In this document: piece by piece, positions 1 through 64,000 of the stretch
Numbering within the stretch: position 1 is the first letter of the stretch
Layout of the letters: every line of letters begins with the position of its first letter
Assembly: GCA_963777155.1 (NCBI GenBank)
Contig: CAVZPM010000037.1
Location: forward strand, 35,336 to 99,335
DNA length: 64,000 bases
Direction: 5' to 3'
Source of the DNA: Candidatus Bathyarchaeota archaeon
GTDB lineage: Archaea > Thermoproteota > Bathyarchaeia > Bathyarchaeales > Bathycorpusculaceae
Notes under the pieces: generated by a model
Databases searched by the model: none
What the model was told of the DNA's origin: nothing
The model's input: only the letters and a program-made list of their open reading frames with translations
Translations under genes and position numbers: made by a program

Positions 1-1
1 G

Positions 2-208
2 GGCATCGTTGTTAAGGGTCAGATAACGATTGTTTATGACGATAGAAAAGAGACTGCTAAAGCGGGAGACGCCTACTATTTTCCGCCCAGTCACACAGGT
101 ATGGCTGAAGCAGGTACAGAGGTCTGGGAATTCAGCCCCAATGACAAACTGCAGAAAACCATGGAAGTAATAAACCGCAATATGGAAGCAATGATGGCAA
201 AGAAATAA
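2..208 (+). CDS. Cupin-domain protein, C-terminal part (truncated by window edge)
   Basis: Manual translation GIVVKGQITIVYDDRKETAKAGDAYYFPPSHTG...EFSP...KK*; cupin G-D-x-Y-x-P-P-x-H motif; resembles 5626..5973. Confidence 0.75.
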   Translation, partial: GIVVKGQITIVYDDRKETAKAGDAYYFPPSHTGMAEAGTEVWEFSPNDKLQKTMEVINRNMEAMMAKK

Positions 209-298
209 TGCAAGCCAAAATTTTTATCATTCAGTTGCTTTAGAAAGTCTTCGGATTTCATCTAACCTGAAATTTTAGCTGACTATACAATAGAGAAT

Positions 299-814
299 TT
301 AGTGTCTGATTTTCTCCCATTTGGCAAATATTTCCTTCTTGGCGACTTCTTCTTGTGTCTGCTTTTTCTTGGAATGAATATCTAAACTAATCATGAATAG
401 GAAAGGTGCTGACAAATAAAATCCTGCAACTATTGGGTTTTCAAGAAGGGTCGCTGCTCCTAATACCTGTTCGATTCGAATTCCTGCAATGGTTTGAAGG
501 ATATCGGCCATGAAAAAGGCTATCAAAGTTAGTGTTAGAACAACGGCATATTGAATGAGTGTACTTCTTTGTTTTCCTAATATAGCTGAAGGTATGACTG
601 ATGATAAGACGAAAATCCATGTGAAGGCGTAAACAAAGACTATTGTTTGAATATTTGAATTCAGCCATGAACCAACGTTTGGAGAGATCAGGCTGATATT
701 TGATGAAATTGACTTTGCTGCAGTGTCGGTGAAAAGCTGATAGGTGACAGTGAGAACCCATGATACACCGAGATATATTGGGGCTAACAATGTAGCTCTC
801 ATCGTCAATGCCAA
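299..814 (-). CDS. Hypothetical multi-pass membrane protein
   Basis: 171-aa ORF with about 4 hydrophobic segments and a basic C-terminus. Confidence 0.7.
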   Translation of the reverse strand: MALTMRATLLAPIYLGVSWVLTVTYQLFTDTAAKSISSNISLISPNVGSWLNSNIQTIVFVYAFTWIFVLSSVIPSAILGKQRSTLIQYAVVLTLTLIAFFMADILQTIAGIRIEQVLGAATLLENPIVAGFYLSAPFLFMISLDIHSKKKQTQEEVAKKEIFAKWEKIRH

Positions 815-981
815 GATTTAATATATTGTACAACCCCAATAAATATTTTGTGCACAAAACTTTTGTAATGTTGAAAGCAAGGAGAACGCTACCAAATGGC
901 TACAAAAACGCCATCAAACGATGCTTCAAAAAACGCAAAAAAATTAAAAAACAGTAGATAAAAAAAATGGCTCGATTTCAA

Positions 982-1284
982 CTATTCTTCTACACATTCC
1001 GAAATTTCTGGATTCCGGGTTAGTTCATCAAGAGATTTATTTAACAGTATATTGTCTCCGAATTGAGAAATTAGTGAGATAGGCAAGCATACAGTTGAAC
1101 TTCTGAATCTCTTTTTGAATCCAAGGTCCTCAGATGCTGGTTTTGAAAGCTTGATACGTAAATGAGTAACCTGCCAATTGATTGTGTTTATTTCTATTCC
1201 ATTAACATTGCCGAGGTCAAAACCACCTGCACAAATAACAAACATACCAGAAAGTTTATCAAAGTTCACCAAAAATACCGCCAT
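982..1284 (-). CDS. PRC-barrel domain protein
   Basis: L-x-G-x-x-V...G-x-x-LG-x-V-x-x-IEIN...W-x-V-x-x-L...LPISLISQFGDNILL pattern. Confidence 0.75.
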   Translation of the reverse strand: MAVFLVNFDKLSGMFVICAGGFDLGNVNGIEINTINWQVTHLRIKLSKPASEDLGFKKRFRSSTVCLPISLISQFGDNILLNKSLDELTRNPEISECVEE

Positions 1285-1536
1285 TCTAAAATAAACAAAA
1301 TCAGAGATTTAATTCTTTCTATGATTCACATATTGCCGGTTAAAAATTTTCCATCTTTCTTTTCTGTTAGCTGAACACTCTTTCTTTCTCTTAATTTCTA
1401 CCGCTAATTCCTACTACTCTCTCTAAGACAGACAATAAGCGAATGGATCAAGTCTTAAAAGCTAAATCCTCAAATAAAGAATCTGTTGGAACATTAGCAA
1501 AATGGCTAATAACGGCAATTAGCACGGACTTCTTAA

Positions 1537-1553
1537 AACTAAAAAAAGGGAAA
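1537..1553 (-). terminator. Oligo-T terminator downstream of beta-propeller gene
   Basis: Minus strand CCCTTTTTTTAGTTT; similar tract follows the paralogs at ~15191, ~18085 and ~54379. Confidence 0.6.
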
Positions 1554-1576
1554 GATAGTTTTGTTTGCTTCTTAAT

Positions 1577-4164
1577 TTATGGTTTTTTTCTGAGTATAAG
1601 CAACCCGACTATAGCTATTGCGACTATAATTGCAATGGTGCTGGCAGCGAAGTACATTTCAGTTGGAGGCAAAGATGTCACTGGATATGGAGATGCTGTT
1701 GGTGCTGGTTCTGTGGCAGTAAATGAGGTTTCAGCTGATGCTGCATAGTACGACTCAGAACCTGCAAAACTCGCAATCACTGTGTAATCGCCTGTTATAT
1801 CCGGTGTCCAAGTAAGAGTGAACATGCCGCTGGCATCGCTTGTGGTGGTGCCTATATTGCGGTAATTGCCGTTGGAGTCAATGACGTCGATTGAAACTGG
1901 AACACCGGTTGTGTTGTTGGGGCGTGGCTGCTGCATGTAAACGTACTCCATAAAGGTCTGTTGGCTTGCTTCAGAGACACATGGAAGACCATTATGGAAA
2001 CGCGCGGCTGAAACTTCTTGCGATGCACCTGCTGAAATGTCCATAACTGTACCTCTAATAGTGATTGGTGTCAAAGTGGTTACGCCAACGTCAGGGGCAG
2101 TAACGGTCATAGTGGTTGGGCCTTTGCCCCATGCATATAGCTGGTTGTCATAAGCGTTTAGTGTTACTGCGATGCCGTCTGAGATTGCGGGTGCGCTAGT
2201 AACGTCGAAAGCAGTTATGCTCCACACTACTGAGCCATCAGTGATATTGAGTGCCATTTGTTGTGCGTGGTGGAATAATGGTGGACTGTACATGTGACCC
2301 ACTGGCAGAAATAGCTTGCCGTCTGCAACCGTTCCAACGCTAAAAGTCCAAAATGGCCAAGTGCCATAAGGAGACTCATAACCGCTTGAGGGTGCATGGT
2401 ATTCCCAGTTAAAAGTGCCAGTTGCAAAGTCAATAGAGTAAGCATCGCCTCCATAAGTCCAAACGAAGAGTGTATCGTTAGCGGGACAGTACCGCATGCC
2501 AAGAGAACTGAATGGATTAACGTTTGGCAGTGGTTTTGGTCCCCATATCTTGTTTCCTGTGGTAAGACTGTAGCCAGAAGCTGTTAAAGTGGATGAATCA
2601 AGCTCTACCCAAACGCCATTACCCATAGTCTCAGCGCTAAGAGAAGCCTTGAATCTTCAACTTCGGTGTGATTAACTGGTCCCCAAAGTAAATGTCCGTC
2701 GACTGCACTGTAGCCTGCTGCAATGATCCAGCCTAGCTGGAAGACGCCAGATCCACCGCTTTGATATGTCATAAGTGCCACATCGTCGGAAACTCCGGTA
2801 AGGCTCAGAGATATAGGTTCGCCATTAATGGTGGTATTTATTGGCGCTGACCATTCTATGCCGTTATTGAATGCTAGTACTCCGTTTTGTGGTGGAGACC
2901 ATTGCCAACCGTTCGGATCGCCGGTGCCGCTTGTGCCCCGCATGATTGTTCTAGTAGAGTTCCACACAGTAAGCGAAGTTCGACCTTGACTGCTATTTGT
3001 ATAGTAGCCTATCAAACCGCCGTGTTCATCCTGAAGAATCTTTGTCAAACCAGTACCATTGACAATGCTAAGGATGTACTTGCCCGTCATAGCGTCATAC
3101 ATGCTATAGGTCGTTCCGGTCGAAGTAACTCCAGAAACAGATCCAGTTGCCCACAGGTATGCTCTAGCTCCGTATTCATTAGGTGATAAATAATTCATTA
3201 TTTGGCCGCATTTTAGAATTGTTGTGTAATCTTGGGTCCAAATTGTTTCACCAGTGTGCAAGTTTACTGCAGACCAGCCTGCTGGATTAGCAGTAGAACC
3301 CGGATACATAGTATAGTAGAGTACATCGTTGATGATTATTGGGGCGAACTTTGGTTGATACTGTGAAGTTGACCAGTAATTGCTTTGTTGAGAATTGCCG
3401 ACTTCTCCTCCCACTGTACCGCCGAAAGCTACAGGCTTAGTCCACATAATATGAGCACTGTTTGGCGCAGTAGTATAGGGCGCATAGTCTCCGTGAGAAT
3501 CATATTGTCCAGTGTTTGCAAATGTTGACACTCCAAGACCAAGCCAGTTGCCGCCTATGGCGTACCATAAATCATTGTTCTGAGCATAGATGGGACGAGT
3601 CCAATATTCGGTTGGAAGCTGAATGACAGGTGCATAGCTTATTGGTTCCTGCTGTACTGGCAAGGTGAATACATTGCTTTTGCTAGGTTCAAAGTAATCG
3701 CCGACAAATGGGTTAGTTGATGGTAATCCGTTAGGTGTATTTATCCCTAATAATGTGTTTCCGCCAAAGACCATCTGGAAAGTGTAATTGCCAACTACTG
3801 TAGGGGTGTAGACAGTGTGTGACCCTCCTGTGTCATCGGATGTGAATGGTCCTAATGTTTCAGTCGTTCCGTCTGGATGTGTGACTACTACAGTCATGTT
3901 TGACCATCTGTCCCCAGTGGCCATGGCAGCTGTTGGTGGGGGTGCATTAAGCCAAAGGTTGACGTTAACCTGTTGCCCAACCCCAATAGGGGAAGGAGCA
4001 ATATTGATGAAACTGTATGTCGGAATTGACCATGCTGGAGTGTGAGCGCTAGCACTTTGCAATAGTGTTATTGAAGCTCCCATTGAAATTGTTAAGATTG
4101 CAGCTATCATAATAGCCATTGATTTATTTTTTAGATTTAGCATTTTATTTTTCTTTCCTTTCAA
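1577..4164 (-). CDS. Secreted PQQ-type beta-propeller surface protein (paralog 1), frameshift near 2630
   Basis: ORFs 2605..4164 and 1577..2626 join to ~860 aa; signal peptide, repeated W-x-x/TG-x-x-W blades, conserved MEYVYMQQPRP-GVPV C-terminal domain, Thr/Pro linker, C-terminal TM plus RKKP. Confidence 0.85.
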
Positions 4165-4864
4165 TTTTATTTGCGTTGAGAAGAAGCATCATTAACGCCT
4201 TCTCTCAACTTACCTAGGTATATCTTCAGTTTAAGGTTAAATGCTTTGGTACCGTTCTTCTGGCAGTAAAAACAAAATATGACCTTTGCAATGAAAAAAT
4301 AAATTTCAATGATTCATGTTATTTAAATTCAGACACAATAGGAAAAGATAAGTGCTTTAATGGAATTTTCCTGCGTACTATTATGATATAAGTTTAGGCT
4401 TGGAAGTCTCGGAGACCAGTCTTTTTCTTCATTTCTGAGATACTTTGAAGAAAAAAGAGTTTGGGACTAGAAATATTGAAGTTCCAACTGAAACTAGTAG
4501 AATTGCTGCAAACAAAATAGTCAAAGTTTTTTTCATCTTTTCCATTCTTTGTACATGTCGTTTAAGGCAGGGTTCTCTAGGTAACTGTGAAAATGAACCA
4601 CAGCAACTGCAACGTCAACGTCCTGATAAAGCAAATCACTGGGCTATTACGCCTTGTGAGAACTTGATAGAAAACCTTGAAATACTGAATATGATAGAGC
4701 AGCCAATCAGTCAAAATTACGAGGCTAACAGTTGCTTGTCTAATAATTTTCTATGGGTTTGGGGGTTAAATTTTAATCCACCACCACCCCGATTACGTTG
4801 TGCATTCAGATTCTTAACAGATTTTATATTCCAAATAGCGAGTGCTTACTGTAGAGCGAGTCTG

Positions 4865-5227
4865 TTGATTAATACACAAAGACTATTTTCAGCAACTTTA
4901 ACTATCAAATTAGCTGTTGTTCTGCTCATAGAACAAATTATAGACCTGGTTAGCACTCAAATCAATTTGAGTTTTGGAAGTTACGAAGGAAACCCCATAT
5001 TGGCAGCACAATTTAATCAAACACATTCAGTTGTTCAGTTTTCGTTGATTGGAAAATTTGTTTTGCCTTTGCTGCTTTTTCCAATGATATACTTTGTTTT
5101 TGTCAACAAAAACAGTGCTCCCAAATTTGATGAATTTGTCAGCAGATTTCTAACAGCATCTATTTTTGCTATGGTAATTTTTTATGTAATCGTTATAAGT
5201 TGGAATATTTTCTTGATTAAATTCTAA
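4865..5227 (+). CDS. DUF5658-like small membrane protein
   Basis: IIDLVSTQINLSFGSYEGNPI motif (D-x-x-ST...EGNP) and 3 TM segments; the upstream part of ORF 4445 looks non-coding. Confidence 0.6.
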   Translation: MINTQRLFSATLTIKLAVVLLIEQIIDLVSTQINLSFGSYEGNPILAAQFNQTHSVVQFSLIGKFVLPLLLFPMIYFVFVNKNSAPKFDEFVSRFLTASIFAMVIFYVIVISWNIFLIKF

Positions 5228-5344
5228 TCCAACCAACCAATTTTTTACTTCATTAGCAGTTTGAGTTGGGGATTAATTATTAGTCCAAAAAAGAAAAGGA
5301 GATAAACTGTCGCTCAAGGACTATGGCGTTTGTTAAAGACTTTT

Positions 5345-5608
5345 TCAAAGAAGCTCTACTGCTTCTTGCCTCGGTATAGCTACAAGCGTTTCTGTGGATA
5401 CGAACTCCGCCACACCTAAGGAGAATTTTAACGCTTCCTTTTCGTTTGCTGCTTCAAATACAACAACTGTATCATAGCGTCCAAGTGTCCAATACCAGTT
5501 CAGAATGTTTATTCCCTTCTTCTTAAACTCCGCTACTTTTTCGGTGGCGTTACCAGCCGTTGTTTTGTCAGGCTTACTCCGCATTTTTCCTAGACTTACA
5601 AATATCAA
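5345..5608 (-). CDS. GYD-domain protein
   Basis: WYWTLGRYDTVVVFEA...TETLVA signature. Confidence 0.85.
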   Translation of the reverse strand: MIFVSLGKMRSKPDKTTAGNATEKVAEFKKKGINILNWYWTLGRYDTVVVFEAANEKEALKFSLGVAEFVSTETLVAIPRQEAVELL

Positions 5609-5625
5609 TAATTTTCACCTCAATT

Positions 5626-5973
5626 TCATTTCGGGTTTGTTTTAGTCGTGAACCAATAGAAAACTGCAGGTTCGTTTCCGATGGTCCAGCCATCATGCCC
5701 TGGCGGAATATCGACCACGTCGTCTGGGCCGAAATCCATTTCTTGACCATCGTCCGCTCTCACACGCAACCTACCTGAAACTAACACCCCGAAATGATGC
5801 ACTTGACACGAATCTGTTTTAGCGATAGGTTTAATATCTTTTGACCATTGCCAACCAGGTTGATAAGTCTGCTTTAAAACAGTCATATCGCCAATTGTGA
5901 TGTTCTCTGTCCTTACGTTAGGAGGTGTCTGAGTCGCATCAGGATTCTGAAAATTCTTTTTTTGTAGAACCAA
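5626..5973 (-). CDS. Cupin-domain protein
   Basis: PGWQWS...SCQVHHFGVLVSG...GPDDVVDIPPGHDGW. Confidence 0.85.
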   Translation of the reverse strand: MVLQKKNFQNPDATQTPPNVRTENITIGDMTVLKQTYQPGWQWSKDIKPIAKTDSCQVHHFGVLVSGRLRVRADDGQEMDFGPDDVVDIPPGHDGWTIGNEPAVFYWFTTKTNPK

Positions 5974-6020
5974 CTTTTTTCACCGACAGTTCTTATGGTT
6001 CTTTACGGTATTAAGGAAGA

Positions 6021-6042
6021 GTGGTTGTAAGATTACAGTCAC
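6021..6042 (-). promoter_or_regulatory. Palindromic operator copy 1 (GTGGTTGT-N6-ACAGTCAC)
   Basis: 5 bp upstream of minus-strand CTTAAT box for the cupin-GYD operon. Confidence 0.7.
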
Positions 6043-6044
6043 AA

Positions 6045-6099
6045 GAAGCACGTGCTTCAGAAACTTTAGTCAAGAAATCTTGACTTGATTTAGTCAAGA
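6045..6099. promoter_or_regulatory. Additional palindromic sites between divergent genes
   Basis: Perfect 14-bp palindrome GAAGCACGTGCTTC (6045-6058); AGTCAAGA-AA-TCTTGACT (6068-6085) plus a third AGTCAAGA (6092-6099). Confidence 0.55.
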
Positions 6100-6215
6100 G
6101 ATTTGTACGAGAAGTCTTTTATCGCCAAAAAAACTGATGGCTAGATTGGCGAACGAAATGCCTAACTTATCGAAATTATCAAATAACAAAATTACTCTGA
6201 AAAGGGACAGCTTTC

Positions 6216-8243
6216 TTGTTTGTTTTAGTTTCCACTTTGCTTCTATCAATTGCATTGGGTCTTAGCCCCAGTAGTGTACAAGGTCAATCTGAGCGTTTTA
6301 AAATATCAGGTTATGTCTTAGATTCAAACGGCCTTGGAATTGCAAAGGCAGACGTCATCTTTAATGTCCCCTCGATTGTTCCAGGTGTTTATACAGATAA
6401 TTCTGGTTACTACGAAACTTATGGTCCTTCAGGCACATACCACATTAACGTTTGGCCACCCTACGATTCAAACTACATTAACTATGACGAGGCAGGATTT
6501 ACAGTTGTTTCCGATGTCACAAAGAATATGACCTTGCAGACAGCCTTCAAAATCTCAGGTTACGTCATTGATTCCACGGGAACGCCGATGGTGGGAGCGG
6601 CGGTTTTGTTTAAAACCAGCAGTGGAGTTTATGGTTCAGGATATTTCACTAAAAGCTCAGGATATTACTTCATAAATGTAGCTGCTGGAACATATACAAT
6701 AGACGCTCACCCTCAAACTGCTTTCAACCCCAGCTATACAGGACAATGTACTCCTTTTCCAACCTACTATGAATACAACTTTGCAGTTGACGGAAACATG
6801 AACAAGAACATCACAGTAGGCGGCACCATACCGACTGCAACCCCTACACCAACAATCCCGCCTTCAAATGAAGCCAACCCTGATGATTGGTCAATGTATC
6901 GCCATGACGTTCAGCGGACAGGATCAACAACCTCCACAGCTTCTAACGGCAATTTACTTTGGCAATTCAATACTGGCGACAAAATCCGTTCCTCCCCTGC
7001 CATAGTTAATGGTGTTGTGTATGAAGGCTCAAACAACGGCATAGTCTACGCTTTAAATGCCGCTACCGGCTCGGTAATCTGGCAATATGATAGCGGCAGT
7101 CAAGTAGAGTCCTCAGCCGCCGTGGTTAATGGCGTTGTTTACGTTGGCATCTTGTGGGATGGTCACAATGGGTACGTTGTTGCCTTGAATGCCGACACTG
7201 GGTCATTGATTTGGCGATTTTCAACAAACAGTGGAATTGAGTCTTCTCCAACAGTGGTTAACGGTGTCGTTTACATCGGTTCGTATTATGGATACATCTA
7301 CGCTTTGAACGCAGCCAATGGCGCTCTAATATGGTCATATTTTACGGGTAGCTCCACCTTTTCTTCGCCCTCCATAGTTAACGGAGTACTCTACCAAGGT
7401 GCAGATAACGGTAACGTCTACGCCTTAAATGCAACCAATGGAGCATTAATATGGTCATTTCAAACTGGATCCCAAGTCTATTCTACCCCTGCCGTTGTCG
7501 ATAACGTCGTTTATGTTTGCTCTGACTCTGGCACCGTTTACGCTTTGAAGGCAAGTGATGGCTCAAAAATTTGGCAAGCTCCTATCGGCAGCGGCACCGA
7601 CCATGCTGATGATTCTCCAGCAGTCGCAAACGGCATAGTCTACATTGGTGCACGCAACGGCTACTACGCTTTAAACGCCACGGATGGCTCACAAATTTGG
7701 TTTTTCACATCGCCTTATTCGCAACGCCAACTTCAAGGCTACGTGTATTCATCCCCAGCAGTTTCGGGCAATGTGGTTTACTTTGGGTCATCTGACAGCT
7801 ATGTATTCGCTTTAGACGCCTTTAACGGCTCAATGATCTGGTCATATCGTACAGGGGGCTTTCTGTTTTCATCGCCCGCAGTCGCAAACGGTGTACTCTA
7901 CATAGGCTCATATGACGGCAACATCTATGCATTGGGTACTCCAACAAATTCACCAGCACCCATCTCTCAACCAACCCCAGCACCCACAACAACGCCTACT
8001 CCTGCACCGACAACTGATCCAACTCCCTCACCCACTCCTCAGCCAACAGTAAATCCAACTCCTACCCCAACAACAAACCAAGTGCCAGCTCTATTAATCG
8101 AAACTCAACCAACTGCAATGCCTAACCTTAGCGTTGAATCGAACAGAAACGAACCAGGTAACTTGTTTATATTGGGAGGCTTCATCGCGATAACAGCAAT
8201 CGCCTTGACATCATTATACGCAACTTACAAAAAAAGCGACTAA
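6216..8243 (+). CDS. Surface protein: two carboxypeptidase-regulatory-like Ig domains plus PQQ/BamB-like beta-propeller, PT-rich stalk, C-terminal TM
   Basis: Twice KISGYV-x-DS-x-G; many SSPAV-x-NG-x-VY-x-GS-x-DG-x-VYALNA-x-x-G-x-x-IW repeats; PTPAPT linker. Confidence 0.9.
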   Translation: MFVLVSTLLLSIALGLSPSSVQGQSERFKISGYVLDSNGLGIAKADVIFNVPSIVPGVYTDNSGYYETYGPSGTYHINVWPPYDSNYINYDEAGFTVVSDVTKNMTLQTAFKISGYVIDSTGTPMVGAAVLFKTSSGVYGSGYFTKSSGYYFINVAAGTYTIDAHPQTAFNPSYTGQCTPFPTYYEYNFAVDGNMNKNITVGGTIPTATPTPTIPPSNEANPDDWSMYRHDVQRTGSTTSTASNGNLLWQFNTGDKIRSSPAIVNGVVYEGSNNGIVYALNAATGSVIWQYDSGSQVESSAAVVNGVVYVGILWDGHNGYVVALNADTGSLIWRFSTNSGIESSPTVVNGVVYIGSYYGYIYALNAANGALIWSYFTGSSTFSSPSIVNGVLYQGADNGNVYALNATNGALIWSFQTGSQVYSTPAVVDNVVYVCSDSGTVYALKASDGSKIWQAPIGSGTDHADDSPAVANGIVYIGARNGYYALNATDGSQIWFFTSPYSQRQLQGYVYSSPAVSGNVVYFGSSDSYVFALDAFNGSMIWSYRTGGFLFSSPAVANGVLYIGSYDGNIYALGTPTNSPAPISQPTPAPTTTPTPAPTTDPTPSPTPQPTVNPTPTPTTNQVPALLIETQPTAMPNLSVESNRNEPGNLFILGGFIAITAIALTSLYATYKKSD

Positions 8244-8464
8244 ACCACACTTGATTAACTGAGGTCCTTCACTGATTTAACAACGAGGAATTTATCGTCA
8301 TCCTGGATGATTTTGACTACCTTCCAAAACGGCGAAGCCCTGAACAATTTGCCTAATCAAATTATTTCACCATAAAATTGTAAAATACTCTACTTTTTCT
8401 ACCCAGTTGTTTTTTCCCACAAAGCACTTATCTGAACAATTGGGAATACCATTACGGATGGAAG

Positions 8465-9070
8465 ATGACTGAGAACGGAGAATACTCGATCCACAACGAT
8501 TACGACAAAATAATCGGAGCAATCAACGAACTCAGGGAAATAGACGACGAGACAGCGAAAAAAATTAAAGGGTTTGTCTTGAAAATCAAAGCTATCGACA
8601 ACAGACTCAAGCCCACAATGAAGAAGCAAACGTTTGGCCAAAATGAACGAGAACTTTGGAAAACATACCAAAACCTCCAAGGAGAAAAACTGATCATCCT
8701 CGATCTATCCCACGAATGGGATTACATCGCAGAAACCTCACCCGGACTAACAAAGGAAGTCAGAGTCTTATTTCGCGATGCAATTGAAGAACTGGAAGAT
8801 CATGTAGCCATAATTGTAGAAACACTTAAAGCACATATTGATATACTCGAAATAAAAAACAGCCGCCAATTTGGTCTTCTGGCGCTGGTCGTTTCAATTA
8901 TTATCTCGTATGCTGCAGTCTGGGAGTACTTTGTGCGAGATATAATTGCTGGAGTAGAGTTTCCTTTTGGCTTAAGTCCAGACCTTAATTTTGCACTATC
9001 GATCATTGCGTTGGTTCCTATTTTCGTCATAGTGATCTGGGGATGGCGCCACCGACTAGTAGGAGACTAA
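8465..9070 (+). CDS. Hypothetical protein, helical N-terminus with two C-terminal TM helices
   Basis: 201-aa ORF, charged helical N-terminus, two hydrophobic segments. Confidence 0.65.
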   Translation: MTENGEYSIHNDYDKIIGAINELREIDDETAKKIKGFVLKIKAIDNRLKPTMKKQTFGQNERELWKTYQNLQGEKLIILDLSHEWDYIAETSPGLTKEVRVLFRDAIEELEDHVAIIVETLKAHIDILEIKNSRQFGLLALVVSIIISYAAVWEYFVRDIIAGVEFPFGLSPDLNFALSIIALVPIFVIVIWGWRHRLVGD

Positions 9071-9566
9071 TAAAACTGCAGCGCGCCTTCTGAATAGGGA
9101 AGCAGCTCAAAACATTGGCAAAAATGAAAAGGAAGTATCACCAACCGTACTTTGACCATAATTTAGCGACAAAGCGGCGAGCTGCTTAATCCAAAACCTT
9201 TTAACGCTTCACTTCCAACGAGGATGAATTAAAGGGACAAGAAATGAGCAAACTAGATTTAGTTTCAAAAAAGAAGAGGCAAATGTTGGAATAATTGCAG
9301 TTGCTTGAAGCGTAATAATTGTTGGCGCAGCTTCATCTTGTTGCTTAAGTAGCGCAAGTGAATACCCGACTCTGTCAAGTATGGCTGGCAGTGATTCAAA
9401 CGCATCAACAGGAGCCGCAATAACCTGTATGAGGATGGCTCAGCACTATTTGGCACACATGATGGCATATGGCACATAGTCAACGCAACAGCTTCGAAGT
9501 GCTCATATATTGGGCGTAGCAGGCTTCCGTCCAATAGCTTTGAGATCAGAATTACGAATAACGGTT

Positions 9567-9911
9567 TCACAGCAATGCCGAAACAGGAGACAGTGCAGAT
9601 TCAGCAATCACGGTCGTGGGTAACCTGCCAATTCCATAGCCGCCGCGTCCCCAGCATCCACCCCATCCACCGTATTGTTGTGGATTGGTGTAGCTTGGCG
9701 TGTAGAGCGTTGGCGTTTGCGTGTTAGTTTGAGTGATGGGAGCTAAGATTTGTGGCGCACTGTACTGAGGCGTACCTGGTGCGTTTCCGACTACCTGTGG
9801 AATGTATGGTGTTTGGGCACCCCATCCAAAGGCTAATGCCGTTGCCACTGTTGCGCCCACGGTTATGAGTGCTAAAGCCAATATTGCTCCAACTATTTTC
9901 AAAGTTTTCAT
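9567..9911 (-). CDS. Hypothetical secreted protein with Gly/Trp-rich motif (possibly truncated)
   Basis: MKTLKIVGAILALAL signal peptide, GGAGG SD upstream, YGGWGGCWGRGGYG. Confidence 0.55.
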   Translation of the reverse strand: MKTLKIVGAILALALITVGATVATALAFGWGAQTPYIPQVVGNAPGTPQYSAPQILAPITQTNTQTPTLYTPSYTNPQQYGGWGGCWGRGGYGIGRLPTTVIAESALSPVSALL

Positions 9912-10272
9912 TTTTTTATTTTTTCCTCCATTTTTTCTTGTTAATATTATACTATTCGAATGATATGATAGTTCGGTGAAACAGACGTGAAACAGTTTTG
10001 AAACGGTTTTTGGAACATGGTTTACGCCATATTCAACGTTGATTTCAGCCAAACAAGCACATAATTGCATATATTATAATATTCTAATGTTGCTTATAGG
10101 CATTGTGGACCGAGACAAGAAAAACAAGAAAACTCAACCGACTGGAAATTCAAACACATGAAAGAAAACAAAACGGGTTTTATGGGCACTTACCAGAAGC
10201 GACTCACATACCAATGCCCATGCCACTGCGGAAATTCGGGCATAAAGATGTCTGACCGATAGATTCGCGCCC

Positions 10273-11624
10273 TTAAATTGGTTGCCCTAATCCCAAAGCA
10301 ATAAATTTCATTTTCTTTCCGAAGACTTGAGGGTCATAAATTCTTCTGCCATCAATGAGAACTGGCTGCTTCATGTTTTTGATGAAGTTTTGCGGTGTTA
10401 GCGTTTTGAATTCGGGCCATTCTGTGACGACTATGCAGCAGTCCGCTTCTTTAAGGCAATCAATAGTTGAGCTGGCGTATTGGATTTTGTCTTTGAATAT
10501 GGTTTGAGCAGTTGGCATCGCTACTGGATCGTATGCTGTAACGTTTGCCCCTTCCTTAAGGAGCTGATTTATGATAGGGATGACTCGGGCTTCTCTCATG
10601 TCATCAGTGTCTGGTTTGAAAGCCAAACCCAATATCGCAATTCTCTTTCCTTCAAGAGCAGCCCAGTTGCTGCTTGCAAAATTTAACTGCTTTTAGGGGC
10701 TGCTTTTTATTCACAGCCTCAGTGGCATCCAAGAGCTCAGGGGTGTATCCGAAGGCTTTGGAGCAGGCAATCAACGCTTTTACGTCTTTAGGGAAACAGG
10801 AGCCTCCGTAACCTAAACCTGCATCAAGAAAAAGCGAGCCAATCCGCCTGTCAAGTCCCATGGCGGCTGCAACGACTTTGACGTCGGCTCCGGGGATTTT
10901 TTCACAAATGTTGGCAATGGTGTTTATGAAGCTGATTTTGGTTGCAAGCATGGCGTTGCTAGCGTACTTTATGAGTTCCGCCGTAGACAATGTTGTTCTG
11001 ATAATCGGTGGAACATGCCCAATATAGAAATCCCTGTAGAGGTCTTCTACCTTATCGCCTGATTGCTTATCAAATGAACCCACAACCACCCGGTCAGCAT
11101 TAACGGTATCCTGGAAAGCGGAGCCTTGCCGCAGAAACTCTGGGTTCATACAGAGCCCAAAATCGACACCGCATTTCTTCCTTGATTCTCGTCTCAAGTA
11201 CAGGTTTAACAACGTCCTGGGTTGTTCCCGGCACAACCGTGCTCTTAATTATTGTAACGTGATAGGTGTCTTTTTGTTTAAGCGCCTTGCCAATGTTGCT
11301 CGCGGCGGATTCAATGTATTGAAGGTCGATGCTGCCGTCTGGCCTGCTAGGAGTACCCACGGCAACAAAAGTCAAATCCGTCTCCCCAACTACACGGTCA
11401 GTTTGACCAACCACACCTTTGAGATTGCCTTTCGCAAGGCTTTCGGAAAGTTTTTCCTGCAAACCTGGCTCATGGAAAGGAGGAATGCCCTGATTGATTT
11501 TTTCTATCTTGGCTTCATCAACATCGCAGGCTAAAACATTGTAGCCTTTGCTTGCAAAACCCACAGCGGTGCATAAACCAACATACCCCGTGCCTATGAC
11601 AGATATTTTAGGTTGTTTCTTCAA
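10273..11624 (-). CDS. ugd: UDP-glucose/GDP-mannose 6-dehydrogenase, two frameshifts
   Basis: VIGTGYVG, IIKSTV, NPEFLRQG, GYGGSCFPKD, GLAFKPDTDDMRE, IDGRR motifs across three ORFs. Confidence 0.9.
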
Positions 11625-11828
11625 AGCCAAACCCGCACTCAAACGATAATTTGGATTAGTTATAATATTAAATAAAACTATCTTTTCCCAAGAGTCTTCC
11701 GCGTTTGTTTGCATTATAGAGAATTTATCTGTCAGCTTTGAACAGAAAAGGTCATTCATATTTGCACCTAAAAAAAGGCAACCACAAACTATTAGTCTAT
11801 CACTAATAAAACTAGTTATAGACTACTT

Positions 11829-12825
11829 ATGTCAGACATTATTTCTGTGAAAAACCTCGTTGAAGTTTACTCTGATGGCAACAAAGCCGTTGATGACATA
11901 TCCTTTAGCGTGAAGGAGGGCGGTTTTTTCGGTTTTTTGGGACCAAACGGCGCAGGAAAAAGCACCACCATCAAGATTTTGACTACGCTTCTTCGGAAAA
12001 CCTCAGGGTCAGTTACAGTCGGAGGGCATGATGTTGCTAGTGGAGCCTCTGAAATACGCAAAATAATCGGTGTCCAAAGCCAAGAAACAACCGTTGACGG
12101 CGATCTAACGGGCAGAGAAAACCTTTTTCTGCAGGGTCATTTCCAACAAATGGAAAGCGTTAGACTCAAGAGAAGTGTAAATGAGCTTTTGCAGCTTGTA
12201 GGTCTCGAATCAGCCGCTGATAAACGGGCAAAAAATTATTCGGGCGGAATGAAAAAACGGTTAGATTTGGCATCAGCACTTGTTCATGAACCAAAAATAC
12301 TTTTCTTAGATGAACCAACGACGGGTCTTAGATCCGCAGTCTCGAACTGCCATATGGAGTTATTTGCAAAAACTAAACAAAGAAGAAGGCAAGACAATAT
12401 TTCTTACTACACAGTATTTGGAAGAAGCAGATAAATTATGCGACACTTTAGCGATTATTGATTTCGGCAAAATAGTGGCTAATGGATCACCCCAAGAGCT
12501 AAAACGGCAAGTCGGAGCTGATTCTATAAGAATTGGGTTAGAAAACTGCGAACGCGACCGAGGCAACGCAAAAAGTCTCATAAAAAGTATGGTTGGCGTT
12601 AAAGAAATTCTGGATTCTGAGGAATGCATCAATGTCTATGCTGAAAACGCTTCGTCATTAATTGCTGATATTGTTCGTGCCTTAGACAGCACTGACATAA
12701 GGCTTACTTCTGTTACTTTCTCTCAACCATCATTAGACGACGTATTTGTGAAACAAACAGGCAGAACAATACGGTCAGAGGCACTTGTTAAAGCCCCAAG
12801 CGCCATGTTTGGCCAGCGGAGTTAA
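11829..12825 (+). CDS. ABC transporter ATP-binding subunit (DrrA-like), frameshift near 12330
   Basis: GPNGAGKST, YSGGMKKRL, FLDEPTTGL(DP), PSLDDVF. Confidence 0.9.
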
Positions 12826-12831
12826 ACAAAA

Positions 12832-13608
12832 ATGACTTTGCTTTCAGACACTGGATTCATATTTGTAAGATACCTGAAAAAACTTGTTCGTAATCCTATT
12901 CTTCTGTTCTTTTCCCTTGTCCAACCCATAATCTTCTTGCTACTCTTCACACAATTATTAACGAAGACTTTCTAATTTTCCAGGGATACTACCACCTGGC
13001 GTAAGTTATCTACAATTTGCAACAGCAGGTATTCTTCTACAAAATGCATTCGGTAGTGCTCTTGCAGTCAGGAAACTCGATTGTGGCTGATATAGACTCA
13101 GGGTTCCTACAGAAAATGCTTGTTACACCGGTGAGACGATCTGCTATTTTACTGGGTCGGTTAACAAGTGACGCTTTTAGGGTAGCAGTCCAATCGGCTA
13201 TTATTCTGGGTTTAGCTTATGCCTTGGGAGCCTATGTTACCACCGGAATCATTGGAATTCTGCTGATCTTCTTTACAATTGCTTTCTTTGGGCTGGCATG
13301 GTCTGGAATTTCATTAGCGTATAGGTATGAAAACAAGAAGTTCCGAGACAGTATTTGCAATAGGCGGATTCCTCACATTCCCACTACTATTCTTAAGCTC
13401 AGCTTTGTTTCCAACTAGTTTTCTGCCGACTTGGGTACAAGATGTGTCGAATTTTAACCCGATAAGCTACGCAGTGAATGCTATACGAGCTTTCATGATT
13501 AATGGTTATGACTGGGGCACGATACTTCCTGCTTGGGGTGTAATCGCGTTAGTTGCCGTTGTGACTTTAAGCGCTACATTGTACCAATTCCGAAAAGTAG
13601 TTAGCTAA
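12832..13608 (+). CDS. ABC-2 type permease (DrrB-like), frameshifted
   Basis: ATG 12832 MTLLSDTGFIF...; DSGFLQKMLVTPVRRSAILLGR; PLLFLSSALFP...NPISYAVNAIR. Confidence 0.85.
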
Positions 13609-13633
13609 AGACAAAGGCGGACATCAATAGCAT

Positions 13634-13660
13634 TGGTACAATAGTGGGATTCGAACCCTC
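13634..13660 (-). other. tRNA-like 3' fragment (T-arm plus ACCA)
   Basis: Minus strand GAGGGTTCGAATCCCACTATTGTACCA; no complete cloverleaf visible. Confidence 0.4.
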
Positions 13661-13702
13661 GCAAAGTGGAGATATCACCCGCGATTCCCTTTTTTCTATG
13701 AA

Positions 13703-13756
13703 GATTTTACATTTACTCTCTTATTCTATTCAGTTCCAGAGCCTCAGCAAACCCCT
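13703..13756 (-). repeat. Structured dispersed repeat, left-arm copy in inverted orientation
   Basis: Minus strand AGGGGTTTGCTGAGGCTCTGGAA...AAGAGAGTAAA matches 22083 and 54251. Confidence 0.7.
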
Positions 13757-13911
13757 ACGGGATTGAGTGTGACACAGGAATTGATGAATAAGGTTTGAGA
13801 CGAATCCTATGACTCTTTTTTTATATTAGTTTAGTTGGATCCTTATCGGGCTCGAGGATTCACTCGTAAAGCCCCTTTTCTTTGAGCATATTTTGCTTAA
13901 GGTGAAAACGG

Positions 13912-14067
13912 ATGGAATCCGAAATCGTAAATTGGCCACATTTCGGCAAAATTACCTCAAAAACGAAACAGAACGTCCAAGAATAACGTACCCCTGAGGG
14001 CGACAAGCGCAAGGGGAAAAGCCAGAGCTGCTTCTGCTACAAATGCGGCTGCACGTTTTCAGAATGA
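13912..14067 (+). pseudogene. Decayed Zn-ribbon microprotein
   Basis: AAGGTGA SD; MESEIVNWPHFGK...QE*RTPEGDKRKGKSQSCFCYKCGCTFSE*; internal stop; WPHFG looks like an eroded CPHCG. Confidence 0.4.
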
Positions 14068-14105
14068 CTAGCAAAACATAGCTGACTAATCGAGTTTTCC
14101 GATTG

Positions 14106-14327
14106 TTATTTTCCCATAACTTTTCTAGCGGCAATTTCAATGTCTTTCGCTTTAATGGTTTTTCTTCCAGAGTGCATAGAATAATCAAGTGCCTCTTTAG
14201 CAATTTTAGTGCCAATCTCATCCAGAACTCTTTCAAGTTCCTTCGCTGCTGCTTCACTTACCCTCTCAGCTCCAGCTTTCTTACATAATCTATGCATTGG
14301 AGCCACAGCTATTTCTAATTCGTTCAT
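14106..14327 (-). CDS. Archaeal histone (HMf/HTk family), no tail
   Basis: IAVAPMHRLCKKAGAERVSEAA...A-x-x-Y-x-x-HSGRKTIKAKDIEIA histone-fold signature. Confidence 0.95.
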   Translation of the reverse strand: MNELEIAVAPMHRLCKKAGAERVSEAAAKELERVLDEIGTKIAKEALDYSMHSGRKTIKAKDIEIAARKVMGK

Positions 14328-14452
14328 ATAGACTTACTTCACAGCCTCTTTCTATTTTTAAGGCAATATTAAGCTTTGTTATCTTTTTCCGCCAATCTTT
14401 AGCAAATTATAAATACAAATTACTGCATACATTAAATCCCGAGGTTATTTCA

Positions 14453-14509
14453 ATGGCGAAGAAACCAGCTAAAAAAGAAGTAAAAAAAGCCCCAGCAAAG
14501 AAAAAGTAA
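14453..14509 (+). CDS. 18-aa Lys-rich micropeptide MAKKPAKKEVKKAPAKKK
   Basis: TTATAAATA box 14407-14415, GAGGT SD 14441-14445, ATG 14453, TAA 14509, T-tract after 14538. Confidence 0.65.
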   Translation: MAKKPAKKEVKKAPAKKK

Positions 14510-14712
14510 ACCCTCGGGATAGGAATGTTTACCTCACTATTTTTTCTTTTTGTCAATGCACAACTTAAAGAATTGTTATGGTTTAGGGCATATGGTAAGT
14601 GTGCAAAGAAAGTTCAGGTTTGATGTTGCACTAGTTTTCAGACGCACTCAACGTGAGCGCACTATTCTCATAGCGGAATAATGTTTTTCTTCCTGACTAT
14701 TAGAATGTTGAA

Positions 14713-15006
14713 TTGCTATCCATGTTGTCTGAAGATACGAAATTAAGAGACTTGCGAGAGAGAATTAGAGACGTTACCATAAACGAAAGAAACGGTTTAC
14801 TGATAATCATTATGGGCGTGTTTCTCTTTTGTTTAGGTTTAGTTTTCATTGCTATGGTGAACAACAGCCTCGTATCTGTTGGAGGAATCTTCAGTTCAGC
14901 ACTAGGCATTTTTTCGACTTTGTTTGGATTCTATGTGGTAGTGCATTATGCTCATCAATACAACAACCTGCAAAAAGAATTGGAGCTTGCGCTATCAGGG
15001 TTCTAA
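14713..15006 (+). CDS. Hypothetical 2-TM membrane protein
   Basis: 97-aa ORF with two hydrophobic helices. Confidence 0.65.
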   Translation: MLSMLSEDTKLRDLRERIRDVTINERNGLLIIIMGVFLFCLGLVFIAMVNNSLVSVGGIFSSALGIFSTLFGFYVVVHYAHQYNNLQKELELALSGF

Positions 15007-15098
15007 ATAGAACGATGGGATTTAAACTTGGGACAAGTAGCGAAGTCTCCCGCACAACCCCATTTTTGCCATTCAACTAGTCTGTTCCAAAAATTTCT

Positions 15099-15169
15099 AA
15101 AGAGATAAAATTTACAATGCCTCTTTGATTTTAGCTTCAACAGTTAAATTTATCCAGAGTCTACTCAGC
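15099..15169 (+). repeat. Structured dispersed repeat, right-hand part
   Basis: AAAGAG...CTCTTTGATTTTAGCTTCAA...CCAGAGTCTACTCAGC. Confidence 0.7.
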
Positions 15170-15222
15170 TCTGGTCTTAAACATAAATTGAAACTAAAAA
15201 AAGGGAGGGAGGTTGTTTTTTT

Positions 15223-17901
15223 TTATGGTCGTTTACGCATCATCATCAATGCCAGTATAGCGCCTACCACGATTATTACAATGAATAGGCCAACTGAAAC
15301 TGGGATGAAGTACATATCGGCTACTGATTGTTGTTGTGTTGTGGGTTCAGCCGTTGGATTTGCCTGGATGTCGAAGGCTACGGATGTTTGAGCTGATGAG
15401 CTATAGTAAGAATTTGATCCACCGAAGGATGCTGTTACTGTATATGTTCCTGGTACGTCGGGTGTGAAGGTGTATGAGTATTGTCCGTTGGCGTCGGTTG
15501 TGGTTGTTCCTATGACAAAGTAGTTGTTGTTGGGGTCAATGTATGAGAGTGTAACTGGAACACCTGTGGCGTTTGTTGGTTTAGGTGACTGCATGTAGAG
15601 GTATTCCATCCATCTGGCCATTGAATCGTCAGAGACTGCTGGTGTGCCTGCCGCAGGGATGCCAAGACAGGTTTGACCCGGAGACTGGTCTGTGACTGTT
15701 CCTGTGATCATGATCTTTGCGTTGTTGTTAATGACTGGCGCTGTCGCGACTGTTGTTGCGGTCTGTCCTCTGCCGTAGCAGTAGATTGAGTTGTCGTAGC
15801 CGTTAAAGGATAGCATGTAACCGTAGACGACCGGTAGACTTGAGCCGCTGGCAAAGTTGAGTATGTCCCAAACTTTTTCGCCTGTTGTTGCGTTAAGAGC
15901 ATAGATTTTTGCACCGCTGAATAATGGTGGGCCATAGTCGTGTCCTGTTTCAACGTAGATCATACCATCAGCTACTGAAGCTTCATAGTTGCCGATGATC
16001 CAGAGTGGGTTTACTCCGTATGGTGTGTCTGGTGTTTCGCCCGTACTCCAGTTCCAGATCTTCGTGCCTGTTGTCATGTCGAAGCAATAGACTTCTCCGC
16101 CGAAAGTCCATGTATAGAGTTTTCCGTAAGCACAGACTGCGCTGGTTTGGTCGTAATAGGCTAAGGGGTTCTTCATGGCTTCGGTTGGACCCCATACTTT
16201 GTCTCCAGTTGCTACACTGAATCCATCGAAAGTGAATGTTTCTTTTGTGTATCTTGCAAATGTGCCATTTGATGCGCCTGGCATTACCATTGTTGCTGCG
16301 AAAGGCGTGTTTGTAATGTTCTTAATCCATGATTGCTGACCATTATCCATGTCAACAGCGACATGCATTACCCATCCTGGGTTCCACCCATAAGATGCAT
16401 ACATTCCGGTACTGGTAGTCAATATGATCGTGTTAGTATCTGGATCCCAAACAGCGTGACCTGCACCATCAAGTATCCAGTTGGGAATCGCATCGCCAGT
16501 TGACGTCTGGTTTGGAAGGATCGTTGACCACATTATACCGTCGTTGTATGGGTAGTTGCCGTTCTGTTGCCAGTTAAAGAATTGACTATTAGCTTTGTTT
16601 GTGCATTGGCTTGAATTCCATAAGTTCAGATATTGCCTACTCTTTCCACCGAAAGTAGCAGTGCTTAGATATAATTGCAGTAAACTACCGTCTTTTCCCA
16701 TGAATTCCTGTCTTCCAAATGATCCACTGCCGCCGCCTCCCTGTATGCTGTAACAGTAGTTGCCTGTGGCTGCATCAAAAACGTCAAGGTATGTTACTCC
16801 AGATGTAGTTCTGGTTGCCCAGAGGTATGCTTGTCCACCGTAAGTGTTGTATGTCTTGTATATGTAAATCTGTCCGCAGAGTAGTATATCCTGTGAACCG
16901 TTCGAGAAGTAGTTGTTATAATTCTTTGTCCAAAGAGATTTGCCTGTTCTAAGATCGACAGCTGTGAAACCCTGATCCAACGAGTTGAAGTTTGGCTTTA
17001 GATTGTAGTAGAGTATTCCATTCATTATGATTGGTGCGAATTTAGGTTGATACTGAAAGCCTGAGTAATAGTTAGTTTCCGCGTTTCCTATGCCACCAAA
17101 TTCGCCGCCTAGCTGACCACCGACATTAGATCCTGGAACGACAGTATCCTTCCAGATGATGTGTGGAGCTAAGACTGCTTTGGTGTATGGGTTGAAACAA
17201 CCTGCAAAGGTATAGCCGCCTGTGTTTGCAAATTCAACATCACCAAGTCCCCACCAGTTGCCAGAGAATTCAGTCCACCAGTGGTTGAAGGCTTGTACGG
17301 GGTGTTGCCAATAGTCTGCTGGAAGCGGATTTTCCGGAATTGTAGTGTAGGGTTCATTCACAACAGTGAAAGTTATGATAGAACTTTCAGATGCTCCGTA
17401 GACGTCGCCAATAGAAGGACTAGTGCTGCTGTTGAAGCCGGGGTTTCCTTGAGCACCAGTCATGACTTCACCTGGGAATTTCATTTGAGCAGTGTATGTG
17501 CCTAATATGCTAGGGGTATATACGGCTGTGTAGCCTCCTGCGTCGTCTGACTTAAATGGTCCTAAGGTTTCTTTGCTGCCATCGGGCTTAACAATTTCAA
17601 TTTTCATGTCGATCCATCGGTCACCTAAGACGCCGTTTGCTGTTGGCGGTGGTTTATCAATCCACATTACCATCAAGGCGTTTTGGCCGATACCAACTGT
17701 GTCTGGGACTACTTGGAGGTAAGCCCAAGTTGGGATTGTGGTTCCTGGGAATAGAGCTGAGTTCGAGGGGGATATAGTTGTTGCCGCAATTGAGAATATC
17801 AATAGCGTCGTAATTGCAGCGAGAGTTTTTTTAACAATTTTATGCATTTTTTCTTCTCCTTTGTTTATTTGGCAAAAATAGCGCTGGCTACTGTTTGCCA
17901 A
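15223..17901 (-). CDS. Secreted PQQ-type beta-propeller surface protein (paralog 2); true start probably MHKIVKK at ~17847
   Basis: Intact 892-aa ORF with the same architecture as paralog 1. Confidence 0.9.
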   Translation of the reverse strand: MANSSQRYFCQINKGEEKMHKIVKKTLAAITTLLIFSIAATTISPSNSALFPGTTIPTWAYLQVVPDTVGIGQNALMVMWIDKPPPTANGVLGDRWIDMKIEIVKPDGSKETLGPFKSDDAGGYTAVYTPSILGTYTAQMKFPGEVMTGAQGNPGFNSSTSPSIGDVYGASESSIITFTVVNEPYTTIPENPLPADYWQHPVQAFNHWWTEFSGNWWGLGDVEFANTGGYTFAGCFNPYTKAVLAPHIIWKDTVVPGSNVGGQLGGEFGGIGNAETNYYSGFQYQPKFAPIIMNGILYYNLKPNFNSLDQGFTAVDLRTGKSLWTKNYNNYFSNGSQDILLCGQIYIYKTYNTYGGQAYLWATRTTSGVTYLDVFDAATGNYCYSIQGGGGSGSFGRQEFMGKDGSLLQLYLSTATFGGKSRQYLNLWNSSQCTNKANSQFFNWQQNGNYPYNDGIMWSTILPNQTSTGDAIPNWILDGAGHAVWDPDTNTIILTTSTGMYASYGWNPGWVMHVAVDMDNGQQSWIKNITNTPFAATMVMPGASNGTFARYTKETFTFDGFSVATGDKVWGPTEAMKNPLAYYDQTSAVCAYGKLYTWTFGGEVYCFDMTTGTKIWNWSTGETPDTPYGVNPLWIIGNYEASVADGMIYVETGHDYGPPLFSGAKIYALNATTGEKVWDILNFASGSSLPVVYGYMLSFNGYDNSIYCYGRGQTATTVATAPVINNNAKIMITGTVTDQSPGQTCLGIPAAGTPAVSDDSMARWMEYLYMQSPKPTNATGVPVTLSYIDPNNNYFVIGTTTTDANGQYSYTFTPDVPGTYTVTASFGGSNSYYSSSAQTSVAFDIQANPTAEPTTQQQSVADMYFIPVSVGLFIVIIVVGAILALMMMRKRP

Positions 17902-17989
17902 CGCTTAAACGGTATCTAATGTTTTATTATAAATAACTTGCTAGAATCGTCAACCAACGTTAGGGGTAGATTAACCCGATGTTCGGGCT

Positions 17990-18056
17990 AGGAAAAATCT
18001 AAAACCTCTTCGATCGCAGCTTCAATCGCGTAATTTTTAACCGGAGCGTACTCAGC
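17990..18056 (+). repeat. Structured dispersed repeat, right-hand part
   Basis: AAAACCTCTTCGATCGCAGCTTCAAT...CCGGAGCGTACTCAGC. Confidence 0.7.
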
Positions 18057-18126
18057 TCATTTTTTTCTCTAATGTTTGTTAAGGACTAAAAAAAGGGGAA
18101 AGATAGTTTTTATGGCTGTAGAGTTT

Positions 18127-20778
18127 TTACGGTCGTTTTCTCTGGAACAATATTATCAAAGCGCCAACCACGATGATGACAATGATTATAGCAGCGACAG
18201 ATGGAACGAAATATTGGTCAGTAACAGATGGTGATGCTGTCGGAGCTGGAGTTGCTGTTGGAGCAGGTTCACTTACTGTGAAGGATGTTTCAGCTGCTGA
18301 AGGATAGTAAGATTCGGAACCATCAAAGCTTGCGTAGACAGTGTAATCGCCGGGTATGTCTGGAGTCCAAGTGAAAGTGTACATGCCGCTGCCGTCGCTT
18401 GTGGTGCTGCCGATGCTTCTGTAGTTTCCGTTAGAGTCAAGAACACTGATGTTAACCTTGACACCGGTAGTGTTTGTTGGGCATGGCTGCTGCATATAGA
18501 CATACTCCATCCATGCACTCATGCTTTCGTCAGAAACACATGGGACACCAGTTGGGAAGTTTGTGGCTTGTGCTAGTTGTTTTGTGCCAGCAGAGATATC
18601 CACAATTGTACCTCGTATCACCATTTTTGAAACGAAGGGTTGGACTTGAACGGTCATTTGCGATGGCCCTTTGCTATATGCGTATATTTGGTTATCGTAT
18701 GCATTCAACGCCATCATGATGTTGTCCACGATTGGAGCCCCATTTGTCACGTCAAAGCCTAGTATCTTCCAAATCAGTGATCCGTCTGTAATGTTTAGTG
18801 CCAGTTGTTGTGCTCCTCGGAAAAGAGGCGGACTGTACTCATGGCCCACGTTAAGGAAATATACGCCGCCAGCAATAGACCCACCGCTGAAGACCCAAAG
18901 TGGCCAGACACCATAAGGAGTATCAGAGCCAGCTTCGCCGATGAGCGTGTTAGTATTTGTATACCAGAGTTCTTCTCCTGTCAATATGTTAACAGCCCAC
19001 ACGTCGCCTCCAAAGCCAATTATGTACATTACGCCGTTAGCAAGTTCTGTTTGGTAGCCTCCGATGCTGTTGTAAGGATTCGGTACTGGGAAATTGCCGT
19101 TGTCGCCTGAAAGCTGTACTGGACCCCATACAAGAGATCCTGTGTTCAAGCTGAAAGCTCTGATTGTTCCTTGGGTTGCCTCAAGCCTAATTTCTAGTCC
19201 ATATCCGACTTTTGTGATTTGGTCTCTTACGAAGGCGCCTAATGTTCTGTTGGTTAGCCATAATTGTGTTCCCGTGTTAGAGTTGAAGCCTGCTTCGATG
19301 CCATAGCCAGTGTTGAAAGTTCCAGACACGTCTGGTGAGGGCACTGCAGTCATAAGTACAACACCGCTGTTGACAGAGTTGATTGCCAGATTCTGCGGTA
19401 GTGGAACGCCTGAAAGGTTAGTTGGTAATGGTACTGTCCATACTATTCCCCGCTTGAAGTCAATGACGCTGTTTTGGAGAGGTCTCCAATTCCAATTCGC
19501 CACTGTTGTTCCAGGTATGAATTGACTGTTGGGGTATAGAATCGCTTGTGTCGAGTTCCACATGTTCAGTGTCGGTGCAGTTGGAATTGAAGCGTTTACG
19601 TAGTAGCCTATTATATTGCCGCTTTGATCCTCTGTAAGCGTCATCGCAGAGCCGTTGACAATGCTAAGAATGAAATTGCCTGTTGAAGCGTCCCACAGAT
19701 TCCAAATAGCGCCATTTACGCTTGGACCAGTTCCGAGATTAAACGGATTGATTAAGAGAGGGTTGCTCCACAAGTATGCTGTTGACCCAAACTGGTTGGG
19801 GTTCACCATCTGGAGTAATTGTCCGCACCTTAAAATGTCAGTAGTATTCTTTGTCCATAGAGTTTGTCCTGTACGTATATCTACTGCAACCCAGCCGCCT
19901 GGGGAAACATATGCTCCAGGATAGGTAACGTAGTACATTATGCCGTTTATGATGATTGGTGCCCATTTTGGCTCGTATTGCGAAGTTGAGTAGTAGTTGC
20001 TTGTGTCGGTGCCTCCGAATTCTCCTCCAACTAAGCCTCCGAATGCAACTGGCTTTGTCCAGAGAATGTGCGGCGCCTTTGGCGCGTCAGAGTAAGGATT
20101 GTAGTTTGAGGTGATGTTGTATCTTCCAGTGTTAGCAAATGAGTGTGCTCCGAATCCTAGCCAGTTTCCAGTTATAGAAGACCATACACCGTTTCCTGCT
20201 TGTACGGGGCGAGTCCAGAATTGTGTTGGAAGTGGATTTGTCGAAATAGGAGGTATTGCTTCTTCCTGAACTGTAAGAACAACAGTCGGACTTGTAGATG
20301 GTTGGAAGTAATCGCCAATATAGGGGCCAAAACCGCCGTTGGCTCCTAATAGTGTTTCACCTGGATAGCTGAAAACAAAACTGTAATTGCCAAGTTTAGT
20401 AGGGGTATATAGTGTGTAGGTTCCGCCGGTATCGTCAGAGGTAAAGGGACCTAATGTTTCGGTTGTTCCATCTGGGTGTGTAACTGTCACTTTAAAATTG
20501 TGCCATCTATCTCCAGTTGCTGCAACAGCAGTTGGTGGTGGGATTTGGAGCCACATGCCAATGGTTACTGTTTGACCAAGACCCGCTGGGTCAGGTGCAA
20601 CGTTAATGAAAGCATACGTTGGAATTTGCCAAGCAGGTGAATGAGCATTAGCACTTGGTAGTAATAGTGTTGAAGTTCCTGTAGATGCCATCAAAATTGT
20701 TACAATCAAAATAGCCATAGATTTACTAGTCAGTTTTTTCATTTTTCTTTTTCTCCTTTTTCTTTCTGGATACGACAT
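18127..20778 (-). CDS. Secreted PQQ-type beta-propeller surface protein (paralog 3); true start probably MKKLTSK at ~20742
   Basis: Intact 883-aa ORF with the same architecture; N-terminus close to paralog 1. Confidence 0.9.
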   Translation of the reverse strand: MSYPERKRRKRKMKKLTSKSMAILIVTILMASTGTSTLLLPSANAHSPAWQIPTYAFINVAPDPAGLGQTVTIGMWLQIPPPTAVAATGDRWHNFKVTVTHPDGTTETLGPFTSDDTGGTYTLYTPTKLGNYSFVFSYPGETLLGANGGFGPYIGDYFQPSTSPTVVLTVQEEAIPPISTNPLPTQFWTRPVQAGNGVWSSITGNWLGFGAHSFANTGRYNITSNYNPYSDAPKAPHILWTKPVAFGGLVGGEFGGTDTSNYYSTSQYEPKWAPIIINGIMYYVTYPGAYVSPGGWVAVDIRTGQTLWTKNTTDILRCGQLLQMVNPNQFGSTAYLWSNPLLINPFNLGTGPSVNGAIWNLWDASTGNFILSIVNGSAMTLTEDQSGNIIGYYVNASIPTAPTLNMWNSTQAILYPNSQFIPGTTVANWNWRPLQNSVIDFKRGIVWTVPLPTNLSGVPLPQNLAINSVNSGVVLMTAVPSPDVSGTFNTGYGIEAGFNSNTGTQLWLTNRTLGAFVRDQITKVGYGLEIRLEATQGTIRAFSLNTGSLVWGPVQLSGDNGNFPVPNPYNSIGGYQTELANGVMYIIGFGGDVWAVNILTGEELWYTNTNTLIGEAGSDTPYGVWPLWVFSGGSIAGGVYFLNVGHEYSPPLFRGAQQLALNITDGSLIWKILGFDVTNGAPIVDNIMMALNAYDNQIYAYSKGPSQMTVQVQPFVSKMVIRGTIVDISAGTKQLAQATNFPTGVPCVSDESMSAWMEYVYMQQPCPTNTTGVKVNISVLDSNGNYRSIGSTTSDGSGMYTFTWTPDIPGDYTVYASFDGSESYYPSAAETSFTVSEPAPTATPAPTASPSVTDQYFVPSVAAIIIVIIVVGALIILFQRKRP

Positions 20779-20929
20779 CTATAACAAAGTTAATTTAAAA
20801 CTTACGATAGACCAACAAAAGCATCTGACAAAGAAAACAAATAACTACAGAATAGTCGATATTGTACGAAAAAAACACCAAACATAAAACAGGAAATACT
20901 TAAATGACGCCCCACAATCAAAATGATAA

Positions 20930-21910
20930 ATGGTTATCTCAACGAAAGAAATTGATCACATTGATGCAACAATAATAAAGGAACTACTCATAGATGGTCG
21001 AAGAAATTTCACTGAAATTGCAAAACAATGCAAACTATCAAAAAGTGTGATACAGAAAAGATACAAAGAACTAAAAAACGCAGGCATAATTGTTGGCGCC
21101 ACGGTTCAACTGGATTACCCAAGCTTCGGCTATAATGCAGTAGGCAACATTCTATTCAAAGTCGAGCCTCAGCAGGCGGACCAGATCGTAGAGTATGTAA
21201 AAAAAATGCCAAATATCCATGCCGCTTGGCGAACTGCCAGAACCTCCGAAATAAATGCTGTAGTAACAATGGAAAGTCTCGAAAAACTAGAAAATATCAA
21301 AGAAAGCATTAGGAAAATACCGTCAGTTTTGGAACTGAGAACCTATATCTGGACAGGCATAAGAAATATCAGAGAAAACTTGGCGATAGCACCTCTAGAA
21401 GTGCTGAATAAAACAAATGGACATATAACAAATAAGTCCAGAAGAACGGAAAGTAAAACTGACCAAACGGATAAGCGTATAATTGAAAAACTTGCAGTCA
21501 ATGGTCGAATGTCCTTTAGGAAGCTGGCGAAAGAACTGGCGATTTCAACAGATACAGTTGCAAGAAGATATGAAAAACTGAAGAGAAACGGCACAATTAA
21601 GGTTTTAATTCAATTGGATACAGCAAAGATTGGGTACCATGGGTACGCCACTTTCTACATTGCATTTGTATCTCAAAGCAGCTTGATTTCAATGGTAGAG
21701 AATCTCTGCAAAATCCCCGATATAGTTTTGATTATTCAAACCAGTGGAAGTTTTGACCTCTTGGTGGAAGCTATGATAAAAGATCTTGATCAATTATTAT
21801 TCCTTCAAGATAATATTGCAAGTATGCCTGGCGTCGCAAGGAATGAAATGCATTTAAGCAGACCTACCGCCGTTTTTCCCACTCCCCGCGAATACATATC
21901 AACATTCTAA
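20930..21910 (+). CDS. Tandem (double) Lrp/AsnC transcriptional regulator
   Basis: Two HTH+RAM units: IDHIDATIIKELLIDGR...; TDQTDKRIIEKLAVNGRMSFRKLAKEL...TSGSFDL. Confidence 0.9.
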   Translation: MVISTKEIDHIDATIIKELLIDGRRNFTEIAKQCKLSKSVIQKRYKELKNAGIIVGATVQLDYPSFGYNAVGNILFKVEPQQADQIVEYVKKMPNIHAAWRTARTSEINAVVTMESLEKLENIKESIRKIPSVLELRTYIWTGIRNIRENLAIAPLEVLNKTNGHITNKSRRTESKTDQTDKRIIEKLAVNGRMSFRKLAKELAISTDTVARRYEKLKRNGTIKVLIQLDTAKIGYHGYATFYIAFVSQSSLISMVENLCKIPDIVLIIQTSGSFDLLVEAMIKDLDQLLFLQDNIASMPGVARNEMHLSRPTAVFPTPREYISTF

Positions 21911-22032
21911 AAAATGCATAATGCTTTTTTTCTAAAAAAGAAGCCTCATGCCAGCTAAGTAATTTCCACAAACGATATGCGAAGAAGATAGTAGAAAAAA
22001 GGAGTTTTGCACGTGATATCTTCACATCAAAC

Positions 22033-22056
22033 GAGGTTCAAATCCCCCCGTTCCAC
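22033..22056 (+). other. tRNA-like 3' fragment
   Basis: GAGGTTCAAATCCCCCCGTTCCAC resembles an archaeal T-arm plus acceptor 3' strand; no 5' half visible. Confidence 0.4.
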
Positions 22057-22082
22057 TTCTCTGCATATAAATCTGTATTTTT

Positions 22083-22137
22083 AAGGGTTTGCTGAGGCTC
22101 TGGGGTAGGAGAAAAGAGTAAACACAAACGCTCTTTT
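22083..22137 (+). repeat. Structured dispersed repeat, left-hand part
   Basis: AAGGGTTTGCTGAGGCTCTGG...TAGGAGAAAAGAG-loop-CTCTTTT. Confidence 0.7.
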
Positions 22138-22274
22138 TTAACTACAACTATTTTTTTGGACTATGAAGAGCCTCCATTTAACATCTACTCTCAAACTAAA
22201 GTAATGTTCCCTTGATACCCGTGCATTTGCTGAAGTACCAATTATTTTGTCTTTGAAAAAATAGACACACCGCG

Positions 22275-22544
22275 TCATTTAATAAAGTAAAAATAGGCTA
22301 CCAGTAATCCTTGAATGAATAGAAAGATTGGAACTATTAAGAACTTGATTTTACGAGTTTTGTGTCTAAAAAACAACATACCAGCATAGGCACCAAACGG
22401 TCCAAAAAATGCAATCAACAAAAGCCTTGACTCAGGAACCCTCCAACTTCCCTTTTGGCTGTTCAACTTGTCTATTCCAAAAACTGTTAAAGAGATAAAA
22501 TTTACAATCACTAGAAAGATCCACAGGAACAAAACTTGAGTCAT
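22275..22544 (-). CDS. DUF1294 family membrane protein
   Basis: FGIDK...WRVPE-x-x-LL...FFRHKTRK signature. Confidence 0.9.
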   Translation of the reverse strand: MTQVLFLWIFLVIVNFISLTVFGIDKLNSQKGSWRVPESRLLLIAFFGPFGAYAGMLFFRHKTRKIKFLIVPIFLFIQGLLVAYFYFIK

Positions 22545-22742
22545 ATTACTCCCACAGACAGAAGATAGCTATAAGTTTTCTCTGATTACAGAATCGAACT
22601 GTTCCAGTTCATCTATTGTAAATGGCCTATATTTTTTTATTTGACCTCTTCATGAATCTACCAAATGTAAGTTAGTAAAGAAAAGTCTTCCAAGGTCTTT
22701 CAGAATCTGGCCCTACAGAGAAAAAGAGGTTTTTCTGATACA

Positions 22743-22841
22743 TTAATGCACGCTATTATACCATCTGTTGACTTCTTGGATTGTTTTTTCAGAATATCCG
22801 TTTTTTCTTAAAAGAGTCCTATTGGACGAAGTCTTCCTCAT
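22743..22841 (-). CDS. 32-aa microprotein MRKTSSNRTLLRKNGYSEKTIQEVNRWYNSVH
   Basis: GAGGAG SD, CTTAAT box at 22882-22887, degenerate operator at the conserved spacing. Confidence 0.55.
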   Translation of the reverse strand: MRKTSSNRTLLRKNGYSEKTIQEVNRWYNSVH

Positions 22842-23380
22842 TATTTCTTCTCCTCAAGAATATTAATACTCACTACTCATAATTAAGAGTGTGCAGTAGG
22901 CACCACACAATCACACAGCTGGTTAGGTAGCAGTAAAGTAAAATAAATAAATAAGAAAAATAACCAAAAAAAGTTAAAGGTTAAGTTTTAATGGGACAAA
23001 ATCGCGTTTTTGGCTGAAATCCAAACAGTGTTCTCCGGTATGGTCACATTCATATTTATTCAATCGGTAATTCAAACAACGCCTAAACAGTTTACAGGTC
23101 ACACTAAAACACTGTGATTGTCAATAAATCATATTCAAGTTAAAAAGGCAAATTTCTAAAACAATAATATATCAAAGGATGTAACTCAAGAAGCAGAGGG
23201 ACGCTAATCAACACGAGCCTAACATCTCTATGGGAGTTAGAGGTCATATTCTTCCAAGTATACTGGAGCGGTCACTTCCCATCCGCCCTTTGAACGCAGA
23301 TAGTTTTCTAAACTCAAGATCGATCCACTAATTCTACGCTAGGTTTTTTGTAATTAGTTAGCGTGCGCTTCTTCGGAAAC

Positions 23381-24658
23381 CTATTTGAGAGCAGTGTTAG
23401 TTTCATGGTTTTGAGGGTCATAGGAGCTGGTTGTAGGGTTTGATCTTTCTAGGAGGTCGTCTCGGCGTTTGAGGAGTTTTTCGAATTGTTCGTCCGTTAT
23501 CTTGTCGTCTATGAGCATTTTGAAGATGGAGGCGGATATGTTTTTCATTTCTTGTTGAAATTTCTGGAGGTCTGGGGAGTATAGGTCGTAGATAGTTACC
23601 ATGGTTTTGAAGAGGTGGTGGTAGAGTTTGTTTCGTCGCCATAATGTTCGGCCTCGAAGTCCTGTGATGCTGAGCACTAGTAGTGAAGCCAATGCAGCCC
23701 AACCAGCTGGAGTAGTAAACCAAAGGCTGGCATCTTTTTGTAAAATTTGTGCTAGAGATTCTGCTGGTGAACCACTGATGACTGTGTAGTTTGATGGGTA
23801 TTGGTCGCCTCTTGCTATTGTGAATGTGGCTGTGTTTTCGCTGTGTGTACTTGATGGGAAGGTTTGTTTTATTTCTGTGTTCGCAGGCATGTTAACGTCG
23901 ATGATTTGGTTTATTTTGAAGGTGTAACCTTGATAGCTGGTTGAGACTGGAAGGGTGAGGGTGTAGTTGTCGCCGTGTTGAGATAGGATGCTGGCTGGAG
24001 CTTCGAAGTGTAGGCTGTAGTATTGCTCGTCTTCATTGTAGTCCTTGTAGAGTTCCCATCGGCTTAGACTACCAACTGAGATTGGTGTCAAGTTAAACCC
24101 TGTTAACCAGTTTTCTAGGTTTCCCTGTCCAACAAGGTATTCGGGTGTTCGCGTTATATGGAACCATATCCATAATTCGGTGGTTGAGTCTTCGGCGTTG
24201 AAAGAGAAGGTAACTCGAGTTGTGTTAAAGGGTACGTTGTACCAGTTCGTATCAACGCTCCAAGAAAAGTTTAGCCATGGACCTGGATCGGCAATAACTC
24301 TGTTTTGGAAACTTGAGAAGGAAGCGAAGTTTGCTTCGTACAAGTCTTCCGCGGTCGGCTGCAGAAGCGACCAGTCGAACATCTCGTAGGTTGAGACGAA
24401 TATGTCGTTTGGACCAATTAGGCTCTGAGTCATGGATGCTTGGTACCAAGCTCCATCAGATATCCACGTTGGTGCTTGGGGTAAGATACCTTCTTCAGAC
24501 CAACTAACCTGTCCCATTGAAGGGGTGATGATATCGTGTATTTGCCAGACGTCAGTTTCGGCTTTGACGCATCCCAAGGTGAAAGAAAAAATTAAGATGA
24601 TAAATAAAATAAACATCGCTGAAATGTGAAGACTATAACGTCCATTTTTTCTCCCCAA
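23381..24658 (-). CDS. Hypothetical membrane-anchored extracellular protein
   Basis: 425 aa; signal peptide, Ser/Thr/aromatic-rich body, TM helix, helical cytoplasmic tail. Confidence 0.75.
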   Translation of the reverse strand: MGRKNGRYSLHISAMFILFIILIFSFTLGCVKAETDVWQIHDIITPSMGQVSWSEEGILPQAPTWISDGAWYQASMTQSLIGPNDIFVSTYEMFDWSLLQPTAEDLYEANFASFSSFQNRVIADPGPWLNFSWSVDTNWYNVPFNTTRVTFSFNAEDSTTELWIWFHITRTPEYLVGQGNLENWLTGFNLTPISVGSLSRWELYKDYNEDEQYYSLHFEAPASILSQHGDNYTLTLPVSTSYQGYTFKINQIIDVNMPANTEIKQTFPSSTHSENTATFTIARGDQYPSNYTVISGSPAESLAQILQKDASLWFTTPAGWAALASLLVLSITGLRGRTLWRRNKLYHHLFKTMVTIYDLYSPDLQKFQQEMKNISASIFKMLIDDKITDEQFEKLLKRRDDLLERSNPTTSSYDPQNHETNTALK

Positions 24659-24930
24659 TAGAGCCCCTCCAAACTGAGTATTTGTTTATTGTTTGTACAT
24701 AAAAGTTTTTTCAATTGCGAAAGTCGGCTAGCGCGCGATGTTTTATCCTAAAATATCAACGTTTGGATTTGGATTAAATTTTGGTCTTTCTTACGTCTCA
24801 AAAAAATAGTGTCAATTGCATTAATTTTGGAAGGCGTCAACTTTCTTGGACTCGTTCCACCTCTTTGGTTTTTGCCCCGCGTCGAGCTCGTGATTTCACT
24901 CGCAAAACTCTCCTTTTCAAAGCAGCTAAT

Positions 24931-25125
24931 GTTAGGAACCTGTGTTCTCAAAATCAGCAAAATAGAGTTGGCAAGAGACAAAGGTTTCTTTGCATATTAG
25001 CACATCGGGCTTCTTAAGAAGTGTTATTTAGCACTAAAAATAACATGCCATTAGGTTGAGCGCATGGAAAACAAATTATTATGGACATATTGCGACTACC
25101 CAGAGGAAGCTAAAGCATGAGCAAC
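24931..25125 (+). repeat. ~195-bp direct repeat copy A (promoter, 18-codon uORF, start of MSN...)
   Basis: Colinear with 25723-25917; shares CTTCTTAAGAAG and TGTTATTT-N8-AAATAACA palindromes. Confidence 0.85.
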
Positions 25126-25244
25126 CACAAAACTCCCCCTGAAAACAAAAGCTACCATGGTGGCATCTACAGCTATTTCATGAATCAAAAACTGCTAAAA
25201 GCTAAACAAAGTAATCAAATCAAAAACAATAAGAGGAATATCTA

Positions 25245-25493
25245 GTGGATAGGATTCAAGCTTTAGATCTTCTTAAAGAAATTGCAAGCAAAATTCCAGA
25301 GTTGGGACCGGAAGCTATGTCCATAGTGAAAAGTGAACCCAATAATCCCCAACGGACAGGTTGTGCAATAACCTTCAAAGGGTTAACAAACGAGTGCATA
25401 GAGCAAATTAAGAAAATTGTAGAGAACCATTCTTTGGCAATCTTAGACAATAAGCTTGATTTAACTATCTACACCCCAGTGGTTAATGCTTAG
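25245..25493 (+). CDS. Hypothetical small protein
   Basis: 82-aa ORF, AAGAGGA SD, GTG start. Confidence 0.6.
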   Translation: MDRIQALDLLKEIASKIPELGPEAMSIVKSEPNNPQRTGCAITFKGLTNECIEQIKKIVENHSLAILDNKLDLTIYTPVVNA

Positions 25494-25516
25494 CTGTATT
25501 TACTGGAAGTGAACAT

Positions 25517-25684
25517 TTGTTGGCATGTCCTAAGTGTGGAAAAAATGAAGTAAAAACAGAAGTAAACACAAACACAGGGCAAGTTCTGGTTCTGTGCTCG
25601 AATAAGGCTTGTCGTTTCTTGCTTTCGAAAAGCTGGGTTTTAGAAACCGAAATAAAATTATTAGAAAGGCGTTGCAGTTGTTAA
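25517..25684 (+). CDS. Zn-ribbon microprotein (55 aa)
   Basis: Manual translation MLACPKCGKNEV...VLCSNKACRF...; four-Cys ribbon. Confidence 0.55.
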   Translation: MLACPKCGKNEVKTEVNTNTGQVLVLCSNKACRFLLSKSWVLETEIKLLERRCSC

Positions 25685-25722
25685 AAAATTGACAGAAGCA
25701 TCTCCCCTCTAAAACATCTACA

Positions 25723-25917
25723 GTTAGGAAACTGTGTTCTCAAAATATGCAAAATAGAGTTGACAACAAGGCAAAGAAATCTTTGCAGATTAGCAAATCA
25801 AGCTTCTTAAGAAGTGTTATTTAGCATTAAAAATAACATGCCGTTGGTTGAGCGCATGGAAAGTAAGTTATCAAAGACATATTTCGACTACCAAGAGGAA
25901 GTCAAAGCATGAGCAAC
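25723..25917 (+). repeat. ~195-bp direct repeat copy B
   Basis: Colinear with 24931-25125. Confidence 0.85.
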
Positions 25918-26907
25918 ACAAGAGATACGGTTATTAAAGTCAAGAGTTTAGAAGAGGAAAAACAAAACCTGCTAGCCCAATTTGAAGAGCTCAAAAGGCT
26001 GGCTGATATGAAATCTAAGTCTTTAGAAAATGAAATTTCAGCTATAAAAGATCAAATAGAATCGCTAAAAGCAATAATGGGTCAGGAACAGAACCAGCTT
26101 TCAAATCACAAATCGCTTGGAGCAGAGAGTCAAGATTCTGTAATGAGACTAGTGGAAAAAATAATTAGTGAATCAAACGAACTTGGAAATCAGATTTTTG
26201 AGTTTTCTCCCTATAGCCAATATTTTGACAGTTGGCTTGTTAATCTGCAGCAAATTATTTCTGAATTTGAATTAGATTCCAATATAAAGCTGGATGAATT
26301 GTTTGTTAAGGATCGTTCGCGGATTTTCCTAGACATTAAACAAACCCTTACTCAAATACGGCTTGAAGAATCAAAGCTAAGTATTAATGAAAAAGCATTA
26401 AAGGACAACAATCAACTTTTGATCGAAATCGAAAAGGACTATAACAAAAAGATAAAAGAAATAGATGAAAAGAAAAACTCAGAAATTCCACGCTTAACTA
26501 ATCGAATTCAAGAACTTGAATACGAAGTAGAAAGTCATGAGGAAATAAAATCCAAGATTCCGAAACCATTGGCTAACATGTCAAAACAATTTACTGCTTC
26601 GTCAAGAAAAGAATGGAATGAAGAAAGAAAACAAGCGGCGGAAAAACTTGCCCAAACAAAACAAGACCTTAAATCAACTAAGAACGAGTTGGAAGCGGTC
26701 CAGCAAAGCTTTGATGCTCAGCAAGAAGAGCTGAAAGAAAGTTATGAGAAAAAGAAACAGGACATTATGGTAAAGGTAGTAAATTTGCAGAATGAACTTG
26801 AAAAGATGAAGACTGATACATCCATAGACGCAAGGCGAGCGACGAGTAAGGCGCTAGTTAATTCTATTAATGCTCTAATCCAGAGGACGACGAAATCAAA
26901 TTCTTGA
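25909..26907 (+). CDS. Coiled-coil hypothetical protein
   Basis: 332 aa, E/K/Q-rich heptads, internal FSPYSQYFDSWL motif. Confidence 0.75.
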   Translation: MSNTRDTVIKVKSLEEEKQNLLAQFEELKRLADMKSKSLENEISAIKDQIESLKAIMGQEQNQLSNHKSLGAESQDSVMRLVEKIISESNELGNQIFEFSPYSQYFDSWLVNLQQIISEFELDSNIKLDELFVKDRSRIFLDIKQTLTQIRLEESKLSINEKALKDNNQLLIEIEKDYNKKIKEIDEKKNSEIPRLTNRIQELEYEVESHEEIKSKIPKPLANMSKQFTASSRKEWNEERKQAAEKLAQTKQDLKSTKNELEAVQQSFDAQQEELKESYEKKKQDIMVKVVNLQNELEKMKTDTSIDARRATSKALVNSINALIQRTTKSNS

Positions 26908-27037
26908 ACTTAAATCTGTTCTAATAGTTTTTTGAAGAACTACTTTTTTTGTTGGGTTCCCACAAACAATACACGCATGAAATAACTAAACTCTTTGCTG
27001 CGATTTCAGCAGTCGCTAACAAAGAGGGAATGTTTGT

Positions 27038-27373
27038 TTACGATAGTACGAAGCCGATAACGAAACCTACGATGAGTCCTAATCCTAGGGGCAGCACACC
27101 CATTAGAAGCACCCCATATTGTATTGCTATAGGGCCATATGTGTCTGCAATTCCTTTCAAGGCGCCAAGGCTTAATCCGAAAAACCCGAAGTAAGCAACC
27201 ACGACCAGTATAATCGCCGCTATTATCGCAATCTTTAACATCTTGTGAAATAGGTAACCCACGATAAGCCCGATAACAAATGGAATAATCATCAAAACTA
27301 ATGGTGGAATCCCGCCGATGCTTCCTGTAGTGATAAAATTAATTACTTCTTCTATAGCACCCAAAATCAACAA
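27038..27373 (-). CDS. FUN14-like small membrane protein
   Basis: GLIVGYLFHKMLKIA...LGLGLIVGFVIGF. Confidence 0.65.
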   Translation of the reverse strand: MLILGAIEEVINFITTGSIGGIPPLVLMIIPFVIGLIVGYLFHKMLKIAIIAAIILVVVAYFGFFGLSLGALKGIADTYGPIAIQYGVLLMGVLPLGLGLIVGFVIGFVLS

Positions 27374-27416
27374 CTCCGACTAATTAGAAGTTATTACAAA
27401 TTACTATTAAACTTGT

Positions 27417-27438
27417 GTGACTGTGGAGACACATCAAC
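27417..27438 (-). promoter_or_regulatory. Palindromic operator copy (GTGACTGT-N6-ACATCAAC)
   Basis: 5 bp upstream of minus-strand TTTAAT box. Confidence 0.7.
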
Positions 27439-27658
27439 AAAGCGACAACTGTGAAAGAAATCACCTTTCACTTCTTTTCCTTCACTTAAATTAACGGAAT
27501 AAAGTAACCACAATCATCATGTTGCCTTTTCTTGCGTTCACCTTTCTTTTTGGATGGTGCCTATTATGGAAAGAAAGGAACCCTTCAAACAAAAACCCTA
27601 AAACAAATATTCCTCAAAATAAGAAATACTAAGCCGAAAGTTGAGTACTCGCAGGATT

Positions 27659-27680
27659 GTAGGTGTTATCACACACCAAC
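27659..27680 (+). promoter_or_regulatory. Palindromic operator copy (GTAGGTGT-N6-ACACCAAC)
   Basis: 5 bp upstream of TTTAATA. Confidence 0.7.
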
Positions 27681-27872
27681 ATTCGTTTAATACTCATGGA
27701 TGGTTCTATAGTGAACAAGAGAAAGGAAAGGCTTCATTTAATTTGTCAATTTGGAACCAACATCTGACGTTGCACTCAGCCATTTTTCAAATGGTTCTGT
27801 TCCTTTGAACAACTTATTACAGCTTAAATATCTCGCAAAATTGAATTTCCCTAAAAGTATGGAGAACCAAAA

Positions 27873-28631
27873 ATGTTCGGACAAAGATATCAACCCATCC
27901 ACCCCACTAACATATTTATTGCTGCACTCAACGAAGAAGAAGGAGTCGGCGCCACCATATCGGAGCTTTCAGAGAACATAAATGCTAAACGCATTCTCTT
28001 AATTGATGGACACAGCCAAGATCGGACAGTTGAAGTCGCCAAGGAGCATGGCGCAGAAATCTTTTTCCAAGATGGCACAGGTAAAGGTGATGCGTTGGCC
28101 AAGGCGGTGCAATGTATGGGTGAGGATGTTGAGTATGTGGTTATCACTGATGCTGACTTTACTTATCCGGCTGAACATGTGCCTGAAATGATTCAGATCC
28201 TCGAAAATAATCCTCATGTAGGTATGGTTTGCGGGAACAGGTTTAGTAAACAAGCTGAGGGAAACGCTTTTCAAGGTCGATTCACTTTCGGAAACAAACT
28301 ATTGGCTTTTGCTCATGGTTTCTTTAATGGAATAAATCTGCAAGATCCATTAACAGGATTGAGGGTTCTCCGCGCAGACATACTCAGGAAATGGGTCATT
28401 AAGTCTAAAGGTTTTGACATTGAAGTCGAGTTGAATCATCAGGTAGACAAACAAGGATTTGAGACAGTTGAAGTCCCAATTGAATACCGTGAGCGTTTAG
28501 GGGAGAAAAAATTGAGGATGAAGCATGGCGCAACTATCCTGAAGAGAATTCTATTCGAAAGCTCAATTCGCTTGGATAATTTTAACTTTTTTTCACGCTA
28601 TTTTCATGGTATAAGGTTCAAGATCCATTAA
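27873..28631 (+). CDS. GT2 glycosyltransferase (dolichol-phosphate-sugar synthase-like)
   Basis: IAALNEE, IDGHSQDRT, GKGDA, ITDADFTY, DPLTGLR, GFDIEVE, EVPIEYRER. Confidence 0.9.
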   Translation: MFGQRYQPIHPTNIFIAALNEEEGVGATISELSENINAKRILLIDGHSQDRTVEVAKEHGAEIFFQDGTGKGDALAKAVQCMGEDVEYVVITDADFTYPAEHVPEMIQILENNPHVGMVCGNRFSKQAEGNAFQGRFTFGNKLLAFAHGFFNGINLQDPLTGLRVLRADILRKWVIKSKGFDIEVELNHQVDKQGFETVEVPIEYRERLGEKKLRMKHGATILKRILFESSIRLDNFNFFSRYFHGIRFKIH

Positions 28632-28849
28632 CAGGATTGCGGGTTGTCCGTGCAGACATACTCAGGAAATGGGTCATTAAGTCTAAAGGTTTCGACATTG
28701 AAGTCGAGTTGAATCATCAGGTAGACAAACAAGGATTTGAGACAGTTGAAGTCCCAATTGATTACCGTGAGCGTTTAGGGGAGAAAAAATTGAGGATGAA
28801 GCATGGCGCAACTATCCTGAAGAGAATTCTATTCGAAAGCCTCAATTAA
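28341..28849 (+). repeat. Tandem duplication (period 278 bp) of the glycosyltransferase 3' end
   Basis: CAAGATCCATTAACAGG...ATTCGAAAG at 28341 and again at 28619 with a few substitutions. Confidence 0.9.
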
Positions 28850-28880
28850 TCGCCTTAGATCAAGTTTTAACTATTTCGTT

Positions 28881-28971
28881 CAGCTCTGACATCGAATTGG
28901 AGAAAAGACAAAATGCAAAACCTCTTTGATTGCAGCTTCAATAGTTCAAATTTATCCAAAGCCTACTCAGT
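28881..28971 (+). repeat. Structured dispersed repeat copy
   Basis: GGAGAAAAG...AAAACCTCTTTGATTGCAGCTTCAAT...CCAAAGCCTACTCAG. Confidence 0.7.
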
Positions 28972-29117
28972 CCGTTGTTTTTTCCAGTGCATTAAAGGAC
29001 TACAAAAGTGGAATGCGGTTGATAATCCCAAAGATTGGACAAACAACGACTACAAACTTAATTATGGACTTAGTTTTTAGATTAGCTTTGCAAGATTAAG
29101 GTAATTTTTAAATACAG

Positions 29118-29933
29118 ATGACTACAAAAATATTAGTGAAATTCAGAATGTCTGATGACGAAAACACGGATTTGCTGCTTGGTTTGGGTTTGACTCTTAA
29201 TCAAGCCAAGGTTTACTTAGCGGTAATTAAACTGCAAAAAACTACAGTTGGACAGGTAGCTACCTTTTCAAAAGTCCGCAGGGAAGACGTCTATAGAATT
29301 CTACCTTCCCTCGAAAAAATGGGTCTAATTGAAAGATTATTGGGCAAACCGACTGAAATTCGTGCTACTCGTGTTTCTGACGCTTTAAGCCTCCTAGTAG
29401 CGGAAGAAAAAGGCAAATTTGATGAGAAGCTTGTTGGTATGAAGGATATAGTCCAAAAACTATCACTTAAAGAGTGGAAGCAACCGCCTCTTGGAGACGA
29501 AAGCATCTACATACTAATAGCGGAAAAGGCTGCAATTCTGGCAAAGATATCAGAACTTTTTAAGAACTCAAAAGAAGAAATCGCGTTGATTGCATCCAAG
29601 GGATGGATCTTACCGGTTTTAGCTCGTTTTTCAGTTGAATCCAAGAGGGCAATAAAGATGGGTGCTAAGATTCGGTTGATCTTTGAGGGAGAAAACCCGG
29701 ACAGTTTGCTTAAAGAAAAAGTGAAAAAACTCATCGGTATCCCTTCTGTTCAGGTTAAGTTTCATCGTGAACCTTTAAACCATTTTATAATGTCTGATGA
29801 TAAAGAAGCGCTCATTACCGCTTCCAAAGAAAGCGGATTAGGGGAAAGCCCTTCTTTATGGACAAACAACTGCAACCTTATTGGCGTACTCAGAACAGGT
29901 TTTGAATCCGACTGGCAAAAAGCTGAAGACTAA
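29118..29933 (+). CDS. TrmB-family transcriptional regulator
   Basis: LGLTLNQAKVYLA...V-x-R-x-x-VY-x-x-L-x-x-L-x-x-x-GL wHTH; C-terminal I-x-SD-x-KE...SLWTNN...FE-x-x-W domain. Confidence 0.85.
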   Translation: MTTKILVKFRMSDDENTDLLLGLGLTLNQAKVYLAVIKLQKTTVGQVATFSKVRREDVYRILPSLEKMGLIERLLGKPTEIRATRVSDALSLLVAEEKGKFDEKLVGMKDIVQKLSLKEWKQPPLGDESIYILIAEKAAILAKISELFKNSKEEIALIASKGWILPVLARFSVESKRAIKMGAKIRLIFEGENPDSLLKEKVKKLIGIPSVQVKFHREPLNHFIMSDDKEALITASKESGLGESPSLWTNNCNLIGVLRTGFESDWQKAED

Positions 29934-30014
29934 CCTAAAGACCACATTAATAGATATCGAGTTAAGTGTCTTCTCAGCGGTTGGAACGATTAACGCAGAC
30001 CTAAACGCCAGAGT

Positions 30015-30036
30015 GTAGGTGTAGCCTCACAGTCAC
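30015..30036 (+). promoter_or_regulatory. Palindromic operator copy (GTAGGTGT-N6-ACAGTCAC)
   Basis: 5 bp upstream of CTTAAC box preceding the lmo0937-dodecin cluster. Confidence 0.7.
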
Positions 30037-30082
30037 GAACGCTTAACTCTACCAATGACCATTAATAGGTAGGGAAATTATT

Positions 30083-30241
30083 ATGAATACTTTACTAGCG
30101 ATTGTTCTTATTCTTGTGATACTTTGGTTGGTTGGTTTCTTTGCTCTACCAGGTGTAGGCGCATTAATACATATACTACTTGTGATTGCCGTAATCTTGG
30201 TTCTCGTTTGGCTGTTCACTGGCAAAAAACTGTGGAAATAA
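30083..30241 (+). CDS. lmo0937/DUF5670-family small membrane protein (52 aa, absent from ORF track)
   Basis: MNTLLAIVLILVILWLVGFFALPGVGALIHILLVIAVILVLVWLFTGKK. Confidence 0.8.
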   Translation: MNTLLAIVLILVILWLVGFFALPGVGALIHILLVIAVILVLVWLFTGKKLWK

Positions 30242-30260
30242 AACTATACTTTAAGGAGAC

Positions 30261-30488
30261 ATGAAAGGTATGACAGTTGTAAAAATTGTTGAGTTAATAG
30301 GCAGTTCCCCAAAGGATTGGGAAGACGCTACGAAGAACGCTCTGGACGAAGCGGCCAAGACAATTAAGAACATTAAGTCAATTTATGTGAAGCGGTGCAC
30401 TGCAAAAGTGGAAAACAACAAAATTGTTGAATACAGGGCTGTGGTCAAAATCGCTTTCGTTGTACAAAGAGAAAAATCAACTAAATAG
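30261..30488 (+). CDS. Dodecin (flavin-binding)
   Basis: VVKIVELIGSSPKDWEDA...A-x-KT...I-x-EYR-x-x-x-KIAF. Confidence 0.9.
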   Translation: MKGMTVVKIVELIGSSPKDWEDATKNALDEAAKTIKNIKSIYVKRCTAKVENNKIVEYRAVVKIAFVVQREKSTK

Positions 30489-30493
30489 ATACT

Positions 30494-30829
30494 TTGGGAA
30501 GGAGAATAAAAATGGTTAAGTGTGAAAGTTGTGGAGCTGACCTGTCTGAAGGAGCCAAATTCTGTTCAAATTGCGGGACTCCCGTAGGCTTAAAAGAAGA
30601 ATTTACAGTCAGCTCAGAGGATCTTGTTGCGAAAATCAAGGAACTGCTACATGAGAGCGACGTATCAAGAATCATCGTTAAGGATGAGAGCGGTAAGACC
30701 CTTTTAGAAATACCAGTTTGGGCAGGCATTGTAGGAACAATATTAGCTCCTTGGCTAGCAGCCTTGGGCGCAATAGCAGCTTTAGCAACAAAATGCACCA
30801 TCACTGTCATTAGGCAAAAAGCTAACTAA
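30494..30829 (+). CDS. Zn-ribbon plus DUF4342 protein
   Basis: CESCG...AKFCSNCG; EEFTV...KIKELLHE-x-x-V-x-RIIVK...LLEIP...APWLAALG. Confidence 0.8.
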   Translation: MGRRIKMVKCESCGADLSEGAKFCSNCGTPVGLKEEFTVSSEDLVAKIKELLHESDVSRIIVKDESGKTLLEIPVWAGIVGTILAPWLAALGAIAALATKCTITVIRQKAN

Positions 30830-30847
30830 AATAAAGAGTTAGTCGGC

Positions 30848-31159
30848 ATGAAAAAGAAAAACTATCAAGAAATTAGCTTCGCTTCGGGCAAAGACCACAA
30901 AAGCAAACCCGTAATTCATAAAAAAGGGATGCCTACTATCAGGTGCGTGTGCGGATTAAGAATTTTGGTAGTTCCCGATTTGGAAGCAATGAACCGCGCC
31001 ATAAAAAATCATGTATCCGAACACAGGCAAGCGGATTATGGTTTAGTGCCTGACTCGTTGGAGGAGCTTTTAACAGAGCAGATTCTGACAGTGGCTAGTG
31101 AAATGAATCTACCAAATGTGGACAGAGGATGGATTGCACTAAAAAGTTGCAAAAGATAA
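30848..31159 (+). CDS. Hypothetical protein with CxC...HxxxH putative Zn site
   Basis: IRCVCGLRILVVPDL...IKNHVSEH. Confidence 0.6.
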   Translation: MKKKNYQEISFASGKDHKSKPVIHKKGMPTIRCVCGLRILVVPDLEAMNRAIKNHVSEHRQADYGLVPDSLEELLTEQILTVASEMNLPNVDRGWIALKSCKR

Positions 31160-31234
31160 GCTTCACAGGTACCTGAGACCAATAGTAAAAACTTAGGTTT
31201 CTTTTTCAGGGTAGTTTAGGAGGTGTAACAAATT

Positions 31235-31435
31235 ATGTCAGAACAACATATAGACGTCAAGGAACAGATAGAGAAAATGGGCGAGAAATGGAGCGAATTC
31301 CAGAAATCTTGGGGTAACCACTTCAAAGATATAGATTTTGAAGTGTTAGAATGGAACTTTGGTGTTGGAAAAAACGAAAAGGAATACATCATCGACTTGA
31401 AAGCCAAGGTCGCTGTAAGAGAAAAGAAGAAGTAA
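31235..31435 (+). CDS. Hypothetical small protein
   Basis: 66 aa, strong GGAGGTG SD. Confidence 0.7.
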   Translation: MSEQHIDVKEQIEKMGEKWSEFQKSWGNHFKDIDFEVLEWNFGVGKNEKEYIIDLKAKVAVREKKK

Positions 31436-31546
31436 ACCACACATCTGTTATCATGAAATAAACACCCCTTTTTCCCCGGGTGCCCTTGCTCCATAGATTT
31501 TTTTCTTTTTAATTTGCGACTTATGATTATTTTCATAAAACGTTTT

Positions 31547-31568
31547 GTTGCTGTAAGTATACATCCAC
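31547..31568 (+). promoter_or_regulatory. Palindromic operator copy (GTTGCTGT-N6-ACATCCAC)
   Basis: 5 bp upstream of GTTAAG box preceding 31631. Confidence 0.7.
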
Positions 31569-31630
31569 ACATCGTTAAGTAGGTGACAAACAACTTTGTC
31601 ATTTAAGAGAGTTGAAGGTGTAAGAATTAG

Positions 31631-32509
31631 TTGACTTCCTTAAGAGAAATCATCGAAGCATTATTCAATGAAATAAAAGCCGTTCTCAAAGGTTTTGTGC
31701 ATGAAACGGAAGCTGCTCTAAAGGAACGCCTCAAAAAACTTTTGATAACAAGCATAATTATCAGCGTTTTATTGGCTCTGGTCATTTCATTTTTTGGATC
31801 TGCTGCCATCTTCACCCTGATCGGTTCATTAGAGTACCTTATGACTTTCATGCCAGCATGGAAAGCTTGGTACATCACAGGCATCTCTTCAGGCGTTATT
31901 GGTGCACTGATCATTTCAGGGCTCTTCTTATTCATAAGAAAACAATTGAAATCTTCCCAGCTCCCAGCTACCACGAAACCAGAGAAACCAGTTGCTGAAG
32001 TTACTATGGTAACTAAAGATTCAAAAATAGAGAGAGTAGATGCTGAAATAGATGAAATATCGAAAAGGATTTTGTTAGAGCTTGAAACGGCAAGTTCAAC
32101 GGATTTATCAGACGCCCGTTATGCTAAAATGATGTTGCGTTTGTCAGATGCCCATTACGCAAAAGGGGTACTGCAAAAAATAGGCGGTAATAAATCTGGA
32201 GCTGAAAATGAGTTAGAGAAAAGAGCAGTAATCAAGGTTCTGTTGTTTTCTACGTGGTTGCAACGACTTTATTTTATAATAAGATCTTTCCTCATGGGGC
32301 TCATAAGTGCCGCAGTTACATATCTTATCGTATGGTATCTTGGTTCGATAAATGTCATTGGAAGCATAGTAATCGGCACATTTGTGTTTGTATTTTCCCT
32401 AGCTGTAACAAGATTATTTGATACTCAAATAACACAAGTCACAAAAAAGATAGTTGAACTCATGGCCTCTCATAGAGGCGTTAGGGATTTCATCATGAAA
32501 CACTTCTAA
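31631..32509 (+). CDS. Membrane protein with N-terminal holin-superfamily-III/YqjE-like module and a second 2-TM module
   Basis: Amphipathic helix plus 2 TM with MPAWKAW turn; second 2-TM block. Confidence 0.55.
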   Translation: MTSLREIIEALFNEIKAVLKGFVHETEAALKERLKKLLITSIIISVLLALVISFFGSAAIFTLIGSLEYLMTFMPAWKAWYITGISSGVIGALIISGLFLFIRKQLKSSQLPATTKPEKPVAEVTMVTKDSKIERVDAEIDEISKRILLELETASSTDLSDARYAKMMLRLSDAHYAKGVLQKIGGNKSGAENELEKRAVIKVLLFSTWLQRLYFIIRSFLMGLISAAVTYLIVWYLGSINVIGSIVIGTFVFVFSLAVTRLFDTQITQVTKKIVELMASHRGVRDFIMKHF

Positions 32510-32539
32510 CTTAAGAATGTGATAACCAAGCACGCGTGT

Positions 32540-32561
32540 GTAGATGTAACCACACAGTCAC
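32540..32561 (+). promoter_or_regulatory. Palindromic operator copy (GTAGATGT-N6-ACAGTCAC)
   Basis: 5 bp upstream of CTTATTA; no ORF follows directly. Confidence 0.7.
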
Positions 32562-32594
32562 AAGTTCTTATTAGCAATTTTGGACTTATAGGTA

Positions 32595-32725
32595 CCAGTG
32601 CCCTGAAAAAGGCATAATAATTGGCGGGTCAGGCATAACAAAAGCGCAGAAAGATTCCCTCTCTCAATTCCAAGTGTGGATCCTTTTTAGATCTGCGTTA
32701 AGTTAACAAACCCGGATCCGCCATC
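32595..32725 (+). ncRNA. Candidate structured RNA or leader upstream of corA
   Basis: 5' hairpin GTGCC-CTGAAAAA-GGCAT then long stem TGGCGGGTC/GATCCGCCA, GCGCAGA/TCTGCGT, AAGATTCC/GGATCCTT. Confidence 0.45.
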
Positions 32726-32890
32726 CGCAATTTTCGGACAAATCACGATTTGTTAAACACTCAAAATGCTTTAAGAGAGAAAAAGATAAAATCTGTTTTT
32801 GACCATACTAAAAGCCGAAAAGTCAATTAACGGGTAAAATTGAACAATATTATCAGCGTTATAAGAGGAATAATTTAGTTAACAGAGAGT

Positions 32891-33862
32891 ATGATCTTGA
32901 AAATTAATTGGTTTCTAATCAGTTCAGGAAGACTGCAAAAACAGCCCAATATCACAAGCTGGCCAACTGATGACTTAAACAAGCTGGGTGAGAGTTGGTT
33001 TGATGTTGAAGAAGCTACTCCTGAAGAACTCAAAAATTTTCTCGCACCTTTAGATCTTCACCCTGTTATGATAAATCGTTGCCTAGATTCGACAAGTACA
33101 CCTGGCGTAGTATCTTATGATCGCGCTCTTCTACTAGAATTTCCCGCAGCCCTCAACCTGAATACTTTGGAGCCATCCTATCTCACAATACTACTTCAGA
33201 ACCCAGTGTTAGTAACTATCAGAGCTGGGCCAATTCCAGCCATAGAAGAATTAATAAATGATTTAAAGGCAGAGAAAACTCCCAGTCTGAGTCATCTGAT
33301 TCAGATTGTTTATTTACTCATTGATGATCTTGCGGATCTGAGCATCCAGGCAGAAACAGAAATTCGCGACAAGACACTGAATATTGCTAGAGCTTTAGCT
33401 GAGAATCCGGATACTGTTAGCAACAGTGATTTGACGAATTTGCGGTGGCAGGTTGATAAGCTGGTTTCTTTGATAGAAAACCAGCTCTATTGCGTTACTG
33501 GTCTCAATTCTTCGGACAATAAGGCATTGCAGGAGCCTCATCGCAAGGCGTATATCCAAGATTTGGTCTCGGAGCTTGAGATTGCGCAGGGCGGTATTCA
33601 TCGTTTAGAAACCCGTGTGAACGGGTTATATGACTCTTATCAGACGGTAGGTAGTTCTCGTGTTGAAAAACGGTTGCGGATATTAACTATTGTCTCGGCT
33701 ATTACGTTGCCTTTTAGTCTTATTGCGGGTTTGTTAGGGATGAATGTAGGTGGGTTACCAGCTACGCAAGATCCTTGGGGATTTGTAATTGTTGTAGGTT
33801 TGATGTTTGCCATCGGCGCGGTTGAGTTGTTTTATTTCAAACGGAAAGGATGGCTTGATTAA
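32891..33862 (+). CDS. corA: CorA-family Mg2+/divalent cation transporter
   Basis: LRILTIVSAITLP...GLLGMNV (GMN motif)...FKRKGWL. Confidence 0.9.
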   Translation: MILKINWFLISSGRLQKQPNITSWPTDDLNKLGESWFDVEEATPEELKNFLAPLDLHPVMINRCLDSTSTPGVVSYDRALLLEFPAALNLNTLEPSYLTILLQNPVLVTIRAGPIPAIEELINDLKAEKTPSLSHLIQIVYLLIDDLADLSIQAETEIRDKTLNIARALAENPDTVSNSDLTNLRWQVDKLVSLIENQLYCVTGLNSSDNKALQEPHRKAYIQDLVSELEIAQGGIHRLETRVNGLYDSYQTVGSSRVEKRLRILTIVSAITLPFSLIAGLLGMNVGGLPATQDPWGFVIVVGLMFAIGAVELFYFKRKGWLD

Positions 33863-34779
33863 ACGATGAGTGGCTCTTTCTTGCTTTCTAAGGAAAAACC
33901 TCTCGTAGAGTAGATCAGAACCCCCAACGAAACGAAAACAAAAACGACTACTCCGACGACAATATACGGCATTAGGCTAAGCGTATTGGATATAGCTGCT
34001 GGATTCATTATTCCCCCAAGAACTATCGCAAAAATAATCATTCCAATTGACAAGACAAACGAAAACTTGTAGGGTCTATCCGTCTTGGTCTTAACTAGTT
34101 TCTTTCTATCAAGCTCGCCCACAAGAAAATTCAAGAAAATTCCTATTGACGCTATTAGCAATGGAATCATAAGTGAAAGTGTAATGTTTTGTAAGCTTAT
34201 ATCGATGAGCTGTCGCAAGCCAAGAACAGAAAAAAGAAGCATAAGAAAAAAAAGAGCAATGGATCCGAAAAATATGCTTCTGTCAAGAAACTTTCCCGAA
34301 AGAGCAGGGCCATAAGTTCGTCTATTGGGTACCGGTGCTTCTCCTGGTTTAATATCTTTTGTAGTTCTTTGCGTCAGTCCGGGAAGGTCATTTGAAAGAA
34401 AATAGATCTTATGTTTTGGATCAAGGGGTAGTTTTTTGCCGTCCGAATCATACACTGCTTTGGATACCAGTCTTGAAAAAGGGTACAGCCATTCGACGCC
34501 TCGGTCCCTTGTTGTTGTGAATGAATCTAGAAACGAATGGAGAAAAGCGCCGATGCCAAAAAACGGATTTATCAAATACACTATACCGATAAACAAGAAA
34601 TTGTGAAACAATGCACGGTGTATTTGTCGACGGCGAAAGGACTCTTTGCTAAAAAAACCGTATTCTCGGTCAAGATCATTAATGGCAGAGCCTATTCCAA
34701 CCATTAGCGCTATTTCTGGTTTGCCAAATAATAAGACTCCAACAATTATGCCAAACACTATGTGGGTAGAAAGATTCAT
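33859..34779 (-). CDS. Membrane-bound metal-dependent hydrolase (YdjM-like)
   Basis: THIVFG, GSAINDLD, HRALFH, LHSFLDSFT...GV-x-WLYPF. Confidence 0.8.
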   Translation of the reverse strand: MNLSTHIVFGIIVGVLLFGKPEIALMVGIGSAINDLDREYGFFSKESFRRRQIHRALFHNFLFIGIVYLINPFFGIGAFLHSFLDSFTTTRDRGVEWLYPFSRLVSKAVYDSDGKKLPLDPKHKIYFLSNDLPGLTQRTTKDIKPGEAPVPNRRTYGPALSGKFLDRSIFFGSIALFFLMLLFSVLGLRQLIDISLQNITLSLMIPLLIASIGIFLNFLVGELDRKKLVKTKTDRPYKFSFVLSIGMIIFAIVLGGIMNPAAISNTLSLMPYIVVGVVVFVFVSLGVLIYSTRGFSLESKKEPLIV

Positions 34780-34926
34780 GAAAACAACCGCCGACTTCTA
34801 ACTGACCACTTATTACTGGGCAATTTTAAGGATATAAAGGTAATTAGCTTTGGTACCTCACTTTTTTCAGGTAGTATAATCAAGGAGCCTATAACGGGTA
34901 CCAGAAATATTTACAGTAGGATTTAA

Positions 34927-35100
34927 CTAATTTTGAACTATGCCAATAATGATTATAATAATTCCAACCGCAGCTCTAATCACTCTAATTAGTTGTTCAG
35001 GAAAACTCTGCTTAGGATATTTGACTATACTTAAAACGCCATCTACGACAAGCCAAGCACCTAAACCAACCAGAACTATCGAAAGAGCATTCAATAACAT
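34927..35100 (-). CDS. 57-aa 2-TM membrane microprotein
   Basis: Manual translation MLLNALSIVLVGLGAWLVVDGVLSIVKYPKQSFPEQLIRVIRAAVGIIIIIIGIVQN. Confidence 0.6.
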   Translation of the reverse strand: MLLNALSIVLVGLGAWLVVDGVLSIVKYPKQSFPEQLIRVIRAAVGIIIIIIGIVQN

Positions 35101-35442
35101 TCAGCATTTCACTCAAGGACAACTTTGCCTAAATAAGAAAAGTTCTCAATTAAATTAATATTTCCGGGCTCCATAAAAATTAGTCGGAACATCAACTTTG
35201 TTATTAACGATTAAAGATTTAGCTGCTAAAACTGGTTTCTAATTTAACTTAGAGCTAACCTTTTTATTCGAGGTCAGCTAAAGAGTAACTATAGAATTTT
35301 TGCTTGCAGCATAACAAGTCTTGATTGTATGGCAGAATTCAGTTCTTGTCAAAATAACTGAAAACTATGCTATTCAGTTGGTGTGTTGCCATCAAAATAT
35401 TCTAAATCCCTTATTTGTTTGATAAGGGAGGTGAATTCGTAT

Positions 35443-35764
35443 ATGGCAGACGCGTCAATTTCTCGAATAGCATACATTTTAGCCCTTATAGGCGGAATAC
35501 TGCTGGTGCTCTTTGGATTATTTGATCTGATTGGTTTCAGTGGACTGGCAATTTTCCATTTTGGTTTATTTGCCTTTGCATATTTCGGGATTGTGAGCTA
35601 TAATTTGCGGTGTTATTGCAATTATCGGTGCTAGAAGCGCAAGTACTCTCGTCTGGGCAATCGTGCTCATAATCGTTGGAATCATTGGCGGCGGATTAGG
35701 CGGACTACTGGTTGTTTTGGGAGGATTACTTGGAATTATTGTAGTCATAACCAAAAGAGCATAG
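35443..35764 (+). CDS. Gly-rich multi-TM membrane protein, one frameshift
   Basis: GGAGGTGA SD; MADASISRIAYILALIGGILL... continues in another frame as IICGVIAIIGA...GGGLGGLLVVLGGLLG. Confidence 0.65.
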
Positions 35765-35984
35765 ACACGCTTGAATTTGATCCTTCTAAATCCGATTGGC
35801 TTATTTTAGAAGCTCACGTTTTTTCCAACTAAATATGAGCATTTTTAGATGCGACATTGCAAAGATGCTAATGGCTGATGCTGGGAACCTCGTTCACAAA
35901 AATTTAATAGAGAAATCAGAGGGATCATAAATCACTACCTTTTATTAAGTAAAGAACAATTAATTAGTATTAGGTGTTTTTTGA

Positions 35985-36892
35985 ATGCGGATTAACGCTG
36001 TTGACAATTTTAGAGTTTCTGCAGATGAGAAAATTGATTTAAAAGATTATGATCCAGGTTGGGTCCCTAAATGGGCAGCAGCATAAGGGAAACAAAGAAG
36101 GAAAAAAAGCTTCAAAACAACAAGCGTTAGATATTCTTGAGGAGAACCGGCAAAAGCTGTCAGGAATGCAGGAGCTTTTTTGGGCAAACGGCAGTTATTC
36201 AATGTTGATAGTTCTACAAGGAATGGATGCAGCAGGAAAAGACGGCGTAATCAGTCACGTTATGTCTGGAGTGAACCCTCAAGGTTGCCAAGTTACAGGA
36301 TTTAAAACACCCAGCGAAGAAGAATTAAATCACGACTTTCTATGGCGTTACTCTAAAGCTCTTCCCGAAAGGGGACGTATAGGAATCTTCAACCGCTCAT
36401 ATTACGAGGACGTTCTTATAGTCAAAGTTCGCCCGGAAGTTTTAGAGAAAAACAAATTACCCGCAGGATCAAGAGGACAACCAGTTCTGGAACCAAAGAT
36501 ACGATGACATAAACTCGTTTGAGAAACATCTGGTATCCAATGGCACTGTAATCTTGAAGTTTTTCTTAAACCTGTCTCCAGAACGACAAAGACAGCGACT
36601 ACTGGAGCGGTTAGAAGACACTGATAAGAATTGGAAGTTTTCACTCACTGATCTGTCTGAAAGGGAGAAATGGAAAGATTATATGGACGCTTACCAGGAA
36701 GTCCTCGAAAAAACAAGCACCAAATGGGCACCTTGGTATGTTATTCCAGCAGACAAGAAATGGGTAACACGAGCATCAGTTTCAGAGATACTCGTTTCAA
36801 AAATAGAGGAACTTAACCTAAAATACCCTGTCTTAACCGAAGAACAAGCAACCGAGCTAAAAAAAGCTAAAGCCACCCTCTGTCATGAATGA
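35985..36892 (+). CDS. ppk2: Polyphosphate kinase 2 family (polyP:nucleotide phosphotransferase), frameshifted
   Basis: LQGMDAAGKDG, GVNPQGC, FKTPS-x-EEL-x-HDFLWR, IFNRSYYEDVL, KNWKFS-x-x-D, APWYVIPADKK. Confidence 0.9.
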
Positions 36893-36913
36893 AAGAAAAC
36901 GGATTAGCCTATT

Positions 36914-38503
36914 TTATTCTACTGGAGTATGCAGATTAACGCAGTGAGCATCAAGCTTTTTTCCAAAAGCCCCATAGAAAGCTGATCCATTTTGAACCAC
37001 ACTCCATTCTTCCATGCTGCAATCAGAGTCAGAAAACAATGAGAGGAGTACCCGATCTTTATCAATGTTAATAAATTCCACCTTCTTGATTATTGCACAA
37101 TGGCTTCTGTCAAGCTTTTCAGCGAGCCTAAGAAACACAGCCAACATCATAACAATTGTTTTAGAGTTATCGTCAAGTCCCGTGGCTTTCAAGGATTTTT
37201 TAGTTGGATATTTTTTCCTGTGAAATTTTGCCACGTTAGCCATTATGGTTATTTCTCTTTGATCGAATCCAAGTAAACTGGCGTTGCTAATAATGTAGTG
37301 TGCGTGAAGATGATGGTCATTAAAAGAGAGGAAATCTCCGATGTCATGCATGGTTGCCGCATATTTTAGAAGCTCCCTTTCTTCTTCATGAAGGCTATGT
37401 AATCCGGCTGCTTTTGCGCTGTCAAAAAGTTGGGCTGCAATCGAAGCCACTGTTTCAGAATGTTTCTCGTCGTAGTTGCATGATCTGCTCAATTGGAGTA
37501 CGCTTCTTTTTCTTATTGGCGTTTTTTGAAACTCTCGAAAGTCCTCGAATGTTGACAAGTAGTCAACGAGTAAGCCGTCTCGAAGTTCTCTACGACTAAC
37601 GTTAATTTCTTCTAAGCCAAATTCCTCCATTATTGCATCCATGGCAGCTGCTCCGGCGACTAGTATGTCAGCTCTCTCTGGATTGATGCCTGGAATCTTT
37701 TTTCTTTCTTCGAGCGTAAGAGCGCAAAGGATTTGAGCAGTTTTTTTCAGAGTTTTCCTCGATAGAACTTGACCCTTAACGCCACTGTTAGTTTTTTTAA
37801 ACATTCGGGAACCAATTTCCGCCAAGTTTATTATTGTACCAGAGCTTCCGAACGCAAGTTTTACACTAAATGCTCTTACCTGAGATGCCGCTCTGATTGA
37901 TGGTGCTGCTGACTTCTTTTTTGATGCTTTTGTATTGTTTATAGCGTATACGTCCAGTCCAACCTTCGCCTATAAACTGACTTGTAAGTCTTATGGCACC
38001 TATCTTAATGCTATCTAAGTAAAGGATTTCACTTTGGTTTCCGATGGCAAACTCGGTGCTGCCTCCGCCTAAATCGATGAATACAGCGTTTTCTTCGCCG
38101 ATGTCTACACCGCTTAATAAGCCGCAATAAATCAAACGTGCTTCCTCTAGACCGAAATTACGTGAAGATCTAATCCGGTTTCAGACAGGATTCTTTGAAG
38201 GAATTTTTCTCGATTGTGCGCTTCCCGAATTGCAGATGTTCCTACTGCGATTATTTTATTTGCTCCGTAGGTTTCTGCGAGTTCGACAAATTTTTTGCAG
38301 ACCAGAATGGCTCGGTCCATAGCGTCTGGTTTGAGAAGGTTATCTTTGAATTCGTTTTCGCCAAGTCTAACAACTTCTTTTTCTTGGCTGATAACTGTGT
38401 AAGAAAGATTCGGGTTTATCCGAACAACTAATAGTCGAATGGCGTTGGTTCCTACATCTACAAACCCTACGACTTTGCCTGTTTTTGTTAATTCTTCCTC
38501 CAT
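36914..38503 (-). CDS. ppx: Ppx/GppA exopolyphosphatase with C-terminal HD domain, frameshifted
   Basis: DVGTNAIRL, TSAIREA-x-N, IDLGGGSTE, RADILVAG, LRDGL, MHDIG. Confidence 0.9.
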
Positions 38504-40833
38504 GTCAGCACCAGTTCTCTTCCGAATACCTCTTCAAGCAAATCTTTTTTCTTATTTACTGATTGCTCTTCGGCACTTGGGTTCGAATGAATTTCACATT
38601 CAATAGTTAATTTTTTCGTATCTACACTAATCTCAATTTGGTCAACGAGGGATTGGTGAGTGAAGTCCAATCCATCAGCCACACGCAGAATACTCGATAA
38701 TATTTTTACTTTTAGCTTTGTTTCTTTGTTTAAACCTGCAAGGTTGTAATCTTCATCTTTTGGAAAACTCCTTCCGATGATACCTTGCAATGCTGCCTAT
38801 TATCCGCCTGTCAACTGAGGAGAAAGGAAGTTGGGTATCATTCAATATTAGCTTTAACGATTTCTTGTTATGTCTGCTCGTGTCAACGGATAGACCAATA
38901 TCATGAAGTATTGCAGCACATTCCAGCCAACATTTTTCGGGTTTGTCAAGGTGATGTAAATCCTGAAGATCTTCGAAGATTTTCAAGGCAATACGTCGTA
39001 CTTGCTTTGAGTGGTTTGAATCTTGTTGGTATTTCTGAGCAACCTTTCTTGTTGATTCTGTAATTTTGAGACAATTCTGTTTCATTTCCAGTTTTCTGGC
39101 ACAGTCTTGTTTTTTGAGGGCGTCAGAGGATAACCCACAGAGAAGCATTTGAGCGAAGCCTTCAGGAAATCTTTTCTTTCTCATAGCTTGAGCAGCTGAC
39201 TCAACTGAATAGTCTACTCGTTTGAATTCAACGCAAGAACGGTTTGAAACTTATAATAGCATAAGCAGCTTGTGGGTTTCCGTCATAAGGTCGACCAACA
39301 CTACCTGGATTGAAAAATGAAACATTTTCTATTTCTCTTAAGAATTGCTCATGAGAATGACCAACGATGATAATGTCGGCGTCTGCAACTTTTGCTAGTT
39401 CCTGTAACCGTGCAGCTGGTGTATCATGGTAGATATGTTCGGTTATATCTGAAGGGCTTCCATGGATCAAGAGTAACTTTTTGCCCGCAACTTCAAAAGT
39501 AATTCTGTCAGGCAAACTATTCAGATATTCTTCACAAGGTTTACTCAGTTCCTTTTGGGCATACTTTAAAGCAAGATTTCTCTCGCTACTTCCCTTCTTA
39601 TGCTCCCCTAACGCTTCGAGATCGAAGTTTCCTATAACACTGACTGTTTTCTCCAAAATAAGTAGTTTAATTACTTCATTGGGGAAAACTCCGAATCCTG
39701 TTAAATCACCAGCATTTAAGAAAACATCAATGCCCCGTTGCTTAGCATCATTAAAAACCGCTTTGAGTGCGTGAATGTTGCCGTGAATATCTGCTAATAC
39801 AGCTATTTTTGTTTCCTGGGCTCAAAAGTGCCGCTCTTGTCACGTTTTCTGAGTTAGTAAATCCCATACCTGTGGTTGTTTCTCTTAGTTGTATAAAAGT
39901 ATCTTTTGTTAATTTTTCGTCCCAAAGCTTAACAAAATCTCTATAATATTTTTCCCTGCGACCTTTTACGAATTGGAGAAATTCTGAAAGTGTTTTTTCT
40001 TCATTTACGGTTGGCTCTTTGCTTTTTTGTTTCGCCGCTTCTTTGATTTCAAGCTTATTTGCAAATTTGGGGATGCATTGACTCCAGACATCGCAATCGT
40101 GCATTTCGCCCAAAACATCCTGAAAACTCTTTACGAGTTTTATTTCTTTTGAGAGATTTTCTTCGTATAATGAAGAAAACGTTTCCATTGTGTACCGAAG
40201 CCATTTTGCACGAATTCTCATCTGATGGTGGCATAAAATATCATCTTTTTTGTGAACACAGCTTTCCATGGACAGAAAATTCTCAAGTTTAATTGAAATT
40301 CGACCGTTTGCTTCTTCTTGCAGCTCTTGCGGACAAGACTGGTCGTTCGTTGTTTGGGCAAGTATCTGGTTGGAGACTTTTTTGATATCTTCCAAGACTT
40401 CTGAATTTTTTAGTACACTAAGTTCATTGACAACGGTTGTCTGAATCTTAGCTCTGCGACTTACAAGACTATCAAGAAGAAGTTTGATCCCTGAATCGCT
40501 GGTCAACTGCGGTTTGCTTTTCATGTAATCTCGCAAAAAGAATATTTGAACATCAAGGTCTCTTGCCTCTCCAAGGAATTTTGTTACTTTCTTTATTTCG
40601 TTTAGCCATTTTTTGAATTGTTTTTTTTGGTAACATCTTTTGAACAGAGGCATTGCTGCTCTAATTCTGCGTGAGGTGACGCGCATTTTGTGGAGATATT
40701 CAATATCTTCGCCTTCTTTTACGCCTTCAATCTGGTCCTCAAGTGTTGGCAAGAGGTTTAGAAGAGTTTGGGCTCCATATTTGAAGTAGCTATTTTTTTC
40801 GGTGCAGTTTTTCTGGTCAAGGTTGGTATTCAT
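38488..40833 (-). CDS. CHAD-metallophosphoesterase-HD fusion protein (~780 aa), frameshifted
   Basis: CHAD (LHKMRVTSRRIR, GEARDLDV, LGEMHDCDV), then ADIHGN/AGDL/IGNFD/HGSP/GHSH/NPGSVG, then LHDIG...LRVADGLD; pieces abut across single-base shifts. Confidence 0.8.
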
Positions 40834-42964
40834 GCCATATGCCTCTGTGTTCGAGCAGCCAGGATTGCGAGTTGATGATTTCTTGGTTCTTTTTAGGTGT
40901 TACCCGCTCGTAAGTCCCATCAGTAAGAAGTTTTCGGGATTTAACGTTGTCCTGCAAGTGTATTCTTAAAATATGCTCAAAGATTTCTCGTCTTATTTCG
41001 GGGTCAGGAACCGCAAATATTACTTCTATCCGTTCATTGAGGTTTCGAAACATTAAATCTGAGCTTCCAACTAATATTTCGTTTTGTCCTCCGTTCTGAA
41101 AATAGTAAATTCGGGCATGTTCAAGAAAACGACCCACTATTGAAACCACAGATATGTTGTCACTTACGCCTTTTATGCCTGGTCTTAAGCAGCAAATGCC
41201 TCTTACGTTAAGGTCAATTTTGACTCCAGCCATTGAAGCGGTATAGAGAGCCTGAATAACTTCTTTTTCTTCCAAGCTGTTTAGTTTGAAAGCTAGATAT
41301 CCGTTTCCAGTTTTTCGGTGAACAACTATTTCTCTTTCTATGCGGCGTAAAATCTCTTTCTTTAACGTCTTCGGAGCGACAAGTAAATGTTTGAATTCTT
41401 TTTCGTGCGATCGATGCGAAAGTACTTCGAAGAGTTCTGAAAGTTCTTTTCCTATTCCCGGTTTTGCAGTGAGATAACCAATGTCACAATAAATTTTTGC
41501 CGTGACCGAGTTGTAGTTGCCTGACCCTATATGAGAATATCTGGTAATGCCTGCTTTTTCTTTTCTCACAATTAAACAGAGTTTTGCATGGACCTTGAAG
41601 TTTGGGAAGTTGTAGACAACGTTTACGCCGGCCTCTTTCAGCTTCCAAGCCAAGTTTATGTTGTTTTCCTCATCGAATTTAGCTTTTAGCTCTATGATGG
41701 CTGTGACTTTTTTTCCTCTCTTGGCTGCCTCAATTAAGGCTTCAATTACGGGTGATTTCGAGTCCATTCGGTAAAGCGTTATGTAAATTTCTAAAACGTT
41801 CGGGTCCTTCGCGGCTTCCCTGAAAAGGTGAATTATCACTTCAAAACTATCATAAGGGTGGTAAAGGACAAAGTCTCTTTTTGCAATTGTTTTGAAAATG
41901 TTTTTCTTAGGTGTTAGTAAAGGCAGGGAACAGGGATTGAATCCTTTGTCTTTTAATTCGGGTCTGTCTATTTTGAGTAGTTGCCAAAGGTCTACAAGCC
42001 CAAGTGGACACAGCAAAATCATAGAGCAAATAGCTGGGTAAACCTGCTAAGTTAGACAATAATTCCCGCAGCGGTTCAGGCATTCTTTCGTCAAATTCAA
42101 GCCTGCTCGCGAATCCTTCTTTTCGGTTTTGGACGCTTTTCTTAACTGAAAGCAAAAAATCCGAAGACTCATCCATTACTATGTCTATTTCACCGTTACG
42201 TGTTAGCCTAAATGGAAAAGCGGCTATCACTTCTTCATTCGGATAAAGTAGGTCTAAGTTAGAAACTACTAATTCTTCTAAAAAGAACAATTCAGTAGGC
42301 ACATTTTCTTCTCTATTCTGAGAATTGGATTCATCTGTGGGAATTTCTATGAGTCTACCAAACTGTTCTGTTGGAACATCAACTATGTAGTTGATCTCTT
42401 GCCCCAGTTTGTTTTTTGTCACCACTAAGAGGTTTATGTGAAGATTTTCGATGAATACGTGAGCTATATCTTGTTTGTGGGTTTTAAAAGTAGGCAATAT
42501 TATGTTTGTAAAGTATTGGCGTAGTTTTTCTTTCTGGTTTTTGGTTAGATTACTATCTTTTTTTATGTAGATACCATTGTTTTGCAAGTTCTGGGAATAG
42601 TTCTTCTTTCCAGCATTTCGCATGTTTTTCAATGAGCGGAATAATCTCTCTTCTTGTTGCTTCAATTTGTTCGAATGCAGTCAATCCATCAATTGATTTA
42701 TCTATGGAACCTTTAGATACTTTTTTCAAGAGTCGAGGAATCCGAGTCATAAAGAATTCGTCAAGGTTGCTTCCAGCAATAGCTAAGAATTTTGCTCTCT
42801 CCAACAAGGGGATGTGTTGGATCCTGAGCTTCCTCCAGGACACGAACATTGAATCGTATCCAACTGAGTTCTCTATTTAAGAAAAAAGTAGAGTTGTCTA
42901 AGGCTATTTTCGGGAGAAGCATTTCGTGCGACGTTATTTTGATTAGGTTGTTGGATGTTGACAA
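40817..42964 (-). CDS. ppk1: Polyphosphate kinase 1, frameshifted
   Basis: [20 protein letters not shown]-x-[47 protein letters not shown]-x-x-RIE. Confidence 0.9.
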
Positions 42965-43277
42965 ATGGATCTACATCTCTGTAGTTTTTCAGCAATCAAG
43001 TAAGCTCGATAACAGAGAATAATTTGTTACAAGAACCTGCTATGTATAAGGTAACCAGATAAAAGAGTATAAAGCTTTTTGCGTTTATGTACTGCAGAGT
43101 AGAGATTTGATGCGGTTTTTATTTTCTCAAATTTTTGCTTAATGTTAAATACGCATAATATTTATAGAAACAAACTATATTTTTTCATATAAAAAATGTG
43201 CTCTGGTAGAATTTTTCATAAGCAATACTTTTTTCGGAGCAGCAACTCTTATATCAAGCTGAACTTAAATAGAATGC

Positions 43278-43710
43278 ATGAATTCTTTAACACTTAAAGA
43301 GATTGGCTTCTCTGATTTGGTTCCTCTTTGCAGTATTTCATTCTTGAATCTGCCTTATGACAAAAGCATTGTTTTTGCATTAGTTGACAAGAGTCTTTCA
43401 GGAAAAACAGGTTCCGACATAATGTACATTGGGCGCTCAAAGAAACCAGTTAAGAAAATTATGGGTAGTTACTTAGCAGGTTTTGGCGGAAAGAGCAGCA
43501 AAAAGATTTATTCAAAGCTATTTGACGAAGGGTACATAGAAAAGATCGCGCTTAAGTTGGATTGAAAGCGATAATCCTCGAGCTACTCAAAAAGAGTTTC
43601 TAAGCAAATTTGTTAAAGAACAAAGCGAGTATCCCATCTGGAATGTAGTCAAAAAATTGCCGGAAAAACCAAAGAACAATAAAGAAAGTTGCAAAGCCCC
43701 GAGTGCGTAA
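43278..43710 (+). CDS. Hypothetical protein, possible degenerate GIY-YIG-like fold, frameshifted
   Basis: IVFAL...DIMYIGRS...; second frame LSWIESDNP...FVKEQSEYPIWN. Confidence 0.45.
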
Positions 43711-43745
43711 ATCTGCGACTCCTTGAATCGCCGATCTGCAGCGGG

Positions 43746-44276
43746 TTAATTTGGTTTTTTTGAATAAAATTTGATCAATTCGTTAGTGGTCCATGGCAAG
43801 CAATCATTGACTCTGTAGCCCAAAATCTTAGCGTACTTATGGATCAACTCTATGTTTTTTGCTTCGATTTCAAGGTACGTCGGAATGTAAGCGTATTCTT
43901 TTTCAAGCGTATCTATATCAAACCGCAGGTCGTTAAGTTCGTAACTTGTTCGATGTTTTTGTATGCTTTCAGTCACTGACAAGCCTAGCAACTCGAGAAT
44001 TCTCTGCATTTTTGGTAAGTTTGAAACCTCGACTTCGTACTCTTCAGCTACTTTTGCAGATTGTTTGCTGAGGATTTTCTTAAACGTTAAAACCGACTGT
44101 TTCCCTTCTTTTCGTAGTCTAAGAACATTTTTTGCGTTGGCTATGCTGCTATCTTCAAAATCGAAGAAGTATGTTGTAATCTCGTCGTCAAAGATTTGTT
44201 TGGCCCCTAATTGTGTGAGTATTTCTTCAATTTTTTGTTTGTCGACATTTAGAACTTTAACTTCAATTTCTTTCAT
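43746..44276 (-). CDS. cyaB: CYTH/class IV adenylyl cyclase-like triphosphate tunnel enzyme
   Basis: EIEVK (ExExK), YFFD, LRLR, LTFK, EYEVEV, KHR, YLEIE. Confidence 0.85.
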   Translation of the reverse strand: MKEIEVKVLNVDKQKIEEILTQLGAKQIFDDEITTYFFDFEDSSIANAKNVLRLRKEGKQSVLTFKKILSKQSAKVAEEYEVEVSNLPKMQRILELLGLSVTESIQKHRTSYELNDLRFDIDTLEKEYAYIPTYLEIEAKNIELIHKYAKILGYRVNDCLPWTTNELIKFYSKKPN

Positions 44277-44416
44277 AAATCAGATGAAAACAACTCACCT
44301 TAAATCAATTTTGCCTAGTTCTAATGAATCCAAGAGCTCAGAAGTTTCTAAAACACGAGCTATCTTTTACGGCTCGGAACAGCGTATATGCAGGACATTT
44401 TCAATTGAGTAATGTT

Positions 44417-46967
44417 TCAGAATTTTACTCGTTTGTAGAAAATTCCTTTCACCACTTCACCCGCGATTATGTAGAATACAACAATTATTGACATCAAAAC
44501 AAGAACCAAGAGCGACGGCTGGGCAAAACCAAATAGTCTGCCAAGCGGAGTGAAGGGAAAGATAAGTGTGGCGCCAACAATCACTATGGTGGTTAACAGC
44601 AAATACTTCCCTGGAGAACTCTTAAAGAATGGTCTTCGGCTCCGAATAACCAGCACAATTAAACTTGCAGAAAGAACCGATTCTATGAACCATCCAGTCC
44701 TAAACAAGCTCCATAGGACTTTGCAGAACAAAAAGAAGCACTCCAAAGGCAAGATAGTCAAAAACTGAACTTAGGATGCCGAAAACTATCATGAAATTGC
44801 GGATGAAGGCGACGTTCCAGCGTCGGGGCTGTTCAACCATTTCACTGTCTACATTGTCTGTGCCGATGGTTGTCTCTGGGAAATCTGTCATCAGATTGGT
44901 AAGCAAAATCTGCCTAGGCAAAAGAGGCAGAAATGACAAAAAGAGGGATGCACCTGCCATGCTGAACATGTTTCCGAAATTTGCGCTTGTTGCCATGAAC
45001 ACGTACTTTAGAGTGTTAGCAAAGGTTTTCCTTCCCTCTTTCACTCCATTTGCAAGCACACCCAAGTCCTTTTCAAGCAAGACAATATCGGCGGATTCTT
45101 TGGCAACATCCACAGCGCTTTCAACCGAAAGACCAACATCAGCAGCGTGAAGCGCAGAGGCATCGTTGATTCCATCGCCCATGTAGCCAACCACATTTCC
45201 AGCTTTCTTGAGTGCAAGAATAATACGTTCCTTCTGGTTTGGTTCAACCTCTGCGAAAACATTTACTTCATTCACTTGCCGAAGCAATGCTTCATCACTT
45301 AAGGTGCGAAGATCTGAACCTGCAAGAATTTTTGGAGTTGGAAATCCGACTTGCTGACTGATGCTGGCTGCAACCAATCGGTTGTCTCCAGTTACAATCT
45401 TTAGGGAAATTCCAAGCTGCTTCAACTCTTTGATAGTCTCGGCGATTTTAGGCTTGGCAGGATCAAAGAGAACAAGGAATCCTAAGAAAGTCATACCGAC
45501 TTCACTGTCTTTGGCGATGAGTTTGTCAGATCCGATGTCTTTGTAAGCAATCCCCAGAACGCGAAAACCTTTACTGCTCAGTTCCTCGAAACGTTGCTGG
45601 ATCTGCTTTTGCACCCCAGCAATCGGAACAATCGTTCCTTCGGAAGTTTCAACTGAGGTGCATACGTCAAGCACGTTTTGCAGAGCACCTTTGGTGACCA
45701 TCAAATTCTTGTTGTCTTTCGACACCAAAATGCTTAGTCGCTTCCGAATAAAATCATATGGCACCTCATCCAGCTTCTGTGTAACCAGACACATCAACGT
45801 GAGTTCGCACAAATGGCGTCATCAATTGGATTTGTAAACCCGGTCTGATAAGAAGCGTTGAGATACGCGTAGAGTTGCGCTTTTTGGCTTGGGTTACCGT
45901 TAAAGTCAAGGACGGATTGTATTTTTATGATGCCTTCCGTCAAGGTTCCTGTTTTGTCGGAGCAGAGCACGTTCATGCTGCCAAAGTTCTCAATGGATGC
46001 GAGCCGTTTAACAATCACCTTCTGGGTTGCCATGATCTTGGCTCCGTGAGCTAAGTTAATGCTGATAATGGCGGGCAGTAGTTGAGGGGTGAGTCCAACT
46101 GCGAGTGCTAAGGAAAAGAGAAGAGAATCCAGCACAGGACGGGCAAAATACACGTTTATGGCTAAGGTGGCGACCACCAGCACCAACGTTACTTCCATGA
46201 GGAGATACCCAAAATGTCGGACGCCATGTTCAAACTCTGTTTCAGGCGGTCTGAGTTTTAGGCGTTCGGAGACTTTGCCGAACTCTGTTTGCACCCCGGT
46301 TCCTACAACAACGGCTTGGGCGCTGCCACTGACCACGTTGGTTCCCATGAAAAGACTATTTGTCCGCTGACTAAGTGATGTTGCTGGTGGCAGGATTCCG
46401 GCAGTTTTTTCAGCTGGAAAAGTTTCTCCAGTCAAGGATGCTTCGTTTACGAAGAGATCCTTTGATTCTAGAATTATGGAGTCTCCAGGTATCAGATCTC
46501 CAGCGTTGAGGATAATGACGTCGCCTGGCACGATTTTTTCAACAGGTATTTCCTTTGGAGTTCCATCGCGAAGTACGGTCGCTTTGGTTTGAACTATGGC
46601 CAGCAGTTTTTCGACAGCGTTGGCTGCGCCTCTTTCCTGCCAGAATCCAAGAAGGCTGCTTATGAGGATGATCGTTAGGATAATTATTGCATTTGTTGGC
46701 AAAGCACCCGCAGATACGTCAAGAAATAATGACAATCCGCCTGCAAAGATGAGGATAAGGATTAGTGGACTTTTAAATTGAGTTAGCAGGAGACGTTAGT
46801 GTACCTGATTTTTTCTTGGGTTTAAGAAGATTGGAGCCATATTTCGTGAGTCTTTTTTCGGCTTCATCGTCAGTCAAGCCTTTTGATGTTGTTTGAAGTT
46901 GGCTAAGAAGCTCAGAAGTTGGAACGCTCCAGAATGACTGATGATTTTGGCTATCTTGATTACTCAG
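44417..46967 (-). CDS. mgtA: Mg2+-translocating P-type ATPase, frameshifted; start approximate
   Basis: LTGETFP, AVGLTPQLLP, LCSDKTGTLT, PYDFIRKR, TGDN, GYMGDGINDA, SANFGNMFS, FRTGWFIES. Confidence 0.9.
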
Positions 46968-47414
46968 AGAAAACGCCTGGCAATTGGACTGAATTGCCTA
47001 AAATGATTAATTGAAAACAGGTCTATAAACAGTTTTATTGAAGGTTCAGCGTTGGGATCTGGACTTGGGGTTTACCTTTAGGTGTTCAACCGAAATTGTT
47101 ACTTCAAGAAACAAACATGAAAAGATCGAAGGAAACAAAAATCCTTCATCGACAACTTCCGAAACAGATAAATGATTAAAAACCTCGAATTGAATTAGGT
47201 GTTTTTGATAATTATACAATTTATTGAAGTTACTATATGGTTGGAGATATTTGACCAGTGACAATTTTATCTGCAAGTCAATCAACATCTTTTGATAACC
47301 CTTGTTAATAGAGGCAGTATTGTTTGGGAAAACGTGTTTTAGATATCGTGGATTCGTTAAGATTGGGAATTATGCGGTTGACCAGACCTAAGAAAGCGAG
47401 AATTTAACATCGAC

Positions 47415-47837
47415 GTGTTTGCTAATCCTGAGAAGTACGTACTGAGGTTGCCAATAGAAAAAATCGTTGCTGACACAAAAGTCGATCCAGAAGCTATAGA
47501 GATGTACAAAAAGAAGATCCAAAACGGGGAGAAAATTGCGCCCTTAATCGTGGTTAAGCACCCAAAATTTGATGTATATGCAGTTTTGGATGGTCATCAC
47601 AGGTATTATGCTCTTTTAGAATTGGGAAAAAAAGAAGTTAATTGTGCCTTGGCTGGAGATTTCTCTAGCCTAATGTTTTACATGACTGAACATGGTTATT
47701 TTCAACCAAAACCGGAAACCAAGGAAGAAAACCAAAAAAAGCTTATCCATTTACATGAAAATATCCAAGATTTTCTTCAAAATTTTCTTAAGGCACCAGA
47801 GAAGCTTCGAAAACCCAAAAACAAATCTGACGATTAG
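47415..47837 (+). CDS. ParB/sulfiredoxin N-terminal-like domain protein (start possibly ~47372)
   Basis: PLIVVK...YAVLDGHHRYYAL. Confidence 0.75.
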   Translation: MFANPEKYVLRLPIEKIVADTKVDPEAIEMYKKKIQNGEKIAPLIVVKHPKFDVYAVLDGHHRYYALLELGKKEVNCALAGDFSSLMFYMTEHGYFQPKPETKEENQKKLIHLHENIQDFLQNFLKAPEKLRKPKNKSDD

Positions 47838-48059
47838 TGCAGCGCGCACTGGTCGTCGATGATTGGATTGAATTTTAACCTCCAAACCCAAACTACTACT
47901 ATCATCCCCTCATCCTCCCATTCTCTCCCAGCAAAAACTGAGTAACAGTAACAAAACAAACAGACAAGAAATAGATTAGAAGAAACAAGACTTATAATGC
48001 GCTAAAGTAAATGAAACATCTGAAAGAATTATTGTTTCACAATGGTTGCATCATATCTT

Positions 48060-49082
48060 TTATGGATGAGCCCAATTGAGAAATGATTTAAAATCATACG
48101 AAAGCACCAAAGATGGCTCCACATAACAGTGAAGACTGCATTTCTGACAGTTTTGCGTGTCTTTCCAGTCGAAATCGGAAATTGCATTCTTAATGCTGGT
48201 ATCCAAAACAGAGATGGTTTTTGCATACTCATTCCGAACATAACAAGGCAAAACCAAATACCCTTCAGGACTCACATTAATCGTAGACCAAGGCTTACAT
48301 GTCCAGCTCCTCTCCTTTGCAAGCACATCCAAAATAGCCAACTGAATTTATCAACGGATAACCCCTTCTTCTTCAATTCAACAAGTTTTCCCAGATATGT
48401 CTCTGATTTTAAGTCTATCAGGACTTGATGCCTCGGTTTCATAGTATTCATGAGCTATTGCAACAGATATTTTTACGCCCAATCCTTTTGCCAACTCAAC
48501 CAAATCTTCAATCTCATCGATATTCTCATCCATTATCGTCGTGTTGATAATCACAGAAACCTTCTTTGAAGCAGCAGTTATGCCTTCTAGAGTCCTTTTG
48601 AAAGAGCCACTTACACCCCTGATTGCATCATGAGTTTTCTCTAAACCATCCAACGACACATAGATTGCGCCATTGATGTATTGTGCTATCTCATCTATTC
48701 TTGAGGCAAGAAGAGTTCCATTAGTGACCAAGCTAGTTTGTAAAGGCAAAGACCTAGAAAACGCAAGTATCTCCCTTAGATCCTTTCTAAGAAGCGGTTC
48801 TCCACCTTCAAACGCGATTGCACAAGCACCCGAATCATAAATCCGCCTCAAAATCGCTTTTTCAACCTCAGTGCTCAAATCCTTGTTGGATCTTTTCCAG
48901 AAGGGACACATCTTACATCGCAGATTGCAATTGTATGTTAATTTATGGCCGCAAAACAGCGGCATCTTAACTCCGAGCAAGTTAGAGAGTAGACCTCGAC
49001 AGAGACGTGACCCCAACCACAATGTCTCGAATCCTCGCCGAGACCTTTCTTCTCCATTCATCAAGTTGGAATACACAGTCAT
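48060..49082 (-). CDS. Radical SAM protein (PTO1314-like) with C-terminal Cys cluster, frameshifted
   Basis: CNLRCKMC, FEGGEPLL, VTNG, VSLDG; C-terminal CKPW...LPCY...CQKCSLHCYVE. Confidence 0.85.
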
Positions 49083-49419
49083 TCCTTTACATACCCCAAA
49101 AACACAATCTAGAACACATTCTGACTTAATAAATAATATATTTTAGAATTGCGGTTTTCTGCAGGCTTTGTTTAACCGCTCATACTGCTTTTGTCCTATC
49201 CCGGACATTAGAAATCACCCCAGTTCTCTAGACGAGTTTAAATCCTTGCATGATAATACATAGATTGTAAAGTCAGCGCTTTTGGAACAATTAAGAAAGG
49301 CAAGTCTCCAGTTCTTCGGTTAAATCCATCTTGCTCCGCTTGCTGGAGACGAGGAGCCTTCTAATTCCTAAAAACGTCGGCTATTAAAAAAAATTAACGG
49401 AAAATATTGAGGAATTAAT

Positions 49420-51072
49420 ATGGCATATTTAACACAAACCCAAAGTGGTCAACCTGTGCTCATTTTGAAGGAAGGAACCACTCGAAGCAGAGGCAAAGAA
49501 GCCCAAAGAAACAACATAATGGCAGCCCAAGTGATTGGTGAAGTCGTAAAAACAACTCTGGGTCCACGAGGCATGGATAAAATGCTAATCGACAGCTTAG
49601 GGGACATCACCATAACAAACGATGGCGCCACAATTCTTAAGGAAATAGACGTGGAACATGCAGCAGCAAAAATGATGATTGAAATCGCCAAAACTCAAGA
49701 TGACATGGTAGGCGATGGAACCACAACTGTGGTAGTGCTAGCAAGTGAACTTCTTAAGAAAGCTGAAGAACTTTTAGACCAAAATGTCCACCCAATGATT
49801 CTCGTTGCAGGATACCGCAAGGCAGCACAGAAAGCAATCGAAATCATCGCGAAAAATGCGGTGGCTATTGACGTTGAGGATCAAAAAATGATGATGAAAG
49901 TCGCTTTAACGGCCATGGGAAGCAAAGCTGTAGGTGGTGCCAAAGAACACTTTGCGGAAATAGCCATAGAAGCAATAAAGCAGATAACTCAAAAACACGG
50001 AGACAAGACGATTGCAGACATCGATAACATACAGTTAGTGAAGAAGACTGGAAAAAGTCTTGTCGAAACGCAACTCATCAGAGGAATAATCGTAGATAAA
50101 GAAATAGCCCATTCAGGGATGCCACGAAAGATAGAGAACGCGAAAATCGCACTTTTAGACGCGGCGCTAGAGATCGAAAAAACCGAAATAAGCGCCGAAA
50201 TACACATACGCCAACCGAACCAGATGAAAGCTTTCCTAGACCAAGAGGACAGCACACTCAAAGAGATGGTGGCAAAGGTCAAAGCTTCAGGCGCAAATGT
50301 TGTGTTCTGCCAGAAAGGATTAGACGATATGGTTCAACACTATCTATCTCAAGAGGGCATAATTGCCGCTAGGCGCATCAAAGAGTCAGACATGGAAAAA
50401 CTCGCGAAAGCAACTGGCGGAAGAATAAACTCCAATTTGAACGATCTAAAGACGGCAGATTTGGGTTTTGCGGGCTTAGTGGAAGAGCGCAAGATCGGCG
50501 ACGACAAAATGATTTTCGTTGAAAAATGCAAAGATCCCCATTCAGTGGCTATTCTAATACGTGCTGGCCTTGAAAGAATGGTCGATGAAGCTGAAAGAGT
50601 AATAATCGACGCTTTGTCTGTAATTTCAGATGTGACAGAAAACAGTAAAATTGTCGCCGGCGGCGGGGCTATCGAAGTTGAAATTGCTAAAGAATTACGC
50701 AATTACTCAACTAAAGTCGGTGGAAGGCAGCAACTCGCAGTAGAAGCTTTCGCAGACGCAATCGAAATAATTCCGCGCACTCTCGCAGAGAACGGAGGCT
50801 TGGAGGCAATCGACATACTCATAGAGTTACGTCAAGTGCACGACAGAGCAGATGGCAAACACATCGGCTTTAACGTGTTCACAGGTAAACTGCAAAACAG
50901 CATCGAAAACGGGGTAATCGAACCAATCGTTGTTAAAGAGCAAGCTATCAAATCCGCAGCCGAATCAGCAGCCATGATACTGCGCGTAGATGACGTCATA
51001 ACAGCCAAGGCTCCTAAAGGCGGTCCAGGTGGTCCAGGCGGCGGAATGCCGGGCGGCATGGGCGAAGAATAA
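49420..51072 (+). CDS. ths: Thermosome (group II chaperonin) subunit
   Basis: [29 protein letters not shown], Gly/Met-rich tail. Confidence 0.97.
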
Positions 51073-51125
51073 ATTTCCCCCTTTAGCGTTCGTTAAGAAA
51101 AACAAAGTTTGATAGGTTGAAAGTC

Positions 51126-51350
51126 ATGCCGAAATGTCCAAATTGCACAGCGCACACGCAAGGACCCGATAAGGAATGGGACTTTGGGCGATTCCGAATC
51201 AAGATGTATAAGTGCAAAAAATGTGGAAATCAATTTAGAGAATTTTACAAGGAAAATACGCTGAAATTTGTGTTGAGCGCACACAACGGTAGTTTAGGAA
51301 GAACCAGAGCCACAAAAGAAACAATTGACAGGCAAAAAACCTACAAATAA
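51126..51350 (+). CDS. Small Zn-ribbon protein, Cren7-like pattern
   Basis: MPKCPNC...PDKEW...KMYKCKKCGNQFRE. Confidence 0.6.
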   Translation: MPKCPNCTAHTQGPDKEWDFGRFRIKMYKCKKCGNQFREFYKENTLKFVLSAHNGSLGRTRATKETIDRQKTYK

Positions 51351-51507
51351 ACGTGCTTCTAACAAGGGCAAAAAATAATTTTTTCAATAGAAAGACGTCA
51401 TATTGAAGCAAATTTCGGAGTCACAATAGGGATTTCCCGATTGCTGTGGCTTCGAAATTATCCAAATCCTAAGTTAAGATATTGACGACTTAAAAGAGAT
51501 ACTGAAG

Positions 51508-51804
51508 TTATGGAATATACTCTTTAACAAGTTTTTCTGCTTGTTCTGTAGAAAGATAGTCCGACAGATACATGTGAATAAGTTCTCTCAAAGCATTTCT
51601 TCGCAGCTCCTTGTTGAATTGATTATTTGATGAATCGTTGATTCTACTATTCTGATTGTTGATGTTGCTGGTTGGATTGTTGATGTCGTAATTTGGATTG
51701 TAGAAGTCGCTATTCGGATTATTTAGGCAACTATTTGGATTTTCATCTTTGACCTTCAAGTCTTTGACAATTTTTCTGAATAATAAACCAATTGCAGCAG
51801 GCAT
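51508..51804 (-). CDS. Hypothetical protein with Asn-rich 7-residue repeats
   Basis: AAGGAG SD; NPNSCLN-NPNSDFY-NPNYDIN-NPTSNIN-NQNSRIN. Confidence 0.6.
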   Translation of the reverse strand: MPAAIGLLFRKIVKDLKVKDENPNSCLNNPNSDFYNPNYDINNPTSNINNQNSRINDSSNNQFNKELRRNALRELIHMYLSDYLSTEQAEKLVKEYIP

Positions 51805-51996
51805 AAAATTACTCCTTACTCCGTTGTGAGTCGAATATTTCTAAGGCGAAGCATACTTATTACATTATCATTTCTCTAATAGAATCTTATTTCGGTAACA
51901 CACACAAAATATTGCGCAGCCTAAAAAAATAGGGTTCAATTGGTCCCTAAAAAATTGAAAAAATAGTAAGTGAGCACAAGAACGCTTCTACACCAA

Positions 51997-52575
51997 CTAT
52001 TTCACTATGACCTTGTGTTTTTTAGGCTCGGGTGCAATCGTCTTCTTTGGGATGCAGACTTCAAGTAATCCATCCTTAAAGGTGGATTCAGCTTTTTCAG
52101 GGATTACTTCTTCGGGGAACGAGAGCTGTTTGTAAACATGCCTATAAACGCGTTCTCTGACAACAAAGTTCTTCTGCTTGTCTTCCTTTTCAATGTCTGT
52201 TTCAGCCGAGATTTCGATACCTTCACTGGTCAGGGCAACGTCAATCTTGTCTTTTGCCACGCCGGGCAATTCTGCATGTACCACAAATCTCTTTCCCTCA
52301 TCAACCAGATCTACAGTTGCCTCGCGAACTGGAGTAGCAGGTTCAAGACTTACCCAATCCCAGGGAAAAGCTATGCTTTCTATGAAATTTCTTCGAAAAT
52401 CACCAACCAAATCGTCAAAAGTCGTTAGAACATGAACCGCGGGAACATGCTTTGCAGGAACGTGTTTGACTGGAAGGTGTTTAACAGCAATATTTTTTAT
52501 GGGTTTTACTGCGATTTCAGCCTTTTCGACCGCCTTAACCGGTGCCTTTCTTTCTTCTTTACTCATTTTTTTCAC
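51997..52575 (-). CDS. hsp20: Hsp20/alpha-crystallin small heat-shock protein
   Basis: VDLVDEG...AELPGV-x-KD-x-I...RER...FKDGLLEV-x-IPK. Confidence 0.92.
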   Translation of the reverse strand: MKKMSKEERKAPVKAVEKAEIAVKPIKNIAVKHLPVKHVPAKHVPAVHVLTTFDDLVGDFRRNFIESIAFPWDWVSLEPATPVREATVDLVDEGKRFVVHAELPGVAKDKIDVALTSEGIEISAETDIEKEDKQKNFVVRERVYRHVYKQLSFPEEVIPEKAESTFKDGLLEVCIPKKTIAPEPKKHKVIVK

Positions 52576-52684
52576 CTCGATAAAATTTTATTATTGAAAA
52601 TTGTAACTTTGAAACTATCTTATTCTATTGCAGCAAGATAGGTGCTGCAATTTCTTTGATGCATGTCTGCACTTATTGGGTCCT

Positions 52685-52882
52685 TTATCCTCTGTTGGGG
52701 GCAAGCTTGAATTGTCGGCGTTGTTTTTTTCCGCGTGATTGTCTGGTTCCTGTTTCGGTTTTGTTGCGCTTCTCTGGTTCTTTTTTCTTCTCACTGGTGT
52801 ATCGTTCTTGTTGTTTTTTTAGGTGAGATGTCTGTGGCGATGTTTCTTTCTCGTTAGGTTTTATATTCTCTTTTTCACTCAT
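52685..52882 (-). CDS. Small basic hydrophilic protein
   Basis: GAGGTGA SD; K/R/E-rich 65 aa. Confidence 0.5.
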   Translation of the reverse strand: MSEKENIKPNEKETSPQTSHLKKQQERYTSEKKKEPEKRNKTETGTRQSRGKKQRRQFKLAPNRG

Positions 52883-52938
52883 TCGATTTCACCTCGACGT
52901 GGGTTTTTTAGTAAAATGGGTTGCTTGAAAATGCAATC

Positions 52939-53247
52939 TCAAGGTTTTAGGTCTCTGTCTTCGCTGTAGTCTCTATCCTCGTGAGCTTCCTCTTCAGCTT
53001 CATCTTCGTTTTCTTCTTCAACCTCGCTTGCTTCTTCGCCCTCAGCACTCGCTCTATCTTCAGCTTGACCTTTCGGCGGATAAGCCTTGTCCAACCAAAC
53101 CTCAAACTGCACCTTATATTCAGGGCTGGAAAAAGCCCATTCACACAACCCACTGATAACTTTGCCAACGTCAATGTCGTGTTCGTCAGCTAAACCCTTC
53201 AAAAATCCTGCCCAATTGGCAGGTAAGGACACAGAAAAACTATCCAT
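52939..53247 (-). CDS. Hypothetical protein, RHH-like N-terminus and very acidic tail
   Basis: FSVSLP...L-x-x-LA...V-x-x-VI; EEASEVEEENEDEAEEE. Confidence 0.55.
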   Translation of the reverse strand: MDSFSVSLPANWAGFLKGLADEHDIDVGKVISGLCEWAFSSPEYKVQFEVWLDKAYPPKGQAEDRASAEGEEASEVEEENEDEAEEEAHEDRDYSEDRDLKP

Positions 53248-53320
53248 AAGAATTCTCCATTATCATGTTAGTATTAACGTATATTTAAGTTTCAGAAGGT
53301 ACTTTAGAAGAGGTCAGCGG

Positions 53321-53473
53321 CTACCTTTGCTCTTTTAACAATTGCAATCTTTTGGCGACTTCTTTGGAAACTTTCTCTAAACCTACCGCTAAATCTTTAA
53401 CATCAACTTCATCTATGGGGTACCATTTTCCTTCCTTATCGATAAATACAATTTCGAGTTCTCTTTTAACCAT
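53321..53473 (-). CDS. Hypothetical 50-aa protein
   Basis: AAGGTGG SD before MVKRELEIVFIDKEGKWYPIDE... Confidence 0.55.
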   Translation of the reverse strand: MVKRELEIVFIDKEGKWYPIDEVDVKDLAVGLEKVSKEVAKRLQLLKEQR

Positions 53474-53708
53474 TAATTTCCACCTTAACCTCAAATGTTC
53501 ATTTGTTCGCAAATCGCTAAAACTTTCAGCCATTGCTGCCAACCTGAGAAGCGCAACTTTTGGGTAACTATTCTAAAAGGGGATTCCAGGCTAGATTGCC
53601 CATAAACGCATTTTTTTATTGTGTTGAGGCTAACCGGGTCCCTACGCCTATTGCCAGGGCATTCTTAATAATTTAGTTATTAGGGTTTGAGGAGGGGCGG
53701 CTTCATTC

Positions 53709-53852
53709 TTAATTGGTTTTGTCGATCCAAGTTTGGACTGCTTCTTGGACTGCTCGGGATAAGTCGCCTTTTTTGCCTCCGAATTTTTCTACTGTTTTCA
53801 GTCTTAGTCGTTTTTCTAATTCGTCTGATATGTCAACGTTGATGCGGCCCAA
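53709..53852 (-). CDS. Ribbon-helix-helix (CopG/MetJ-like) regulator, 47 aa, absent from ORF track
   Basis: MGRINVDISDELEKRLRLKTVEKFGGKKGDLSRAVQEAVQTWIDKTN; alternating beta strand then two helices. Confidence 0.8.
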   Translation of the reverse strand: MGRINVDISDELEKRLRLKTVEKFGGKKGDLSRAVQEAVQTWIDKTN

Positions 53853-54059
53853 TTTTAGTCACTTTCTCGCTTTTTGATTCCCATAATAAGCGCGTCAATA
53901 TTTTGCGTATTTTGTTTTGTTCAGTTCGCGCTGATTGCTTATTTACATTAACCTATATGTGCATACACACTTATAAGCGTATGTGTATATGTAATTAAGT
54001 CCATAAACACTTTTGCGCAGGTTTAGAAAAGGGTTTAGAAAAACCTTTACAACATATAC

Positions 54060-54119
54060 CGTCACAAAAGTATGGCAAAATGGCACTTATACACGTTCAA
54101 AAATATATGGATTAACATA
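54060..54119 (+). repeat. Copy of the galU upstream region (59162-59221)
   Basis: 52/60 identical by manual alignment. Confidence 0.8.
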
Positions 54120-54162
54120 AGGTAAAAAGTACTCAAAGAACAAACAGATTGTTATTCATTTG

Positions 54163-54207
54163 GCAATTTTGGACATAGAGGTGTCAGTGCCCTGAAAAAG
54201 GCATGAT
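54163..54207 (+). repeat. Copy of 32574-32618 (start of candidate ncRNA)
   Basis: 40/45 identical, including CAGTGCCCTGAAAAAGGCAT. Confidence 0.85.
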
Positions 54208-54250
54208 TGATTCTAGAGAAAGAAACAAGAAACAATAGTTTTAGTCTATA

Positions 54251-54355
54251 AGGGTTTGCTGAGACTCTGGAATCAAAATAGGAGAAAGAGGAAAAATTCA
54301 AAACCTCTTTGATCGCAGCTTCAATGCAAATATGTTCCAGAACCTACTCAGCCCC
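54251..54355 (+). repeat. Structured dispersed repeat, most complete copy
   Basis: Outer arms GCTGAGACTCTGGAA / TTCCAGAACCTACTCAGC; inner hairpin AAAGAGG/CCTCTTT; TTGA-TCGCAGCT-TCAA. Confidence 0.75.
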
Positions 54356-54417
54356 ATCTCTTATTTCGTTGCATTTAAAACTAAAAAAGGGGAGGGAATG
54401 TTGATGTGGTTTTTATT

Positions 54418-57229
54418 TTAGGCTTTTTTTCTTAGCAACAATAGTGCTAAGACTGCTCCGACTATAGCTATTGCAACTATGATGCCTGCGACTGCTGGGA
54501 TAAAGTATTGTTCTGAAACAGGTTGCTCAGCGATTGGTTGTGGAGTTACGGTTGGCGCGGCTTGGTCAACGTTGAATGCTGTTACTGCGTGTGAGGGCCA
54601 GTATGATTCACTGCCTGCAAATGTGGCTGTCACTGTGAATTTGCCTTCGATGTCTGGTTTCCAGTCGAAGCTGTAGAATCCGTCAGCGTTAGCTGTAGTT
54701 GTTCCAATGTCTCTTTGGTTGCCGTTAGCATCGATGACGCTTATTGTAACAGTTACGCCAGTTACGTTTGTTGGGCGTGGCTTTTCCATGTAAACGTATG
54801 CCATCCATGCGCTTTGACTCGCGTCAGAGACTGCTGGAACTCCATTGGGGAAGCGCATACCATTAACTGATTGTGTTGTGCCTGGTGAAACGTCTGTTAC
54901 GGTGCCGGTGATCATTACCGAGTTTTCTGATGTGACTACGTCGTCTGCGATTGAAACGGTTGTGCTGCTTGGTCCTTTGCCGACTGCGTAGATTTGGTGG
55001 TCATAGTTGTTCCAGTAGGTAAGTACGCCATCTCCAAGTGCGAATGTTACTGGGTTAGCCCAACCATCCATAGTCCAGACGATTTCGCCGGTGGTGAGGT
55101 TGAAAACTCTAACTTGGGCGCCTTTTAGTAGCGGGGCGTCTGCTGAGTGCTCGTGGGTTCCGATGAAGACTTTGCCGTCAGCGGTTAATCCGTGGAATAC
55201 TGTGTAGTACTTGAAGATCTCGCCGCCTGTTAGGGCTGCTTGCTTCCACAGTAGTTCTCCGGTTGTTAGGTTATAGCAGAAAACATGTCCGGTGTAGCCA
55301 GCAGTGATCAGTGTACCGTCATAGATTGATGATCCGTAGACGTTCATGAGGCTGACCCAGGAATAGTAGCCAAATGGATTAGTGTCTGCCTGTGGTTCAG
55401 TGGTCCAAAGTTGATTTCCAGTGTGAACGTCAAAGCCTATCCAGGTAAGTGATGGCATTTCCTGCATTACGAAAACGCCCTCGCCAGCGCGGATATAGAG
55501 TCTTTGGATGATTTGTTGTGCACTGTTAACGAATGTCATATCAATGTTCTTCATCCATAGCAATTGTCCTTCTTGACCTGGTTTTAAGCTGATGGCAAAT
55601 AGGGTTGATACGTCTTGGTTGTGATAGTACAATGAACTTGTGCCTGCTCGTGGTAGTGTGCCGTTGCTTCCTAGTAGATAATCGCCGCGTACTACTTGTA
55701 GTATAGTTGGGTTCCATGTTGATGGTAGAGTTGTTGATACTGAAACGTTAAAGTCCCAAGTTGGTAAGAAAGGTTCGTTGGGCGCTGTAGATGGTACTTG
55801 GATGCGACTTGCAAGGCTTGCGTTAAATGTTCCACTGGTCTGATATTCGAATACTCTAGATGAGTTCCATTCAAATAATCGCCAGTTAGGACTTGTTGGG
55901 GTGCCTTCATTCTGTATTATATAGCGTAATTGTTCGCCTTTTGGACCAGCCACTATAGTGCCTGTAGGTATCGATGTGATGTTTAGTGTTGTCGGTGTTG
56001 TTCCATAGCGTGGATGAATAAAAGTCCAAGTTGTGTAGGAATTTGCACCGGTACCTGTAGTATACTGTGATATTAGGTAGCCTGGGTTAATGACTCCGTG
56101 TTGGTTCATGTCATCGTAGGCGCGGTAGAAGCCAAAGTTTGGGTGTAGCGGTCACGGTTTGACTGCGCCAGTATTCATTGCTCATGGTTTGGTTGCGCCA
56201 GACTTCTTGACCGGTCTTTAAGTCAACACAAACCCAAGCGCCTCCACCACCAGCCCAAGTTATTGGTTCTTGGTAGTAGAGTCGTCCGTACATGATGATC
56301 GAAGTGTCCTGCATTCTTGTTTGGTATTGGTGTCCTGCGTTGAAGACTTGTCCTTCTCTATCTCCCGAAAAGGCGTCTGGTTCTCCGCCGACAACTCCGC
56401 CGTCTTCAGTGGGTTTAGTCCATAAAATGTGTCCGCTGTTTGGTGCAGTTCCTTGAGTTTGAACTCGGTTGTTTGGGCTTCCAAAGTCACGGTCAGCGGC
56501 ACTGTTGAGCCAGTGTGAGGAGATTGCTCCCCAAGTATTGTCCTGTCCTTCGATTGGTCTAGCCCAGTATTCTGTTGGAAGTGGATAGTATGTTATAGCA
56601 TTTGAGGAAATAGGGTCTTGCTGTACTGTCACTGTGTAGGTTCGGTTGCTTGATAGATAAGTGGTTCCATAATAGTCTGATAATGAAGCTTGGTTATAGA
56701 CAGCCGGAAGTGTATTCCAGCGCCAGTAAAGCTGCTCGAATACAATCATCACAGAGTAATTGCCGAGTTGGGTTGGTGCATATTTTGTATATGTTGTTCC
56801 TGTAGAGTCAGAAGTTAACGATCCTGAGGAAGGAAGTGTTTCTGTAGTTCCATCTGGTTTGGTGATTACTACGTGGTATTTGTATCGGACATCGTTGGTA
56901 TCTTGTGCTTGGTATGGAACTTGCGGGTTGAATATGACCATAGAGAATTCTTGGCCAATACCGACGGGGTTTGGCGAAATTGTGCTGAATACCCATGTTG
57001 GGATTGCGTCATGATAGCGGTTCCATAGTGTGAGTCTTATGGTTGAAGCATTTGCGTTGAGGTCCCAGTGCATGCCTGCGTTGATTGCGTCTGCAGTTGC
57101 CTGATTGTAATTAACTCCATTTATTACAACTGCCTTTGCGGTTGGTTGAGGTACTAATGTGATCGCTATAGATGTTACTAATAATATAGCGATAATTGTG
57201 GCTATAGCCTGATTTCTATTCTTATGCAT
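54418..57229 (-). CDS. Secreted PQQ-type beta-propeller surface protein (paralog 4), frameshift near 56110-56190
   Basis: ORFs 56111..57229 and 54418..56109; same architecture as paralogs 1-3. Confidence 0.85.
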
Positions 57230-57376
57230 TTTTCTTTACTCCTTAGTTTATAGAGTACCCTTTCTGTTAGAAAAGATACTCGTCGCCCAATGTATTCGCA
57301 AGTTTGCTTTATAAGATTAATGTACTTATAGTGTAACTCAACGTTTCTTAATAAAAAATCTAATCTATTTCTAAAA

Positions 57377-57655
57377 TTAGATGTTGAGACCCAATCGTCG
57401 GAGCAGCTCGTTTGTCTGACGCATCTGACGTAGACATTTGAGACCACTCGGGGTTATTAAAAGGCCATCGTCCGTTCGGCGAACCATATTTACGTCAACA
57501 AAATGCGCTAGGATTTTCTGGAATCTATCATATGGGAGGTTGGCTCGACGAGCAACACGTGTAGGACTTGCCTGTCCAAGCTTGGCACCCTCTTGACACA
57601 AGAGGTCAAGCACATCATAGTAAATATCAACTCTACTTCGTTTGTTCGGGGGCAT
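57377..57655 (-). CDS. Winged helix-turn-helix regulator (archaeal RS-x-x-DI family)
   Basis: KRSRVDIYYDVL...PTRVARRANL-x-Y...ITPSG. Confidence 0.8.
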   Translation of the reverse strand: MPPNKRSRVDIYYDVLDLLCQEGAKLGQASPTRVARRANLPYDRFQKILAHFVDVNMVRRTDDGLLITPSGLKCLRQMRQTNELLRRLGLNI

Positions 57656-58322
57656 TGTTTGCCGTCTCCTTGCTCGCTTGGTAAAATATTTGAATGAAAA
57701 GCACCAAACCGACAACTCTTGCAATCTGGGATCCAACCAAAGCAATATTACCTCCTCCGGCAAAGGCAAAAACCAAAAAGCTGAATTGCCCCAGCCACAG
57801 AGCAAGAAATGCAAAGGGTGCAAAAATCAAATCAGCAGCTTTGAGCTTTATCAACTGTAGTTTCCTAGCAAGAAAGAGAAGGATATAGGATAACAAGCCA
57901 AGATTAATCGTGGCAAATATTTCGTTACGAGAGTAAACTGATTCCAAACCTGACGGATTTGTAAGGAACAAAATCATGAAAGCCCCAAAAATTAAGGTAG
58001 TTGTTCCTGCCAGAATAATCAAGTAACTGCGTTTAGGTGTATTCTGATACTTTCCAGCGGAGAGATACGAAAAAGCGATCAAGACAAATCCGATAGTCTG
58101 TGTAACTACGCGGAGCCACATAACCGTACTAGAAAAAGGACTTACATTTTGGAATATTAGATCTATCAAATGTACATCAAGGAAAAATGAAGAAAGCAAC
58201 AAGAAAAAGAAGCCAAAAGGCATACCGAGCAAAAAGATTGAGCGACGTGTACTATACACTTTAAAAAATAGACAAACAAGAGCGAATAATAGTCCAATAC
58301 TAACAGATTCAAGCGTAATCAT
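57633..58322 (-). CDS. 7-TM membrane protein, putative sensor; overlaps the wHTH start
   Basis: About 7 hydrophobic segments in 229 aa, no catalytic domain. Confidence 0.7.
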   Translation of the reverse strand: MITLESVSIGLLFALVCLFFKVYSTRRSIFLLGMPFGFFFLLLSSFFLDVHLIDLIFQNVSPFSSTVMWLRVVTQTIGFVLIAFSYLSAGKYQNTPKRSYLIILAGTTTLIFGAFMILFLTNPSGLESVYSRNEIFATINLGLLSYILLFLARKLQLIKLKAADLIFAPFAFLALWLGQFSFLVFAFAGGGNIALVGSQIARVVGLVLFIQIFYQASKETANNAPEQTK

Positions 58323-58721
58323 GAGCCCTTGTAGTAGCGTAAGGTCAACTGACGTTTTGACTCACCTGGCACATAATTCTATTCTTAAGACTATTTAATG
58401 GTAACCTCATCCCAAGATTACTAGACCCGTATAGTACTAACATGTCTACCTGGAACCAGATAATTAAACCGATAACCTAACGAATATCACGTTACATCTT
58501 CTTTTAAATAATAAAAAGAGCGGGGTTCACCTTTGTGGAGATAATACCCGAGTTCTCCTCAGGCAACCGAGTTTATTTTCTTAATCGGACTTTAATCCAC
58601 TCGTACAAAATTACCGTAGATTACTATTGTAAAGATTTGATTCTAAATTTTTGATATATTAGAGAAGCGAAATACGCTTTAAATTGTGGGGATACAAAAA
58701 TATTGCTGGAGAAAGGCGAAA

Positions 58722-58886
58722 ATGAAGGGAGAATCATCAATTTTCCCAAATCAGGTTACCTGTAACCATGCCAACAGTACATACAAGCAAAGAAACTTTG
58801 ATATGTTGAAGGGGTTTGAGCTTAATGAAACCAGATGCTTCAAGTGCCACAAAACAGTTGCCCTAGATATCAAAAAGTTAGGATAA
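58722..58886 (+). CDS. Small Cys/His (Zn-finger-like) protein
   Basis: MKGESS...TCNH...TRCFKCHKT. Confidence 0.5.
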   Translation: MKGESSIFPNQVTCNHANSTYKQRNFDMLKGFELNETRCFKCHKTVALDIKKLG

Positions 58887-59246
58887 CATCCTGAAAAACA
58901 TCAAACCATAAACAAAGAAGCTTTTTTAGTTCTCAGATGAACTCTGCCCTGAACTTATTGATTTTAACCAGGTTATTCTACACGGTAACCATTGTCTGCT
59001 ATTTAGATTCTTGCAATAAAGAGACTTCGCCATTATTGCCAACGAGTAAGCCAGAACATCGTCCAGGTTTAGTTCCAAGCCTTTAGGAGTTATCAATGAA
59101 TCTGATTTGAATTGGCTACGCAAGAAAATTGAAAGGCCCTCTCCCTCGCTGCAACATTTTTCGTCACATAAGTATGGTAAAGGGGCACTTACACACGTTT
59201 AAATATCTATGGATTAACATAGAACAAAGAGGTAGAGTGGACGTCA

Positions 59247-60118
59247 GTGATTCGAAAGGTCATAATTCCAGCTGCAGGTTTGGGAACACGCTTATTTCCA
59301 GCTACTAAAGAGCAACCAAAGGAAATGCTCCCCATCTTTTCCAGAACATCCCAGGGAGACATGATGGTTAAACCTGTAGTCCAGCTGGTCTTTGAACAAC
59401 TCCATGAAGCAGGACTCCGAGAGTTCTGCTACATTGTAGGCAGAGGCAAACGAGGCATCGAAGACCACTTCACCCCCGACGCAAACTGCGTCAAGAACAC
59501 TAGAAAGCATGGGAAAAGACGGACAAGCCTCCGACCTCGAAGGCTTTTATGAAAAACTTGAATCCTCAACAATTATGTGGGTCAACCAGCCAGAACCAAA
59601 AGGCTTCGGCAACGCCGTCATGATGGCTCAACCCTTCGTCCAAAACGAAAGCTGCATAGTCCATGCAGGAGACAGCGCTATAATATCCAAAAACATGGAC
59701 TACATAAAAAAACTCGTTGCAGCATTCGAGAAATTCAACGCAGACGCCACATTTCTTGGTGCTCGAGATAGAAAATCCCAAACAGTACGGAATCGTAGAA
59801 GGCGACGAAGTCGAACCTGGAATTATTAGAGTCAAGAAAGTTGTGGAGAAACCAGAAAAACCCGCAACGAACCTGGCGATTATGGCTATGTATGTTTTTC
59901 ACCCAATCATCTTCAAGGCGCTGGAAGCAACCAAACCGGGAAACAACGGAGAAATTCAGCTTACCGACGCTATCCAAAAACTCATCGACTGGAAACTAAA
60001 GGTCTACGCGGTCAAGTTGGATAAGGGATATTCACACCTGGACATCGGCAGCCCCGAAAGATACTGGGAAGCCTTGGAGCTTTCCTACAAGCAATTCTGC
60101 AAGAGGACCCCGACGTGA
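59247..60118 (+). CDS. galU: UTP-glucose-1-phosphate uridylyltransferase, two frameshifts
   Basis: IPAAGLGTRLFPATKEQPKEMLP, QPEPKGFG, YGIV, VEKP, GEIQLTDAI, DIG. Confidence 0.9.
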
Positions 60119-61125
60119 TGGATGACTTAATCAGCCAAGACATCGATACAATAAAAAATGCTGTTAAAGGCGAATGTTTCAGGGGAAAAAAGGTTCTTGT
60201 GACTGGCGGAGCAGGCTTCATTGGCAGTTGGCTCTGCGATGTCCTAGTTGATTTCAGTGCTGATGTAACCGCGTTAGATGACTTATCAACGGGCAAAGTG
60301 GAGAACATTGATCATCTAAGCAAGAAAAAGAATTTTGACTTTGTTAAATCAGACGTCTGCAAATTCCAAAGCACCGAAAAATTTGATTTTATCCTCCACA
60401 TGGCGGGACACGCATCCCCCAACGAGTACCAAGCCCACCCAATCGAAACACTCCAAACCAGCGCCTTAGGAACATTCGCCATGGCTGAGTTAGCAAGAAA
60501 AAATAGCGCTACCCTACTTTTTGCTTCAACCTCAGAAACCTACGGCGACACAGAAATAATCCCAACACCCGAGACTTACTGGGGAAAAGTCAACCCAATC
60601 GGACCACGCTCATGCTATGATGAGGGAAAACGCTTCGCCGAAGCCCTGCTGATGGCATACAACAAAGAATACGGGTTAGATGTGAGGGTACCAAGAATCT
60701 TTAACACCTATGGTCCGCGCCTAAGAGAGGACGGGTTATACGGTAGAGCTATGTCCCGCTTTATTCAACAAGCAATTACTAACCAGCCAATAACAGTCTA
60801 TGGCAACGGAAAACAGACACGTTCTTTCTGCTACATCACCGACACAGTAACCGGACTAATGCTACTCACCACCAACTCCAAAGCCAAGGGTGAAGTTGTA
60901 AACGTAGGAAACACCCAAGAAAAAACCATCCTTGAACTAGCAACAAAAATCAAAGAAATAACAAAATCCAAATCTGAAATAACCTTCCACCCACTGCCAA
61001 AAGATGACCCAAAAAGACGCTGCCCAGACACAACCAAACTGGAGAAACTTGTCGGTTGGAAACCCAATGTAAACCTTGAAGAAGGCCTTAAAAAAACAAT
61101 AATGTGGTTTTCACAAAAGCCATGA
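60115..61125 (+). CDS. UDP-glucuronate decarboxylase-like NAD-dependent epimerase/dehydratase
   Basis: VTGGAGFIGS, ASTSETYGD, GPRSCYDEGKR, RIFNTYGPR, QTRSFCY, DDPKRRCPD. Confidence 0.9.
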   Translation: MMDDLISQDIDTIKNAVKGECFRGKKVLVTGGAGFIGSWLCDVLVDFSADVTALDDLSTGKVENIDHLSKKKNFDFVKSDVCKFQSTEKFDFILHMAGHASPNEYQAHPIETLQTSALGTFAMAELARKNSATLLFASTSETYGDTEIIPTPETYWGKVNPIGPRSCYDEGKRFAEALLMAYNKEYGLDVRVPRIFNTYGPRLREDGLYGRAMSRFIQQAITNQPITVYGNGKQTRSFCYITDTVTGLMLLTTNSKAKGEVVNVGNTQEKTILELATKIKEITKSKSEITFHPLPKDDPKRRCPDTTKLEKLVGWKPNVNLEEGLKKTIMWFSQKP

Positions 61126-61256
61126 ATACCGATTCTATTTCCACAAGTTCTTGTTTCGAGTTTTCTTTCATGCTATTTCTTAAAGAAACTTTTTACCATC
61201 ACCCAAAGGCTTTATAAAATATGTAAGAACGATTACACTAAACATTCGAGAGTCTG

Positions 61257-62046
61257 ATGATGCGATTGGGGCAAATTCGGAGACACAATAACCCCGAAGG
61301 ATCAAATAGAAAAGAGTATTTGCTTTCCATGGGAAACAGCGAAATAACCCCTTGGGAATTATTGATTGCCGATAACATTCGTTCTTTGTTAAAAACTGCA
61401 AACAGATCTGACGTACGTTTACTTGATATCGGTTGTGGAGCGGGAAAATGGGATATTTTCGCGTCTGAAGTTATGTCCAATGAAAATAAGTCTAATTCCA
61501 TGATTGTGGGTTTTGATATCTCAAGAATGCCCATATTTCAAGCAAAAGTTAGACAGGGGAAAATTCCAAGAGGATATATTGTCGCTGATGCCTCAAGTAT
61601 TCCGTTAACGAATAACAATTTTAATTTAGTTATTGTGATTGCCGTTCTGCATCATTTGTCTAATCAAGAAGCCTTCCAAAGGCTGATTAAGGAAGTAAAA
61701 CGTGTAGCTAACGATAACGCATTTTTATTATTTGTAGAAAACACCATAGATAATCCATTGAAGAATTATTTGGTGAAAAGTTGGAGAAAAATTGGTTCTT
61801 CTGATTTGCATTTACATGGTTTTACATCAAACGAGCTTATCGAACTGTCTGAAAACAAATGGCTTTAAAATTGTGGACCGCAAATACGAAAACCTTTTTG
61901 TTGTATATACTTGCACGGCATTGGGAGTTTACGGCATAAAATTGCCTAGAATAATTATTTCTCACCTAAACAGACTTGAAAGAAGATTAATTCAAAGTGG
62001 CTTTTGGAAGTACTGTGCAACAATTCATTTAATCGTGAAATCATAA
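61257..62046 (+). CDS. Class I SAM-dependent methyltransferase, frameshifted
   Basis: LLDIGCGAG, GFDIS, ADAS-x-IP, VLHHL, EVKRV. Confidence 0.8.
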
Positions 62047-62089
62047 ACATCCTCGAGGATATCTTTAGAATAGCTGCTGTAGGATTATT

Positions 62090-62812
62090 TTATTTTTTGA
62101 CTGCGATTACAATAAGACTATTGGGAAGTATTAAGCTGCCAACTATTTCAACTAAACGACCAATCCACGAATAGAAGAAGACTCTTGATATTCTCCAGGC
62201 TGCAGACAACCCAGAATCTTCAACAATAGGACGACCCGTTTGATGCTCAAATTGTGAGCCAGTGAGCACTTGAAGCAGATGATAGATCGCTCTAAAGAAC
62301 TCAGCATGATAAATATCCATAACACGAAAACCACCAGATTCAACAACGTCAAAAAATTCCGTGGCTTTGAAAGTCCTAAGATGATCCTTATGCTCAATAT
62401 ATTTACTATCGAGTCGTGAATACAGAGTTTCAGACACTCTTGAAGGTACGAGAAGAAAAATCATTCCCTTTTTTGTAAGAGTCCGATTAAATCCCTTCAA
62501 TGTATATGGAACGTCCGGAACATGCTCCAAAACATCTGCACAAACAATCTTATCAATTGAAGAATCTTTTAAAGGAAGGTTCTGTACATCAGCGTGTATT
62601 AAATCAATGTTGCCAATCTTTTTTAAAGATTTTATGAGCTTTTAGGCAATTTACGGAAAGTCGATGGAGATTACGTGACTTTTAAAATCATTGCTTATCC
62701 TAAGAGATCGTCCTCCATACCCGCAGCCGGCATAAGGATAGTCTCGTTAGGTGCAATTGGGTATTTTTCTGCAATAGGCTCCAAATTCCTTGACGATGTA
62801 AATTGTTACAAT
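62090..62812 (-). CDS. Class I SAM-dependent methyltransferase, frameshifted; start approximate
   Basis: (D)AGCGYGG near 62720, ADVQNLP, DVLEHVPD, HLR-x-F. Confidence 0.7.
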
Positions 62813-62842
62813 TTCAAGTCATCCCTATTCCGTTTGGCTTAT

Positions 62843-64000
62843 TTAGTAAAGGCTTCTTTTTTCGAGTCTTGGAACTACCATAATCAAAACTAACATCAGA
62901 GTTGTCAAAATAAATGCTATAACTGATATTTTAATTCCCAGTTGGAGATACCCCTCAGGTGTATAAGTTATGGTTATATCAGAGGTTTTTTCATTTGCAC
63001 GTCAAGGTTGCCGTCAATTAAATAGCCATTATTGACTGAGTTTATAATAATTCGTGGAGTGATGTTCTATTAGATTCCCAAAACTCGTCATATGGCTCCT
63101 GATAGTCCAAGATAAACTGCTTTGTACCGTTTAGAGTACTGAAAAGGGAACCGGATGACTTTTCATAACTAACTACATAAGGTTCTGCACCACCGCCAAG
63201 AATGTTATTTAGACTTTCCGTTGGACCGTTTGTATTGTTGACTGAATAGACGATTGCCACCTCGACGCTTAAAGAAGAGAAGTCTATGGTGTGGTATCCT
63301 GGCTTAAAAATTGATCGGCCCCGTTGAATACCAATTTTCGGTATCAGAAAACGAATCGGTACTAAACACGTTTTGCACTTTATTGTCTACAGTTAAAGTC
63401 AGTGGGTTATGTGTCAATGATTGATTGGTTTGGAAATTAATTATGTAGAGAGCAGGATATGGCGCAAAAATTGAAACTTTATCATTATTTTCTGTAGAAT
63501 TTAAGAATGGCTTGTTCATTAGATAGAAAATCTTAGCGCTGGATTCATTTATCAGGTTAGTTAAATTCTGAAGATGTTTTGCAAGCTCATTCACGGTGGG
63601 TAAAGCAACGAGATTGACTGCATTTAAGCCACCTTCACTAGTGACCCTAAGTGTATGCGATCCGCTGTTTAGGGTTACGTTACTTAGATTTACCCATTTA
63701 AAACCTGTTCCAGAATTCTTAACGGAAGCAGTGTTGATCGTAATCGTATCGTTACCGTTATCAATTGAAGAGGTCATATTTCCTCCATCTGGACTGAATA
63801 ATAACCTCAACCAAATAGAATATTCAGCAGATTTAACAATTTTAACAGGTAAATCGAGAGCTGCCCCAACATTTGTTGTATATAGAATGTTATGACCTAA
63901 ACCAAAATCATATTTTTCGCCCATGTAATTGCTTAGAGAAATAGGAGTCCATGAGAAGCTTGTTACTGCAGTACTGAGCCACCAATCAGTCGAAGTATTA
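62843..64000 (-). CDS. Large membrane protein with carbohydrate-binding-like beta-sandwich domains, C-terminal part, frameshifted
   Basis: YSIWLRLLFSPDGG...FKWV...L-x-SGSHTL; QEPYDEFW; C-terminal TM then stop at 62843. Confidence 0.55.

Follow-up and report, generated by a model that had tools for sequence, protein, structure and literature searches.

An oligolysine micro-gene of 18 codons paired divergently with a tail-less histone variant in Bathyarchaeia

The chromatin of archaea is thought to be composed of tail-less histones and a few folded nucleoid proteins. The linker histone H1, which to our knowledge is absent from Archaea, is constructed from a winged-helix globular domain (GH1) and a tail of about 100 residues. 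Protamines and sperm nuclear basic proteins are Arg-rich, eukaryotic and mostly much longer than 18 residues, while the tiny basic ribosomal proteins eL41, bS22, bL37 and Thx, which are 20-35 residues long and rich in Arg and aromatic residues, are bound in rRNA. Lys-rich tails with PAKKA/AKKA repeats are carried by HupB/Hlp and other H1-like bacterial proteins. According to the accessible part of the report on Mycobacterium smegmatis Ku, its C-terminus likewise bears Lys-rich PAKKA/AKKA repeats, which modulate DNA binding (PMC3553676), and tailed archaeal histones have been described, in the portion of the source available to us, from Heimdallarchaeota LC_3, Huberarchaea and Bathyarchaeota B23 (PMC6136690).

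The locus presented here, located in a stretch of 64,000 nucleotides that is termed the window below, couples a tail-less histone gene with a micro-gene (sORF) whose predicted product is the peptide MAKKPAKKEVKKAPAKKK, in which nine Lys, four Ala and two Pro are found among 18 residues and the motif PAKK occurs twice. The peptide resembles H1 in its Lys/Ala/Pro low complexity and in its KK pairs every four residues, both being presumably disordered polycations, and its gene is linked to that of a histone. This is no more than a likeness; an 18-residue free peptide, known here from sequence alone, possesses no fold, has no room for a GH1 and displays no detectable homology to H1. Protamines are similarly small and highly basic, and they neutralise and compact DNA and work with histones or replace them, but they bear no sequence relation to the peptide. 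The resemblance to eL41, bS22, bL37 and Thx lies in the tiny size, the extreme basicity, the strong expression signals and the tendency to be missed by gene callers, while the peptide differs from them in being free of Arg and aromatic residues and in the lack of a match to PF05162 at the sORF, the latter in a weak search. As far as the accessible text on Ku goes, the bacterial Lys-rich tails share the PAKK-type repeat chemistry, but they are fused to a folded DNA-binding protein (PMC3553676), whereas the sORF stands alone as a gene, with promoter and terminator of its own. The tailed archaeal histones come from the same archaeal class and embody the same idea of Lys-bearing extensions on hypernucleosomes; in the part of the source at hand, in contrast, the tail lies within the histone polypeptide, and the histone of the window is tail-less with 73 residues (PMC6136690).

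Layout and coding character of the micro-gene

The histone gene, recognized from the list of open reading frames and by Pfam, lies on the minus strand (14106-14327) and ends in a stop codon at 14106-14108. Its start codon is separated from that of the sORF by a divergent intergenic region of 125 nt (14328-14452), in which two core promoters stand back to back about 46 nt apart. On the minus strand, the TATA-like box of the histone, TTAAAAATA (14353-14361), lies only 26-34 nt upstream of the ATG, and because of this short distance the histone mRNA is probably leaderless or nearly so; the 60 nt upstream are conserved in both histone paralogues, as the DNA matches reach query position 301. The sORF, which consists of 18 codons followed by TAA and represents what is called family 1 here, is encoded on the plus strand at 14453-14509 (ATG at 14453, TAA at 14507-14509). 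Its promoter TAGCAAATTATAAATACAAA (14400-14419, plus strand) combines a BRE-like element, AGCAAA, with the TATA box TTATAAATA (14407-14415), and its 16-nt core is nearly invariant across the alignments A1, A2 and A5; from the usual archaeal distance between TATA box and transcription start, the transcript is predicted to begin near 14437. A Shine-Dalgarno sequence, GAGGT (14441-14445, plus strand), is placed 7 nt upstream of the ATG, and its GAGG is invariant in 19/19 modules of alignment A1 and 25/25 of A2. The T-tract TTTTTTCTTTTT (14540-14551, plus strand), an archaeal-type terminator of the sORF transcript, is the point at which homology to other genomes stops, and forms the right end of a two-gene cassette of about 450 bp (14106-14551) that is the unit of conservation, duplication and relocation.

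The initial annotation had described a mini-gene 125 bp from the histone with promoter box, Shine-Dalgarno sequence, ATG, stop codon and T-tract, all of which were recovered at their places, and translation of the reading frame bore out the composition given there for the product (nine Lys among 18 residues, two PAKK motifs). Its 'divergent promoter' is correct in so far as the promoters diverge within the 125-nt gap, but these are two separate core promoters without a single common element, since the histone has a TATA-like box of its own on the opposite strand. The description of the gene as too short for standard gene callers was likewise confirmed, as these callers missed it.

A scan of the window's genome (2.29 Mb in 39 contigs, GC 42.9%) yielded 101,769 start-to-stop reading frames of 10-40 codons, among which 757 reached a Lys plus Arg content of at least 40%. 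Only three of these K+R-rich frames are preceded by both an SD-like and a TATA-like element, and two of the three are the sORF and its paralogue on contig C35. Within this genome the 16-nt promoter word GCAAATTWTAAATAC is restricted to the same two sites, whose common sequence also extends into the flanks of the word (TTAGCAAATTWTAAATACAAA).

The family-1 set comprises 48 copies of the window's type from 45 genomes of one genus. The reading frame is intact in all 48, with 17-19 codons in one register, and among the 24 unique frames of 18 codons the variable columns at codon positions 1, 2 and 3 number 1/17, 4/17 and 10/17, respectively. Codon 2 is found as GCA, GCC, GCG and GCT, the Lys codons swap solely between AAA and AAG, and 11 of the unique frames start with ATG, the other 13 with GTG. 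The corresponding counts in family 2, to which the C35 paralogue belongs, are 5/15, 4/15 and 12/15. Each of the three indel events inside the family-1 frame measures 3 nt, whereas a multiple of three was encountered in only one of 15 events in the flanks (1 nt in eleven, 2 nt in two, 3 nt in one and 4 nt in one). Mean column entropy is lowest in the frame (0.246), against 0.508 for promoter plus leader and 0.59 for the 3' part. The examination of synonymous sites that had been proposed with the initial annotation therefore found variation at its height in third positions, with Lys codons confined to AAA and AAG, and the gene claimed there is a real one, given 48 intact copies, three-periodic variation and in-frame indels. 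These comparisons establish the sORF as a genuine micro-gene with its own promoter and terminator, whose predicted product is an oligolysine of 17-19 residues with a net charge of about +8 and no hydrophobic core.

Several ordinary genes are split into overlapping ORFs of different frame, namely those for UDP-glucose dehydrogenase and for the ATPase and permease of an ABC transporter (window positions 10652-11759 and 11829-13608), as well as pyrD on C35 (L031:5113-6031). Such splits represent assembly indel errors or pseudogenes; the frame of the sORF is still confirmed by its 47 other copies.

An inverted repeat brackets the reading frame, as seen in the minimum free energy fold and in the alignment. 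Its 5' arm CCCGAGG (14438-14444, plus strand) takes in the Shine-Dalgarno sequence, and its 3' arm CCTCGGG (14512-14518, plus strand) begins 2 nt past the stop codon. The words CCGAGG and CCTCGG are complementary and nearly invariant in family 1, and a helix between them would enclose the entire frame, which hints that it could mask the Shine-Dalgarno sequence. Across 47 distinct sequences, pairing is possible in 98.9% of the cells, a value that is equalled by the shuffle control, and the variants are solely of the G-U type without compensatory change. The fold energy is no better than that of shuffled sequences in either family (z -0.91 in family 1, +0.85 in family 2). A permissive Rfam scan of 13600-15200 returned matches at chance level only, none of them near the gathering score, and tRNA genes were not found in the window. 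A structured small RNA was discarded as a candidate in view of the missing Rfam match, the unexceptional fold energy and the lack of two-sided change in the 6-bp helix. A leader peptide or attenuator was likewise rejected, the T-tract following the frame and the downstream genes being different from place to place (pyrD, a ferritin-like gene, a molybdenum oxidoreductase gene and 26 groups of family-1 flanks). Because the variation is of the coding type, the fold is no better than shuffled and Rfam gives no match, the sORF appears to be under selection as a peptide and looks translated.

Two metatranscriptome runs contained a small share of the stretch; their contigs map to the histone gene and to 14670-14809, the sORF being matched by none. 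Searches of Pfam and NCBIfam with longer natural variants of the peptide (20-26 residues) gave a single chance match (E 0.12), and a profile built from 33 peptides had no match among the PDB sequences. A published description of such a gene was not found in full-text searches, while supplementary catalogues of small ORFs could list it.

The two-gene cassette and its histone variant

Of 120 genomes of the genus, 45 contain family 1, at 51 places altogether, and a histone gene lies within 1.5 kb at 46 of these places (43 of the 48 examined in detail, together with three further places). Among the five misses, two are located at contig ends and three have no histone within that distance (L051, L191 and L198). 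The arrangement is mostly divergent with a spacing of 123-129 nt; at least six loci hold an extra 200-290 nt or so between the genes, which in five of six is one conserved insertion of about 290 nt, and at least three have the histone flipped to tandem order. In one genome (G048) four cassettes occur, whose common part extends over only about 450 bp at 83-92% identity. When the cassette was masked, the 48 loci fell into 26 groups of flanks, and the window's own flanks were absent from all other genomes examined, apart from one partial match. The homology is bounded by the histone stop codon on one side and the T-tract of the sORF on the other. Compared in this way, the DNA shows that histone and sORF constitute a divergent cassette of some 450 bp, which within one genus has been passed on, copied and relocated as one piece. 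The initial annotation had regarded linkage to histone genes in relatives as decisive for its interpretation: the linkage is kept within this genus through inversion, insertion, duplication and relocation, but among close Bathyarchaeia relatives a Lys-rich sORF is near the histone at only 10 of 66 histone loci. The joint copying and moving of the two genes suggests a common role in packing DNA, while gene neighbourhood is circumstantial evidence, and a 450-bp unit could travel together through proximity alone.

The insertion of about 290 nt between the two genes, which was noticed in at least five genomes (L033:1139-1553, L036, L052, L058, L194), contains no convincing ORF and may represent either a small RNA or a mobile element of miniature type. 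Sequences resembling the 3' ends of tRNAs, without an ARAGORN call, are found directly beside four cassettes just past the sORF terminator (L033, L037, L052, L189), and called genes for tRNA-Leu(tag), tRNA-Thr(ggt) or tRNA-Ala lie less than 1.5 kb from the cassette at five loci (L041, L043, L058, L188, L194); cassettes could therefore sit at integration hot spots. In the IMG/VR viral contigs, neither a relative of the histone nor the sORF pattern was detected.

The histone of the window matches PF00808 (CBFD_NFYB_HMF) over residues 7-66 with a score of 44.8 bits (E 1.6e-11), where 21.4 is the cut-off, and PF00125 with an E value of 6.8e-07. By profile it is an HMf-type archaeal histone, and its 73 residues fit the length of about 65-75 residues that leaves no N- or C-terminal tail; the longer database forms of its close homologues arise from upstream read-through of the 5' region and not from tails. 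In a quick tree, 39 of the 41 sORF-linked histones fell into one cluster, weakly supported (SH-aLRT 83), which is nested among the unlinked histones of the genus, and the window histone appears to be a member of this sORF-linked variant paralogue. The linked histones are more variable than the unlinked ones. In the column of the putative tetramerisation His, Tyr is found in 16 of 41 linked histones, whereas His stands in every unlinked sequence that is not gapped at this column (40 sequences; one more is gapped); the Gly two residues further on is replaced by R or K in 17 of 41 linked sequences and is invariant in 40 unlinked ones. Both putative interface residues, in the columns of His49 and Asp59, are retained in the window histone; we take these positions, in the numbering of HMfB, to be the dimer-dimer interface needed for hypernucleosomes, and the mapping of the columns to HMfB is our assumption.

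In the initial annotation the peptide had been conceived as a histone 'tail in trans' or as a minimal linker/protamine-like peptide. A fused Lys-tailed histone was found neither among the 11 longest of the best 120 of 1382 homologue matches nor in 17 of 18 long open frames taken from 150 listed histone matches in a class sample of 201 genomes, the 18th frame being without a histone match. As the forms examined included no such fusion, 'tail in trans' would hold only as an analogy. Covalent continuity, which marks a histone tail, is also lacking, the peptide being encoded apart from the histone, on the opposite strand, by a gene equipped with promoter, Shine-Dalgarno sequence, stop codon and terminator of its own.

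Relatives of the micro-gene

The family-2 paralogue in the same genome, VAKAPKKVDKKVKKKK, is located on contig C35 at 12175-12315 (L031:6176-6316, minus strand) behind the same promoter word. It stands between an ECF-S-like gene and pyrD, upstream of the latter and with no histone nearby, and this neighbourhood recurs at 11 of 11 loci of the genus examined. In other genera a ferritin-like gene follows the relatives of the micro-gene (seven loci), and in another family a molybdopterin oxidoreductase gene is the neighbour; promoter, Shine-Dalgarno sequence and type of terminator are the same in the family-2 paralogue and in the relatives from other families.

R1, a sequence-only model of the 150-nt module, gave matches in 105 of 120 genomes of the genus and in 58 of 151 genomes sampled from the order. 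Broken down by taxonomic family, the order sample contained matches in 27/35 genomes of f1, 14/25 of f6, 10/35 of f7 and 5/34 of f11, the weak ones among them being doubtful. At 28 of 30 fetched loci a Lys-rich ORF was present just 3' of an SD-like motif; in the usual case this motif is TGAGGT and precedes a GTG start by about 7 nt. Most of the 28 have a box of the type TTTTAAATA upstream and a C-rich stretch followed by a T-tract downstream; VAKAAKGKKKKGGKKK, VPKKAKGKKKKGGKK and VSKSPAGKKKKISKKKTK are examples of the peptides. A micro-gene family conserved across one Bathyarchaeia order is thereby demonstrated, of which the window copy represents a derived paralogue. The pairing with the histone is not ancestral, because the family-2 locus is syntenic across the genus without a histone and other genera have other neighbours. 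The peptide family is, on these comparisons, older and wider than its pairing with the histone, and the supposition that the peptide is a histone accessory by origin was not sustained, as neither the paralogue at pyrD nor the distant relatives have a histone as neighbour.

With the broader model R2, a sample of the class gave matches in 35 of 151 genomes and a sample of the phylum in 40 of 151. Stand-alone Lys-rich micro-ORFs, such as MAKKKAAKKTTKKKTTKKKK and MKKEKKEEKKEEKKK, were present at 14 of 21 fetched class loci and at 10 of 16 fetched phylum loci, and two phylum loci proved to be mere tails of longer ORFs. At such distances a low-complexity match cannot prove homology, and these micro-ORFs are candidate relatives whose homology is unproven.

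Two micro-ORFs in other classes, MKKEKKEEKKEEKKK, which is apparently leaderless behind a TATA box, and MAAKKKAKKKTTKKTTKKC, are each conserved between two species (L252 and L254, from two genomes of one genus; L263 and L265; L266), their kinship with the Bathyarchaeia family being unproven. A third family of Lys-rich small ORFs was observed in the window's genome. Its representative MAKKPKTAEEQKKKTAYYSKKEKKAKEVKK, 30 residues in length, is encoded on contig C1 at 118456-118548 (L226:1957-2049, plus strand) with a TATA-like box of its own and the Shine-Dalgarno sequence TTGAGGA. DNA matches to it were found in 27 of 61 genomes of relatives, all within the genus, and intact ORFs of 29-32 residues at 11 of 25 fetched loci; the peptide belongs to no Pfam or NCBIfam family, and its exact sequence is contained in the ESM Atlas without a family name.

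Candidate roles and biological meaning

We are inclined, tentatively and with a confidence that stays short of even, to regard the peptide as a free oligolysine polycation that would act on DNA or chromatin together with this histone variant. The proposal is made because the gene pair persists and because the PAKK and KK-x-x-KK chemistry is that of H1 tails and of bacterial Lys-rich DNA-binding tails. As an abundant soluble polycation, the peptide would bind to DNA by means of its KK-x-x-KK spacing, much as AKKP/PAKK repeats of the H1 type do. Where the paired histone variant wraps or links DNA, the peptide would neutralise phosphate charge and thereby tune compaction. It would serve as a free linker or counter-ion component and not as a docked 'tail'; from the ancestral paralogue, which is unlinked, the cell would obtain the same polycation for binding nucleic acids in general. 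For a peptide of such charge, RNA, ribosomes, polyphosphate and acidic lipids would be expected to be targets as good as DNA.

This last property leads to the main rival, in which the peptide is a general RNA- or ribosome-associated polycation that fills pockets of rRNA like eL41, bS22 and Thx, its place beside the histone being that of a hitch-hiking duplicate. The ancestral paralogue and the distant relatives do not stand beside histones, the family is tiny, order-wide and equipped with a strong consensus promoter and Shine-Dalgarno sequence, and similar stand-alone Lys-rich micro-ORFs occur in other classes of the phylum, all of which would be in keeping with such a function. The known tiny ribosomal proteins, however, typically contain Arg and aromatic residues, and the peptide has neither. 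In a six-frame search of the window's genome, PF05162 (eL41) gave two weak matches elsewhere (E 0.29 and 0.54) and none at either sORF, although the cut-off was reached nowhere and the control genomes, too, stayed below it; the duplication and relocation of the cassette along with the histone would, moreover, need another cause. We consider this explanation rather unlikely. It is improbable that the peptide binds a different polyanion or surface, for which polyphosphate, acidic proteins and acidic lipids of the membrane would be candidates. Such binding agrees with the high net positive charge and with the Cys that stands by the polybasic run in distant variants from other families and classes (VSRCAKGK..., MSGCAKK..., ...KKKKKAC, ...KKKC), which recalls lipid-anchored polybasic motifs; the homology of these forms is unproven, though, the window's family is free of Cys, and no genes for membranes or polyphosphate are found in the context.

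A low probability is also given to a function that resides in the act of translation or in the RNA, where the Shine-Dalgarno sequence would be sequestered by the 3' anti-SD helix and the run of Lys codons would sense translation capacity, for example lysyl-tRNA or its modification. The inverted repeat around the frame, with nearly all cells able to pair and variants that are G-U compatible, and the invariance of several Lys third positions speak in its favour. Against it, neither the fold energy nor the pairing exceeds the shuffled controls, compensatory change is absent, and the exchange of A, V and E at four codons only, together with the in-frame indels, argues for selection on the peptide; nor is there an obvious regulated target, because the transcript has its own terminator and the genes downstream are variable. 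The disfavoured view that there is no gene at all, the ORF being due to chance in A-rich intergenic DNA or to conserved non-coding sequence that serves the histone locus as promoter or terminator, could draw on the very short length, the low complexity and the want of a database family. It is made highly improbable by a frame that is kept in every family-1 copy despite homopolymer runs, always with an ATG or GTG start and a stop codon, by the three-periodic variation, the in-frame indels and the conservation of the ORF above its flanks, and by a paralogue of the same architecture at an unrelated locus.

The idea of a substitute for polyamines was tried and dropped. Family f17 contains both speE (8/14) and matches to the sORF model (9/14), and since it carries both, polyamine synthesis and the sORF are not complementary. 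As a separate observation, the window's genome, which is 90.6% complete, yielded neither spermidine synthase (PF01564) nor AdoMet decarboxylase (PF02675); PF01564 was found in none of 15 sampled genomes of family f1 and in none of those sampled from f6, f7, f10 and f2, while it is clear in other Bathyarchaeia families.

Returning to the preferred chromatin reading, its most far-reaching form would be a separate chromatin component, in which an 18-residue oligolysine linker or counter-ion peptide and a histone variant are united in a mobile 450-bp 'mini-chromatin' cassette, the peptide being one of a hidden class of oligolysine micro-genes of at most 20 codons that is spread through the Thermoproteota and missed by all gene callers; this is possible, if on the doubtful side. 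If true, a ribosomally made free oligolysine travelling with a histone variant would be a new kind of chromatin component, and would provide a testable prokaryotic analogue of charge neutralisation by linkers and tails, with a bearing on the origin of histone tails and of H1. Whatever its function may be, a gene of 18 codons is conserved across an order of uncultured archaea, and its module, in which promoter, Shine-Dalgarno sequence, ORF and terminator are accommodated within 150 nt, is a compact natural expression unit. At least three families of Lys-rich micro-genes in a single genome are invisible to standard annotation, which indicates that much of the smallest proteome is being missed.
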